A stretch of 62,988 nt of DNA, counting the filler, from Rhabdomonas costata (taxonomy: Eukaryota), in the NCBI GenBank assembly GCA_019059605.1. It is 39 parts of 39 records of this genome, joined end to end, with 100 filler letters (N's around TTAATTAATTAA, not from the genome) between each part and the next. Parts side by side here need not be neighbours in the genome. Positions count along the whole stretch, not along the records: positions 38,820 to 40,339 come from JAHMHO010014003.1; 38 more parts are not named here. One strand, given 5' to 3'. The notes beneath the pieces were generated by a model. That model did not search any database and was not told the origin of the DNA. It was given only the letters and a program-made list of their open reading frames with translations. The position numbers were made by a program, and so were the translations under genes. Shown here piece after piece: positions 1-62,988 of this stretch. Position 1 is the stretch's first letter. Each line of letters begins with the position of its first letter.

Positions 1-1519
1 GTTGTTTGTTACAGCCCTGGTTGTCGAAGCCGTAGAACCCCCACCCAGTCTAATTTTGCACGATGCCCAACGCGTTTTGTACGATGCCCACCACGTTGCC
101 CGTTATTTTGACGATGTGCAGCATTAATATAAAGGTCTAATTGTTTATAACCCTTTACACAATACTGGGCATCGTCAAAAATAACGGGCGTCGTGCTGGG
201 TATCGCTGTTCTTCCCTTCCTTTGGCCGAAAAATGTTTTTCTTCTTTGTTGGCACATTTAGCGTCGTATCCCCTCCTCCTCCTCCTCCGACGCCTTTTGT
301 TCGTATCAATCCCCCCACCGCTTTTTCCAGGGCTTTGGCTGTGAATGCATCGCTAGTACGCCGCGCAACTGCACCGGGCTGCCTTGGATCTTCTACTGTG
401 CGGAATCGGACCAGGTCCTCCTTCATATTTTGCATCCGCGCACAGGCGAGGCCGCTTTTTCAACCTTGTCATTTTTCCAGAAGTGTTTTTCACCCGTGTT
501 TTTGTCCTTAGCAGTTTTAAAGCTGGGTATGATTGGGAGAGCAGGGGTGCTTCTTCGACGTTTTTGCTTTTTAATGGGTGGGTGTCTGGGCTGAGGAAAC
601 TCTGAGACATGCCTTGGGCTCACCGTGCTCTCCAAATTGTTTCTTCCCATGACCGAAAAAAAAACGAGAAAGTTTTCCCCTACTTGGTGAGCGTCGTTTT
701 ATGAAGCTCTCCGAATTTGTAGGGGCTGTTTGCCTACGTGTACACGCAAACCTCACGGAGCTCTCGGTACATCGGCCGCCAGAAGGGCGAGGAGGACGTC
801 CGCGTGCCGCTGGACTTGGTACGCATAACCCACAGAGAGAGTTCCAGGAGAGTGAGTGCAGACATTCTTTCTCAAGATCCGGCTTTTGCCCATATGATGT
901 ATGCAAAAGGTCGGGAACCTCAATAAGCAAACCGAAGAGTTCCCGGAAGGCAGAAGGGATTATCAGCCTTACCAACCGGCGGGCAGACCTCTGCAAGTTT
1001 GGAAAAAAGCTGATGCATGACCCACCAAAGACCGAGCCTGTGAGGGTAGGCTGTGCGCAACGCACAGGTTACTTCAGCGAATGAAGCAGGGCATTATGGA
1101 AACACAGAATTAGATGATGTCTTCCCCTGTGGTGTTTTCTGTGTTGTGGTGGCGCGCTTTCTGCTTGCGATCTGCGGATCGAGTTGGCTTTTTTCGGAAA
1201 AAGTGGATTGTCTTTGTGTTTTTCGATTCCTTTCGTTCCGCTTTTAAGGCCTGCGCTGAAGAAAGCCAAGCGTGTGTTCATGTGGATCGATTGGGGTGTG
1301 ACTTTGCCGAGTAGGAAAATGGGTCTGACTGTTAAGCAGCGTTCACAACTCGCGGTTGAGTAGCGTTTGCTACTCAGAATACCTTTCACCTCATGGTTGA
1401 GCAGCGTTTGCTTCAAAGTCGACTGGTGTGTCTTGTTTCTGGTGGTGGTGGTGGTGGTGGTGGTGGGGATTTGGGCAGGTCCACATTCCAGGAGTGAAAC
1501 CCTGGGATGGAAATGCGGG

Positions 1520-1619
1520 NNNNNNNNNNNNNNNNNNNNNNNNNNNNNNNNNNNNNNNNNNNNTTAATTAATTAANNNNNNNNNNNNNNNNNNNNNNNNN
1601 NNNNNNNNNNNNNNNNNNN
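1520..1619. other. Artificial contig-joining linker (first of 38 identical copies, recurring about every 1.62 kb up to 61373-61472)
   Basis: 44 N + TTAATTAATTAA (stops in all six frames) + 44 N; flanking contigs are about 1500-1520 nt, so size-sorted and unlinked. Confidence 0.99.
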
Positions 1620-1727
1620 TTGTTTGGTTACTTTTCACGTTACAGGGATCTGAGAACAAAGGAAGCCAGTGAGCTTCATGGAAAGCAAGGACAAAAAAAA
1701 CAAGGGATGGAGGTTTCCCTCCTGTAC

Positions 1728-3044
1728 CCGGTGATCCTTATCCATCTCCAGTCGGGTCTTCTCAGCGGCCAGCTGGGTCTCCAGGCGCCGACGGAGATCT
1801 TCCTCGCGCGCCTTGCTCTCCCGCAGTAAAACCCGCTGCTCGTCGAGCTGCCGCTCAAACCTTGGTGACGAACAATACCAAAATAAAATTTTGCACCACC
1901 GGAAGACCACCGCCAGCCGGCCCTCCTTTTCAGGTGAGGCCTCAGTTTCGACATGCAAAGCAACATTCGTGTGGTTCGTTTCCTCTGCTCGAACATCTTC
2001 TCCATTCAAAAAGAAGAAAAATCCGGGCTTGGCCTCCAGTGAGATAAAGTTGACACTGTTCCAAGATGGTGCCACCAATCACCCCCTCATCACTTCACCG
2101 CCTGTTAGGCACCTCAGGATCTTTTTCGCGCTCTGCCCATTTTCACCGGCCTGTGAATAACGCGAGGTAGCGCCAGGGTGCAAGTCACCTGTCGCAAATT
2201 TCCTTGTTCTGCTGGTGGAAAAGTTCCCGTTCGTGCACCAGGGACTGCTCAAACTCCCGTGAGAGCCGGGCACGCTGCTCCAGCAACTCCCGGTCCTGAA
2301 CCACCCAAGAGGCAAGCACGCCACGCAGCCAAGCAAGGCAAATTTATGCACAAGAGAAGTGAACTACCGCATTATGCAATATTGAATATGTGACGAGAAC
2401 TGGACAACAAGCCGCAAGACATAATAAGTTGTGGAGCTGTCATGATGCCTATCGCAAAGGCATTAAAAATGGATCCGATGAATCAGATGTGATGGATTAG
2501 CAAAAAACGGCTCACCTTCGACTTCGACGCTGATCCATAACAAAAACATAACAAAAAGAAGGATCGCAGTCTCTTGGTCTAAATCAACTCCTTCCCCCTA
2601 TTACTCCCGTCATCCCTTCAGTCTCTCATAGTTGCAAGGAAAGCCAAAACACTCACCTTTTCTCCCCCCCCCCCAGTGTGTCCGCTTGTGGAAAATGAGG
2701 AATCACACCCACCAATAAATAAAAAGCACAACGCGATTTCCGCGTCTGCCTTGTGCTTGTATTCGGGGGACAGAGAGGCTGAAAGGAGCAGAGCCTCGAA
2801 AGATTGATGAAGAAAAATCTCCCTGGGAGCGGAGAAAACGGGAAAGGCGAACACTCACCCCACCCACAATGCCCCACGAGGGGTGTCCCGCTCCTTCCTT
2901 ACAGACCTTCTCCAGCAGCAGAGCGTCCTTGCGGCGCAACTCGAGCTCCTTGTCGGCCTCCATGCGCCGGCGGGCCTCACTGAGTTGCTCCTCCCGTTGG
3001 GCCAAGGCAGCGTCTTTCCGGCGAAGGGCCTCTTGCTTTTCCTC
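1728..3044 (-). CDS. Coiled-coil protein, internal exons 3044-2907, 2529-2516 (micro-exon), 1860-1728
   Basis: E/R/K/L-rich peptides EEKQEALRRKDAALAQREEQLSEARRRMEADKELELRRKDALLLEK and FERQLDEQRVLLRESKAREEDLRRRLETQLAAEKTRLEMDKDHR, flanked by AG/GT; phases reconcile via a 14-nt exon. Confidence 0.7.
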
Positions 3045-3239
3045 CTACCATATGCAACCGTGGAGAGCAGCACAGCGGTCACGTTTCTTAAACGCACCCC
3101 TTTTAACTGCAACCCTACAGATGTTATTCCAACCAACANNNNNNNNNNNNNNNNNNNNNNNNNNNNNNNNNNNNNNNNNNNNTTAATTAATTAANNNNNN
3201 NNNNNNNNNNNNNNNNNNNNNNNNNNNNNNNNNNNNNNG

Positions 3240-3395
3240 GGTTTGGTGAGCATCGTGGGGAAGGGTGCTCTGCCGGCCGCTGTGGTAGGGTCAGAAGCGG
3301 AGCGACGGGCGCAGGCCTTGCAGGCGATGATTGAGGAGTACCCCAAGGGCCTTGACCTGCCCTTTGTACAGCTGTGCGAGGGCACGGCTGAGTGA
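3240..3395 (+). CDS. Terminal exon fragment of unknown protein
   Basis: GC3-rich open frame ...EAERRAQALQAMIEEYPKGLDLPFVQLCEGTAE* running from the contig start to a TGA. Confidence 0.45.
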   Translation, partial: GLVSIVGKGALPAAVVGSEAERRAQALQAMIEEYPKGLDLPFVQLCEGTAE

Positions 3396-4135
3396 TTGCG
3401 CCATTTCCCTCCCTTCACGTTCTCTCCGCTTCGGTTGGGTGTCTCAAGTAAACTCTTGGTCCCCTTACCTCCAGTACTATGGACGAGGCACCTTAACTTC
3501 CAGCCTTTACCTCCTGAGATGTTGAGACGTTGAAACACATATGTTTATTTATGCGAGTACGGCATCCCTCTGCTGTGGAAGTCGTGTCAAAATCGAGCTC
3601 TTAGCAAGGTGTGCAACGACAAGAACGATCCGTGCCTTCTGTGTGGGAAGTAAGTCCCTTATCCCTTCTGTCTGAAAGTTTCCAATCGAAAGCGTGAATC
3701 CTCCAGCCATCCATTTGTCCTTTTTTTTGGGGGGGGGATAGTGCCCCGCCTCTTTCTCCCTTTTCAGCTGTTCCTTTTGCTCCAGTGTTTTGTTTCTATT
3801 TCCGTTCTACCTGCGCACTCACTCTCGTCCTCCGTCCGCCGCATCCTCGCTCCCGCTGACCTTTCCCCACTCTTCAGTGCCGCTTGTGAACGTCGGTCGC
3901 CGGGAAGGGTTCGCTTTTGCCGCCCTTCCATCGCTCGCAATTTCTCTGTCACCGGGCGTCCTTCAGTCCCACTGACGGACAAACGCTGCAGCACTTGCCA
4001 AACGCACACGCGTCTCTCTTTCTCTCCTTCTCTCCTTCTCTTCTTGTTTGCCTGCCCGAGATGCCCCGTAGTCCCACCCCCAAGCTCTCTTGTGCCCAGC
4101 TACGCCGCGGCTGCTGCCCGACTTTCCGCCGCCCC

Positions 4136-4382
4136 ATGCGCTGCCAGCTCCCGATTTGGGTACTTCTGGTGAGCCTATCCACGCTCTCCCTCATTGTGGT
4201 TGGGACGCTGACCTTTGAACTTTCCCAGCTGTGGAGCGGGCAGGCCATCGATTTTGTCGCAGTGAAGTACCGGGAGCTCGCGTGTGCCACGGTACAGAGC
4301 CGCGTGATGGATTTCCTGTCCGAGGTCACGACTAGTGTGAGGCAGGTGGCGATGTACGCCGCGGTGTCCACGGTGGGTCCAG
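4136..4382 (+). CDS. First coding exon of a membrane protein with an N-terminal TM helix (sensor / receptor cyclase-like architecture)
   Basis: MRCQLPIWVLLVSLSTLSLIVVGTLTF hydrophobic segment followed by an amphipathic helix; strong donor AG|GTATGT at 4382/4383; pyrimidine tract upstream. Function is inference. Confidence 0.55.
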
Positions 4383-4857
4383 GTATGTGCGTAGTTGGAC
4401 TTACGTCTCTCGCTCACTCCTGGTCGAAACTGCTGCACGGTTTTGAGTGTGGGGCTTTGATTTGCCCTGCAGTTATTCAGAATATAAGTTTATTGAACAG
4501 CGGAAGGCTCAGGAAAGTTTCACCAACCTGTGGACTCCAGTCGCAGCCAAGACCGAAAGGGATGTGATGCCTACAATGTTAAGAGCCGCCAAACCGGACA
4601 CCCCGCTGCTGAGCAACGGCTAGTGCGCGAGAATATGAGAGCTAGTTTTGAACTTACAGTCACGAAAACCTACGGCAGTACCATTTCATGGGATCCTAAG
4701 GGCGGTATACCCCACTAGCATCCGACAAGCAGCCAAGAGCATCAATACCACCCACACNNNNNNNNNNNNNNNNNNNNNNNNNNNNNNNNNNNNNNNNNNN
4801 NTTAATTAATTAANNNNNNNNNNNNNNNNNNNNNNNNNNNNNNNNNNNNNNNNNNNN

Positions 4858-5570
4858 GGGGGGGGGTGTTGACTGTCACGGATCGGGCTACAAGGATGGT
4901 GATTCTGATAACATGCCACAATGAAATAAATGTGGGAGACATTGCAGAGTTGTTTTGGTGGAAGTGGTCAGACATTATGGGTTGCTGAGAAGTATAGTGA
5001 GTGACAAAGATTCGGTTTTTATGTAGTTGTTATGGAGAGATTTGATGGCTTTCTTAAACATCCGTAAAAGAAGATCCTCGCCACACCATCCACAGACAAA
5101 CGGATAAGCAGAGCTAACCAATCAGACAATGAAGCACGCTGATGTATTCGCATCAGGTGTTTATGGAGATCGCGATCAACAGTGCACCCATCGCAAACAC
5201 GTAGTACAGTCAATTCTATCTCAACTACGGGTATCAACCAGTGTTTTGGTGGGATCTGCCAGAGACAGCAGAGCAAGGTGCAGGATCAGCAAGAGCTCAA
5301 GTGAGGTACCATGTCAAGAGAATGAAGGCGATCTAGAAGAAATTGCGGGAGGCATTTGAGAGATAATGCCAATCGCACGATGGCAGAATAAAAGTTCAGT
5401 GTGGTTCAGTATGTGTTGATCAGTAAAAGGAGGTAAGCTTATGCCAAAGGCCGTGGGACTTTTTACCATTATCAAGAAGATTACAAATACGACCTTTTTG
5501 TTAGACATTCCTAATGAAGTGAGTGGAAGAGCGCATCCGGTGTTCAATTCAAGTGATATAATCCGTACGA
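4858..5570 (+). mobile_element. Degenerate Ty3/Gypsy LTR retrotransposon integrase (core plus GPY/F region), frameshifted
   Basis: LTVTDRATRMVILI, IAELFWW, YGLLRSIVSDKD, and KLMPKAVGLFTIIKKITNTTFLLDIP...HPVFN; several frameshifts and stops. Confidence 0.85.
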
Positions 5571-8500
5571 GCAGTGGTGTTGGAACCAGTGGGAATGTTA
5601 CCAGAGGATGAAGGTGATGGTGATGAAGATGATGAAAAAGGACCAGATGAAGATGGTGTCGACGATGGTTTAACCCCACCAGCAGACCAAAGTGTCAGGC
5701 CACAAAGAAGTTCAGCGATTGCGACTAAAAATTACAGAAAAGTGAGTCAGAGGTTGTCGGAAAGTTCAGTAGAAAAGGAAGAGTAGAGCGGATAGCATAC
5801 TCCGTTGAGAAGGCCGGATTTCGTAAAAGATGTCGAGGAAGTACGAGGGATTGACCCGGTGGAGCCCTGACGAGGAGGAAGGTGAAGTAGTTCCGGAGAG
5901 TTTGGACGTTCCAGCCAGACCAGAGCGTAAGAAGCGTAAGATGAAGATTTTGATAATGATGAGCTTTCAGGATGTGAAGACGTTGTAGCGGTAGAACCGG
6001 AGCAGTAAAATTGTTGCCAAGAGCCAGATTTGGAGGAAGTAAGTGCGTCTGGTGCAGAAGCAGGATTGAAGGACGATGCCAAAGAAGAATGCGGAAAGGA
6101 TGGTACGGACAGAGACCGTAAGTGGAGGCGCAAGCGGTGGAAGTTTACCCCGAAGCCAGAGCTTGTGGAGAACGCATGGCGGAGCGTTCAGAGAGTTGCA
6201 AGAAAAGAAGGATAGGAGGTCCGTACAATTTTGTTAACAAGGGCACACCGATGGGTCGCTTGACACGCTGCGAGTCAATTTTGAGGATTCTGCACTGAAT
6301 GAGACGGATGAAGAGAATTCCCAAGAGAATATGCATGAAGAGGTAATGTTGCGTCCAACTGCTGGAAACGCTATACNNNNNNNNNNNNNNNNNNNNNNNN
6401 NNNNNNNNNNNNNNNNNNNNTTAATTAATTAANNNNNNNNNNNNNNNNNNNNNNNNNNNNNNNNNNNNNNNNNNNNGTTTTTTTGGGCCTTTAAACGTGC
6501 TGGTCTCAAGTGCGTTATACATCAGGTGCATTATACATACCATGGAGTTTGAGATCATCTGGATTCCATCCTCCAGGAGGTGAGTTTTATGTGGCATCAA
6601 TGCTACCACAAGCACACATTGTATTGCACATTTGGGCGCTAGATCCCTGTGATGATTGCGAATGTGGACTGCTTGCCAAAGGATATGCTATTGGTGCAGT
6701 TATGGCGTGTGGACATGGTACAGAACCAACTATTCACGACAATTTTTCTCTTTTTTGTGGTGAGACAAAAGAACAACTACCATTGAAAAAGTGAATAATT
6801 GAGGAACTAATTTGGCCAGCGAGCCAAAATGTATTCAATGCTTTGCAGCTGCTTAAAAACAGTCATTTAATGAAAGACAAAAAACCACTCAAGTGCATTC
6901 TACACTTGACAATCATCCACTACTCCACGTGGCATCAGCGATGAATGTAGTACGGGATTAATCACATGGGTTTCTACAAGATTCCGCAATTACGTGAATT
7001 AAAATACAACAAATTCTAACATGTTGGAAAAGGAAGATACGCCAAAATCCAAAAAAAACAAATTCCTGATTTAAATGAAGCACAACCATTAACGAGTGTA
7101 AAATCAAATGGAGCTAGTGTTGGAGGTAATTAATGTAATGTAGCTAATGAATAATTGCCCAGATGTCCATTTGTTTACCCGATAAAGTAGCACATAGAAC
7201 ATACCATCGCAAACTACTGAAAATGCGCTGAAATAGATCATTTTGCTACAACAAACTGCCACTGCAAGTAGCATTAGGTGAACGTTTCAGTTGGAAACCA
7301 AGTGGTACAGAATGTTTAGATAATGATGACTTTTATTATGGCATGAACAGCCATCAGGGCAGTTGGATAAGTCGTTGCATGCACACAACCTTCTGCAGAT
7401 ACTGGTACTTTTTACCAAATCAAAGTAAATAGAACTAATGATAAAGCATTCGAGAAAAAGTACCCAGCCAACCAAGGAAGTAGTGTGTGTCTCAACGACT
7501 TGAACAGCAATAAATCAGTGCAGATATATATCATCTGTCAGACAAAGTCCTGCAGCATTTGCAGATTCAATTCCAGTTCGGTTCGCACGGTGCTAACAGA
7601 CGTGTGCCAAGGCGCCGCCGCTTCTACACGGTGAGGGGGTCAAACGCTGATGGCTTAGAGTTCCATGTTGACGGCTCCGGTTTGTGGTGTGGCTGTGGAA
7701 TTTCAAGGACGGTCGACGGATCACAGGGGCTCAGATCAAGTGAAGCGCGGTGGAGCATGTCTTCTTATGGGCGAAGACTGTCCATTCGTCCTTGAAATCC
7801 ACCATGTCAGTTGGTAGGTGTTAATGAATGGAAGCCACCACACCTTCTGGTTGGCACAGAACTGGATCTGCGCACCATGGAGAATAGATCATCCCAGCTA
7901 ATCGAGGACACGCTCCGTCTCGAGGCATTAGAGGAGGATGTGCAGACAGAATATTCAATCGGAGCGATGCACTCCAAGGCACGCGAGCATTGCGCNNNNN
8001 NNNNNNNNNNNNNNNNNNNNNNNNNNNNNNNNNNNNNNNTTAATTAATTAANNNNNNNNNNNNNNNNNNNNNNNNNNNNNNNNNNNNNNNNNNNNTGTGT
8101 TGGTTAGCTGGTAGGGAAGTCTTTTCTTATGTGCTGCGCTTTCCATCTTGACATTGAGAGGTGGAATAGTGTTATTAGAAGCTGAAGATTTGGACTGCAT
8201 GGGGTTTATAGCAAAAGTCAGAAAATGTTGTTCTCTCGTTGTTAAGCATTTGGGGCGCCTTCCTATATTGTTTTTGAAGCGCCAATGCCAGTTGCTGTCA
8301 ATTGCACACGAAGGGCGGATGATATAGGCTGTATTTGGCCATATTTTTGCGCTTTTGCGTGAATGGCGCGGTAGCAAGTTATCAGGACCGCTCTTCCTCC
8401 AATTGAAGGAGAGTATCTCAGGAACGCAGGCTGACAGAGGAATCACGGGAGAATTCACACCCCAACACAAAAGCAGTCAACGTTTTGCACAACTGGATTG

Positions 8501-10063
8501 AACACCCCCCCTCTCCCCCAGTCATGGTCAATGTTGGGGCATATCGGTACATTGTCATAGAGAGTTCATTGCTGCGGGGACGAATTTTCAGCATTGACGT
8601 ATTGGGGTGAAAGGGGGGGTGTTCAATATGTTTTGCAAAACGTTGAGTGCGGGAGTGACCACATTGAAAACTCGCACGTCTCGACATGATGGGCTTGTGG
8701 TGGGCTTGAAACTCAACTCTGTGGTTGCCGTGTGGTTTTTGTACGGAATGTGTTCCCTCACTTGCCCCAGAGCTGTGGGCGGTCCCTGCTGCTGCAGCGG
8801 CTGACCCCGCGGTCGGGCGAGTCTTCGTCCGACAGCTCGTGGTGGGGCTGCCGCAGGCGTGTGGGGGGACCCGGCTGCAGGCATACCGCGGGCACCACCA
8901 CCACGGTGCTCATCAGCTCTGCCTCACCAAAAAAGGTAAGTACACATACCAACAACCAGCAGACTGTGGGTGGTGCATTAAATGAAATACTCACTTGGAA
9001 CTCACCCATCCCTCAGTGTATTGGTTATCACCCGCCTGGGCTCTCATATAGCCACGGCCATCGCAAGCACCTTCCTCTCCACTCGTAAGTACCTTCCTCT
9101 GGATCCCTTCGTCGCTTCATTTTACTGTGGAACAACGCTGCAAAAGAGAAAAACAAACCAAAATGGGTGAAAGCGGATGGTGTCCGCCCACCGAGTCGAG
9201 TAGTTGTACAGTTGTACCGTAGTTTTTTGTACCGTAGTTTTTTGCTTTGTTTGGGCCGATCTCAATGTATGAGAAGGAAAATGATCCACCAGTGTCCAGA
9301 TAACCTGCTTTTAGTTTTGTATGTTCGGTTCGACAATGTGCTCCTCATACTTAGTCTCGTCCACCTCTTGATAGGAAGGTGAGATGGCACCCCCGGATGA
9401 CAATTTCTGCATCTCCCCTGTTTATTATCATCACCTGACGGATGTGCCTTTGTTTTCCTGTTTCCCCGTGGACCCTCTCCTCCTATGCCACCCCTTAAGT
9501 GCGGTGGTGATGCACATTTTGCACCCGGTTCGACATTCATTACCCGGCTACTTACTGGCCGCGGGAGAGTGGGGAAATGGAGGTTTGTTAAATCCCAGGA
9601 TTATACCACAAAACNNNNNNNNNNNNNNNNNNNNNNNNNNNNNNNNNNNNNNNNNNNNTTAATTAATTAANNNNNNNNNNNNNNNNNNNNNNNNNNNNNN
9701 NNNNNNNNNNNNNNAAGGTGAAAACGTGCCGGTCCGCCGGGTTTTTTTGGACACACACACACCGGATTTGAGTACATTAAGCAAAGTAGCTCCACTTTGG
9801 TGGCTACAAGAAATCTCAATGGAGAGAGATCAACGCCGATGTTCTCCGTGCCCTTCTTGTGCGAACCCTAAGGTGATCTCTGCGATTTTCCGGTTCATGC
9901 ATCTGCGTGCACTTGTGTGGTAGCCTGTGTGCAGCAGCCGACGCTCTCGTGATCGTTTTAAGAGGGCTCTTGGAGAAGTAGCAGCTGGGTTTAGTCATCT
10001 GCTTTTGCCTCGGCGAAATGACGGGCTAATGCGACACGTGGTTCGTGGCTATGCGGCACGCAG

Positions 10064-10842
10064 GCCGGTGACTCCGCGGAGGTGGTGATTCAGGACGTCA
10101 CCCCACCGAAGCCTACATCTCCGGACGTCCCCCCGTCGGGTGGGGACGGCGGCGTAGCCCCCACGGCCGAGGGCGAACTCCCAGCTGCCGGTTCCTCTTC
10201 GGACATCTTTCTACTGGAGGTGCTGCCCAGCCGCTACCCAATCGCTCTCATGCCCTGGCATCGAGGAGTTGTGTGTCGGTGCCTCCTCCTTTAATGGCTC
10301 GCCGGTGAAGAAAAACAAGGCTTTACGGCTTTAGGAATTCTAACTGTCAGAAGGAGCGTGAAAAGAGTGTGGCACATCGTTTCATTCCATCAGCCACTCC
10401 AGTACGCATCGTATGCCCTTGCTTGGGTTGGGTGGGTCAAGCATAGGTCCCGGTGGGGGTTTTGATCCATGACTGAACAAGGGGCAGCGTAAATTTTGAG
10501 AGGTGATTGACTAGGATCGATCGTGATTGGTGATCGACCCCGCCATTTTATGCCCAAATTTTTACCATGATGCCTCGCAGGAATACGCAAATGGCTGTGT
10601 GCAGGGTGACTGCTGGCTATGTGAGTTTCTTTTCCCGGGAACAGAACGAGTGGACGATCTGGTTTGACGACGCGGTGGAGCGCCACATGACCTCCTCGCA
10701 GTTCGTCAGCTCCCTGAGGGAGCTGGGCTCGTTCAACAGTGTGCAAGGGTTCTGGGGGTACTGGAATAACCTCCACATCGACTCCTTGCGCGGCAACTGC
10801 AACTTGCACATCTTCAAGAAGGGCATCACTCCAATGTGGGAG
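10064..10842 (+). CDS. eIF4E: eIF4E-family cap-binding protein, exons 10064-10219 and 10645-10842
   Basis: Spliced ...DIFLLE|NEWTIWFDD...LGSFNSVQGFWGYWNN...LHIFKKGITPMWE matches the eIF4E WxxW, FW and FKxGIxPMWE motifs; phase-0 GT-AG intron 10220-10644. Confidence 0.92.
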
Positions 10843-12952
10843 GTCACCCCCCTCCCCCCACCCCTGAGGGACGAATGGCACCGTGGCTATTCTTAATTTT
10901 GCTGGGTTTTGACATTTGGCTGGGTTCTGGGACGCAGTCTTTTAATGCTGGTCCACCAACATGGGGGAAATGTTTGGGACATTCCTGTTTTTATAGTAAT
11001 GGAAGCAGGATGCGGTCCGGGTGAATGTGGATGTGCCCGTGTTTTTAATGAAGTTGATGCGAGTCCCCTTTCCCTTTCTGAACTGAAATCAGCAGGCCAC
11101 CGCGTCTAGAAGGTTAGTTCACGTTCCTAAATTGCAACATGCTCATCGGCAAGGTTCTTTATTGTGCCCACGTGAAGGCTCTCCAATGTTGTGCTTTTTA
11201 TCTTTTGCACGCTGTGCAGGGTCCCACAACCCCNNNNNNNNNNNNNNNNNNNNNNNNNNNNNNNNNNNNNNNNNNNNTTAATTAATTAANNNNNNNNNNN
11301 NNNNNNNNNNNNNNNNNNNNNNNNNNNNNNNNNTGTGGGAACAGCGTAGTTGCATCGAGGATCAGTTAATTGGGGACCGGAGGGGACTGGACCCCGCGAA
11401 GACACCTGCCCCATGACGGGCTCCAAGGAGCGCGAAAGAAGCGCCGATCTGCTGGAATAGCCGTCCTCTTCTTCCTCGGAAGATTTGTGTTCACCCGCAG
11501 GTTCAGGTTTGGTGCTGTCCAATTCATTCACATCGGTGAAGGGAGCAACCGCAGCGCTCGCCGGTGGAGAGTTTACGCCAGAATTTTTCGAAGCAAAAGG
11601 GAGGGAGCGGGCTCCGCAATGCACGGAGCAGCATTTCAATTGGAAAGTGAAACTAAATTAACGGATTTCCAATTCTGGACCTCTCCCTGTCGGGAATTCT
11701 TCTTTAATGAATGAGTGAGTGAGTGGGGCGGTTAATGTTTAAGAGTGACGGCCAAAGGATTGCTGTAAATCCTTTGGCAATGCTAATAGGGTGTACAGAT
11801 GACCCTCAGATGGCTCTCCGTGGCAAAGATGACGTATTTCATGGTCAAAGAAAAAACCCATATGACAAAATGAATGAAGGCATTCAGACACCACATAACA
11901 GAGAATCGCACGCACCATCTCAAACGGAAGTGCTATTCAGTTGAATTCATGCCGGGGACGTTCATGCAAACTCAGAGGATTACAGTGCAGCCTGCGTTTC
12001 TTACCAATGAAACTTTTCTATATCGGCCTGCTCTCGAGAATTGCAGAGGCAGCTTCCTGGAGTCTTTGAGTGTCGTGGTATAGTGCAGGGGGTGGCCGTA
12101 AGAGTCCATGCCAGGCCCAATGGCAGCAACCCACTGCGTTGCAGAGAAGGGGCGTCGGCTCTGTTGGCAAGGGATGAGCTGATCCCCACAAAAGCATGCA
12201 AGCCAACGGCCAACGGGCCGGGTTCCTCTCATTCGTCTGTGCTCCACCACTCACGCACTCCCTGTTTTTTCCCTTCCAAAACAAAACACAACGACAGTTG
12301 TCAAATCTCAGAGAGAAACAGGAGACAGTTTGGTGACCTTCTGAATAAAAAGGAAGGGAAACCGTGAGGGCTAAGTCGAAGCAGGCCTGAGGTCTCTTGC
12401 GTATTTGTGTATGAAGCAGGCGTCCCCAAACGCCTGATGGTATTATCAGTGATCTTCCTACGCCCTTCTCTGAAAGTTGGGATGATAGGCGCACTTTTCA
12501 TTGTGTGATTTCGGTGAACAGCGCGATTCCTCTTTTTGACTACCTTACTCCTGACAATGAGCGCAACGTTCTCAGCGCAACGTTCTCCGGCGATCTCGGA
12601 AAATATATGGCTTACAGCGATGCACGATGCCTCCGCAACAGCACCAAAGGCGAGACAAGCGGACGGAATCACTATGTGGTAGAAAGCTGCGCACAGAAGT
12701 TCTGCTCAGAATACAGGCGGATAGACAAGACGCTGACACGGCAGTTCCTGATCCACTGTGCATAGACACAGTGCCCATTCACAACACAGACACACAGACA
12801 GAGATAACAATCATTATCAATCATATCAAACGTGCCCAACATACAAACCACGNNNNNNNNNNNNNNNNNNNNNNNNNNNNNNNNNNNNNNNNNNNNTTAA
12901 TTAATTAANNNNNNNNNNNNNNNNNNNNNNNNNNNNNNNNNNNNNNNNNNNN

Positions 12953-13317
12953 GGTGTGGTTTGGTAGTGCTTCGTTAGGCAGTGCGCCTTTAGCATGTCT
13001 GTGAACTGGTCCCATGAGGAAAAGGCTTGCCCGTTAGCGAAGATGCCTCGTGCCGCGTCTCCAAAGGCCCCTTGGGCGTAGCGGATGGCAACTTGGTCTG
13101 GGACTTCTCGCTTGCATTGTCTTTCGTTCACCCTAACCAGCCAGCCCATGAAGTGTTTTAGCCTGCCGTTGAACGTTTGGAACTCAGGAGCTTTTTCCTG
13201 TAGTTTCCGTATTCCGGCGGCTTCAGCTGAACGTGCGCCGGAGACTGCTTGGAAAGAGGCGCCGGTAGCTTGTACGAAGTTTTGCATGGTCATTAGATGG
13301 GGATGGTTCTGATCCAT
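12953..13317 (-). mobile_element. Ty3/Gypsy Gag N-terminal ORF (truncated by contig end)
   Basis: PEFQTFNG...WL...AIRYAQGAFGDAARGIF...FSSWDQFTDMLKAH resembles retrotransposon Gag; lies about 340 nt downstream of a PBS. Confidence 0.75.
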
Positions 13318-13659
13318 TAGTGTGATTGCTGCACCAGGTTATTTGGGGGTAAAGGGTATGGTGACTGCCGGGGCTTTGTTAAAAATACAGGTGGCGGCAT
13401 GGGACCCTGGGACCCGGTAGGACTGCGGTGGTGCACTCATTTTTCTCTCGGTATGTGTGCGTGTTGGTGGGGGGGTTTACCTTTTTCAAAAGAATTTCTT
13501 CTTCCTGGAAAACGGTAGTTAAAAAGCGGTGGCCATAAAACGAAACCTTCGAAATAAAGCCTTTTCTTCCACAGTCTGTGGAAGAAAACGTTGGACACAA
13601 AACGTCGGTAGGAAGAACAAAGGAAATTCACACTGCTGAGGCCGGTAGGTCGCACCAAA

Positions 13660-13671
13660 CCTCTGCTACCA
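13660..13671 (-). promoter_or_regulatory. Primer-binding site complementary to the 3' end of initiator tRNA-Met
   Basis: Minus strand reads ...CTCA-cc-TGGTAGCAGAGG, the complement of the eukaryotic tRNA-iMet end CCUCUGCUACCA, 2 nt after a CA LTR terminus. Confidence 0.8.
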
Positions 13672-13673
13672 GG

Positions 13674-14471
13674 TGAGCGGGCTCGGTATCCCGAACCTCG
13701 TACTGGGCTCAGGCCCGGTTTAATGATACCTACTTACTTTACAAAATGCTTTGCTGATTTGGTAGAAATTAAGTTGAAACTCCCTCTCTTTCCCAATCCC
13801 AAAACAAAAGCGTTTGAAGGAAACCAAAAACACACACAGGTTTCACGTTCACTTCGGAATTAGGAAAATACGGGATTAATGGAGGGGAGAAGAGTGTGTA
13901 AAAACTTGGAAATGAAAAGCAAAGGTGTATGTGAAGAATGGGAGATATTTACAGCAATTCATTGGACTAAGTTTCGGGTAAAATCCGGTAGTTTTGTGGG
14001 GGTGTTGGGAGTTTTGGTCTAGCAAAAGGGGGTTTCCAATTAGATTCCTTTAGTTTTGGTCTAATGCGGTAGTAAATTTCAAAACAAGCCGGTATGGTCA
14101 AGTGACCAAAAGGTCCGCGGGGGAAAAGCGGTACCAAAGGAAACCAAACGCAGGAAGAAAAGCAAGAAAGACAAGGGGTGTTGCGCAGGGTAAAGACAGT
14201 AGCAATGGTCAAGGGGAATGACCAGAAAGGTCATTTGGCCAAAAGGGAATTTCGCTTTTGGCCAAAAGGGAATTTCGTTAGGGGGGAAATGTGGGTGAAA
14301 GTATGTGTTGTGGGAGTACGTGTTTCCGGGCAAGGAGTGATCCTTGGCCGGGGGAGAAGATACGGTTTGACCATATTGACCGATTGACCGTTACAATTTC
14401 TCTCTGGACGAACCACGTGGATGGAGAGAATTGACTGTCATAGCTAATAATAATAAGTAACAATAAATAAA
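13674..14471 (-). mobile_element. Putative 5' LTR of the Gag-bearing element (5' boundary not defined)
   Basis: Non-coding stretch ending in CA immediately before the PBS. Confidence 0.5.
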
Positions 14472-15154
14472 NNNNNNNNNNNNNNNNNNNNNNNNNNNNN
14501 NNNNNNNNNNNNNNNTTAATTAATTAANNNNNNNNNNNNNNNNNNNNNNNNNNNNNNNNNNNNNNNNNNNNGTGGTGGGGTGAATGAAGGTGACTGGTTT
14601 CTTGCTTTTCTTCCGGGTTCCTGGGGTGCGATGAAAAAAATTCGACACTTTTGACCAGTAAATGAAGCTAAAAATTCCGCATGCCACGCACATCCGATAC
14701 TGCAAATGCATTCACTGTGCCGTTTCGTTAAGTGGCCTTTTTTCACGTACAGGTTGAGAAGCTATTTGCGCAGGCGGTTGAGTGGAAGGCGGCTAATTTT
14801 TGCCTGTCCTTTCATTTAGCGTCTGCAAGAGTCTCGTGTGTTTGTCGTGTGTTCGGCCAACTGTGGCGACATTTCTATTTTGCTAAGTCTTTGGAATACT
14901 GTGAGCCAGTGAATGAAGGCCCGTACTTCAGGCGAATCTGCATTTGTGTCTTATATATGCCTCGTTTTGCTGTTCACGAGTACCAGTTGTACGGCGTAAG
15001 GTGTATACCCCGACACACACAACAAAACCTGCAAAATTGTTCTGCGCCAGACCGGTAAACCAGTCTGTAAAAGAAGCGAGTCAGTTTTGTTGGAAAGAGG
15101 GCTGAGTGCGTGGGGTGGGGGCTTTTCAAAGGCCGAGGTGCGCTGTTCGCGCCC

Positions 15155-15962
15155 CATGACCTGTGCCGTGTCCACTGGCTGTGCGTGAAGGGGCTTCCGT
15201 TCCATAAAACTAAGGCGGAGATTCTCGCCGACTTAGCCGCCTTGCTGGCGGATCGCGGTACTGTCCAGGCGGTAGTGATGAAGAAGCACAACTGGTGTGT
15301 ATATGACTGCGTGTTCCGGTTCGACGTGCACGCAGTGTATGGACGGAATGGGACACCCTGGAAAGGAAACTGTTCCCATCAGCAGTGGTGGGTGCTGGGA
15401 AGGCGACTTGAACGTAAGTACATAGTGTGAACTTACAAGCGCCGAGCACCTGCCCTGCCATGGCTGCAGCAGGGTCGAAGAGAAGGGAGTGCGGGCCAAA
15501 TGCCTGGAACACGCGGGACTACGGGGAGGGCAGAGGGAGACATAGGAAGTGGAGTCTTCATTTGTAGAAAGCCAGGGCAGCCATCATGCCATTATTCTTT
15601 CATGCCGTTATGCTTGCACCGTTCCTGTGTGGAAAGGAGGAAGGACGACAGTCCCTGCACCTTACCCCCATGGGCAAGGTGTGCCACTGTTTCAGCATAA
15701 GGATGTCCGCCCCGAAGCTCTGCTGCCGTTTTCCAACCTTGGTGCTTCGTGAGTGAGTGACTCCTTTGTACAGGCGTTCCATTCTCCCTCTTTTGCTGTG
15801 GTGGTGGGGACACTCTCAGGCTTGCCCGGGTGAAGTTTTCCACTCCGAAGCCAATTTACACCAGGGAGTTGTGCGAGGTGCTGAGTGGGCGACAGTATGG
15901 CGACCGCTGGCTCGCTGTGGAGCCATCATTGATGGGCGGGGCGTCGGTGCATTCCCCCAGAG
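15155..15962 (+). CDS. RRM-domain RNA-binding protein, exons ~15155-15294 and 15820-~15962 (outer boundaries approximate)
   Basis: RNP2-like LCVKGLP, then AEILADLAALLADRGTVQAV; phase-2 splice TG|G gives NW-LARVKF (RNP1-like) ...LSGRQYGDRWLAVE. Confidence 0.7.
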
Positions 15963-16615
15963 GTCACTGGCTCTCCCCGATGTCTGTCTGGAGGCTGGTT
16001 TACGGGAGTTCCTTTCTTCTCCGTTGCATCCAGCTCCATGAAAAAAGTAAAATCAGTCTTTCACAGCTCCCGCATCCTCCCCCCCACACCNNNNNNNNNN
16101 NNNNNNNNNNNNNNNNNNNNNNNNNNNNNNNNNNTTAATTAATTAANNNNNNNNNNNNNNNNNNNNNNNNNNNNNNNNNNNNNNNNNNNNTGTTGGGTTG
16201 CTGATTGGCTACCACCATATCCCAGAAGTATGCAACTGAGAAAGCCCTTCTGAAGGTCAATGGTCCAGTGATGGTGTCGATTACAAGGCTAATCCCGATA
16301 CCCATCGTTATATGAAAAACAAACAGACGGGTGCTACGATCGAGAAATTCCAGCAATACTTCAAGGGGAGGATATCTCCCTCTCTACGGGTAAGGTCTGG
16401 GCGCAAGCCAAGGCTTTGCAACACTGAACTCTAAGAGAAAGGTGGATCGACTCCCCCCTACCCGGACCACTGCTCTGCACCATAGCAATTTTGCAACTGA
16501 TTGCAACAGTTGATGCACTGCAGCCGACTATCTGGACACTTCAGTTGCAACCTTCCCCCTACGATCTTCTCTACCAAAGTTACCCTCCTACTCAGGGTTC
16601 TGTTCCGAGACGCAG

Positions 16616-16740
16616 GCGTCTTGCGTCATTTGCCGAGCCTGGGAGCAGCTCTGGCGGAGGAAGCGAAGAAAAAGAGCTGCCCAGCCCCAGCGCAGGGACC
16701 TTCAGCCAGCCCCCTCCCGAAGGAGGCCGGGCCCCAGCCT
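16616..16740 (+). CDS. Isolated exon, Pro/Ala-rich, unknown protein
   Basis: CAG acceptor and GTGAGT donor around a GC-rich open stretch (VLRHLPSLGAALAEEAKKKSCPAPAQGP). Confidence 0.45.
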
Positions 16741-18559
16741 GTGAGTGCGGGCCCCCGCATAATAGTGGGTACGATACACTACTCCCCCCAAAAACGAACG
16801 CGCAAGCAACTCCAAATACAAGCAATGCGCATCCGCACTATGACATGGGGGAATCGCACCCCCACCCCCCTACCGCTACTCACCACTTTGTTCAGTTTGT
16901 TTCGTCCCCTGACGTTTTGAACAATCCTCCACCAATGCCATTTTTGTCACCGTCACATTCCTTTCCTGTTTCAGTGTTTGTATTTGCATGTATTTTTTCT
17001 TTTTTCTTTTTCGTCTTTGTTTCTATTGTGTTTAATTTTCCCCTGCAGATCTCTCTCGCGCTCCTTCTTGTAAATTGTTTGTTTTTGGTGTTGCACCCCG
17101 GACTCTTCACGAACTCCTGTGCCTGTGCTGCAGTGCCGTGATGTTTCTCAGACACGGGGGAAGAAATTTGAAAATGAAGCTTCTCTTTTATGCCCCTGAG
17201 AGCAGATATCACTTCCGGTCCACCGAGAATAGATTAAATAATGTCTGGGTTGCTGCACCGAGCTGACCAGTCTGCTGCACCGAGCTGACCAGTCCGCCCG
17301 GATCTCAAGAGAAGAAGGAGAAGGAAACGAGCAGGCTTGCGGTACTGAGGGGGTGGGTGCAACCCCTGAACCTGAAGCAGCTGCTCCCGGCGAACCTTCA
17401 CCATGGCCTGAAAGGCGCTCATCCACAGGTGAAAGCCTTCCACCATAGACCTAAAAATTCCCCCCCTCCAATGTCTAGCTCCATAAAAACAAAAACACAA
17501 AAGCAAAGCAGGAGCGAATACTTGGAGTGCATGGATTATATGATTGTTGACACCACCAGCTCTCCGCCACGGCAGACAACTCGAGAAATGCATTCCATCT
17601 ATTACGGTGTCCTCGTTTGGCAGGGCAAACGACAAATAGCAATATCAATAACACGATGACACAGAAGCAATTCGCCTTCGCATGGACGATTCAGAGACAC
17701 CCACCACCNNNNNNNNNNNNNNNNNNNNNNNNNNNNNNNNNNNNNNNNNNNNTTAATTAATTAANNNNNNNNNNNNNNNNNNNNNNNNNNNNNNNNNNNN
17801 NNNNNNNNTGGTACCAAAACTCCCCCTTCGGTCTCCCGCCTTGCTCTTCTAACTTCTCCTCTTTCGATTCTGCAACGAGACTCTTCCGCAACTTCGTACT
17901 GCAACTTGCCTTCTCGGCTTCTCTTCTCTTCTTTCTTCTTTTTCCTTTGCGCTGAACTCGGCCTGGGGAGGCCCCCTGGCTGCTTTTTGCTCCTCCGCAG
18001 TCCCTCTGCTCTGACCCGCTGAGTTTCAGCTTGGGTGGGCACTGCTTGCCGGGGCCTCGCGGCTTGAACCCGCACTCTCTGCTTCTCCTTGTTCCGCTGC
18101 CTGCCCTGCCCTGCCATCCGGGAATGCTCCCAGGGCTCTCCGCGCACTCCTCGACTAGTCCTGCCGCTACTCATCAAACTCCTCTCCCCAACTTGCTCTT
18201 CAACAGCGTCCTGAAGCCAGGTCGTCCTCTACACCTGCGCTCTGCACTTTCTTCTTTCTCTTCGGCAATCTCCTTTCCACGCACTTTTCTCCTCTCAAAG
18301 GTCAGATCCCCACAAAAGTCTTCTCTCTTTCCTTGCAACTTTCTTGAAAGCTAAGCTCTTGAGTTTCATTTTTGTTGTCTCTTTGCAACTTCAACGATTC
18401 TGCTCTCAGATTGAGAACCATTCGTATCGGAACTTCACTGATCTCCTGAGATCTCACTGATTATTTACTCTCTCTCTCGCAACATCCGCAACAGTTCAGC
18501 TCTAAGCTGTCTTTCAGTAAATGGAACTGCTCCTGGAACCTTCTGACGGCTTCTGGGTC

Positions 18560-19327
18560 TCAGTAAGATCCCACCAAAACACTGGGTGATACCACTAATT
18601 CAAGTAAATTGGAATGCGTTCCGTGTTAGCGATCGGCTTTTAATCGCAATTTCTGCCAACAATTCAAGCTTTTGCCGCCACTTTCATGGGTGTACAACCA
18701 TCAACGTCCTTAACACTTGATTCATCGTATAATTGTCCTCTCCGATTGACCATTCGTCTGGGGGTGATACGGCGACGAACTTCTCAAGTTCACATCCAAG
18801 AAACTCATCAGATACTTCCAAAATATAGACATGAAGATTGCGTCTCTGTCGCTTACAATGATTTTCTGCAATCCGTTGTAACGCACCACCTCCCACCAAA
18901 ACAAACTTGCAATGTCAGCTGCTGTGTCGGTGTTCAGACACGGGATCAACACGACCATCTTTGTAGATCGATCCGTGACCGTCAAGATCTCGTTGATTGG
19001 CTCTTCGTTCACTCCAAACTGCCACACAGTTTTTGGCATCGTCACGAAGTCCATGAAAATTCACTCCCACTTCCTCACTGGAACGTCCAACAATTACTTT
19101 CGTATGCCCTCTTGGCAAATGATAATCTGCATTGAAACACTGAAAAATGTCACAGGTACGAACGCAAGCCTTCACTTTCCTCTCATGCTCATGAAATTAA
19201 AAGTCCTCTTCAACATGGCTGTGGTCCTATACACTCCCCAATGTCTGCGAATGGGGAATAGTGGTACTTCGAAATGACCTCTTTCTCCATCTGGTACTGC
19301 ACCACAATCTTCCATGCATCACAAACA
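18560..19327 (-). mobile_element. Ty3/Gypsy integrase, zinc-binding region and DDE core, degenerate
   Basis: H-WGVYRT...CVRTCDI; MDFVT, LTVTDRSTKMV, IVSDRD, SSPYHPQTNGQSER; frameshifts on either side of the core. Confidence 0.92.
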
Positions 19328-19997
19328 NNNNNNNNNNNNNNNNNNNNNNNNNNNNNNNNNNNNNNNNNNNNTTAATTAATTAANNNNNNNNNNNNNNNNN
19401 NNNNNNNNNNNNNNNNNNNNNNNNNNNGGGTTTGGTGCAGCAGGGCGTGCATCCAGGGGTCCTGCTCTGTGCTAACCTGCACAAAAGGAGGCGCCAAGAC
19501 TGTTTTTGGGGTTCCTTCCCGGTGCTGGGAGAGTGGTGGCCAGGTTCTTACACTTCAGAATTTCTCGAGCCGCTGTTCAAAAACACCGCGGACAAAATAT
19601 GAGGTTTGGAATGTGGGAATCGATGTTGGATTTGGCGATCATGATAATCAGTGGTCATCGCTGAAAGTCTGAATGTAGGTGTGACATTTGCCGTTAGGGG
19701 TGTGTTTGTCGCCCTCCAAAACCTTGTGAGACCTGGAACCTGTCCCAGGAACCTGTTCCACATGCTCCAGGTTGCAGTGGTTACCACCACTACTGATTAT
19801 GTTTTCGGTTTTTAGTATGACAAATTTTTTTTTTTGCGGTTTTCGAGAATTTCAGAAAAGAAGCCTCTGCATCTCTACATTCTCAGCTCCGTGTCAACGT
19901 CGGGTTGATGACGAATCAGGAAACCCAATAAATACAGAGGACAGAAAATAATGCCCCCCTCCCCCCTAACCCCGAGGAAAAATTGTACCGTTTGCAC

Positions 19998-20248
19998 CCG
20001 AGCGTGCCCTGTCCCGTCCGGGACATGAGGAAACCTCTCCACCACACTGGGACTCAGCCTCCCCATGAGCATCCCATACGGGGAGCTCCACCGCACCCCA
20101 CTGCTGAACTCCCGAGGGTGCAGCACCCCCCGCAGCCCTTCCTCGGCCACGGCCACAGGGAGCCTCTCCACGGAATATTGCCGGGCCTGCTCCGCGCCGC
20201 GCCGGTTCCCCGGGGCCAGAAGCACGTTGCGCCCAGCCAGGGCGTGTC
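19998..20248 (-). CDS. Probable exon, unknown protein
   Basis: GC3-rich open frame NVLLAPGNRRGAEQARQYSVERLPVAVAEEGLRGVLHPREF ending at a GT donor; acceptor weak. Confidence 0.4.
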
Positions 20249-21258
20249 CTCCAACATGCGGCTTAAGGGCAGTTTAACAGCCAAAAATGACAATCGTCAT
20301 GCAGGTGATACCCCGAAAGGTAAGAGAGTTGTTCGCAGTAAAAGTCGGATAGTTTTTTCACGGTGACCACAATCACTGGATTTTTAGGCATCGATTATGA
20401 TGCTTTTTTGTACAGATAAAGCAAAAGTTTGTAGTTTACGAAGTGATCTACTTTACGGTAGGTTACCTTGCACAATACCCACCACCAGCCCAATAAAAAG
20501 CTAAACCACTCGCAGAGGGTTGGCTAAAAATTGCTATCACTGATAACCGTTAGTAACCGTTAGTAACCCCCCCCCCTAGCAACGTCACAAGCACCGCGAA
20601 AACACGTTTTTGGGGCGGGGGGTGGGTGGGGGGTCGGAACTATCTTACTACACAGAACTTTTCTGTCGTATAATAACGTACGTGAACCCCTCCCCAGGTA
20701 AAACTACAAAGCCCCCAGAAATCCTCCCACTAAACAACTGCGGACCCTCCCTCCCTCCACATTCTTCTATCGAAAGCAAGTTGGGGACAAGTCCATCGCC
20801 CACTACCCCGCTGCCAAGTGTTCTGTCTGTTCCTACATACGACACGTGACACTTTTCTCCCCAACTTCGAACGAAAGTCAGTTTTCTTGGCGGGGAAGCT
20901 GCCAGGATTCCCCCATCATTGCTGCCGTCCCCGCAACACCACACCNNNNNNNNNNNNNNNNNNNNNNNNNNNNNNNNNNNNNNNNNNNNTTAATTAATTA
21001 ANNNNNNNNNNNNNNNNNNNNNNNNNNNNNNNNNNNNNNNNNNNNTTGTGGTTGGAGCTCCCGAGAACCTAGATTTGATGCGTCATGAGGTTCGGAATAA
21101 TCACCCCCCAGTAATAGTGAGTAATAGTGGGGGATTTCGAGACCAGACAGGGAGGGAAAGCCCTCCACGAAGGCAATGCCTTGTGTGCCGCTGTGAGGTG
21201 TATGTTTGTATGTGTGGGTGCGTTCGTGCGCCCAGTCGCGTTTTGTCTGCACGTACAG

Positions 21259-21930
21259 CAAGGATGACGTTCTGGTGAGGATGTTCGACCTTATCTGCTA
21301 CTACGAGGCCCAGCTGAAGGACTACCACACCAATGCCGAGATTATTGTGAAGGCCCAAACGGAGGAGGTTGAGCAAGAGGACCTCAAGAAGCTGCGCGCG
21401 GCCAAGGAAGTCGAGATGACCCTCCGCGCCCAACTGCGCGAGAAGGATGCTGAGGTTCTAATGCGCGTCACTCGCTCACGGAGAGTGCTCGGAGCAAATC
21501 TTCATATAACTTCACGTTTTTCACTAGCTGACGATATTTTGTGGCTCACCCAAATGCTGATTTTTTGGACGAATGGAAACGCTAATGGTCCTGGGTGGCT
21601 TCCTCAGGATCATCAAGGGGAGCAACCATTTGGTAAGTGCAGCCCATCACAGAAAGGCTCGCTTGGTCTTTCGGTTCGCGGTTTGCCCTTTTGTTCTGCC
21701 ACCCACAGCTGCGCTCTTCCTTGCGGGTGTGGCAGTGCCCTTATATTTGTTGCCGCACAAGGTTTTTGGGTTACTCGACATGAATGCAGGACTTGTATGT
21801 TGCTCTTTTCTGCGTCCATTCTTGCCTCATGTCCGCGGTATGCTATGGACCCTAAACATCATTTGCAGGTGGAGCGCCTGCGCAAGGCTCTCGCGGCGGT
21901 TCCCCCGCCGCCCCCACCGGACCCCAACCC
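21259..21930 (+). CDS. Coiled-coil protein, exons 21259-21454 and 21869-~21930
   Basis: KDDVLVRMFDLICYYEAQLKDYHTNAEIIVKAQTEEVEQEDLKKLRAAKEVEMTLRAQLREKDAE|VERLRKALAAVPPPP; phase-0 GT-AG intron 21455-21868. Confidence 0.7.
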
Positions 21931-22163
21931 CCCTGGTGGTGGAGGATTCGGCAGCAGCATTGTAGATGGCCGAGTTGGCGGCTCCTCATCCTCGTCCTCG
22001 TCTACGGGAAGCCCCATTCATGGTCTAGGCACCCCCACTCCCTCGGGAATCTTCTCCCTCTCCCCCGGACTTTCCCCAACGGTGGTAAATAAGAATAGAA
22101 CCTCTGCGTTGCCCTGGGAATGGCACGTAAGGCGGTGGTAACGAGTGGTGAAAAAGGCAGCAC

Positions 22164-22298
22164 CTGAGGCGGGCTTGGCTTGACTGAGGCACACTGTGGT
22201 CGGGCTGCGCTGGTCCAGCACAAGAAGAAATTGCGGATTGTCCACCCACGTGTCAAAACCCGTTACACGGCCTCCAGCTGTGTTGGCCGCCCAGCGAC
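22164..22298 (-). CDS. Calpain domain III (CBSW) exon
   Basis: GRWAANTAGGRVTGFDTWVDNPQFLLVL...TTVCLSQ matches the GxWxxxTAGG...NPQF...LxQ signature; CAG acceptor and GT donor. Confidence 0.85.
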
Positions 22299-23178
22299 CT
22301 GTTCGCACGAATGGTCAAACGCGCAATGGGGTGCACTGCAAACGCACGCAGCACTCAGCACACACACACACACACACTCACTCACTCAACGAAGGTTGGC
22401 ACACTTGGGGCCAACCTGCCAGTATGCCAGCTAAGATGAATTCCTTTTCAAGAGAGGCAAGGTCCAAAGGTCGTCGAAAGGGCCACTTCGGTGCCATGAA
22501 GTATTACTAGGCTCTACCCTCTCTCGGGACAAAGGCAAGTGCGAGCTATGAGGCCCCACAAACNNNNNNNNNNNNNNNNNNNNNNNNNNNNNNNNNNNNN
22601 NNNNNNNTTAATTAATTAANNNNNNNNNNNNNNNNNNNNNNNNNNNNNNNNNNNNNNNNNNNNGGTTTGTATTTTAGTAATTTTTTTGTTATGGTATTGA
22701 GGGTTGACTCCAGTTTATTGTCGACGGGGGCGGGGTGCAATTCCAAGGTATTACTGAATGCCGCGTATTATCCTCTATCATTCATGCCAGTTCTGCCTCA
22801 GCTCCTCTAACTGTCAGCTGACTTCACACGCGCCATGCACAAACACGAGTCGAGCCTAAGGGACTGAGACCCGGATGGCGCACCCCCCCCCCCCCCCCGA
22901 TCGAAAGTCTTGTATTTACCTCAGCTGTCATTTCGCGGGGCGGTTGGAGGCTATGCAGTCTCTCAACAATATGTCAATGTACGGCTTCTGACTTGGATGG
23001 GCTCCCCCAGTGTCTTCGTGAACTTGTGAGGCCATATGGAGGGGAGGCAGCCGTTATACGTGCAACGCTGCCAAAAACGGCATCCCCTTCCCTTCAAAAA
23101 AAACTCGGGTATATGGTATGTGCAATTGTAGGGATTTACATGATGGGATGATAGGGATGTACTCTGCCCTTCCCACAG

Positions 23179-23438
23179 GGGTGATGGAGCTGCATGGCCT
23201 TCTGGTGGCCTTCCTGTGTGGGCTAAACAACGAGGCCGTGCACAGCAGCGGCACCAGCACCGTGGAGGCCTACACCCCGTACAGCGTGCAAAGCCTTCTG
23301 GAGGAGGCCCAGCGCGCGCCCCGCGTGGTGGACGTGCTGCTCTCCTGCGAGTGGCCCGCGGGCGTCGAGGCACACTCTCCAGAGCCCAGGCCCAGGCCCA
23401 AGGCAGGAAGCGCCCTGGTGGCTCAGCTCGTGAGGCAG
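23179..23438 (+). CDS. CWF19L1: CWF19-like protein 1 (Drn1 family) exon, metallophosphoesterase-like domain
   Basis: GLLVAFLCG...VDVLLSCEWPAGV...GSALVAQLV resembles the VDILLTxxWP...GSxLV motifs of CWF19L1; CAG acceptor and GT donor. Confidence 0.8.
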
Positions 23439-23906
23439 GTTCGGAGGGAAGGGAGCGGCTTTGCTTTTCGTCATGGGTCGTAGGGTGTGGTGAGGGAAGA
23501 GGGCGCACTAGCTGTCATTCTTCCCACGTGTTATTCGAGCGTGTGGGGTGGGTCGTTGGGTGGACGGATATTTGTTCTGAGAGGTAACGGATCGATTCAA
23601 CTCGCTTTCCCAATCAACCCAGAAGTATGGACTGCGATCTTTCTCTCTCTTGTGCATGATTTTGGCAGGTGTGTTTTTTCATGTGATTTCAATCCTTCAC
23701 CGTCTCCTCTGCCGCTACCGCTCCTGGTCTGTGCAATTCCCCCCCCCCATTAGATCCCCCAATGAGAGTGATCAAGCTCTGTGGCAGTTTTGCGGCTGCA
23801 CAGGTTCCAAAGCTCTTACACACGGGAGCAAGATCGTTTGCTTCGATGTAGGTGTGACCACAGCAGGACAAATTAACGTGTTGAGCGTTTCCAGCCTGTT
23901 GCAGTA

Positions 23907-24175
23907 TGTTTCAGTATTCAGGCATTTCAGATGGTTCCCGGTAAGTTAGAGCTGCTAGAGGGAGGAGACAGGTGGAACACCACAGGAAATAATGCCCCAT
24001 CCGAAAAGTAGTCATTGTGCGGTATCTTGTGAGGGGCTAGGTGTTTTCTTTTGTGCGAAAGGTCGAGCCCCGGTACCACTTTGCGGGCACGGAAGGGGTG
24101 TTCTGGCAGCGGCAGCCCTACCTCTAGCAGCTCTAACTTACCGGGAACCATCTGAAATGCCTGAATACTGAAACA
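23907..24175. repeat. 55-bp perfect inverted repeat (23907-23961 / 24121-24175) at contig end
   Basis: Direct reverse-complement match; probably an amplification fold-back. Confidence 0.9.
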
Positions 24176-27135
24176 CACACANNNNNNNNNNNNNNNNNNN
24201 NNNNNNNNNNNNNNNNNNNNNNNNNTTAATTAATTAANNNNNNNNNNNNNNNNNNNNNNNNNNNNNNNNNNNNNNNNNNNNGGTTGGGGGGTTTGCAGTT
24301 GGCAGGCTGGCACTATCACTGTCACTGCTTGTCCAATCTGCTGCCTAGACCGCTTCCTGTGCTTGCTTGCTTGCCTTTGGTTTTCAGCCATTTGGTTTTT
24401 TGTGCCCACCTGTTGTGCTTTTGCGTGTTCTGTGCGTCCTTTGTGTCGGCTGTGCCAGAAACTTTGGATGGACATTGGATCGGCCTGGGCGAGAGTGTGG
24501 GTGTTTTGCAAGGAGGAGTATGTTTTTCTCGATGCTAGAACCCTCTGGGCTCCATTTCTTGTCAGCTTTTCCTCTCACATCAACATGGACTGATTGCTGC
24601 CTGTCGCACCTGTGCTCTGGTTTTCCTGGTCTTGTCGCAGCAACGGGTTGCGTCCCAAACTAATTTGATGGTTGCTCTGGTTTTATCCGCTCCTTCTTCA
24701 CACCTTGTATTTGTTGTTGGTCATGTCTTCTCATCCCCATTCTCCTCCCGCATGCTTTCCCGAAGTCGTCCCTGAAGAACGCCCCCCCCCCTCCCGCACA
24801 CACACACACACACTTGTCTAGATAAGTGCCTTATTTTGGTTTCTGGATGTTGCTTTCTGTCTTACAGCCCACCGCTGATTTTTGAGGAACCAGCAAAACT
24901 GAGTGTACAATAAGCCTCTGTTCAGACTTTGTTATGTGCGGCAATTTTCAAAGGATCCTCAAAGGGTGCAGCACTCATACTGCACTGGGTTGGTAATCCA
25001 ACGCGACCTTACGCTGATCTCCATTCATGACCAGCTCTACGCCTGCCCTTTCGGGGTCAACTGCGCCGTAGAAAGCTGGTAGAGCTTCCAAAAATCTCCC
25101 TGATGCTTGTCGACCTGCTTCCCAATACTAGCCGCAGTCATCCGGCTGCACCAGGAAACCACCCGTGTCCTCGTGTGTCATGCCTTCACATGCACTCATT
25201 GTGCTTGCACTTCGCCTTAGCCCTTACATCTTTGGGCTCTTGCATCTAGCGGGTGAGTCAGCACTAGCATGGGTCATGAGCGGCAAGGAATGTCACGTAG
25301 CGCCTTCAATCCAAAGGGCGCGTCACCTTCAGCGTCCCAATCGTCCCAGTCGTTTTGCTTTCAAGTAGGCGCAGAAACAGCCCCAAACACTCGACTGTAA
25401 ATGTGGAATGCAGAGGTGAGTGCCCGGAATGCTTCAGGCATTCCAAGTATCCACCAGTTGTCCAGCGACTTCATCCACCTCGAGAACCACCCATTTAATG
25501 CCTCTCGTGATATTCCACCAGTTGGTTTCGTCCAGTGAGAAATTTGTTGGGGCAGCACTAACTGCGAGAAGAGTCCCTATCACAGTGATGGAACTTGTTT
25601 TCTTCCCTCTTTTGCAGCGTCAAGCAAAGCTCGACCAAAATGTCTCTCGTCACGCCACCCCACCGCGGACCCTACACTAAGCGGCGCCCCAGACCCCTCG
25701 CCCCTGTCCCGGCGCGGCCGGCCTTCACCTTGGAGGAGGACTCCCGCTGGGATGGGGTGCCCAGCGAGGCTTCAGTGCGGGGAGACTCCATCTTCCNNNN
25801 NNNNNNNNNNNNNNNNNNNNNNNNNNNNNNNNNNNNNNNNTTAATTAATTAANNNNNNNNNNNNNNNNNNNNNNNNNNNNNNNNNNNNNNNNNNNNCGTA
25901 CACCTGGTGTCTCATTTACCTGGCGCTGCTGTGCTTCTTGATTTGCTTTGGGAAGCAGATGGTGGCCTCGCTGAAGCTGAATGGCACGGTGTGGAGTGCT
26001 TAGTTATTTCCCTCCATTGCCCTTCCCCTTCACCACCAGCGCTCGGGGCCTCTTACCATCTCTGTGTGGAGGGTGGTGGAAACCTCCGGCGGGGAGGGGC
26101 GAGCAAAATGGTGTAGCCTCCGGGCGTTCATGTACTTCTGATTTCTGTGCTGCGGGTGTGTCTGTTGTGTGTGCTTGCAGTATGCTTATGTCCGAATGTG
26201 TTTCTGGTTCCTTCTTGGGCACTTGGGCACTGTTGCCGCCGGAATCGTGGAAGAGTGGGGGGGGGTGCACCTTGCGTATTCACCCGGATTTTTATAATCC
26301 CATCTTGCTCTTGCTTTTGAAATATTGTGTGGAGCACTTTTCTTCTCTCTGTCGTTCGAGTGAGTGGATACCAGTACAAGCCAGCCTGAGTGCGATCGGT
26401 CGAACTTGAACCGTTTGCAGGGATCTTGATATTTTCGAATCGAAGAATACGAAAGAGAATTATGAACAACGTTGTCACAACAATGAAAAATAGGAAAATG
26501 CTCTTCTTCAGAGTCGGTTTTCATGTCGCTTTGGCTTGTAAGGTCGTTGTAAGGTCGTTTTTGTCCTAGTGTTAGTTTGGTGAACGTACGTAGTGAGAGA
26601 AGCGGTGTTTGGGCGGGTAAATCATGCTTCTTCTGTACTTGTGCGCTTTTGCAGCACAGCTGGAAAGAGTTTTCAGTCTCTCCCTCTACACTGGGACAAA
26701 ATATCAGAACTGATGTCAACCACGTCCGAGAAAAGGCATTTGCTGCGTATCAGCGTATGGACGACCGTTTATGTCCCCCGAATCGGCAATCAGCAAGTCA
26801 CACACCGAATAATATTTGCGGTGAAAAATAGGCTGAAATAAGAAATAAAATGTGGCTGTCCCTCCCTGCCATATGGAAATCACTGAGAAGAGAGGAAATT
26901 TCCAGCTCTGGCGGAGCTGTTGAGTGCACACACACACACCCTCTCCATTCACACACAAATGCAACCGCCTCCTATGTTCACGCACACCCGCTTTTTTCCT
27001 GTGGCTTCTGTTTTGAAATAAACATTTCTCACACGCCGGTGATGGCCTCGTTGTTTCCGTGGTTTAACTTTCACAATTGCGTGCAGCTGTAACCACACAC
27101 TCGCCGCCAGCGGAGGACCGTCTTTCCATGCGCAG

Positions 27136-27343
27136 ACCGGTCATGTCTACTACACCAACCTGCTGAGTATCCCCTTCATTGTGACCGTGGTGGCGGGCAG
27201 CGGGGAGGTGGAGCGCCTGGCTAACATGCAGCTCTCATGGCAGGCCTGGGTCTTCCTCACGCTGTCGTGCATCTTCGGGGTGGCGATCTCGTGGACGGGC
27301 TGGCACTGCCGCACCGTGCTCTCTGCCACGGCGTTCACCATCG
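27136..27343 (+). CDS. Nucleotide-sugar transporter (SLC35, GONST/GDP-sugar type) exon
   Basis: VYYTNLLSIPF...LSCIFGVAISWTGWHCRTVLSATAFTI matches the YxNLLS and SATxFT motifs; CAG/GT boundaries. Confidence 0.85.
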
Positions 27344-29409
27344 GTACCGTTGTCTATGCTTCGGCTGGCCTCCTTTCGAGCTCAAAGAGTGAAATAAAAC
27401 AAACTCCTGTGGAGNNNNNNNNNNNNNNNNNNNNNNNNNNNNNNNNNNNNNNNNNNNNTTAATTAATTAANNNNNNNNNNNNNNNNNNNNNNNNNNNNNN
27501 NNNNNNNNNNNNNNGTGGGGGTTGGGAGAGGTGCGGCAGCTCTGGAGCAGGGCCAGGGAGGAGAGACTCCTGGACAGCCGCCGCCACACCCGACGCGGCA
27601 GAGAGGCCTTCGGGCCCCGCAGGTCCTTCTCCGGAGTTGAAGGGGTGAAGGGAGAGGAGGGAGTAGGCACTTCCTTCTTCACCTCCGGCGCTGCTGCAGT
27701 GCGGCTCCTGTGGGTGCATAAGCAGAGAGGATGGAAGGAAAGAGGGACTGACGGTTAAGTATTGTAGGGGACGGCACACCAAGTACTTTCAGCGCCGGAG
27801 GCACTCGCGGACTCTGTGTGTAACGCGGTCTTTGTGGGGCCCCGAGCTCCTCCTAGTCCTCCTGCAACCTCTTGGAATGAAGCGACGTCAATGAAAGGGG
27901 AAGATATTTGTGCATGTGGGTGTACGCAAAGTTTCCATCGGTTGGGTCGAGATAGACCTGGTGACGGCTGAGGTATGGATGGTAGCTAGCATCGCCCCGT
28001 CAGTACCTTCCCGCCCAGCCGTGCTTGTGTGGATCCTGCCACAACCTCGAACGCGCTTTCCTACACGAACGAGAGACGATACAAGACGAAAAACACACCG
28101 TCCAGAGACGAGGCCGGAGATTTCCACAGTGAAGCGTTGACTGTCGTTCTTGTCCTGGCCGGTGGAATCGCCTACAAACCCCTGATGAAAATTAGAAACA
28201 AAAAAGAGTTCTGTGGAATTTCCATGTTCTCAGAACCCAAATTCGATGAAGCTGATCAAAAGGAATGCAAAACCCGAGCAAGACAAGCGCAATTGCGTAC
28301 GCGTTTGAACTGTTACCGTCAACCACGCACCCACCTCCAACATGGCAGCGTTTTGGTGCAACACCAAAGACTGGCAAAACTGGCGAATACAAAGCTACAC
28401 TTGCCCACAGGCAAACCACGCAACGGGCGGGTGAGGTCGGAGTGACACGTCCTGGGAGCTTCACTGCCAACTTGTCCACGACAATCTGCAAACGATGGGG
28501 AGGGTCAAGGCAGCTTGCTGTACCCCAAAGCTCATCCAATTCTTCCCTCTCGGCATCTCTCTGTATAGCAATATGGCCAATATCATGTGAAAAGTGAAAT
28601 GTTTTCTGAAAGTTTTCTTTATATCGCCATGAATATTTTATTTGGATAACTAGAAACCTGAAGCGGAAAGTGAATTTGAAAACAAACTACATCAATTCTC
28701 GGTATTATTGCTGTTCAAAATCAGCATTCACAACGATAACTGCATCGTTTGCTCACAGAAACTTAATTCATATCGATTTGGTACTAATACAACACTTGCC
28801 AACATAAAAAACACATAAAAAACGAAGAACAAAAAAGAACCAAAACGATCATATTTTTTCCTCCACAAACTCCTATTCCTAAGGTAAATTGTCCCAAATT
28901 TGACACAGCTTGCGCGCATTCCGCAGTTAACCAAATAAACGTGCCCAAAGCGGTATGTAAAAAATGTATGGCTCGTGCTGCCCCAGCTAAAGGCGCTTCC
29001 CTTGTTGTTCCCCTCCCCAAACACACCCCACANNNNNNNNNNNNNNNNNNNNNNNNNNNNNNNNNNNNNNNNNNNNTTAATTAATTAANNNNNNNNNNNN
29101 NNNNNNNNNNNNNNNNNNNNNNNNNNNNNNNNGGTTGTGTGGGCAGTTCATGTTTCATTGAGGTCATCCGACATCACACTATCTGAAAAAGAAGAAGATT
29201 CTCAACGGGCTCAAGGTCACTGATAAAACCATCATTCGACATTTAATCTGTGACTCGAATGGATTCCTACCAAAACGTTGCTCCGATTCCTAAAGGGCAA
29301 CGAAACCCCAGGCAAAACCTCAGCACAACCCCATAGAAATCAGCATGTGTATTCGTCACTGCAGAACCACTGCGATACTCCCCATCTACAACCCACCCAC
29401 AAAAAGCAC

Positions 29410-30628
29410 CTCGGCGTCCATCGGCAACGCCGAAATGCCGGGTTGGGCTGGATCGGTCGGCCGAACGTTGTCCGTAGTTGTGGTGGTGGTGGTGGGCGTG
29501 CCAGCCATCTTCGGCTTCGGGGTGCTGCGAGCCTTACCCAGTCCTTCCGCCATGTGCTGGATCCTGGCCAGCACAGCAAGAGCGGCCTCGCGGCTGCACC
29601 CCCCACTGCTCAGCCGCCGACTGGTAGGCGGCGGGGAGGACCACAGCTCGGGGGGCCCTGGCGACACTTCAGTAGAGGCCTCCACGGTCCTAAACCATAT
29701 GCAAAGACCGCAGGCACACACGGTGAGTTCGCACCACTTTCTTTTTTTTTTTTTGGAAAAAGAAACGTCTCCGCAGTCCAAGTGATCACTCGAGAAGCAG
29801 ATTAGGTGTCATCCAATACATCCACTACGGAAAAGAGGGGCTGGAGCGTGTAACAGTGGTAAGAGCGGAAAGTTGCAGTTGTTCCTCTAAAGAAACGAAA
29901 AACGACATACTGACTCTCATCAAATTCGGTTGTTGAGCCGCGGAGGGAGACAGTGTGTGTCAGTAGGTGTCAGTCCCTTTTTAAAGGTGCATGTCTCTTT
30001 AATACCCAGGATCACTTTTTAGGGCCACGCATTCACGCAATTTTTGCCAGTGAACAGGGACCTGGTGTCAGCCTTTGCAGGTGTCGACACCCGCTGCTGC
30101 TGCTTAATCGCCTCAACCGCTGCTTCAAAGCTCACTCCGGAGTCCTCTGAGACACCCAGCAAGCCACACAATCAAGCACAACAGGAGGACTGGACAACAA
30201 AGTTGCAATGGTGGCTCCACTAACAACTCACCATACACGGCACAGTGTGCATTTTTCGGCGTAACCCAGTACTCCGAATCCACTTCCCCCCACTGGTTGC
30301 CCTAGTTGCCTTTGAGAGCTGCGACAGGACTGGCCCACGTTACCATCTAACCCAACGAAGGAGGCCAAGTCAGAATTCGACACATCGGCGAGCTAAAGCC
30401 ATATAACGTGGATCACCCGATGTTCAACTGACAAAATCTTGATTCCACCGAGGAAAAAGTGCAAGGGGAGTAATGCCAAACATGAGAGAGACCTCTGAGA
30501 GTGCGCTGCACGGCTTGCTGCAGCTCCACGGCGGCGTCCTCGGGCTTCACCTGGCGAGGCTTTTTCTTCGCAGGCTGGTACTTCTCTGCCATCATGGTGA
30601 TCAGGGCCTTGCGTTCCGCCGCAGACAA
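29410..30628 (-). CDS. Unknown protein, exons 30628-30493, 30146-30062, 29689-29410
   Basis: All AG/GT bounded and phase-consistent (1 then 2): LSAAERKALITMMAEKYQPAKKK...TLR-EDSGVSFEAAVEAIKQQQ...DT-RTVEASTEVSPGPP...MDAE. Confidence 0.75.
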
Positions 30629-31302
30629 CTGAAAGACCCTCCCCACACACNNNNNNNNNNNNNNNNNNNNNNNNNNNNNNNNNNNNNNNNNNNNTTAATT
30701 AATTAANNNNNNNNNNNNNNNNNNNNNNNNNNNNNNNNNNNNNNNNNNNNGTGGTTTTGACACAGTTTACCTAACCCCGTGTCTTAAAAATAACATCCCA
30801 AAAAATGTGTCTGATTTGGACGTTTAGAACCGCTAACGGAGCATCGCCCACCCCATGTCCTCACGTCCCAACCCGTCCGCCCGCTCCGGCAGCGCCACGG
30901 ACTGGCCTCCGCGGCGCTGGCCTTCGCACCCAAACTATAGCCATCTCCTGGGAACCGTTCATCGCCCTTGCGTTCTGACCTATACTTTTGACAGTGCTAA
31001 GAGTTTACCCCCCCCCCCAAAACAATTGATCCTGCGTTGGTGCACATGTAAATCACAGGAACTGGGCTTTATATCGCAAATGGGTTCCTGGAGGGCTCGC
31101 GTTCTTGACGCCAAGGTATATAGCTTCTGACAGAGTGCCGATCAAAAAAATATAAAGTCAGCAACTACTGCCACCCAAGTAACAGCCGAGTTGCCAGCGT
31201 GAAAATACGGCTACCGATCGCCAATAAGGAGCGGGAATGGAAACGGGAGCAGCGAAGGCATTCTGGCTTTGAAAAAAATTGAAACGTAAATGGGGCATCC
31301 AC

Positions 31303-31976
31303 CCGAAGATCTCCTCCCGGGCGCAAATGTTTTCGTCTGTCACGCTGGTGAGCACTGTGGGGTTAATAAAGTAACCCCTCGAGCCGTGGCGAGCTCCGCC
31401 ACACTCCACCTTCGCGCCCTGCTTCTTGCCCTCCTCCACGTATCCCAGAACTTTCTTGAACTGAATCTCATCCACCTGCAGCCCCCACATTCCTCACATC
31501 ACACCCATGGAACACACGATTGAGTTGTAAGCATCGGTTTCCAGGCCACAGGAACACCAAGAAAAGGAAAATCCAGGAAAGAAAACGTGAATGATAAAGT
31601 TTCATTGCCGTGGAAAGAACCGTCGATTGATGAGGAAAAACGACGACCAACTGTAATAAGAACGTCTCACAGTCAGGATCAGAGAGAAGTTTACATTTCC
31701 TTGGGGCGAACTTTTGACGATTTTCTTAAGTTTGTAGGAGGTTTGAGATAAAAATAGCGGTTTGGTCAGCAAAATAGCTGAAAATGCTCTGCGTCATGTT
31801 AAATTAAAAACACATACATATCACATCATGACGGGGTGGTAGACCTGTGGGCCCTGCTCTGTGGACCCAGAAAACGGGTCGCCAAGCGTAATCCCTTGCG
31901 CCCGCTGTACGAACTCGGATACGAAGCGGTCGTAGATCCCCTCTTGGACGAAGATCCGGGAACCCGCAGAACATAT
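31303..31976 (-). CDS. ALDH: Aldehyde dehydrogenase (ALDH1/2-like), exons 31976-31845 and 31475-31303
   Basis: [18 protein letters not shown] (catalytic Cys region), [25 protein letters not shown]; phase-0 intron. Confidence 0.95.
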
Positions 31977-32369
31977 CTGCGCACAGAAACGCACTGAGCT
32001 CATGGACAATACCCAGCGGGCTCTCTTCCACAAAGCGTTCATTTTTTGTGGGCGGCCACGTCACAAGGGTTCCCTTGCAAACGCACGCCAGCGGTAAGGA
32101 ACTATGGGTTAATGCAGCGACCGACCTGAAGTACAGTCTTTCTGGGAGATTTCTTGGAAGAGGTGAAACGTTTCAACACACAAAGGCAATGCCACCAGTA
32201 AGGCAACGGCAAATGCAGCACACCACAGAAACCATTTTTCACACCAACANNNNNNNNNNNNNNNNNNNNNNNNNNNNNNNNNNNNNNNNNNNNTTAATTA
32301 ATTAANNNNNNNNNNNNNNNNNNNNNNNNNNNNNNNNNNNNNNNNNNNNTGTGGGGTGTGTTTGGTTTT

Positions 32370-33860
32370 GTGGGGCCGGGCTGGGCGCCTTGGGCGGGAC
32401 GGGCTGCTCGTGCTGGGGTAGGCACCGGACCAGCAGGGCCTTGTGGTCGGGATCCGGGTACATGCAGTTCACCAGCCTAAGAAGTGGGGGGAGGCCGACC
32501 ACAGAGCACCACTGCTTCATACGTTTTCGTCGCCAAACACAAACTCTTCCATTCCATTACTGCGAACTGCAAACGGAAAAAAAGAGTGCACACTGTGTGT
32601 ATCGAAGAATGTTAGGCAGGGAAGAACGGGTCTGCCCACCACCTCACACACAGCAACCGCGTGGCAAAAGAGGACGTCCAGGAACCATCGCGAATCATCC
32701 ACTAAGATACATGTGCAATTCTAAACCTTGAAACAGCCCAAATAAGCAAATTCTCTTTCTTCTATTCCGCCTGTATAGGCCCACAGGATGCCAATGGGTG
32801 TGGTATGTGGAGGTATAGTCCGGGGAATGGCACAGGTGTGAGCACAATGAGGTGTGTGTATAGGCGTGGTGAAGGTCTTCTCCGAGACTTTGTCCAAATT
32901 CCCCCAGGGCCCCGGTACGGAAGCTTCCAGACGTCCCATTTTCGCCAGCATTATGTGTGAGGGCACAGAAGAACGCTCACCGGGTCACAATCTCATTCTT
33001 GTCGGCATTGCACACGTCCACGTCCAAGCACTGTGCCTCCAGCAGCTTCTTCAGTTCCGCTGTGCTGCACTGCAGCAGCCTGTGGCGAAGGCGATGAAGG
33101 GGACAGCTTTCACTGCGGATGGGTAAAACTATTCCACATCGACCTGAGCTGCCATTGCTGCTCTCTCGTCACCCATTGCATCGGAGGAAAATTCAGTGAG
33201 TTTTTTGAGGAGTCGCCATCAGCGGGGTTCTCCATATGACCATTAGTACCCCAAATGGGGTATGCATCGGTGTACGTCTCAGGGATAAAAGGAAGCGATT
33301 GTGGTGGATGCATTACACTGCTGGTCAAGATAACCATAGTATCGGATGCGACATATAGTTCCATCTTCTGACACGCTCTTGTGAAGGGCTTGGGTGATAC
33401 CCTCCTGGCTGGTTTTATCAAAAAGAGGGGTGGGGTGAACGACTCTGAGAGGACGTTCGTGCTCAACGAGGTTAAGGAAACCCGAGAAGCATTCAAATTG
33501 CAGTGATAAACGATTGACGGGAGTAACAAAACCAAAAAACACAAAGGTAACCCCCAATCTGGACGAAGGCATCCCTTCTGTGATCTGCTTTCGTTGAAGA
33601 CAACGGCAACACGGCGGTGGAAAAAAGTAGATCATATGTCGACGGGGAGTCAGCGATGATGGGTGTGTAAGTTAGTGAGTGAGTGTGTTTTGTGACTGAC
33701 AAGGCTATGTGTCTGCGTCTGTGTGAGTTGTCTGTGTGAGGGGTAGCCACCGGTCCACTTCGGCCTTAAAGAAGCCCAGCAGGGCCTCTGCCTTGGCGCT
33801 GGAGAAGGCCTGGGCCCCCTCGGGGGTGGCCAAAGGGTCCAGGGCGCCCGCGGCCGCACC
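32370..33860 (-). CDS. Protein with SAP/HEH-like motif, exons ~33860-33751, 33079-32981, 32476-~32370
   Basis: Two phase-2 GT-AG introns join ...LLGFFKAEVD-R-LLQCSTAELKKLLEAQCLDVDVCNADKNEIVT-R-LVNCMYPDP; the ELKxxL...KxELVxRL pattern is SAP-like. Confidence 0.7.
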
Positions 33861-34186
33861 CCACCACNNNNNNNNNNNNNNNNNNNNNNNNNNNNNNNNN
33901 NNNNNNNNNNNTTAATTAATTAANNNNNNNNNNNNNNNNNNNNNNNNNNNNNNNNNNNNNNNNNNNNCGCACCCAAAACCAGGCATAGACAAATAGTATA
34001 AGACCGGTAAACCCCTCCGGAGGAAGCTAGAAGGTCAGGCCAAGGCTCAACCCAGCCACATTCAGCCAACGTGGTGGTAGTGCACAGGATGCCTAACCCC
34101 AAGATGGTAAGGTGTGGTGGTTGTGGGTGGTGATGCCATGTGGTGCAATGCCACTGGTAGGATATGCCAACCCAACCCTACGCTAT

Positions 34187-34211
34187 GCTGCTGCTGCTGC
34201 TGCTGCTGCTG
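34187..34211 (+). repeat. (CTG)n microsatellite
   Basis: About 8 tandem TGC/CTG units. Confidence 0.9.
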
Positions 34212-35865
34212 GTACGCTAATCCAGAGTGGTAGTGACCAGCCAACCCTCTACGGATGGTGCAGAGGTGATACTTAGCTACACCCTACTCTGGGTTCAGGG
34301 TAATGGGAGTAGCAGAGACACATCCCACTGCTGGTCACAACCCAAGGCCCCATGGCTAAACCCACTCAACCCCTCCACTCTACTACAAACAACGCTACAC
34401 CCAAAGCCTACACCTATACCCATACCCTAGGGTGTGTGGGTCAGAGGGTGGGAGGTGGGGTGTGTGGGTTCGCTGTTGCGTAGGGTGGTGGTTTCGCGTC
34501 TCGGGGTGGGTGTGGGTGGAAAGGAGCATAGGCCCGTAGAAAGGGGAAACTCAACACAGAGTCAGGGAGGGCCTTCTTCAGTATCCTGGTTGCTCACACT
34601 GATGTGTGTAAAGAACAACCCACGGGCAACACTTGCTCCTGTCGCCACCGTTAGATGGTTCTGGCGAAGGAACAGCAGGGCTCAGGTTGGTTTGCAGGTC
34701 TCTTTGAATTCGTTGCAGCGAGAAGACCGTTCAAAAAATGAAGGAAAAATTCAGGTGAAATTTTTAGGCCAAGAAAAATCTTGACCGGGCGTCCTACCTC
34801 AACCAGTCTGTCTGCGTCAGACAGTCTCAGGCGGTTGTTTTGGCGGGAGGCGTTGCCCTCGCTCTGTGATGATGGCGTTCGCCTTTCCCGGTTCTCATTT
34901 TTGGCAAGAGCTGTGCCGTTTGCCCAAGCAGAAACGTCAGGCGGTCAAGCTCACGGAGTCCGTCCACCCGGTTCGAGTCGACCTGTTTAGCAGCATCAGT
35001 GGCCTAAACCCAAAACCCTTAACGTCATTCCCAGTGGGGTAGGGGGGCTAAGGCCTGAAGCAGGCTAACTGTGTCCGCGACTTCTTCCGAGTTCACCCAA
35101 TGAGCTTTACCGTCGACGAGCATGAGATCGACCACCACGAGGGAGGTCAACCGGGAGGGAGCCCACACGGGTGGCAGAGCGTGGAAGCCTGACCTTCTCT
35201 TCAGCATGTGTTGGTGCAACCTTGCCACCGGGGCGGAGAGACTCGCTTTGGGTCCACTAGCACTAGCGTAACACCATCGAAGGTGGCATCTTAATGTCGG
35301 TCCCTCGCTACTCGCTCGGTGCCTCCCAAGTTAGGATGACGGGGTCGCTCTCAACGGGCTCCACTTCAGCTCACTGTTGGGATTGGCGTTGGAGTTAGAG
35401 CGTTCAATGGGGGTTGGGTCAGAAGTTGCTGTCTGGGTCTGGGGTTCGGTGGGTCCAGTTGGTAGGTTTGGTGGATGGTAGGGGCNNNNNNNNNNNNNNN
35501 NNNNNNNNNNNNNNNNNNNNNNNNNNNNNTTAATTAATTAANNNNNNNNNNNNNNNNNNNNNNNNNNNNNNNNNNNNNNNNNNNNGGGTTTTGGGGACGA
35601 GAAAGGCCAGTGCCAGACATCCAGTGGGCCATTCTCTCGTACTGTGTTAATATATGACATATATATAGTGCGAGCGAACAGAATATGCACTACTGTAAAC
35701 CTTTGGTGTCTTCCCGTACCAACTATGCAATACAGCCCGATCTCACACCATCGTTCCATTGTTTTTGGAAAGGGGCAAAACGAAAAGTAGCAGTCCCACC
35801 GTCACTCAGTCCCAACCCCTAGCACGGGCTTCCCTTTCCCTTTGTCCGTTTCACCGTCTACTCAG

Positions 35866-36040
35866 GCACCCAGAGCTGCAGGGTCTCCGCCTGTGCGAGC
35901 CAGTGCAGTGTCTCGAGCACCCAGACTTCGGTCAGCCTGTACAGCTATCAGTGGTCAGCGACACTGGACTTCTCCTCAGAACATCGTAAATTATCCGAAT
36001 CGGCGGCACTGCACAGAGTTGTACCTGCATTCTCGGAAAC
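35866..36040 (+). pseudogene. Degenerate exon copy of a Cys-cap/LRR-like module
   Basis: TQSCRVSACASQCSVSSTQTSVSLYSYQWSATLDFSS, then shifted-frame NYPN...TELYLHS; paralogous to 36939-37102. Confidence 0.5.
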
Positions 36041-36312
36041 AGGCATATTAAAGCCACCGAACAGCATGCCAGAAAATGTCATATTCCTGTGGTGCACGCA
36101 ATGGGCGATTCGGGTAGCCTGAACCGTTGTGGGCTTGATGTTGAACAGGCTGCTACGAAACATTTGTTATGTTGGCAGATTAAATGAAGTTAACGGCCGT
36201 AAAAAGGACCAGGGGAACGTTCTCACGTGTTCCCCCCCCCCCCAAAAAAAAGAGCCACATTCGGGCATCGCAGTGCGCCCACAGTGTGCGCCTTTCGTTT
36301 ACTCGCTCACAG

Positions 36313-36501
36313 TGACCACGGTGAGCTGCTCTCTGCCCTCGTCGCTACCCTCGGGCTACTCCTACGGCGGCAGCGGGTGTGGCCCGGGGTACATGAGTGC
36401 CTCGAGCTGTACGGGGCTGAGCTGCGCCTCTGGCTACTCCGGCACCGTGAGCGTGAGCTGCAGCTCCCCTTACGGAACCTTTACGCTCTCTGGATGCACC
36501 G
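36313..36501 (+). CDS. Cys/Ser/Gly-rich extracellular repeat exon (phase 1-1)
   Basis: CSLPSSLPSGYSYGGSGCGPGYMSASSCTGLSCASGYSGTVSVSCSSPYGTFTLSGCT; 189 nt with CAG/GT boundaries. Confidence 0.8.
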
Positions 36502-36938
36502 GTGCGCCCGTTTGTGTTGTGTCGCTTCAGCACATTTTTGCGTAGTTCCCTACCAGTACCTGATTCTGATTCTGGCATATCTCAGCGCGGGGTTGGCTAT
36601 AGTGTTGGACGACATCAATGCGACCCCTCGGACATTTTGTGGGTGTTACCCCGTGTGTCGCTAAACCACCCATATCAAGTCGAACGATGGACTTTATTCA
36701 GTTTTTGAAATTCGGAGGATGGATGTGCCTGCTGTGTACAGAAATGTGAGTGCCAGACATGTGCACCATTCTGTGGTGCAGAGATCGAGCCAACCCCTTT
36801 TGGTTGGACTAACCTTTCCGTCTTTCCTAATGTCAACCGTGCTCATGCACGAAGCGCTGTGATTCTACTGATGCACCCGGTGTTTTGCTTTCTCTTTTGC
36901 TCCAACTGGTTTTTACCGCAGTATTGTTCTCCCCTCAG

Positions 36939-37102
36939 GCACCCAGACCTGCAGTGTCTCCACCTGGGCAAGCCAGCGCGGCGTCTCGAGCACCCAAACC
37001 GTGGTTAGCTTGTACAGCTATCAGTGCTCAGGGACGCTGGACTTCTCCTACTTTTCCTACGCCACGTCGATCACAATTTACTCCGCCACCTTTGGAGGCA
37101 CT
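36939..37102 (+). CDS. Second copy of the Cys-cap/LRR-like exon (truncated by contig end)
   Basis: TQTCSVSTWASQRGVSSTQTVVSLYSYQCSGTLDFSYF; clear nucleotide similarity to 35861-35975 including the acceptor. Confidence 0.55.
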
Positions 37103-39220
37103 NNNNNNNNNNNNNNNNNNNNNNNNNNNNNNNNNNNNNNNNNNNNTTAATTAATTAANNNNNNNNNNNNNNNNNNNNNNNNNNNNNNNNNNNNNNNNNN
37201 NNTTGTTTGGGTAAGGTGGTTGGCTTCTTCAACTCGTACGGCAAAAGCGGTCCGTAAAACTCATGTGCGTAACGGAGTGCCGCTGTAGACAGTGGGTCCA
37301 TCTTGCTGTTGCCATCGGTTCTGTTGCTCTTCGAGAAACTGCCGATTCTGACTTGTGATGAACTGGCCCTCCCTTGAGAAAACTTCAAGCTTTTTGTGAA
37401 TCTCCGTAAGTAGCTTCGAGTTTGCTTGTTCAAAGTGGCTCTTCCATGGCGGTGTCGGGCCCAGATGGCCCGCACAAGCCAACTCGAGGGCTTGGTTGAG
37501 CTTCTCCGGCCTTTCCATTGTCTGATCGGAAGGGTAGGAGGCAAGCATGAATTTTGAGAAGGATGATTGAAAGCTAGGTTCGATATCTTTGGGTTGATAT
37601 GGCGCCGAAAGTAGTCGGGTCTTAATGTCCGCTGAAAGGAATCTTTCCCGCAGCATTTGCGCAAAACCAGCCCGGTTTGTGGTTGGGACTTTGTTAAAAC
37701 CGCAATGCCGCGCGGCAACCTGGTCCGGAAGATGCTTGGTGCGTTGGATCTGGCCATGAAGAAGTATTGGTCGCGGAGGAGACGGCCAATGTCCGAAATA
37801 GAGATCACGGAGATGATTCGATGAAACGACGGGGATATACCGGGCTTACCGGATTGACCGAAGGACGACTCTGCGCACGGTGCTCCACTTGCTGACCCGC
37901 AAATTGTTCCCCGACCATCTTGCTGACCTTAGAAGAGGATCACACCAACAGCTGATGAGGAAAACAAAAGGCAAAAACAGCACAGGATTTCAAAACTTTT
38001 TTCCCGCTGCTACCAGGTGTTACGGGGACCCGGTCCTGCCGAACCCGATCGGCTTTGTCTGGGCTGGTCACTGGCATTTCAATGCGGAGGATCCGTACCG
38101 GAACCCACAGATCCGACCGAACACCCACCCGAATACACGATCTTTCCACCCAAGCGCTTGGCAGCTCGGCCCCATGCCCGTCTTTTCTTTTGGGGGGTTT
38201 GTATAATGGTGCGGGTGCATGGGGTCCCGGTTCGGAACCCCAAATATTTCCCAATTACATCAGCATCTCGTCAATCGCAACCTGAGGCGCAACTTCTCAC
38301 TCCTTAGCAACCCTCCCATGACTGGAGCTCCCCTTCCGCTTTCTGATCCGACACAATCCAGTACCCATCACTTTCCCCTCATCTCAACGCACGCATTGCT
38401 TCCGGATAAGACGTCGTCGTCGTCAAGGGAGCCCTTCAATTGGCATGTCTCATTCTCATGCGTCTGACACAACAGAAGCCGAAAACCAACACTTTCACTC
38501 ATGACGATATTGCTACACAAGTCAAGGCACTGCAAAGCAAAGTCCAGGCAAAAAAAAGGAAGGCGAGCCACAAATCGCGGCAACGACACTTGCATTAGGT
38601 GGTGTGCATCACTTGGAGGTATCGTTGCCAAGACAATGTCCGATTCTGCCCCCTCTCCCCTCACCACAGACCACCCGCGCAGGAGCGACGCGTGCACCGT
38701 GGTACGAAACCCAAAACCCNNNNNNNNNNNNNNNNNNNNNNNNNNNNNNNNNNNNNNNNNNNNTTAATTAATTAANNNNNNNNNNNNNNNNNNNNNNNNN
38801 NNNNNNNNNNNNNNNNNNNGGGGGGGGGGTGACCTATGTTTGTACACTTCTGTACAGTGGACAGGGGACGCAAACCGACTGTTCATGACACCACTAAAAA
38901 GAGATTGGTGTGGTATGATGTGTTCTTTATCCGTGCAAAGTGTGCACAGAAATATATGGAGACAGGAATGGAAGGTTGGATTTTAGGAAAGCATGGGACA
39001 CGGCTACGTCACTGTGATTGCATGCTTAAGCGGTGCTACTAATAACGAGAGCAAGCAGATATGGCTCCGTATGGCAGATCACTTTATTGTAACTTTACCT
39101 GAGGAATTATTCACTCCCTATTCACTCAATATATCGGGTCACTTCTTCCACACCATAAGTCGAGATAGGCTGGCCGTTCGGGGCTCCGCTTGCAGCGCTG
39201 CTTCTTCTGCTCTACGTCAG

Positions 39221-40110
39221 GTGCAGCTTGTGCGAGAGCTGCAGCAGCTGCGGGCGACGAAGAAGATGCTGGAGGAGAGCGGGGCCCCCGCTGCCGCGGT
39301 GGAACCCGTGCAGAAGCTGATCACCGAGAAGGACCCCCACATCGACCCCGAGTGCCGGGAGCTGCTGCAGGGCTGGCCCGAGCTAAAATCCAGCTATGCC
39401 CAGGACAACCTGGTGTGCAACTGTGTGTGTTGGGAGCGGCGTAGCTGGGTGATGCTGCTTGCATCGACCGGACGTCCAGACGGCAATGAGCTACTTGGGA
39501 GCTCATCCCCCTCCCCCTCGTTTTTCGAAGGTACGGCATGTCAAACTGATCAACATTGCACCAAGCATCCGAAAGAAAGTAGTAAGGCTTGGAGCATTGT
39601 TGATCCGCGCCAGCGTATTTAATCCAATAAACGCCGACTTCAGCTGCAGTCTAGGAATAAAGCCACTCACGAAACGACTGGCCGACACAGCGGCACAGGT
39701 CCTGTGTGCCGCACCTTTTCTTCCCAACAATACACAGAAGTCATGGGCACTGGGCATGATGGACCGCTTAGCGGCAGTTTCCTTCGCAAACCCCACAGCA
39801 ACAGAGCCGAGGGGTAGGCACATTTCAAGAGCAGTACAATTTTCGGTTCTATTAGTGCACATTGTCGGGAGGGGCCAAAGATAAAATCGTGGCCTGAGAA
39901 AGGGTGGTAAAACTTCGGTTAAAACCTCTCTAACACTCATGTGCTCGCATCCAGGAAGCCCACGGGTTTCTTTGTCGGTCAGGTATACCGAGTGCGCGAC
40001 AAGGAGATCCGGGTGGAGGTCTCCAAGCGCTCTCTTTCGGGCACCCGCGTGCCCAAGGTAGCGCTGCCGTCCTTCCAGGACGACGGAGAAATCCTCCGTT
40101 GGCTGTGCAA
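39221..40110 (+). CDS. icmF: Fused isobutyryl-CoA mutase (IcmF)-like protein, exons 39221-39412 and 39983-40110
   Basis: Spliced VQLVRELQQLRATKKML...IDPECRELLQGWPELKSSYAQDNL|VYRVRDKEIRVEVSKRSLSGTRVPKVALPSFQDDGEILRWL matches the IcmF linker motif (W...Y...xRDKEIR...SLSGxxIxKVxLPxYxDxGxILxW) that precedes the mutase domain; phase-0 GT-AG intron 39413-39982. Confidence 0.85.
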
Positions 40111-40446
40111 GTGTGCTTTTGGGGAGGGGAGGAGTTGGGGGCCCGCTACAGAGAGGCTGCCGACCGCTCAGGCCGGCTGGCCTTACTCCTGAAAATGAGT
40201 CCATCCCACTCGTGTTGATTTTCTGTCTTGTCGCAACCTCTCCTAGTCCTTTCTCGCTGCTGCCTCAATTTCCGTGTGCGCATTTATTTGCCGCTGCCAC
40301 CGCCATGCAGACACTATCATAGAAAACTACACAACCACANNNNNNNNNNNNNNNNNNNNNNNNNNNNNNNNNNNNNNNNNNNNTTAATTAATTAANNNNN
40401 NNNNNNNNNNNNNNNNNNNNNNNNNNNNNNNNNNNNNNNGTGGGGG

Positions 40447-40564
40447 GGGACAGAAAATGAACTCTAACAGGGTGTGCTCCCATGCAAAAAATCCAGAACC
40501 CCCGCCACGGTATCCTGGATTTTTTGCATGGGAGCACACCCTGTTAGAGTTCATTTTCTGTCCC
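40447..40564. repeat. About 50-bp perfect inverted repeat with 18-nt loop at contig start
   Basis: 40447-40496 is the reverse complement of 40515-40564. Confidence 0.9.
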
Positions 40565-40811
40565 TCCCTTCCCTTTCCGTTTTGTGGCCTCTGGGGCATC
40601 CGCTGGACATGAGCGTTATGGAGGTGTGGTGCTCAGCCGCACTTCTAAATCACTGGGCTATGGCGTCCAGAGGGCTTCTATAAGGAGCGCTCTGTAAATT
40701 CTGTTGGGGATGGGCAGCCTCAAGAGAGAGTCCGTGCATGGGTGAAGATGAAGATGAAGATGAAGGTGAAGAGCTGCATTTGAATTCCTTGCTGTCATCT
40801 CCTGCATATAG

Positions 40812-41477
40812 GTTCAGTGCCCAGCGAGCGGGTGCAGAACTGCATCAAGCAGAAGCACCCCGAGCTGTACGCCTCCGTTGTGGGCTCGGAGTACGCCAAC
40901 CAGTGGCACCGTTTCATCAAGAAGCACGCGGACATCTTCGAGCTGATCTTCCACGAGGGTGAGAACAGAAGCCTGCCTCGGTCAACCCTCCACCGCATCT
41001 TCCTTCACCAAATCCGCTCAGAAGCAACCTTTAAGCGAACCGCAAACAAACTTTCCACAGTCTTTCCTCACCGCTTTCCGTTTTGCTTGTGCCTCTTCGT
41101 TGCTCTTCTGCGCTGTGGTCGTGGCGAGCGCTGGACGGTTACAATTGCCACATCTTCACCTCTGGCTTCTTTTTTCAAGAAGCCTTAGGTTAAGATGTGG
41201 CAATTGTACAATTGTATTGGCAACTTCGACTGTTGTTGCACGCCACAGCGACACCTCGTGGACGCACTTATGTGCATCCAATCGCTCAGGCTGCTGGTAT
41301 CAGAAGGGCTCGAAGCGCTTGAAGTCACACCACACATATACACACAGGATACGGCTGCTGGAGCACACTCAGTACAAGGCTGCCGACGAGGAGGAAGCTC
41401 GTGAGAGGGAGAAGAAGGAGCGCACTATTCGGCTGTGCCTGGAGCGTTTCCTTGTGGAGCACGAGGATGACGTGACG
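40812..41477 (+). CDS. Unknown protein (possible winged-helix/LOTUS-like helical domain), exons 40812-40958, 41290-41296 (micro-exon), 41348-41477
   Basis: SVPSERVQNCIKQKHPELYASVVGSEYANQWHRFIKKHADIFELIFHE-GCW-IRLLEHTQYKAADEEEAREREKKERTIRLCLERFL; AG/GT boundaries, GC3-rich. Confidence 0.7.
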
Positions 41478-43842
41478 GTGCGTGGCCTGCACTCTCTTGT
41501 CACCATCCGGCCTGCCACCCGAACAACCCGCTTCCTTCGTTTGATGTCCCGCTGCCATTGCACATTTCATGAAGACTTTTATCTCTCGTTAACATGCACC
41601 TTGTGTATGGCTCAATCCTGATCCAGCTGGGTGTTGGTTTGTTTGTCCCGTCCCATTTCGCCCCCCCCCCCTTCCCAGTGGACCATTGAAATAGGAAGGC
41701 TGGGCCCGTTTTGGGGATCCCAAGACCAGAGCTCAGAATATAGCGTCTCTGCACCTAAGCGCTTTAAAGCAACCAGGGCTTTGATCTTTGACAGGAACAT
41801 ATTACTGCAACCTGTAGCTGCGTGGGGGTGTTTTGCGGCAGCGTCACCCCATATATTGGGAAGCAAGGGTCCTACTGGTCTGTGTTTGTGTGGGGCAACC
41901 GGATGAGCAACTTCAGCACATTTTTGTGCTCACCCGGGAGGGGGAGGGACAACAAANNNNNNNNNNNNNNNNNNNNNNNNNNNNNNNNNNNNNNNNNNNN
42001 TTAATTAATTAANNNNNNNNNNNNNNNNNNNNNNNNNNNNNNNNNNNNNNNNNNNNGTGGTGGGTGTGTTTGGTTGTGGTGTGATGCGAAGTGGGGTGCT
42101 TCGCTGGAGAGGGGCTGAAGTGTGGTGGGGAGAAGGGCATCCCCGTTTGCTCCATTTCTTGCGTGAAGACGGACAAACGGGAAAGGAAAAAGAAAAGTCA
42201 AACGGAAGGAAAAAACCAGAGAAGCCAAAAAGGAGACGAGGGTGTGTGGAAGCTCCGTAAGATTTCCATTCCTTTTCATGAGAGCTGCGTTGTGGACAGG
42301 ATACCGACAAGACAGTGGGTAGGGCAGCACCCACAACCGGGTAGGACACGAACACTTGCAGAAGCAAAAAGCCATGCATGTTCACAGGAAGGCCGCAAGC
42401 GAATCTTACCTCACAGTGACAATTCAGGAACTAGTGGCGGAACTGCTCCGTGCTGGGCTTCATTTTTCCTCATCGATCTTCTGCCGATTTCTCGCAACGT
42501 TTACAATCCGCTTTACAAAAAGACCAACTCCCAGGAAGCCCTCATTATTTTGCTTCCACAGAGAGTTGGGGTTGTGGTGGGGAAGGGGAGATGGATACTT
42601 TTTGCAAAGCACAAAAGGACAAAAACTCCTATTTGGCTAGAAAAAAGGTGCAGCCAAACTGCACGGAAAAAGATTGCTAACTGCTTTGCTTCCAACCTTA
42701 GAGTCCCCCTCCCTAGGGTCTGTTGTATCTACATCAAGCAAGGAAGGCAGTGAGGATGTCCCTTTCTTCGATGCTGTGTTTCCATTCAATCTGACACAAA
42801 CACCTCAGACCAACTCAGACTTCCCATGAAAATGTTTACCACATTCCTTTCACATGCATTCATTCGGTCCGACCTCTGAGGCAATGGGTTGGATTCAATA
42901 TTCAGGTGCCCCGGCAACGCGCAGCTCTGACGTCTCTCGCTGCTTTTATTCGCCTCTACATTCAGCACGTTTTCATGTGAACAGTACCTTCCTTAGAGAT
43001 TCCGCAGCCCCGAATTTTACTTCCCTCAGGGAAGGGAACCAAATTGGTTTGTAGTGAACGATTCGACACACTAACAACACTTGTCCCATAGTCCACTTGT
43101 ACCATTCTTTCTCCTTGAATGCCGCCATCATCCCATCCTTCTCAGGTCCCGATGGTACCGTAAATCCCTCACAAGCGGGCAATAACCCCGAGTAAACGGT
43201 TTTGCCATAGCTTGGGTGTCAGGTTGTGAGTGACTTCTGACTCCTGCGGAACGGCCGTTACAGGGCAGGAAACCATCGAAAACACTCAAAGGTGGGCAAA
43301 AACCTGCAGGAAGGGGGGGTCGCAGCGGGTAGGCGTCATCAGGAGGAAGACTCACGCCAAGCTTCATAAGCTGGTCACCACGGCCGCAAGCCATGGGTGT
43401 CATGAAGAACATGTACCCGCTCCCAAAAAAAACACGACATCAGCCAATTTCCAAAGCCCTCCCAAAAAAGGGCGGAAAAGGAAACGATATCACATAATTC
43501 ACAGTCACCACAAAAGCATCCAGAAAGCAGCCCGTACCACGCAACACCCCTGCCAAACTACGGCAGCCAGATCGNNNNNNNNNNNNNNNNNNNNNNNNNN
43601 NNNNNNNNNNNNNNNNNNTTAATTAATTAANNNNNNNNNNNNNNNNNNNNNNNNNNNNNNNNNNNNNNNNNNNNGGGGGTTGTGGGCACTTCGGTGACAA
43701 ACTCTGATTTCGGGGTTTCGTGCCTGAGGTAGGACACATTTTGGCGGAACTTTTCGTCCGAGTTGAACGCGAGGGAATCCATGCGTTCGCAGACGCTTTG
43801 CCCAAAAGCGCTTACTCTGCGCCCTTGCCACACTCTCTGCAG

Positions 43843-43977
43843 ATCAAGGGATCCGGGAGAACGGTCCCCGCGACGCGCTGTTTCTCCTGGATGTGGTGTG
43901 GAGTGAGCTGCTGGGGTCCCGGGGGAGTTTGTACCAACTAGTCCCCGAAGCCCTGGCCAGCCGCTCGGACTTCAACG
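43843..43977 (+). CDS. Exon of unknown protein
   Basis: CTGCAG acceptor, QGIRENGPRDALFLLDVVWSELLGSRGSLYQLVPEALASRSDFN, GT donor; 135 nt. Confidence 0.5.
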
Positions 43978-44659
43978 GTGTGTGCGTGCGGGGGAATGGG
44001 GAATGGCTGCCGCCAGCATCCAGGAGTTCACAGGTGTCTATCAGAACAACAAACAAAGGGTATGCGTTTCCATTGAAAATTGAAAAATGGAGGAATTGTT
44101 TTCCTTTCAAAAGTCAAAAGAATCAACAGCAACGACAGTAAAAGCGAGGCCTTCCTGCCCAAACGCCCTCCACAGCACAGCTTCAATTCTGCCTCTATTC
44201 CGCGCTTCGGGCATGCCTTGCAACGATCAGAGATATGTTCAAATACACAGCGATAGCGCTGAAATAGGGAGCAGGGGGATAGGGAAGGAGGGGTAAGGTG
44301 TGAAGTTAAGAAGTGAATGAGGAGGAGCAAAAAAAACTGAGAGTGTTCAGGGTGGTTGTGCTGAAGGTCGGGCGTTTCCATATCTCTTGCTTAAACCGGC
44401 ACCTAGTTCCGCCCAGCCCTATTATAAGCTATTATAAGGCAACCTCCACCCGGAAGTCTTTTTACCTGTTTTATGCCGCTGGTCTCAGAATCGTTGTGCA
44501 AGAGGAGCCAAGCCCGTAGTTAACGTTTTGGCCTGGGAGACAAAATACGGTACGGCGATTTTTTTTGGAGTATATCTCCTGCTCTTTCGGAATTTCTGGT
44601 ACACAACGCAAAGGCGAAGTTTCGGCGTACAGAGCAGTGTTTTTGTGCGAGAGATAGGA

Positions 44660-44748
44660 GTGTTTGGGGTGCACGGCGTGTACCTTTAACCCCAAAACTT
44701 CAGTCGACGCCCTTACTGCTTTGATTTTGTACCGCTAGTTAGTTAGTT
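44660..44748 (+). repeat. Interspersed repeat copy A with (TTAG)n tail
   Basis: GTGTTTGGGGTGCACGGCGTGTACCTTTAAC is homologous to 45301-45331 on another contig; followed by TAGTTAGTTAGTT. Confidence 0.65.
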
Positions 44749-45300
44749 TACGGTGGAGCCCAGTGTATTTTGCGACCAGTCAGACCAGTCAGCGTGATGT
44801 ATACATTCCGAGGGGTGACTTTCCCTTTTAGGCACACATACACATTCACTCAATCACTCACATTATTTTTTGTGCCGTTTCCGGGAAAGGCGAGTGGCTG
44901 TATGCGTTCACCGCATCCTCTGCGGTGAGCGAGGCAACGGCCGTGCAGGCACTGTGGGCCAGGTGCGTCTACACCTTCTACAACGGTATGGACTTGCCTT
45001 TCTTCACCCCACCCCACCCCAAATTTCCCCGTTATCTGTGGTGGGGTACAGACCTTTCGGTGACATATCACACGCTCCTCTTGAGTGTAAAGCCCTAAAA
45101 GACCTTACCGCTCTTTCTTCTCCAGCTCCGTTCCTCCCAGCTCCCATCCTCCCATTTCTCTCTCTCTTTCGTTTATCGCCTCTCTTCAAACCCNNNNNNN
45201 NNNNNNNNNNNNNNNNNNNNNNNNNNNNNNNNNNNNNTTAATTAATTAANNNNNNNNNNNNNNNNNNNNNNNNNNNNNNNNNNNNNNNNNNNNAACAGGC

Positions 45301-45498
45301 GTGTTTCGGGTGCACGGCGTGCACCTTCAACGTCAACCATCAACCGACACTGACTGCCCTGATTTGCCGCTCAGCCCTTAGCTTGATCTGCTCCAAGCCT
45401 GCTTTGCGAAAGTCTGTATTACGGCTGGGTGTTCCGCATTAAGGGTTTGGAAGAGTTTGGAAGGCTTCCCACCTTAGTTAGTTAGTTAGTTAGTTAGT
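45301..45498 (+). repeat. Interspersed repeat copy B with (TTAG)6 tail
   Basis: GTGTTTCGGGTGCACGGCGTGCACCTTCAAC, with a TTAG array at 45474-45498. Confidence 0.65.
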
Positions 45499-46254
45499 CC
45501 GTGAAAAAGGTGGTTTGAGTGAGCACATGGGTTTAAAAACGGAAGATGCTGAAATTTGTATTTCCAGAGCTTTTCCCCGCACGCATCGTGGTCCAAGAGC
45601 TTTCAGCCGCACTGCATGCGTTTGTGGTCCTCCAAAGGTCTGAATAAATTGTGATTATTACTTGATGTTTTATGCAATAGAGAAGTACTTAGTTCGCTGT
45701 GCGCCCCTCGATCCCACTTTGCCGAACTCGACCTCAGGCTCCAACTCAGGGGAGGTAAGGGAACTATGGGACTGTATGGGACTGCTCGCATTCTTCAAGA
45801 ATTTAGGGTTCCAGTTGTCTGCTCGCACTCTTCAAGAAATGGGGTTCCAGTTGTTCCATTTTTTGATGATCCATTATTAATTCAAAAAGACCAGCCGTTG
45901 ATCCAAAACTTTTCCGGTGTTTTTCGGGTCCTTTTCAGACTTACAGGTACACAGTGCAGGCCAAGGCGAAGAGTCGTTCACGCAATGCGGAGCTCAATAA
46001 AAGTCTGGACTGTCTGTTGGAGCCCCGTCATAGTCGAGGGCATGTAGACGTCAGGAGGCATGCCCGTAGAAGGAATAGAGGTCACGAAGCGTAGTGTAGA
46101 GGAAGTAAAGGCACGGAGGACATGTCGAGCGCAGCTAAGGCAGGCCGTAGTAGAAGAGGAAGGGCATCGCAGATAGAAGGCCCTTTCTTACTCCCTTCAC
46201 TCTCTCGTACCTGGTAGGATTGCCAACATCAACCTTCACTTCTCACTTCAACCC

Positions 46255-46811
46255 CTCAAAGCATCAACATCCTCAACTCTGACACACGAAGCACTAACAA
46301 AGCAGCATCAGACATCCAACTTACAACAAGCACTAAACATACACTTGAGACAGAGACACACCTGGTAGGAGACAGGAAGCACTAACAAAGCGTAAGACAT
46401 CACACCGTAACACCAACAGGTACAAGCACTAACACAGCAGTAGACACTGACAGCATCACAACAAGCACTTACCCTACACTACCAACATCCACACATCCTC
46501 TGACACACAACCACTAAAGAAGCGCTGAAAACACAGGAATACATGAAGCACTAGACATGCACTTACCACCAACAGACACCCTACGACACCTGAAGCCCTC
46601 AACATCCTCAACATCCACACATCCAACAACAGGAAGCACTAAGAGAGCGTAAGACAACAGCAGGAGACGTGAAACACTAACGATGCACTGACAACCACCA
46701 ACATGACATCCAACCACACCACAAGGCCCTCAACCACCACCAGCAACCACAACCACATGCAACCACTAACAGAGCGTAAGAGACAGGAACACACATAGCG
46801 CCACAACCAAC
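46255..46811 (+). repeat. A/C-rich degenerate repeat array with AAGCACTAAC-type motif
   Basis: About 10 variants of AAGCACTA(A/C), often followed by AGCGTAAGAC, at irregular spacing. Confidence 0.7.
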
Positions 46812-46995
46812 NNNNNNNNNNNNNNNNNNNNNNNNNNNNNNNNNNNNNNNNNNNNTTAATTAATTAANNNNNNNNNNNNNNNNNNNNNNNNNNNNNNNNN
46901 NNNNNNNNNNNGTTTTGTTTTTTGTTTTTTGACCTCTTTCCCTTTCTGGGACACCCCATTCATCTCACCCCACCCAATGTGTGGTTTGTTTTCAG

Positions 46996-48192
46996 GCAGC
47001 TTTCGGACATGGGGCTGACGGAAGTGGACAGTGCGTTCAACGGGATGGAAGCGGTTGAACTTGCAAAGAAGCGCAGGTGTTACTCCACCCTTGGTTGTTC
47101 TGGTCAACTTTCTGAGTAAGTTATTGTCTTATCGTCGGGACCTAAACTTGCCTTTACCGCGGCGGCACCTGCTACCGTGCAGCCTGGATGAGTTACCCTA
47201 AGCACTCCACAACCTTTGATGTGCCAAGGCGGGCACCCCCCACCTACCCACCGGGCCATGCTACTGCCTCGACACCCTGAGTTAGTTGCAGGCAGATTCT
47301 GCATCTTCGATGTGCCGCCAGGCGCATGCAGAACTGTCTTTGACTGCCCTTTTTGATGAAGGCACGTCCAGGGGTCGAGAGCGTAACCCATTGGATAACC
47401 CAGAAAGACTGTGTGGTGATAGTGCCCCCCCCACACACACACACACCGTACACACACAGTTGCAGTTGAGAATCTGCATTGTAGAACTCAATATGTAAAT
47501 ATGCAGAGCTGGTTTAACTTGAAAACACAACATAGTACGGAGCACTCGAGATGTTCTATTACGGGGAGCTCATTCCGGGGGACCTCATTCCGGAGAACTG
47601 ATCAAGCGGTGAGATGTCCGATTTACTGCCTTCAAAACTCCAGCTCCCTCCCCGTTACGACAAATTACCGAACCCCCAAAACAGCATTCCAGACATGAGA
47701 AATACTCCTTGCCACGCGATTGCAACAAAACTCTTTTGTACAGTCGTGCAGCGCAGCCAGGCGCTACACACTCAACTCGTCCTCGACGATCTCTAATACG
47801 CCTCTAACACCACTGTGGTGATATCCCGTAGAACTGGGAGGGGCGACTCCATAAATTGCAAAAACGGAAAGGAGTTTGGGACAGGGGTGCTCCGCCGGAG
47901 CTGAGATAAAACTGGTGTCTTTTGACCCCACAGCTATTCCGTTATCCTGATGGACGTTGTGATGCCCGTGCTGGACGGCATGGACGCCACGAGGCAGATT
48001 CGGGGCCTCCCGGGGTACGCCGAGGTGCCCATCGTTGGGCTTTCGGTGGACCGCTCCGCGGAGGACGCCCTCCAATGCCGGGAGGCGGGAATGACGGAGG
48101 TGCTGGTAAAGCCACTGAGCAGCCAGGCCTGGCGTTCCATCGCCAGCTTTGTGGGAAGACAAGTCCCGTTCGGAAAGGGGCAGCAGGCGTGA
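46996..48192 (+). CDS. C-terminal response-regulator receiver (REC) domain, exons 46996-47076 and 47934-48192
   Basis: [41 protein letters not shown]...PIVGLS...CREAGMTEVLVKP; phospho-Asp, Ser and Lys positions intact; phase-2 intron; stop at 48192. Confidence 0.93.
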
Positions 48193-49115
48193 GTCAGCGA
48201 GAGTTGAAGAGAAGGAATTTTCAATCTTGGAGGAGGAAGAGCGCCTGGAGGAGACCAAGGTTTCTTCATTGTGTGCAAGCAGTGCGTTTTGCTTTCCCTC
48301 GTCCTTTCTGTTTTTTCTTTTTGGTTTCCTACTTGTAGTTGCTTGTTGTCTCAACGCAAGCGTGTGCCCTGCTTCCTTCCCGCATTCGTTCTGATTCTTA
48401 CGAGCCACCGAAGCAAACCCCCGAACCCCNNNNNNNNNNNNNNNNNNNNNNNNNNNNNNNNNNNNNNNNNNNNTTAATTAATTAANNNNNNNNNNNNNNN
48501 NNNNNNNNNNNNNNNNNNNNNNNNNNNNNAATTTTAAGAATGTGTTTTCTATGTTCTGCCAAAGCGTCTGGTTGCAATACAAATGTTCTAGAACACCTGA
48601 TCAACTCAGGTCACCTTTTCCCTGTGAAAGGAGGATAAATTGTCTTATTTTGGGGTTGTTTTTTTTGGGAGGGAGGGAGTTCTCAAATATTATACATTAC
48701 AAGATGGCCTTTTCCGGTGACGTCTAATGTCAGTGAGTGCTTCCCTCATAACGTGCACTTGGTGGGGTGAAACTGGGGCCGGAAACAGCGTAAATCGGTA
48801 CGAGCACCGTTTCATGTGAAACATGAAACATGGTTCACATGCAATTTCCCCCTTGATCCTTTGGCTTCTTTGTTTCTAGCGCTGGTTACCGGTGGATGCG
48901 TCTCCACCAATTGGAGATTCTAATGTTCTTAACGCACCCCGCTTCCTCGCATAACCAGACAATTTGTGATATTTGAACAAATGAGGATTCGATTCCTGAG
49001 CGAATATCCCTGAGAGAATATTTTCAACTTTGATGGTTACGGCACATCCATATTTGCCTCGTTCCCACACTGTACCTCCTGTTCAACGTGCCCTGAATCC
49101 CACTATGTTCCACAG

Positions 49116-49353
49116 TGTGTCGGCGGCGGCGGCGGCAGCGGCTCCCTCGAGCCTGCTGAAGGCGAACTATGAGGAGGTGGGGCGAGTGCTGGGCCGTGGT
49201 GGGTGCGGGTCCGTGGTGCTGGTGCGCAGCCGCACCGATCTCCAGGATTACGCCCTGAAGAGGGTCCGGCTACCTGCCGGGCTGCCCGCGCCGGAGCTGG
49301 CCAAGCTGACCCAGGAGGCTGTCCTGCTGGCCCGCTTGGACCACCACAACGTG
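49116..49353 (+). CDS. Ser/Thr protein kinase N-lobe exon (eIF2-alpha-kinase- or NEK-like)
   Basis: LGRGGCGSV glycine loop, YALKRV (catalytic Lys), QEAVLLARLDHHNV (alphaC Glu, HxN); donor runs into a (GT)n tract. Confidence 0.9.
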
Positions 49354-51781
49354 GTGTGTGTGTGTGTGTGTGTGTGTGTGGATGGGCACGGCACACACCG
49401 TCACCCCAATGCCCGTCGTGTCGTCCAGTGCGAACAGCAGCACCGTGAACGCGCCAAAAGACCAGGTCTGCAGAACAAGCAGTACAAGGACACGCCACAG
49501 CACAATGCGCCAAGGCGCCATGTGTTTTTTGTGTTTAGCCTTACAAGGTGCGGGAAAGAATCCAACAAGACCCCAAGGTGTGGTGCGCCCGAGGAAAGCG
49601 TGGGGAGCAGGCCACAGGCCACCGTGCCACTTCCGGGGTCATCAGAAGACAGGCGACGCCGTCTAGCTAAAAGAATGAAGAGCGTACAAGCAGAAGATGG
49701 GAATAAGGGAAGTGCGGGAAGCCAGCTGACAAGGAGAGCAGAGGCCAGCCTCGAGGAACAGCTCAAGCCCAAGAAACAGCGAAGCCTGATGAGAACTTCA
49801 AAAACCGAAAAGAGTAGCCGACAAGGACCCGAAAGGTCCCGAAGTCCCTGGCGAAGAGCGCCAGGGACGGCGTCGCCACGATTGGGGCTCTCGTGGTATG
49901 AAGAAGATGACCTGAGGATCCCAGGCAGAAGAAGAGTTGAAGAAAACCATGGCTTGTGCACGAAGTCAGTGGGCGTGTGTGTATGTTACTGCTGGGCTGT
50001 TTCCCCTCACCTTTCTCGAGCATTTCGAACGCATCTTACCACACAACACACNNNNNNNNNNNNNNNNNNNNNNNNNNNNNNNNNNNNNNNNNNNNTTAAT
50101 TAATTAANNNNNNNNNNNNNNNNNNNNNNNNNNNNNNNNNNNNNNNNNNNNCCGACATCAATGTGGCTAAGGGGTTCTGAAGCTGCTTGGAACTCATGGA
50201 CTACAATGGGGTTGCTGTCGAATTTCCACTCATGCTTATGTGCGAGCAAGAAAGCAAGGGAGACCTCGACGGCGAATTAAGAATCTGGCGTGATTTTGTG
50301 TTGCAAGGGCTGGTCTTGAGAGTTGAGGGTCCTTCTGGGGTACCTTCATCCCAGCGACCAGTCAACAGATCGTCGCTTTTTCAGCGTTTCTTGAGCCATG
50401 TTTGTTCTGTTCTCGAGGCTTTCCTTTGTTTTTAGGAAAAAGCGTCAACACGCAGAGGAGTCCTGGCGCAAGGAGGTGGAGACCCAGGCGCAGAGTCGGC
50501 GAGGAGCCCAACTCGCATCTCCGTAGTTGCTTTGCTGCACTGTCAACTGCATCATACCGCGGTTGCGGAGCTTCCGATTGCGTTCCTTTGTGCACGTGTG
50601 GTTGTGAAGAGGGTGTCTTGCATCTTTCTTGATCCTGTGAGAGTTTCGAGCTGTGCGAGCGCGCGCGTGCTGTATTTTTGTGGACAGAACGGTACGGATT
50701 TTTTTAAGCTCGGCCTTCTGAGCTCGGCATCGTGTGCGCGTTCTCAATCCCCATGTTCTTTTTCTGGTGACGTTTGGTGGTCATCTCTTTCTTCTCCTCT
50801 TTCATTCCTGTGCCTCCCTCGGCCGTCTGCCTGCTGCATTGCAAAAGGACGAGGCGCTACTGGTGGTTTTCATGACCTCTTGCACGTCGACTGTGTTTGA
50901 GTTGCTTCCTTTGCTTCACATTTTTCCCTCCATACGAACGAATGGAGGCCTGATCACAGGATCCAGCACGGTCTACTCCAGCCTATTGTGTAAAATGTTG
51001 TTGCACGCCAAGTAATGGTTTGCTAACGTTTTAGGTTGTTGGATGAGTAGCTTTACTCGACCTTACTCGACGTTTGTTGGGGAGGAGGCCGCTGGTGCTT
51101 TTCGCCCAACCCCCCTCCCTCACTCTCAAACAATGGCATAAAGTACCCATCTAGACCCATCTGAATGGTTGACCCCGACGGTTTTGTGGTATTTTCAGAG
51201 CTTTGGCTGATCCACGAAGGGTTGCGGAGGGATCAAGCACACTCGCTGAACACTGGTTTAATCGCTGGGCTGCAACGCCTGTTGTCCCGTGTCAATACGG
51301 TTTTTTCTCGCAGCCTTTTGGAATCCCCCTTTCCTTCACTTTCAAACACCCACAAGAATGAAAAAGGAAGATCAGCAACTGGTGTGTGCTTTTTTCTAAT
51401 AAGTCGTCACCCTTTTCTCATTGACCACTTGTGCTTACGACTGCCAAGAATTCACAGACCGAACCGGTTGTGTTTCGGCGGTGAACTGCTGTCGCATCAG
51501 CACAAGCGTAGAAGGTTATAGGGATTCACCCTTCATTGATTTGCGCAAGCTCAGGAGTCTTGGTGATACTTCTCTCCTGTGTGTGGGCCAGAGCGGGTTT
51601 CTTGCCGAGATTCAGCACAAGAAGCAGGAGATGGAATACCAGGTGCAGCAGTACCAGTTCCAACCACANNNNNNNNNNNNNNNNNNNNNNNNNNNNNNNN
51701 NNNNNNNNNNNNTTAATTAATTAANNNNNNNNNNNNNNNNNNNNNNNNNNNNNNNNNNNNNNNNNNNNGGGGGGGGTTGCG

Positions 51782-52338
51782 TGTAACGGTCCATGTCACC
51801 AATGTATTCCTCATTCCATAGGAAGATAGCCAGGACATCAAGGTTTTTCCATAGACTAGTTTCCAGAGGTTTTAAATAGATTTTGGGAGTTTTTCTTAGG
51901 AAAATAATGATGCATCCACAGCGTTTTTCAGAGTTTTCACATGTGAAAGAGACGAGGAGGCCGAGATTTCAGAGTATTTTCACAGACAAGGCCTCAGGGG
52001 ATGCAGGCGGAGAAGACGGACAGTGTGGTGTGTTACACAGCGGAAGTCTGAAAGGTTATGGGTCCCCTCTTTTGTCTATGATTTCAAATTTTACGCTAGA
52101 TGTTGAAGAAATCCAAAAAATCGTCAGGTCGCTTTGTTTTCCAGAGTGTTTTTCTCGTTATTTTCGCCTATTTTTGTTACAGAGGTGCCCTAAAAAAAAC
52201 CACAGCAGAGCCGCAGGCCAGAGCCGATTGAGCAAGCAAGGTCGGGATACAGTCCAACACGAGCATGATCCAGAGGCATCACCACCTCCAGAAGTAGGAG
52301 CCACGTAAGTGTTCCCGCAATATCGTTGGAGTGTGACA
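51782..52338 (+). mobile_element. Apparently complete LTR of about 550 bp
   Basis: Starts TGTAAC (or TGTCAC at 51794), ends GTGACA, followed after 2 nt by a PBS. Confidence 0.65.
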
Positions 52339-52340
52339 CT

Positions 52341-52353
52341 TGGTAGCAGAGGA
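52341..52353 (+). promoter_or_regulatory. tRNA-iMet primer-binding site
   Basis: ACA-ct-TGGTAGCAGAGGA; same PBS as 13660-13671. Confidence 0.8.
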
Positions 52354-53386
52354 ATAAGTCGAGAAAGCCCTGTGCGGCACGAGTAGCGCAGCTCAGTGAT
52401 GGAGTACCACGTATCATTTTGTGGTACGTGGTAACAGAGGAAGTGTACGACCTATTTTGGGCGCAGAGGGCAGTGAAAGAATCAAGTGGCACGTGGTGCA
52501 CATTGAGTTCATGGTGCACCAGGGAAAGATCCGACTTCGAATTTTCAGATTAGGCCAGAATGGCTTGTGTGGAATAACAGGGTGCGGGTAAGTTTCAGAG
52601 AGAGTTTAGGGGACGGTTGCTTTCAGAGGTTCAGCTGAGGTGTTCCTTCGCCGCCGCACCCGCGCACCAAAGTGCCGCTGACGCCGCGGCCCGTTAGCAC
52701 AAGCCAGCCTCCTGGAACTACCTCCTGCTGTCGTGTTGTTGCGTTCGTGCGACTGCGCAGCTCCCGCTAAACGCTTCGGCAACTCCGCTTTCATCGCTCG
52801 AATCTGGCAGCGTTCTTCTCCCTTACAATGTTTTTGGTTGCAAAAATGAAAACAGTTGTGTTCCTTTCCTCCCGTTGCCTTCTTCTGGGCCCCGATGTCA
52901 CTTCCTTCTCAGCACGTTCCTAGACATTCTCTTTCCTGGCCCCCTCTTTCTTTCTTCGCTCTCCCTTTCTGACGGTTTTGACGGTTTTGCAGTCTATGAA
53001 CTGCCACGGCCCCAACGCTGTACACAACCCACCTTGGTTGTGAAAATGAAAACTGTTGTGTACCTTTCCTCCCGTTGCCCTGGGCCCCGGGAAACGAAAG
53101 TTTCCGAACGAAACTAAATTTTATCAAGATGCATAAACCAATGTGGCCGAGTTTCCTTCAACCTTTCATTACTAAACGAAACTAGGGTTACGGGTCGAGT
53201 AAACGGATGATGGATTCTACCTGGGGCTCGTAGATTGCAACCTGTTGAGGTCCTTAAGGTGGAATGAATCAATTGCCCCACAAACCNNNNNNNNNNNNNN
53301 NNNNNNNNNNNNNNNNNNNNNNNNNNNNNNTTAATTAATTAANNNNNNNNNNNNNNNNNNNNNNNNNNNNNNNNNNNNNNNNNNNN

Positions 53387-53621
53387 CCCCGGTGGGTGAC
53401 AATGCGTCGACCAGGGAGACCTGTCTGCCCGTAATTTGCATATCCTGGGCTTGGTTCAGGCCCAGCTGAATACCCAAGCGGTAATTCTCATTGAATTGAG
53501 CGTAGGGGGTGCCAGAAGTGCAGTTGGGCCCGGGGTTGAACACAAAGTACACCGCAGATCCATCACACACGCTGAAGATTCCCAAGGCAAGTGTTAAAGC
53601 TACGTATGCTTCCATTCTCAT
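53387..53621 (-). CDS. Signal peptide plus start of a type-1 periplasmic-binding-like ectodomain (receptor-type protein)
   Basis: MEAYVALTLALGIFSVCDG signal-like segment; YRLGIQLGLNQAQDMQITGRQVSLV resembles the PBP1 G-x-x-A...I-x-GR-x-V-x-L motif. Confidence 0.55.
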
Positions 53622-55872
53622 GGAAGCGATGCAACAGAACCAGAAAAGAAGAAAAGGCACGGAAGGTCGAAAAGACTGACTGAAGAGAGAAATCACAGGT
53701 GGAGTCGGGGGAGTGTGGAGCATAACAGTCCCCCCCCCCCAGAACAACAAGTTATCGTCCGACTTGTTGTTATGTTAGATAGATTTCCTCATAAGAGTCG
53801 GAGAAGCGCACGCTGAACATTCGCCACGAGATGGATGTCTTCGCGTTGGCTCAACCGATTCAGTGAGATGCCGATGCAGATGCAGATACAGGCTTCACTC
53901 CATCCCGACAAAACAACAAAACCACACGGGAAGCACAGTAAAACAAGGGCACATCCCCTTCTAAAGCCACCTCACGACGGAGGGATCCAAAGGGTAGAGG
54001 CATCCGAGATGAGGCGGAACAATTTACAGGTAAACATGAAGACCTTTGCGCAACACTCTGCGCACCGCACCGCGCCCGCAGGCGAATACAGAGAAACACT
54101 GAAAAAATGAGGTGGGGGGAGGCACAAGGCATCATGGGTGAAAGAAGTGGAGGGAAAAAAGAAAAATCTGCGCCCAACAAAACAGTTGTGCAAAAAAAAA
54201 CACCTGAGGATGCATTCATTCAGATGGCTTGGAGATAACGGAACGAAGAAGATGAAAGGTAAGTTGGGGTAAGACTGAGGGCTAGGATCGTGAGGATGCC
54301 GTAATGCCTGAGTGCGGTTAGGGTGCAACAGCACGAGACCCGATGGGTTCCCTCAGGCATCGACAACGTCGTCAGAGCCACAGTCAGAAAGAACCCGTGC
54401 AGAAAAGTGGTCGAAAGCCGTTGTGCCGTTGGCCTGTGCCCAGGGCACAGGCGAAGATAAGATGTACGAGGTCCACCGAAGGAGAACAGAAAAGCAGTGC
54501 CAGCAAGAAAAGGAAAGAGGGCTCACATCCAAAATGAGGAGCCAGATTCGAGCCGTGCGCCGGGAAGGCAGGAGTAGGGAATGGGTGGGGATGCATGAAC
54601 GAGATGCACGAAAAGGTTAAGCGCAGATCCAATCTGAAAAACAGGAAATCACACACAGGAAATCACTGCTGACGATTGAGCATTGGATCCAGGAAAGAAA
54701 CGACACCTCAGCAAAGGGAAAGGGTGGCTTGTGTTGTTTTGACAGGACGCACTCAGGGAAGGGGAAGGGAACCTTCGTTCAACGACTGCTCCCATTCTAA
54801 AAAACGATGAGACGAAACTTGACAAGAAGGGCCACTGTGCACACAGCAAAGGCGAATTCTAGAAATGGGGTTTCTTTTAAAACACCGAAAACACAAAAAC
54901 AACANNNNNNNNNNNNNNNNNNNNNNNNNNNNNNNNNNNNNNNNNNNNTTAATTAATTAANNNNNNNNNNNNNNNNNNNNNNNNNNNNNNNNNNNNNNNN
55001 NNNNGGTTTTTCTTTTTTTCTTTTCTCGGGGCGATGTTGGAAGGGGAACTGAAACCGCAAGCACAGCAAACGTGATGCAATTGCCAAATGGCGTGATGCG
55101 CAGGAGACGCCTTGTCGATGTTTGCTGGTTTGCAAAAAGCTCTGATTGGGTCGAATGTTTCCACCACTTTCTTAAGTGGGCCATATTTCGGATCGTTTTA
55201 TGACAGCGACAAGCGGAAATGGAAATGTCAATATGGTAACTGAAAGGTTTGTGTTGGAGCAGTGCAACCGACGCCGCAACCGACTCAGTGTCATAGCGTA
55301 TAGCTCGGCGCTCGACCTGTGTGTGTCGGGGCGTACGGCTTCCCCTCTTCCCCTCGGACCTTCGCTCAGAATAGCGGTGACAATCTTCGAGTTGTCGTTC
55401 CGACAAGTAAAAGTTAAAGGTGGGGAGATGGGTTAAGCCAACCTTCGCCTGAAATGTGTTCTTGGTGTTCTGTGAAGGCAATTATTGGAACTGTTTCAAG
55501 ATGTTTGCTTGCTAAACAATGGATTGTAAGTTCAGTTGGAATATCGGTTCTTTCCATGTGTGCGGGTGACGAAGTTGTTGCCTTTCGCGTCTCACTTTTC
55601 ACATTACATGGGCCATTGAATCGTTCTCCTGCTCCTCCTTTGATGTTGTTTATATAATTAACCACATCAGATCAGAAAAGTGAAAAAGTCGTTTCGTTCA
55701 CAGAAGCACCAGAAGACCTCTTGCACCCGGGATGGTTTTTAAAACATGACACAAAACATGACACACGACACGCCAGCTCATCGTTCAAGGTTGTTCAGTG
55801 AAGATTGAGTCCAAAAGGTTTAAAGCGAATTTCAGGGCCAGGTGCTTTTTCTTCCCATTGTTTGTGTGTGAG

Positions 55873-56406
55873 ATGTCTCTTGCTGATATCGTTTCCGAGG
55901 GGTTGGGTCGATCACTGGGTCCTGAGGAGGAAGAGCTTCTTGAATGTCTGTCAGCCCAGGGCATGGCCAAGGTCAACGCTGACCTTGCCAAAGGTTTGGG
56001 CGGGTGTGGGACGGCTGAAAGGTGTCATTGGTTGCTGTATCTTTATAGCGGGATTGTGGAGTTGCGAATACACTGGGGAATGTCAACGGCGTTGCTGACT
56101 ACCCCTGCGAATATCTCTGCCAATGTTTTTGTGTACTTTTTCTAAGCGCGGGACACTCTTGCAGAATCTAGAACAGCTACCTTGCATCCCCTGTTTTAGG
56201 CACTAATTTGGAGTGCACGATGGGAGCTGAGAGCGGTCTTTCAGGATGTGAAGGTCTGCCAGGCCCAGCTGAAGAGCTCCCTGCCGCCGGTGATGCATTC
56301 GTTGGTGGACTTGATGAAGCGCCCGCTGACTATGGTAGAAATGATGATGCTCATGGACTTGTCATATGAAGTGATTCTCGAGCACATCGGCCAGCGCCTG
56401 GCGACG
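55873..56406 (+). CDS. Unknown protein, exons 55873-55971 and 56200-56406
   Basis: MSLADIVSEGLGRSLGPEEEELLECLSAQGMAK|ALIWSARWELRAVFQDVKVCQAQLKSSLPPVMHSLVDLMKRP...; phase-0 GT-AG join, GTATGC donor. Confidence 0.55.
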
Positions 56407-56516
56407 GTATGCGCTACCGCTCTGTTTCTGATTTGAAATCTGGAGTGCGCTTGCCCTCACTTCATATGACAAGTCCATGAGCATCATCATTTCTACCATA
56501 GTCAGCGGGCGCTTCA
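56315..56516. repeat. 60-bp perfect inverted repeat at contig end (56315-56374 / 56457-56516)
   Basis: The right arm is an inverted copy of exon sequence. Confidence 0.9.
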
Positions 56517-56679
56517 CCAACNNNNNNNNNNNNNNNNNNNNNNNNNNNNNNNNNNNNNNNNNNNNTTAATTAATTAANNNNNNNNNNNNNNNNNNNNNNN
56601 NNNNNNNNNNNNNNNNNNNNNGGGGTTGGTTGGGAGGGATCGTGCGCTCACTCTCCCGCGGTTTGCTTTCTTCATTCAG

Positions 56680-57674
56680 GAGCGGTTTGGGAAGAATGAG
56701 CTGTGCTGGGGTGCAGAGCACACGCGAAGGCTTGCCCAGGCCCACATGATGGTCATAGGATGCGGAGGTGTATTGGGCTGGTCGCGTCCTTTCTTTCACT
56801 TTCGTATTTTGAAACAATCCGTTTCATTTGGGAAAATAGTGCTTTTGGTTGTTTGGTTTTTATTTGTATTTGTATTTGTATTTGTATTTGTATTTGTATT
56901 TGTATTTGTATTTGTCTGGTTCGGGAGTGCGACTAAGTCGAACTCACTTCCACAAGTGAAACCCTCCCCGGTGGTGTTTTTCGGTTCGACGAATTGTCCT
57001 TCTGCAGTACCGTTGCAGTATTGTGATGTCCTTTTCCTTTTCACTGGCTCAGGGGTAGGCTCGTGGACTGTGGAATGCCTTGCACGCGCCGGCGTGGGCT
57101 CGCTCGTGCTGGTATGCTTGCTCGTCCTCCCCTCCATACACCACATGACCCTTATACAAGTACATAGTCAAGATGCTCTCGTTCCCCTTTATATATTTCG
57201 GATGACTTCACGTCCTTCGGCTGTAAAGAGCAGAAAACCAAGGGACGAATGTAAACTTCTGTTCATGTTGCAAACTCCCTCTCCCTTCCCCGCAGCGCTT
57301 CTTCGAAGTTTATGTTGCAGGAATGGGCGTTTGACAGTTGAACGGTCAAAAACTGCCACACGTGGTCGGACTCCCAATTAACATTTATCGCTGCATCGGT
57401 GCTAAACAGTTCGTACTTGCCCCTCCCCCCACCCCAAAAAACGATTCACCAATGCTCTTACGAAAGAGAGCTGAGCATGCTTCTATGCTTCTCTTGTTCT
57501 TTGCCGCGAGGTAATGTGGTCAACGTTCTTGTCCGTTGTCAGGTGGACTGTGGCGCGGTGAAGCTTTCGAACTGCAGCCAGCAGGCCTGCGCAACCTCCG
57601 CCACGGTGGGTCTGCCAAAGGTGGAGGTTCTGGCGAAGCACATCCGGCAGATCAACCCAGACTGCCGAGTCATG
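56680..57674 (+). CDS. tcdA: ThiF/E1-family protein, TcdA (tRNA t6A dehydratase)-like; exons 56680-56767, 57053-57111, 57543-57674
   Basis: Spliced RF...G...RLAQAHMMVIGCGGVGSWTVECLARAGVGSLVLVD...TVGLPKVEVLAKHIRQINPDCRV; phases 1 and 0 are consistent. Confidence 0.85.
56862..56915 (+). repeat. (ATTTGT)9 intronic tandem repeat
   Basis: Nine perfect hexamer units inside intron 56768-57052. Confidence 0.95.
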
Positions 57675-60600
57675 GTACGCTGTGTGTGTATGTCCGTGCA
57701 GAGCTGGGGGCTTGTTTTGCTCCTTTCCCTGAGGGTCGAGTGCCGAAGGGTTCCAACCTGCAACCTGGAATCTTCAGGAGGAAATGTTATAAACAACCCC
57801 GACAAAATACTGTGCAGGAAATCAAGGAAGGTATCCCCGTGCAAGTGAAATCCAGATGAGAGGACCTGAGACGAGTGAAGCACTCAAAAGTTGTTCAATG
57901 GATGACACTCGGTGGAACCCCTTCCAGTGGCAAACGGCGGGCTGTGAGCCTCATTTTTCATGTACCAGACACACCTGACACAAGGACTGCCTTATTAGAT
58001 GCATTGGTATCAGTTTTGAAGGGCTCCTTCCGTGCAAGCGTCGTGCTGATGTTGCAGCACCTGGCACTTGCTCAAAATGCAGGGGAGGGGGGAACCTTTT
58101 GTTGCGCTGTCAGCCGCACCTTCTGAACAACCAAACCCNNNNNNNNNNNNNNNNNNNNNNNNNNNNNNNNNNNNNNNNNNNNTTAATTAATTAANNNNNN
58201 NNNNNNNNNNNNNNNNNNNNNNNNNNNNNNNNNNNNNNTGTAGTGGTCTTTTCTGGTTTTGCTGCCTGATGCTGGGCATCGGTGTGGAATAGCCTGCTCT
58301 TCCATTTTTCTACTACCCAAAAGTAAGTACACAAGACAAAAGCACAGCACCGTTGCACCGACGACAAGCATCAGAGCAAATCGTGCACACAGAATCTTTG
58401 ACAACACAAATCGCACCTGCGTTCTTGGGAGAAACTTTCAAAAACAACACACCACAAAGGAAAAATGTTTAATTTTGAATAACATCTTTCCTGCGCTCCT
58501 AGGGAACAAATTCAAAAAAAAACGGCGGATAGTAAATCTTAACAAAAACCACCGTGGTTATCAAAGACACACTTTGTGAAACCTTCCCCGCATCCTGCGT
58601 CATTTCTCGGTTTTTTTGCGTCAGTTTGATGCTGTTGTGAGGTCGGCGCTGCCTTGAGGACTCCGCTCACTGCCTGTGAAATCACTCCCCTATCTCCATA
58701 TCTCCGTGTCGGGGTAGTAATTCTCCGCCCCCCATCGCTCTCCGCCTGAGGTGGGCTCAACCCTGAGGCAAAGGGCCTCTAGCCTTTCCTTCTCGCTGGT
58801 CTGTCGCTGCGCTTTCCAAACTCCACGTATTTCCTCCAATGGCTTCACCAGGCCCCACCACTTGAGACCGCCTTAAATCGGACGCACTTAAACGGGGACC
58901 GCCTGGCGAGGCCAAGCGCCGTCTAGCGGACCATTCTTTTGTATAAAACGAGTGGACCATAGACGCACACCGGACCTGAACAAACGGAAGCGGAGGGAAA
59001 TTTTTGTAGGGCAATTAGCATAAATTTTGTGCTGGATTAGGACCTCGGCCTGTGAACGGCTCACCTCCTTTGAGGATTTGGGGATGGGTCAGACATGTCC
59101 TTTCCGGTGTTGATGTAAAAGACTTTCCCGCTGGAATAAAAGAAGTCTGTGGAGGGTTTTTGACGGTCTCGGCTCGAATTGCCCGCTTTTGTACATTCTC
59201 TCCACCTCCTTGTGCTTGTTGAAGCTCGCGTGCCATTGGCTGCGTTTCCGACCTGATAAAAGCGTTTGCCTTGCTGAACTTGTTATGTGATTATCTCCGC
59301 CATTTTAGCCGAAATCATCACAGAGCATGGGTCTGCAAAACATTATATTTAGGTCATTCAGTTCGTCCAAGTCTCTTCGCCGTTTTGAAAACCGGCGCGT
59401 TAAATTTAAACCCGGGGAACCAGTTATTCAGCACGTACCTGGTCAACGCGGTAGTGTTCCTGCTGCCCCTATTTTGTTTCGAGTAGTCTGGGTATTGAAT
59501 CCTTGAACTCTTCGTTGGCCTGAATAAATTGTTCGCCGGAGATAATGGGCATTAGCCGTGTCTGGCTGTGACCCAGTTGACCGGTTCACGCGGTTTCCTC
59601 TTCTACCTTCCTTACCGGTATTTTTCAATACAATTTGAAGCAGGCTTTTTCCTCTGGATCAAAGATGTGCCATGAAATTATGTTTGCGATCGCCGCCGTA
59701 CGTAAAGTCACTAAACCGCACGGTTTAGTTTGCTTACCGGCAAGCGGGAACACAANNNNNNNNNNNNNNNNNNNNNNNNNNNNNNNNNNNNNNNNNNNNT
59801 TAATTAATTAANNNNNNNNNNNNNNNNNNNNNNNNNNNNNNNNNNNNNNNNNNNNGTTGGTTTTGTCTGTTAATCTTTCGAATCTCTGGCTGCGGTCGAG
59901 GGGTGTCCCTCGTCAAGGGCTCAATTTTATGAATTTTGAGGAGTGCGCTTGTTCAATGAGCCGATTGCAAAGTGGGCTGACTGAAGGGTGCCCCCTCCCC
60001 CCTTGCCGAGCAGCTTTTTCTCAAACTAAAACCACGGCACGCAACCACACAAGGCAGTCGGTTGTATGCATGTGGGCAGTGGCAACAATCATGAAAGTCT
60101 GGACTGCGGATGGTGTTGTGGGTGGGCGTTCAGTCAAGATACCACGACACCAAGCCCGGACGCCTCGTTCTCCTACGACGCCTCTGCACCTCCGGTGGTC
60201 GCCGGCCCTCTGCTGAACCCTCTCTTGCGCCCCTCCTCGGCCACTATGGCCGCCACCGCGGCGGTGCACCCCCATCCAACTCTCACGCACACCTATGCGG
60301 CCTCCGAGACCCTTCTGCTGCCGGACGCTATCACGGGTGATCTTTTGTGTATTTGTGTACGCGACCATACGATTGGGAGGGATTTACAAGATGACAGCAC
60401 GCTGGGGGTGACTCCAAGCTGGATGCAGTAACATCCCAAAGCATCACGATAGCACACAGGCCAGCACAGCGGTCGGGTGGACGAGTGGTTGGTGATTGAT
60501 GCCGCTTGGGATTCTTGGAGAGACAGATCACACATGGACGCGGTCAATGTCAGTCAATTCTGGGGTGGGATGGGGGAATGAAGACTCAGTCTAACATCAC

Positions 60601-62988
60601 CTTTCTCGTTGCCTTCCTGTTGTGAGCCCGCCTCCATTGAAGTTCAGGTTCCTTTTCAGGTAGTGTTAATAATCAGTGCTTCTATAGTTTTTTCCACTGT
60701 GTTTTTTTATGATTGTTTGCACACCAGACTGCGATTCGTGCCCACCTTTTGGGTTGGTGGTGTGAAGTTTCTCATTATCTTTTAAGATCTATGTGTAGGT
60801 CACACATGACTATGTGACAAGAATAGAGGGCGCTGAAAATTCTCTCACCCCTTCGCGCCATTGAGTGCAAGGGAAACATTTTGCATGGGGACGGGAATTT
60901 TTCGTCCGTGTCCGTCGTGCAGGATGCTGGCGGCAAATCTGGCACAGGGGGGAGGGCGTGTAGTTTGGGCGGGTTGTTGACGATGGCGTGTCATGCATGT
61001 CTGCCTCAGCCTCATCATCAGTTGAGGCTCCCCGCCGGGGATCTGGCCCGTACACCAATGTCCCCACGAGCTCCCATGGCGGCTCTAGTGTACCTCTGCC
61101 CACAGCGGAAGAAGCCCCGGGAGGGTCCCCGCCATGGTCACAGCCTCTCGGCAAGGAGCCCTCGCAGCACCATCCCCTTTGAGGCGGTATTTACCGTTTT
61201 CTTGCCATGCCGATGCCATCATAAACCCGGAGCTTTTGTCCCCACCGGTCCAACAGACATAGCCACCTCCAGCAAGAGCAGCCATAATAGTAAGAAACCG
61301 TAAATTGAGTGCAATTCTCTTACTTTTGGAGTATTCCTTATTTCAGGCTTGTATGTGTATGTGCAACCACACNNNNNNNNNNNNNNNNNNNNNNNNNNNN
61401 NNNNNNNNNNNNNNNNTTAATTAATTAANNNNNNNNNNNNNNNNNNNNNNNNNNNNNNNNNNNNNNNNNNNNGGGTTGGGTTTGCATTCCTCAAAAGAAA
61501 ACTTGGTGGACGTCAGAATACAAAACCACCCCAGCAACTATGTGCCATCACCCTTTGTTCTGGCTCCCAAAACATGAGTTGGGGCCATTTCGGTCATCTT
61601 TTGTGGGTGTAGGCTGCGTCCCTGGCCCGCTGAATCCGTCATTCCCAGACTCCCAAACTCCAGCTCACTCCATGGTATGGATGCTGGCCTAGTCTTCGTG
61701 GTGGCATATCATGGTGGGGTTGACTTTCAATCCCAAAGTGTACTTTTCCCGCGCGCGGGGATGTCCCCGCGTGGTTCCCTCTCGGACGGCTTTCGTTTTT
61801 TTCGCCTGCTCCAAGTGTAGAGATGCTCTGTTGTGTATGTATGCCAACCCTCCAGGTGTAGTTTCATTGTCTCTGAATGCATGTTTGTGCAGCCTGTGAA
61901 TAGGGTTTGATCTCACCCGCCCGCCGTGTTTGTTAATCGATCTCACCTCACTGCATGTCATTTGTCGCTGTTTTTCTCAGTGATTTGAACGTTCCAAAAT
62001 CCCAATCGACATCCGCACCTTTGCACATTCATCAAGGATTGCTACAAAGGGATAAAAATTTCTCAGCAGTCACCACAAATGCTGCCAAGGAAAAAATATT
62101 GCAATAAACTAGTGTGCAGCCACGCGTCTGTCCTTTGGAGTATATCCTCTCCTCTCCTCTCCTCTCCGGGACTACAGCGTCTTGAAACTCAACGAGTGTA
62201 ATGATTTTCGGAAGTCCAATGCAGACAAACAGGGTCATCGGCTTGTTCCCGGCACTGCCACACAACCATCTCATCAGATCACCAATATCTTGTGCGGGAA
62301 TCCCATTATCGAGAACATCGGTGCGCGTCGTGTATTGATATTTGGGCGCCTTTGCCTTTGCCTTTGCCTTTGTAAAAGCCCTTTTGGCCAGGCTCCCTCC
62401 GTTCTTTGCTCGCGCCCCACGGTGCCTGCCTTTGGGTTTGTGGGCGCACTCATTCCAGTGCAGCGTTCGATCCCATAACGGGCTTTTCGAAGCGGCCATT
62501 ACCTTGAACTTCCCCTCCGTGATGCGCGTTCCATTCATTTTGCTTTCCCCTACATTTACCGGCGCTGTAGCATAAAAACCCGTGGAAAGTGATTCTGCAT
62601 CTGAAACCCAAACCTTTACCGTTACCGGCGATAACAAAGCGGGGAGGGGGGAAGCGCACTCTAACAAGGCACGTGTTCTACCGCCTTTGGGCGGCAAACC
62701 GCGAAACCAAGGAAAAAAGCCAAAGGCGCACATACGTCCGGCAAACGTCAACGATCTTCTCGAGCAAGAATGTATGTACACACCGACCGTTTATAACCAA
62801 TCAAAAGGGCAGAACCTTTAGGACGCAGTCCAAACGACGTTACCTAATAGAGAGGGGGGAAACGCGCAAGCAAAGACCATAGGCGGACGCGGATGTCAAA
62901 GCCGTGGGGCCCGGGCCGCCCGGGACCAAGGCAAAGGGAATAGAAGGATGGAGGGGATGGGTGGGCGCTAAAGATGGTTGAAAGAGGC

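Follow-up and report, generated by a model that had tools for sequence, protein, structure and literature searches.

A probable nuclear, intron-containing eukaryotic homologue of the bacterial isobutyryl-CoA mutase IcmF, seen through its linker exons

The locus described here raises the question of whether a bacterial-type isobutyryl-CoA mutase, fused to its own GTPase chaperone in the manner of IcmF, can be encoded in a eukaryotic nucleus. According to PMC7435645, the B12-dependent enzymes reported from eukaryotes are just three, namely methylmalonyl-CoA mutase (MMUT), class II ribonucleotide reductase, and methionine synthase, and MMUT is the only acyl-CoA mutase among them. Isobutyryl-CoA mutase is described as restricted to prokaryotes in an excerpt of bioRxiv 10.1101/2020.10.13.337048, the preprint of PMC8085122. 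Searches of full-text literature brought up no account of an ICM or IcmF from a eukaryote, so that an intron-bearing IcmF would widen the eukaryotic B12 enzyme set. Such genes may already be listed in databases or supplements under the generic name 'methylmalonyl-CoA mutase'. The contig studied here carries homology to and collinearity with IcmF, an intron-like architecture, and an exon 2 that is conserved at the protein level between diverged flanks. From these features a bacterial-type isobutyryl-CoA mutase gene probably resides in a eukaryotic nucleus, and we set at roughly 0.7 the probability that what the contig carries is part of a eukaryotic nuclear gene, interrupted by introns and homologous to bacterial IcmF.

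The whole stretch of DNA that was analyzed, called the window, is 62,988 bases long and consists of 39 contigs of 1,499–1,522 bp each, apparently ordered by length and separated by N/TTAATTAATTAA/N linkers. Because the window is made of joined contigs, adjacent pieces are not genomic neighbors and are uninformative on the IcmF gene. The contig with the IcmF exons shows no similarity to the remaining pieces of the window, and about 106 codons of roughly 1,100, or about 1/10 of the gene, are visible on it (Table 1). The overall GC content of the window is about 0.5; this value and the extreme fragmentation are similar to those of published euglenid drafts (PMC8219788), a likeness that is no more than suggestive. 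Rfam gave 0 families and ARAGORN 0 tRNAs on the window, and a euglenid spliced-leader motif gave 0 hits in it. Several contigs start with poly-G runs (e.g., 38820–38829), which resemble a sequencing or assembly artefact.

Table 1. Features of the IcmF contig, of other contigs in the window, and of two public relatives of exon 2. Positions count along the window; exons and introns are predicted.
Feature	Position	Strand	Description
Contig with IcmF exons	38820..40339		1,520 bp; N/TTAATTAATTAA/N linkers on both sides; neighbors unrelated
Upstream intron, 3' part	38840..39220	+	at least 381 nt; GC 0.465, GC3 0.465; pyrimidine-rich tract, then AG at 39219-39220
Exon 1 as seen	39221..39412	+	192 nt, 64 codons; C. 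metallidurans IcmF residues ~489-548, in linker; GC3 0.89
Phase-0 GT-AG intron	39413..39982	+	570 nt; GC 0.52; from donor GTGTGC to acceptor TCAG; has no repeats in common with the other pieces
Exon 2	39983..40110	+	128 nt, 42 codons + 2 nt; IcmF residues ~549-591; GC3 0.81
Next intron, 5' part	40111..40339	+	at least 229 nt; donor GTGTGC; contig stops before next exon
eIF4E exon (eukaryotic initiation factor 4E)	10534-10893	+	PF01652, E 4.6e-17
Two aldehyde dehydrogenase exons	31158-32060	-	Pfam PF00171, profile positions 258-312 and 309-371
Response-regulator receiver-domain exon	47926-48189	+	PF00072, E 7.5e-13; GC3 0.82
Protein kinase domain, N-terminal part	49000-49400	+	PF00069, E 3.6e-6, below gathering score
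P0003			77 aa; on 3,933-bp public contig
P0004			84 aa; on 749-bp public contig

Searches with the two exons point to a single enzyme family. In the PDB, exon 1 matched Cupriavidus metallidurans IcmF (4XC6) in one stretch over residues 489–546, with an E-value of 2.8e-4 and 24.7 bits. Exon 2 matched only 2 distinct sequences at E ≤ 10, both of them C. metallidurans IcmF, over residues 550–589 with an E-value of 2.4e-9. None of the methylmalonyl-CoA mutase, MeaB, or MMAA chains in the PDB was matched by either exon even at E ≤ 10. In the exon 1 search two designed armadillo-repeat proteins stood above IcmF by summed E-value; none of their single stretches passes, and they were rejected as relatives of exon 1 and attributed to repeat noise. 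In the profile search that the initial annotation had proposed for the peptide, NCBIfam returned the IcmF equivalog NF045497 as the sole family for each exon, at model positions 449–508 for exon 1 (E 9.1e-6, 23.7 bits) and 510–550 for exon 2 (E 7.3e-12, 43.9 bits), the equivalog cut-off of 1,500 bits being out of reach for about 1/10 of the protein. Pfam gave no domain model over the segment encoded by the two exons. A profile built from 56 full-length bacterial IcmFs was compared with the window, cut into 2,263 six-frame pieces, and matched only the two exons (E 1.6e-11 and 2.5e-16), the next best piece having an E-value of 5.3. Further IcmF exons in the window were found neither with this profile nor by tblastn with 8 bacterial IcmFs. 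The cobalamin-binding domain (PF02310) and the MeaB-type G domain (PF03308) lie off the contig, and the barrel (PF01642) would begin in the next exon, past 40339.

The region so matched is the linker of IcmF. Passages of PMC10481361 assign residues 22–442 of the C. metallidurans protein to the Cbl and G domains and residues 443–1093 to the linker and substrate-binding domain; the exon matches fall inside the second fragment, and on that division the exons would encode the linker. Both exons correspond to the structured linker between the MeaB-type G domain and the substrate-binding barrel, which is a defining feature of IcmF, and the exon 2 segment is the end of this linker, where the conserved beginning of the mutase barrel follows directly. 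The initial annotation had taken the motif for the IcmF linker and had stated that ordinary methylmalonyl-CoA mutase lacks it; the PDB and NCBIfam matches, which are in order and adjacent, and the lack of any matched methylmalonyl-CoA mutase chain in the PDB bear out both statements. In addition, all named or annotated relatives that carry this linker are IcmF or have the IcmF architecture (PF02310 + PF03308 + PF01642). The intron-bearing fragment of an IcmF-type gene is real and belongs to a known, well-understood enzyme family.

The two matched segments are separated by 570 nt, and the way in which they join was examined by combining 8 GT and 9 AG sites near the two edges. Twenty-three of the candidate joins were in frame and free of stops, and their peptides were scored against a profile of 73 bacterial IcmF regions, which are the full-span matches among 81 fetched loci. 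The join 39412|39983 preserves the frame and ranks first of the 23 with 133.7 bits, the runner-up having 129.6. The joined peptide of 105 residues fits the 73-region profile end to end at about 133.6 bits with no indel at the junction, and its sole insertion, of three residues, lies in the variable middle of exon 1. By tblastn a single segment spans the junction in 73 of the 81 bacterial loci. The spacer begins with a GT donor and ends with an AG acceptor, its removal restores the frame, and the junction is collinear with uninterrupted homologues, as is the case for a spliceosomal GT-AG intron. These features support the view that the spacer behaves as a GT-AG intron, and its splicing is predicted. 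The two donors on the contig are both GTGTGC, and both acceptors are CAG. The GC3 of the exons drops to 0.53 in the intron and is 0.47 upstream and 0.61 downstream; a value at least as high as that of exon 1 (≥0.89) occurs in 0.12% of random 192-nt stretches of the window. The peptides quoted in the initial annotation were reproduced by translating 39221–39412 and 39983–40110, and its description of two GC3-rich exons around a phase-0 GT-AG intron agrees with the composition, the splice sites, and the ranking of the joins.

The outer ends of the two exons were placed with different degrees of confidence. The acceptor before 39221 is preceded by a tract with 71% pyrimidines, and seven of the eight in-frame codons at 39197–39220 end in T or A, unlike those of exon 1. 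IcmF alignments reach 2–5 residues upstream of 39221, and farther upstream than about 39206 nothing resembles IcmF. Exon 1 likely starts at 39221, and since the alignments extend upstream of this position an alternative acceptor at 39195, with exon 1 starting from 39196, may be used. For exon 2, position 40110 is a plausible 3' end. The last two residues of the exon (C and K) are conserved in the public relatives P0003 and P0004 and are aligned to the profile, the donor GTGTGC follows them, and translation beyond 40110 has no IcmF similarity. As the reading frame beyond the outer ends of the two exons does not go on into the neighboring IcmF residues, at least three introns are implied.

The search with exon 2 against 1.84 billion cluster representatives recovered two short ORFs, P0003 and P0004, each 98% identical to it (41/42 residues). 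In both, the identity starts at a Q, which is the in-frame reading of the acceptor CAG, and ends with '...RWLCK'; it is absent on either side. P0003 and P0004 are read-through translations of genomic DNA, and, being such, their conserved block marks the exon and their unrelated flanks mark diverged introns. Because exon 2 is near-constant while its flanks have diverged, both of its boundaries, including that at 40110, gain support. The same pattern supports the view that exon 2 is under purifying selection. Exon 1 had no match in the 'longer' or 'near' searches of a collection of 5.8 billion proteins, and in JGI metagenome contigs 598 pattern hits with it gave 0 confirmed relatives. The protein collections searched gave no spliced, transcript-derived, or full-length eukaryotic protein of this gene, and exon 2 matched only P0003, P0004, and bacterial proteins in them.

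Bacterial relatives are numerous and at some distance. A pattern scan of prokaryotes covering 185,579 species, with one genome per species, gave 591 confirmed relatives. The best 80 of these 591 are 53–73% identical over exon 2, and none of the genomes scanned exceeded 73%. Across the 81 bacterial loci the median identity over the joined 105 residues is 46%; the best identity is 57% over 97 columns (overall at most 57–60%). An alignment-based scan of the JGI metagenomes gave one locus, which is an uninterrupted bacterial IcmF. The phylogeny with bacterial homologues that had also been proposed in the initial annotation was built by a quick method from 73 bacterial regions and the joined peptide (74 rows, 105 columns), a sample biased in that it derives from the 80 best exon 2 matches. 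The window sequence sits on an end branch of 0.57 and joins no supported group; the nearest rows by path are Beta- and Gammaproteobacteria. With no supported placement and a biased sample, no donor is named. The closest bacteria are GC-rich lineages, and for this reason the high GC3 cannot separate host from donor.

Other contigs of the window have a eukaryotic character, among them those with the eIF4E exon, the receiver-domain exon, the protein kinase exon, and the pair of aldehyde dehydrogenase exons. Between the two aldehyde dehydrogenase exons lies a GT-AG intron, roughly 360 nt long, with the donor GTCTAC, and the next donor is GTGGAT. Atlas look-alikes of the eIF4E exon belonged to uninformative taxa. 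The source of the IcmF contig may itself be a eukaryotic contaminant of the sequenced culture.

The most direct alternative is bacterial contamination, under which a bacterium in the culture would be the source of the contig, and the 'intron' would have arisen by insertion or through faulty assembly. In its favor, the known occurrences of IcmF are otherwise bacterial, the fetched relatives are bacterial without exception (81/81), and artefacts, poly-G ends among them, occur on these short contigs. However, the IcmF similarity stops abruptly at AG or GT on three sides, and the flanks are without the neighboring IcmF residues. Removal of the GT-AG-ended spacer gives an exact junction free of indels, whereas the bacterial homologues are uninterrupted. 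The exon edges are identical at two further loci, those of P0003 and P0004, and the identity over exon 2 stays at or below 73% in every bacterial species genome scanned. Contamination of this kind is very improbable. The initial annotation had argued for eukaryotic residence and against contamination, and the intron-like spacer, the eukaryotic co-contigs, and the limited bacterial identity over exon 2 all point the same way.

Two other readings accept the intron-bearing gene and dispute what it does. The gene could be a decaying relic, i.e., a transferred IcmF gene that is nonfunctional, its exons being remnants or parts of a truncated or re-used gene without mutase activity. Against this, both exons are open and strongly biased by codon position (for exon 1, GC1/2/3 is 0.73/0.36/0.89), no splice-site dinucleotide has been lost, and the identity of exon 2 with two loci whose adjacent intron sequence is unrelated points to purifying selection. 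We regard a relic as unlikely, with some weight left to it by the fact that two exons only are seen and that the protein collections yielded neither a full-length eukaryotic protein nor a counterpart of exon 1. Less probable again is that the gene encodes a fused G-protein/acyl-CoA mutase with an IcmF-type linker and another substrate (methylmalonyl-, ethylmalonyl-, 2-hydroxyisobutyryl-, or pivalyl-CoA), which would make the label 'isobutyryl-CoA mutase' wrong. The residues that set specificity sit in the barrel, downstream of 40110 and off the contig; the bit scores of the fragment stand far below the NF045497 cut-off; and the end branch of 0.57 lies outside the supported bacterial clades. 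Set against these points is the uniform annotation of the named relatives with this linker as IcmF or as the three-domain architecture given above, and no other fused mutase family was matched.

Comparison with characterized systems places the nuclear IcmF homologue as follows. The exons are collinear with C. metallidurans IcmF (PDB 4XC6, 8SSL; 1,113 residues) over the two stretches given above and keep its conserved linker motifs. Unlike that enzyme, the window gene would be broken by at least three introns, its identity is moderate, and it is known from the linker part alone. The best matches are the NF045497 proteins of Pseudomonadota (Burkholderiales, Casimicrobiaceae, Oceanococcus) and Bacilli, which are 58–73% identical in exon 2 and, in the joined peptide, up to 57% identical across 97 columns; in contrast to the window gene these are uninterrupted and lie on long bacterial contigs, and the window sequence joins no supported clade with them. 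Eukaryotic MMUT and MMAA belong to the same superfamily and likewise comprise an AdoCbl-dependent acyl-CoA mutase serviced by a MeaB-type GTPase, but there mutase and chaperone are two distinct proteins, and the IcmF linker is absent. Streptomyces IcmA/IcmB is a two-subunit isobutyryl-CoA mutase that carries out the reaction expected for IcmF. It is not fused to a G protein and would hence be without the linker encoded here.

If the complete gene follows its family, its product would be a single chain made of a cobalamin-binding domain, a MeaB-type GTPase chaperone, the structured linker, and an isobutyryl-CoA mutase barrel, and the visible exons would encode most of the linker. We know of no role for this linker beyond tying the G domain to the barrel. 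As a segment that serves only this purpose is constrained, its conservation suggests that the fused architecture has been retained. The complete protein would be expected to interconvert isobutyryl-CoA and n-butyryl-CoA by AdoCbl-dependent radical chemistry, with adenosylcobalamin placed between the Rossmann and barrel domains. Through GTP hydrolysis, its own MeaB-type G domain would control both the loading of the cofactor and the clearing of cofactor that is damaged. In a complete IcmF this gating relies on GTP-dependent oligomerization, according to passages of PMC11672702 and PMC10481361.

The most plausible origin of the gene is a bacterial one with later introns: a bacterial gene would have entered the lineage and, once there, gained GC3-rich codons and spliceosomal introns. 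Horizontal transfer is what we infer here. Protists commonly receive genes by transfer. The IcmF reading of the initial annotation holds in its linker homology, its intron, and its eukaryotic context; the horizontal transfer and the metabolic pathway that it had attached to that reading stay at the level of interpretation. One may speculate on a role in valine catabolism or in priming the synthesis of branched- or straight-chain lipids. The fullest version of the proposal is that a complete and expressed IcmF, bacterial in origin and domesticated with introns, is encoded in the nucleus of a protist, as a fourth kind of eukaryotic B12 enzyme linking valine- or leucine-derived branched acyl-CoAs to straight-chain acyl-CoA metabolism. 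To this version we give a tentative standing, somewhat short of an even chance. If true, it would be a clean case of a bacterial multi-domain enzyme-chaperone fusion domesticated in the nucleus, and it would suggest that branched and straight short-chain acyl-CoAs are connected by an unrecognized route in a protist that depends on B12. If in addition the host is a euglenid, a link to, e.g., anaerobic fatty-acid or wax-ester synthesis could be drawn.

Some further observations concern the rest of the contig and the window. A stop-free frame of 253 codons on the minus strand (39503–40264), which runs over the intron and exon 2, was rejected as a probable non-gene: it matched no Pfam family and has a GC3 of 0.53, and the window holds five ORFs of at least 250 codons. 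Weak IcmF-like matches at 15254–15328 (+) and 18516–18572 (-) recurred with every bacterial query and were rejected as chance-level (tblastn E 0.3–7, profile E 5–8); one of them has six identical residues in common with the mutase barrel, and the second is similar to the stretch that comes directly after exon 2. The protein kinase exon runs into a TG/CA microsatellite, which is read as VCVCVC. The contig that follows the IcmF contig in the window begins with an inverted repeat (about 48 nt) that encloses a short spacer (40440–40560); this repeat has the appearance of a sequencing or assembly artefact.
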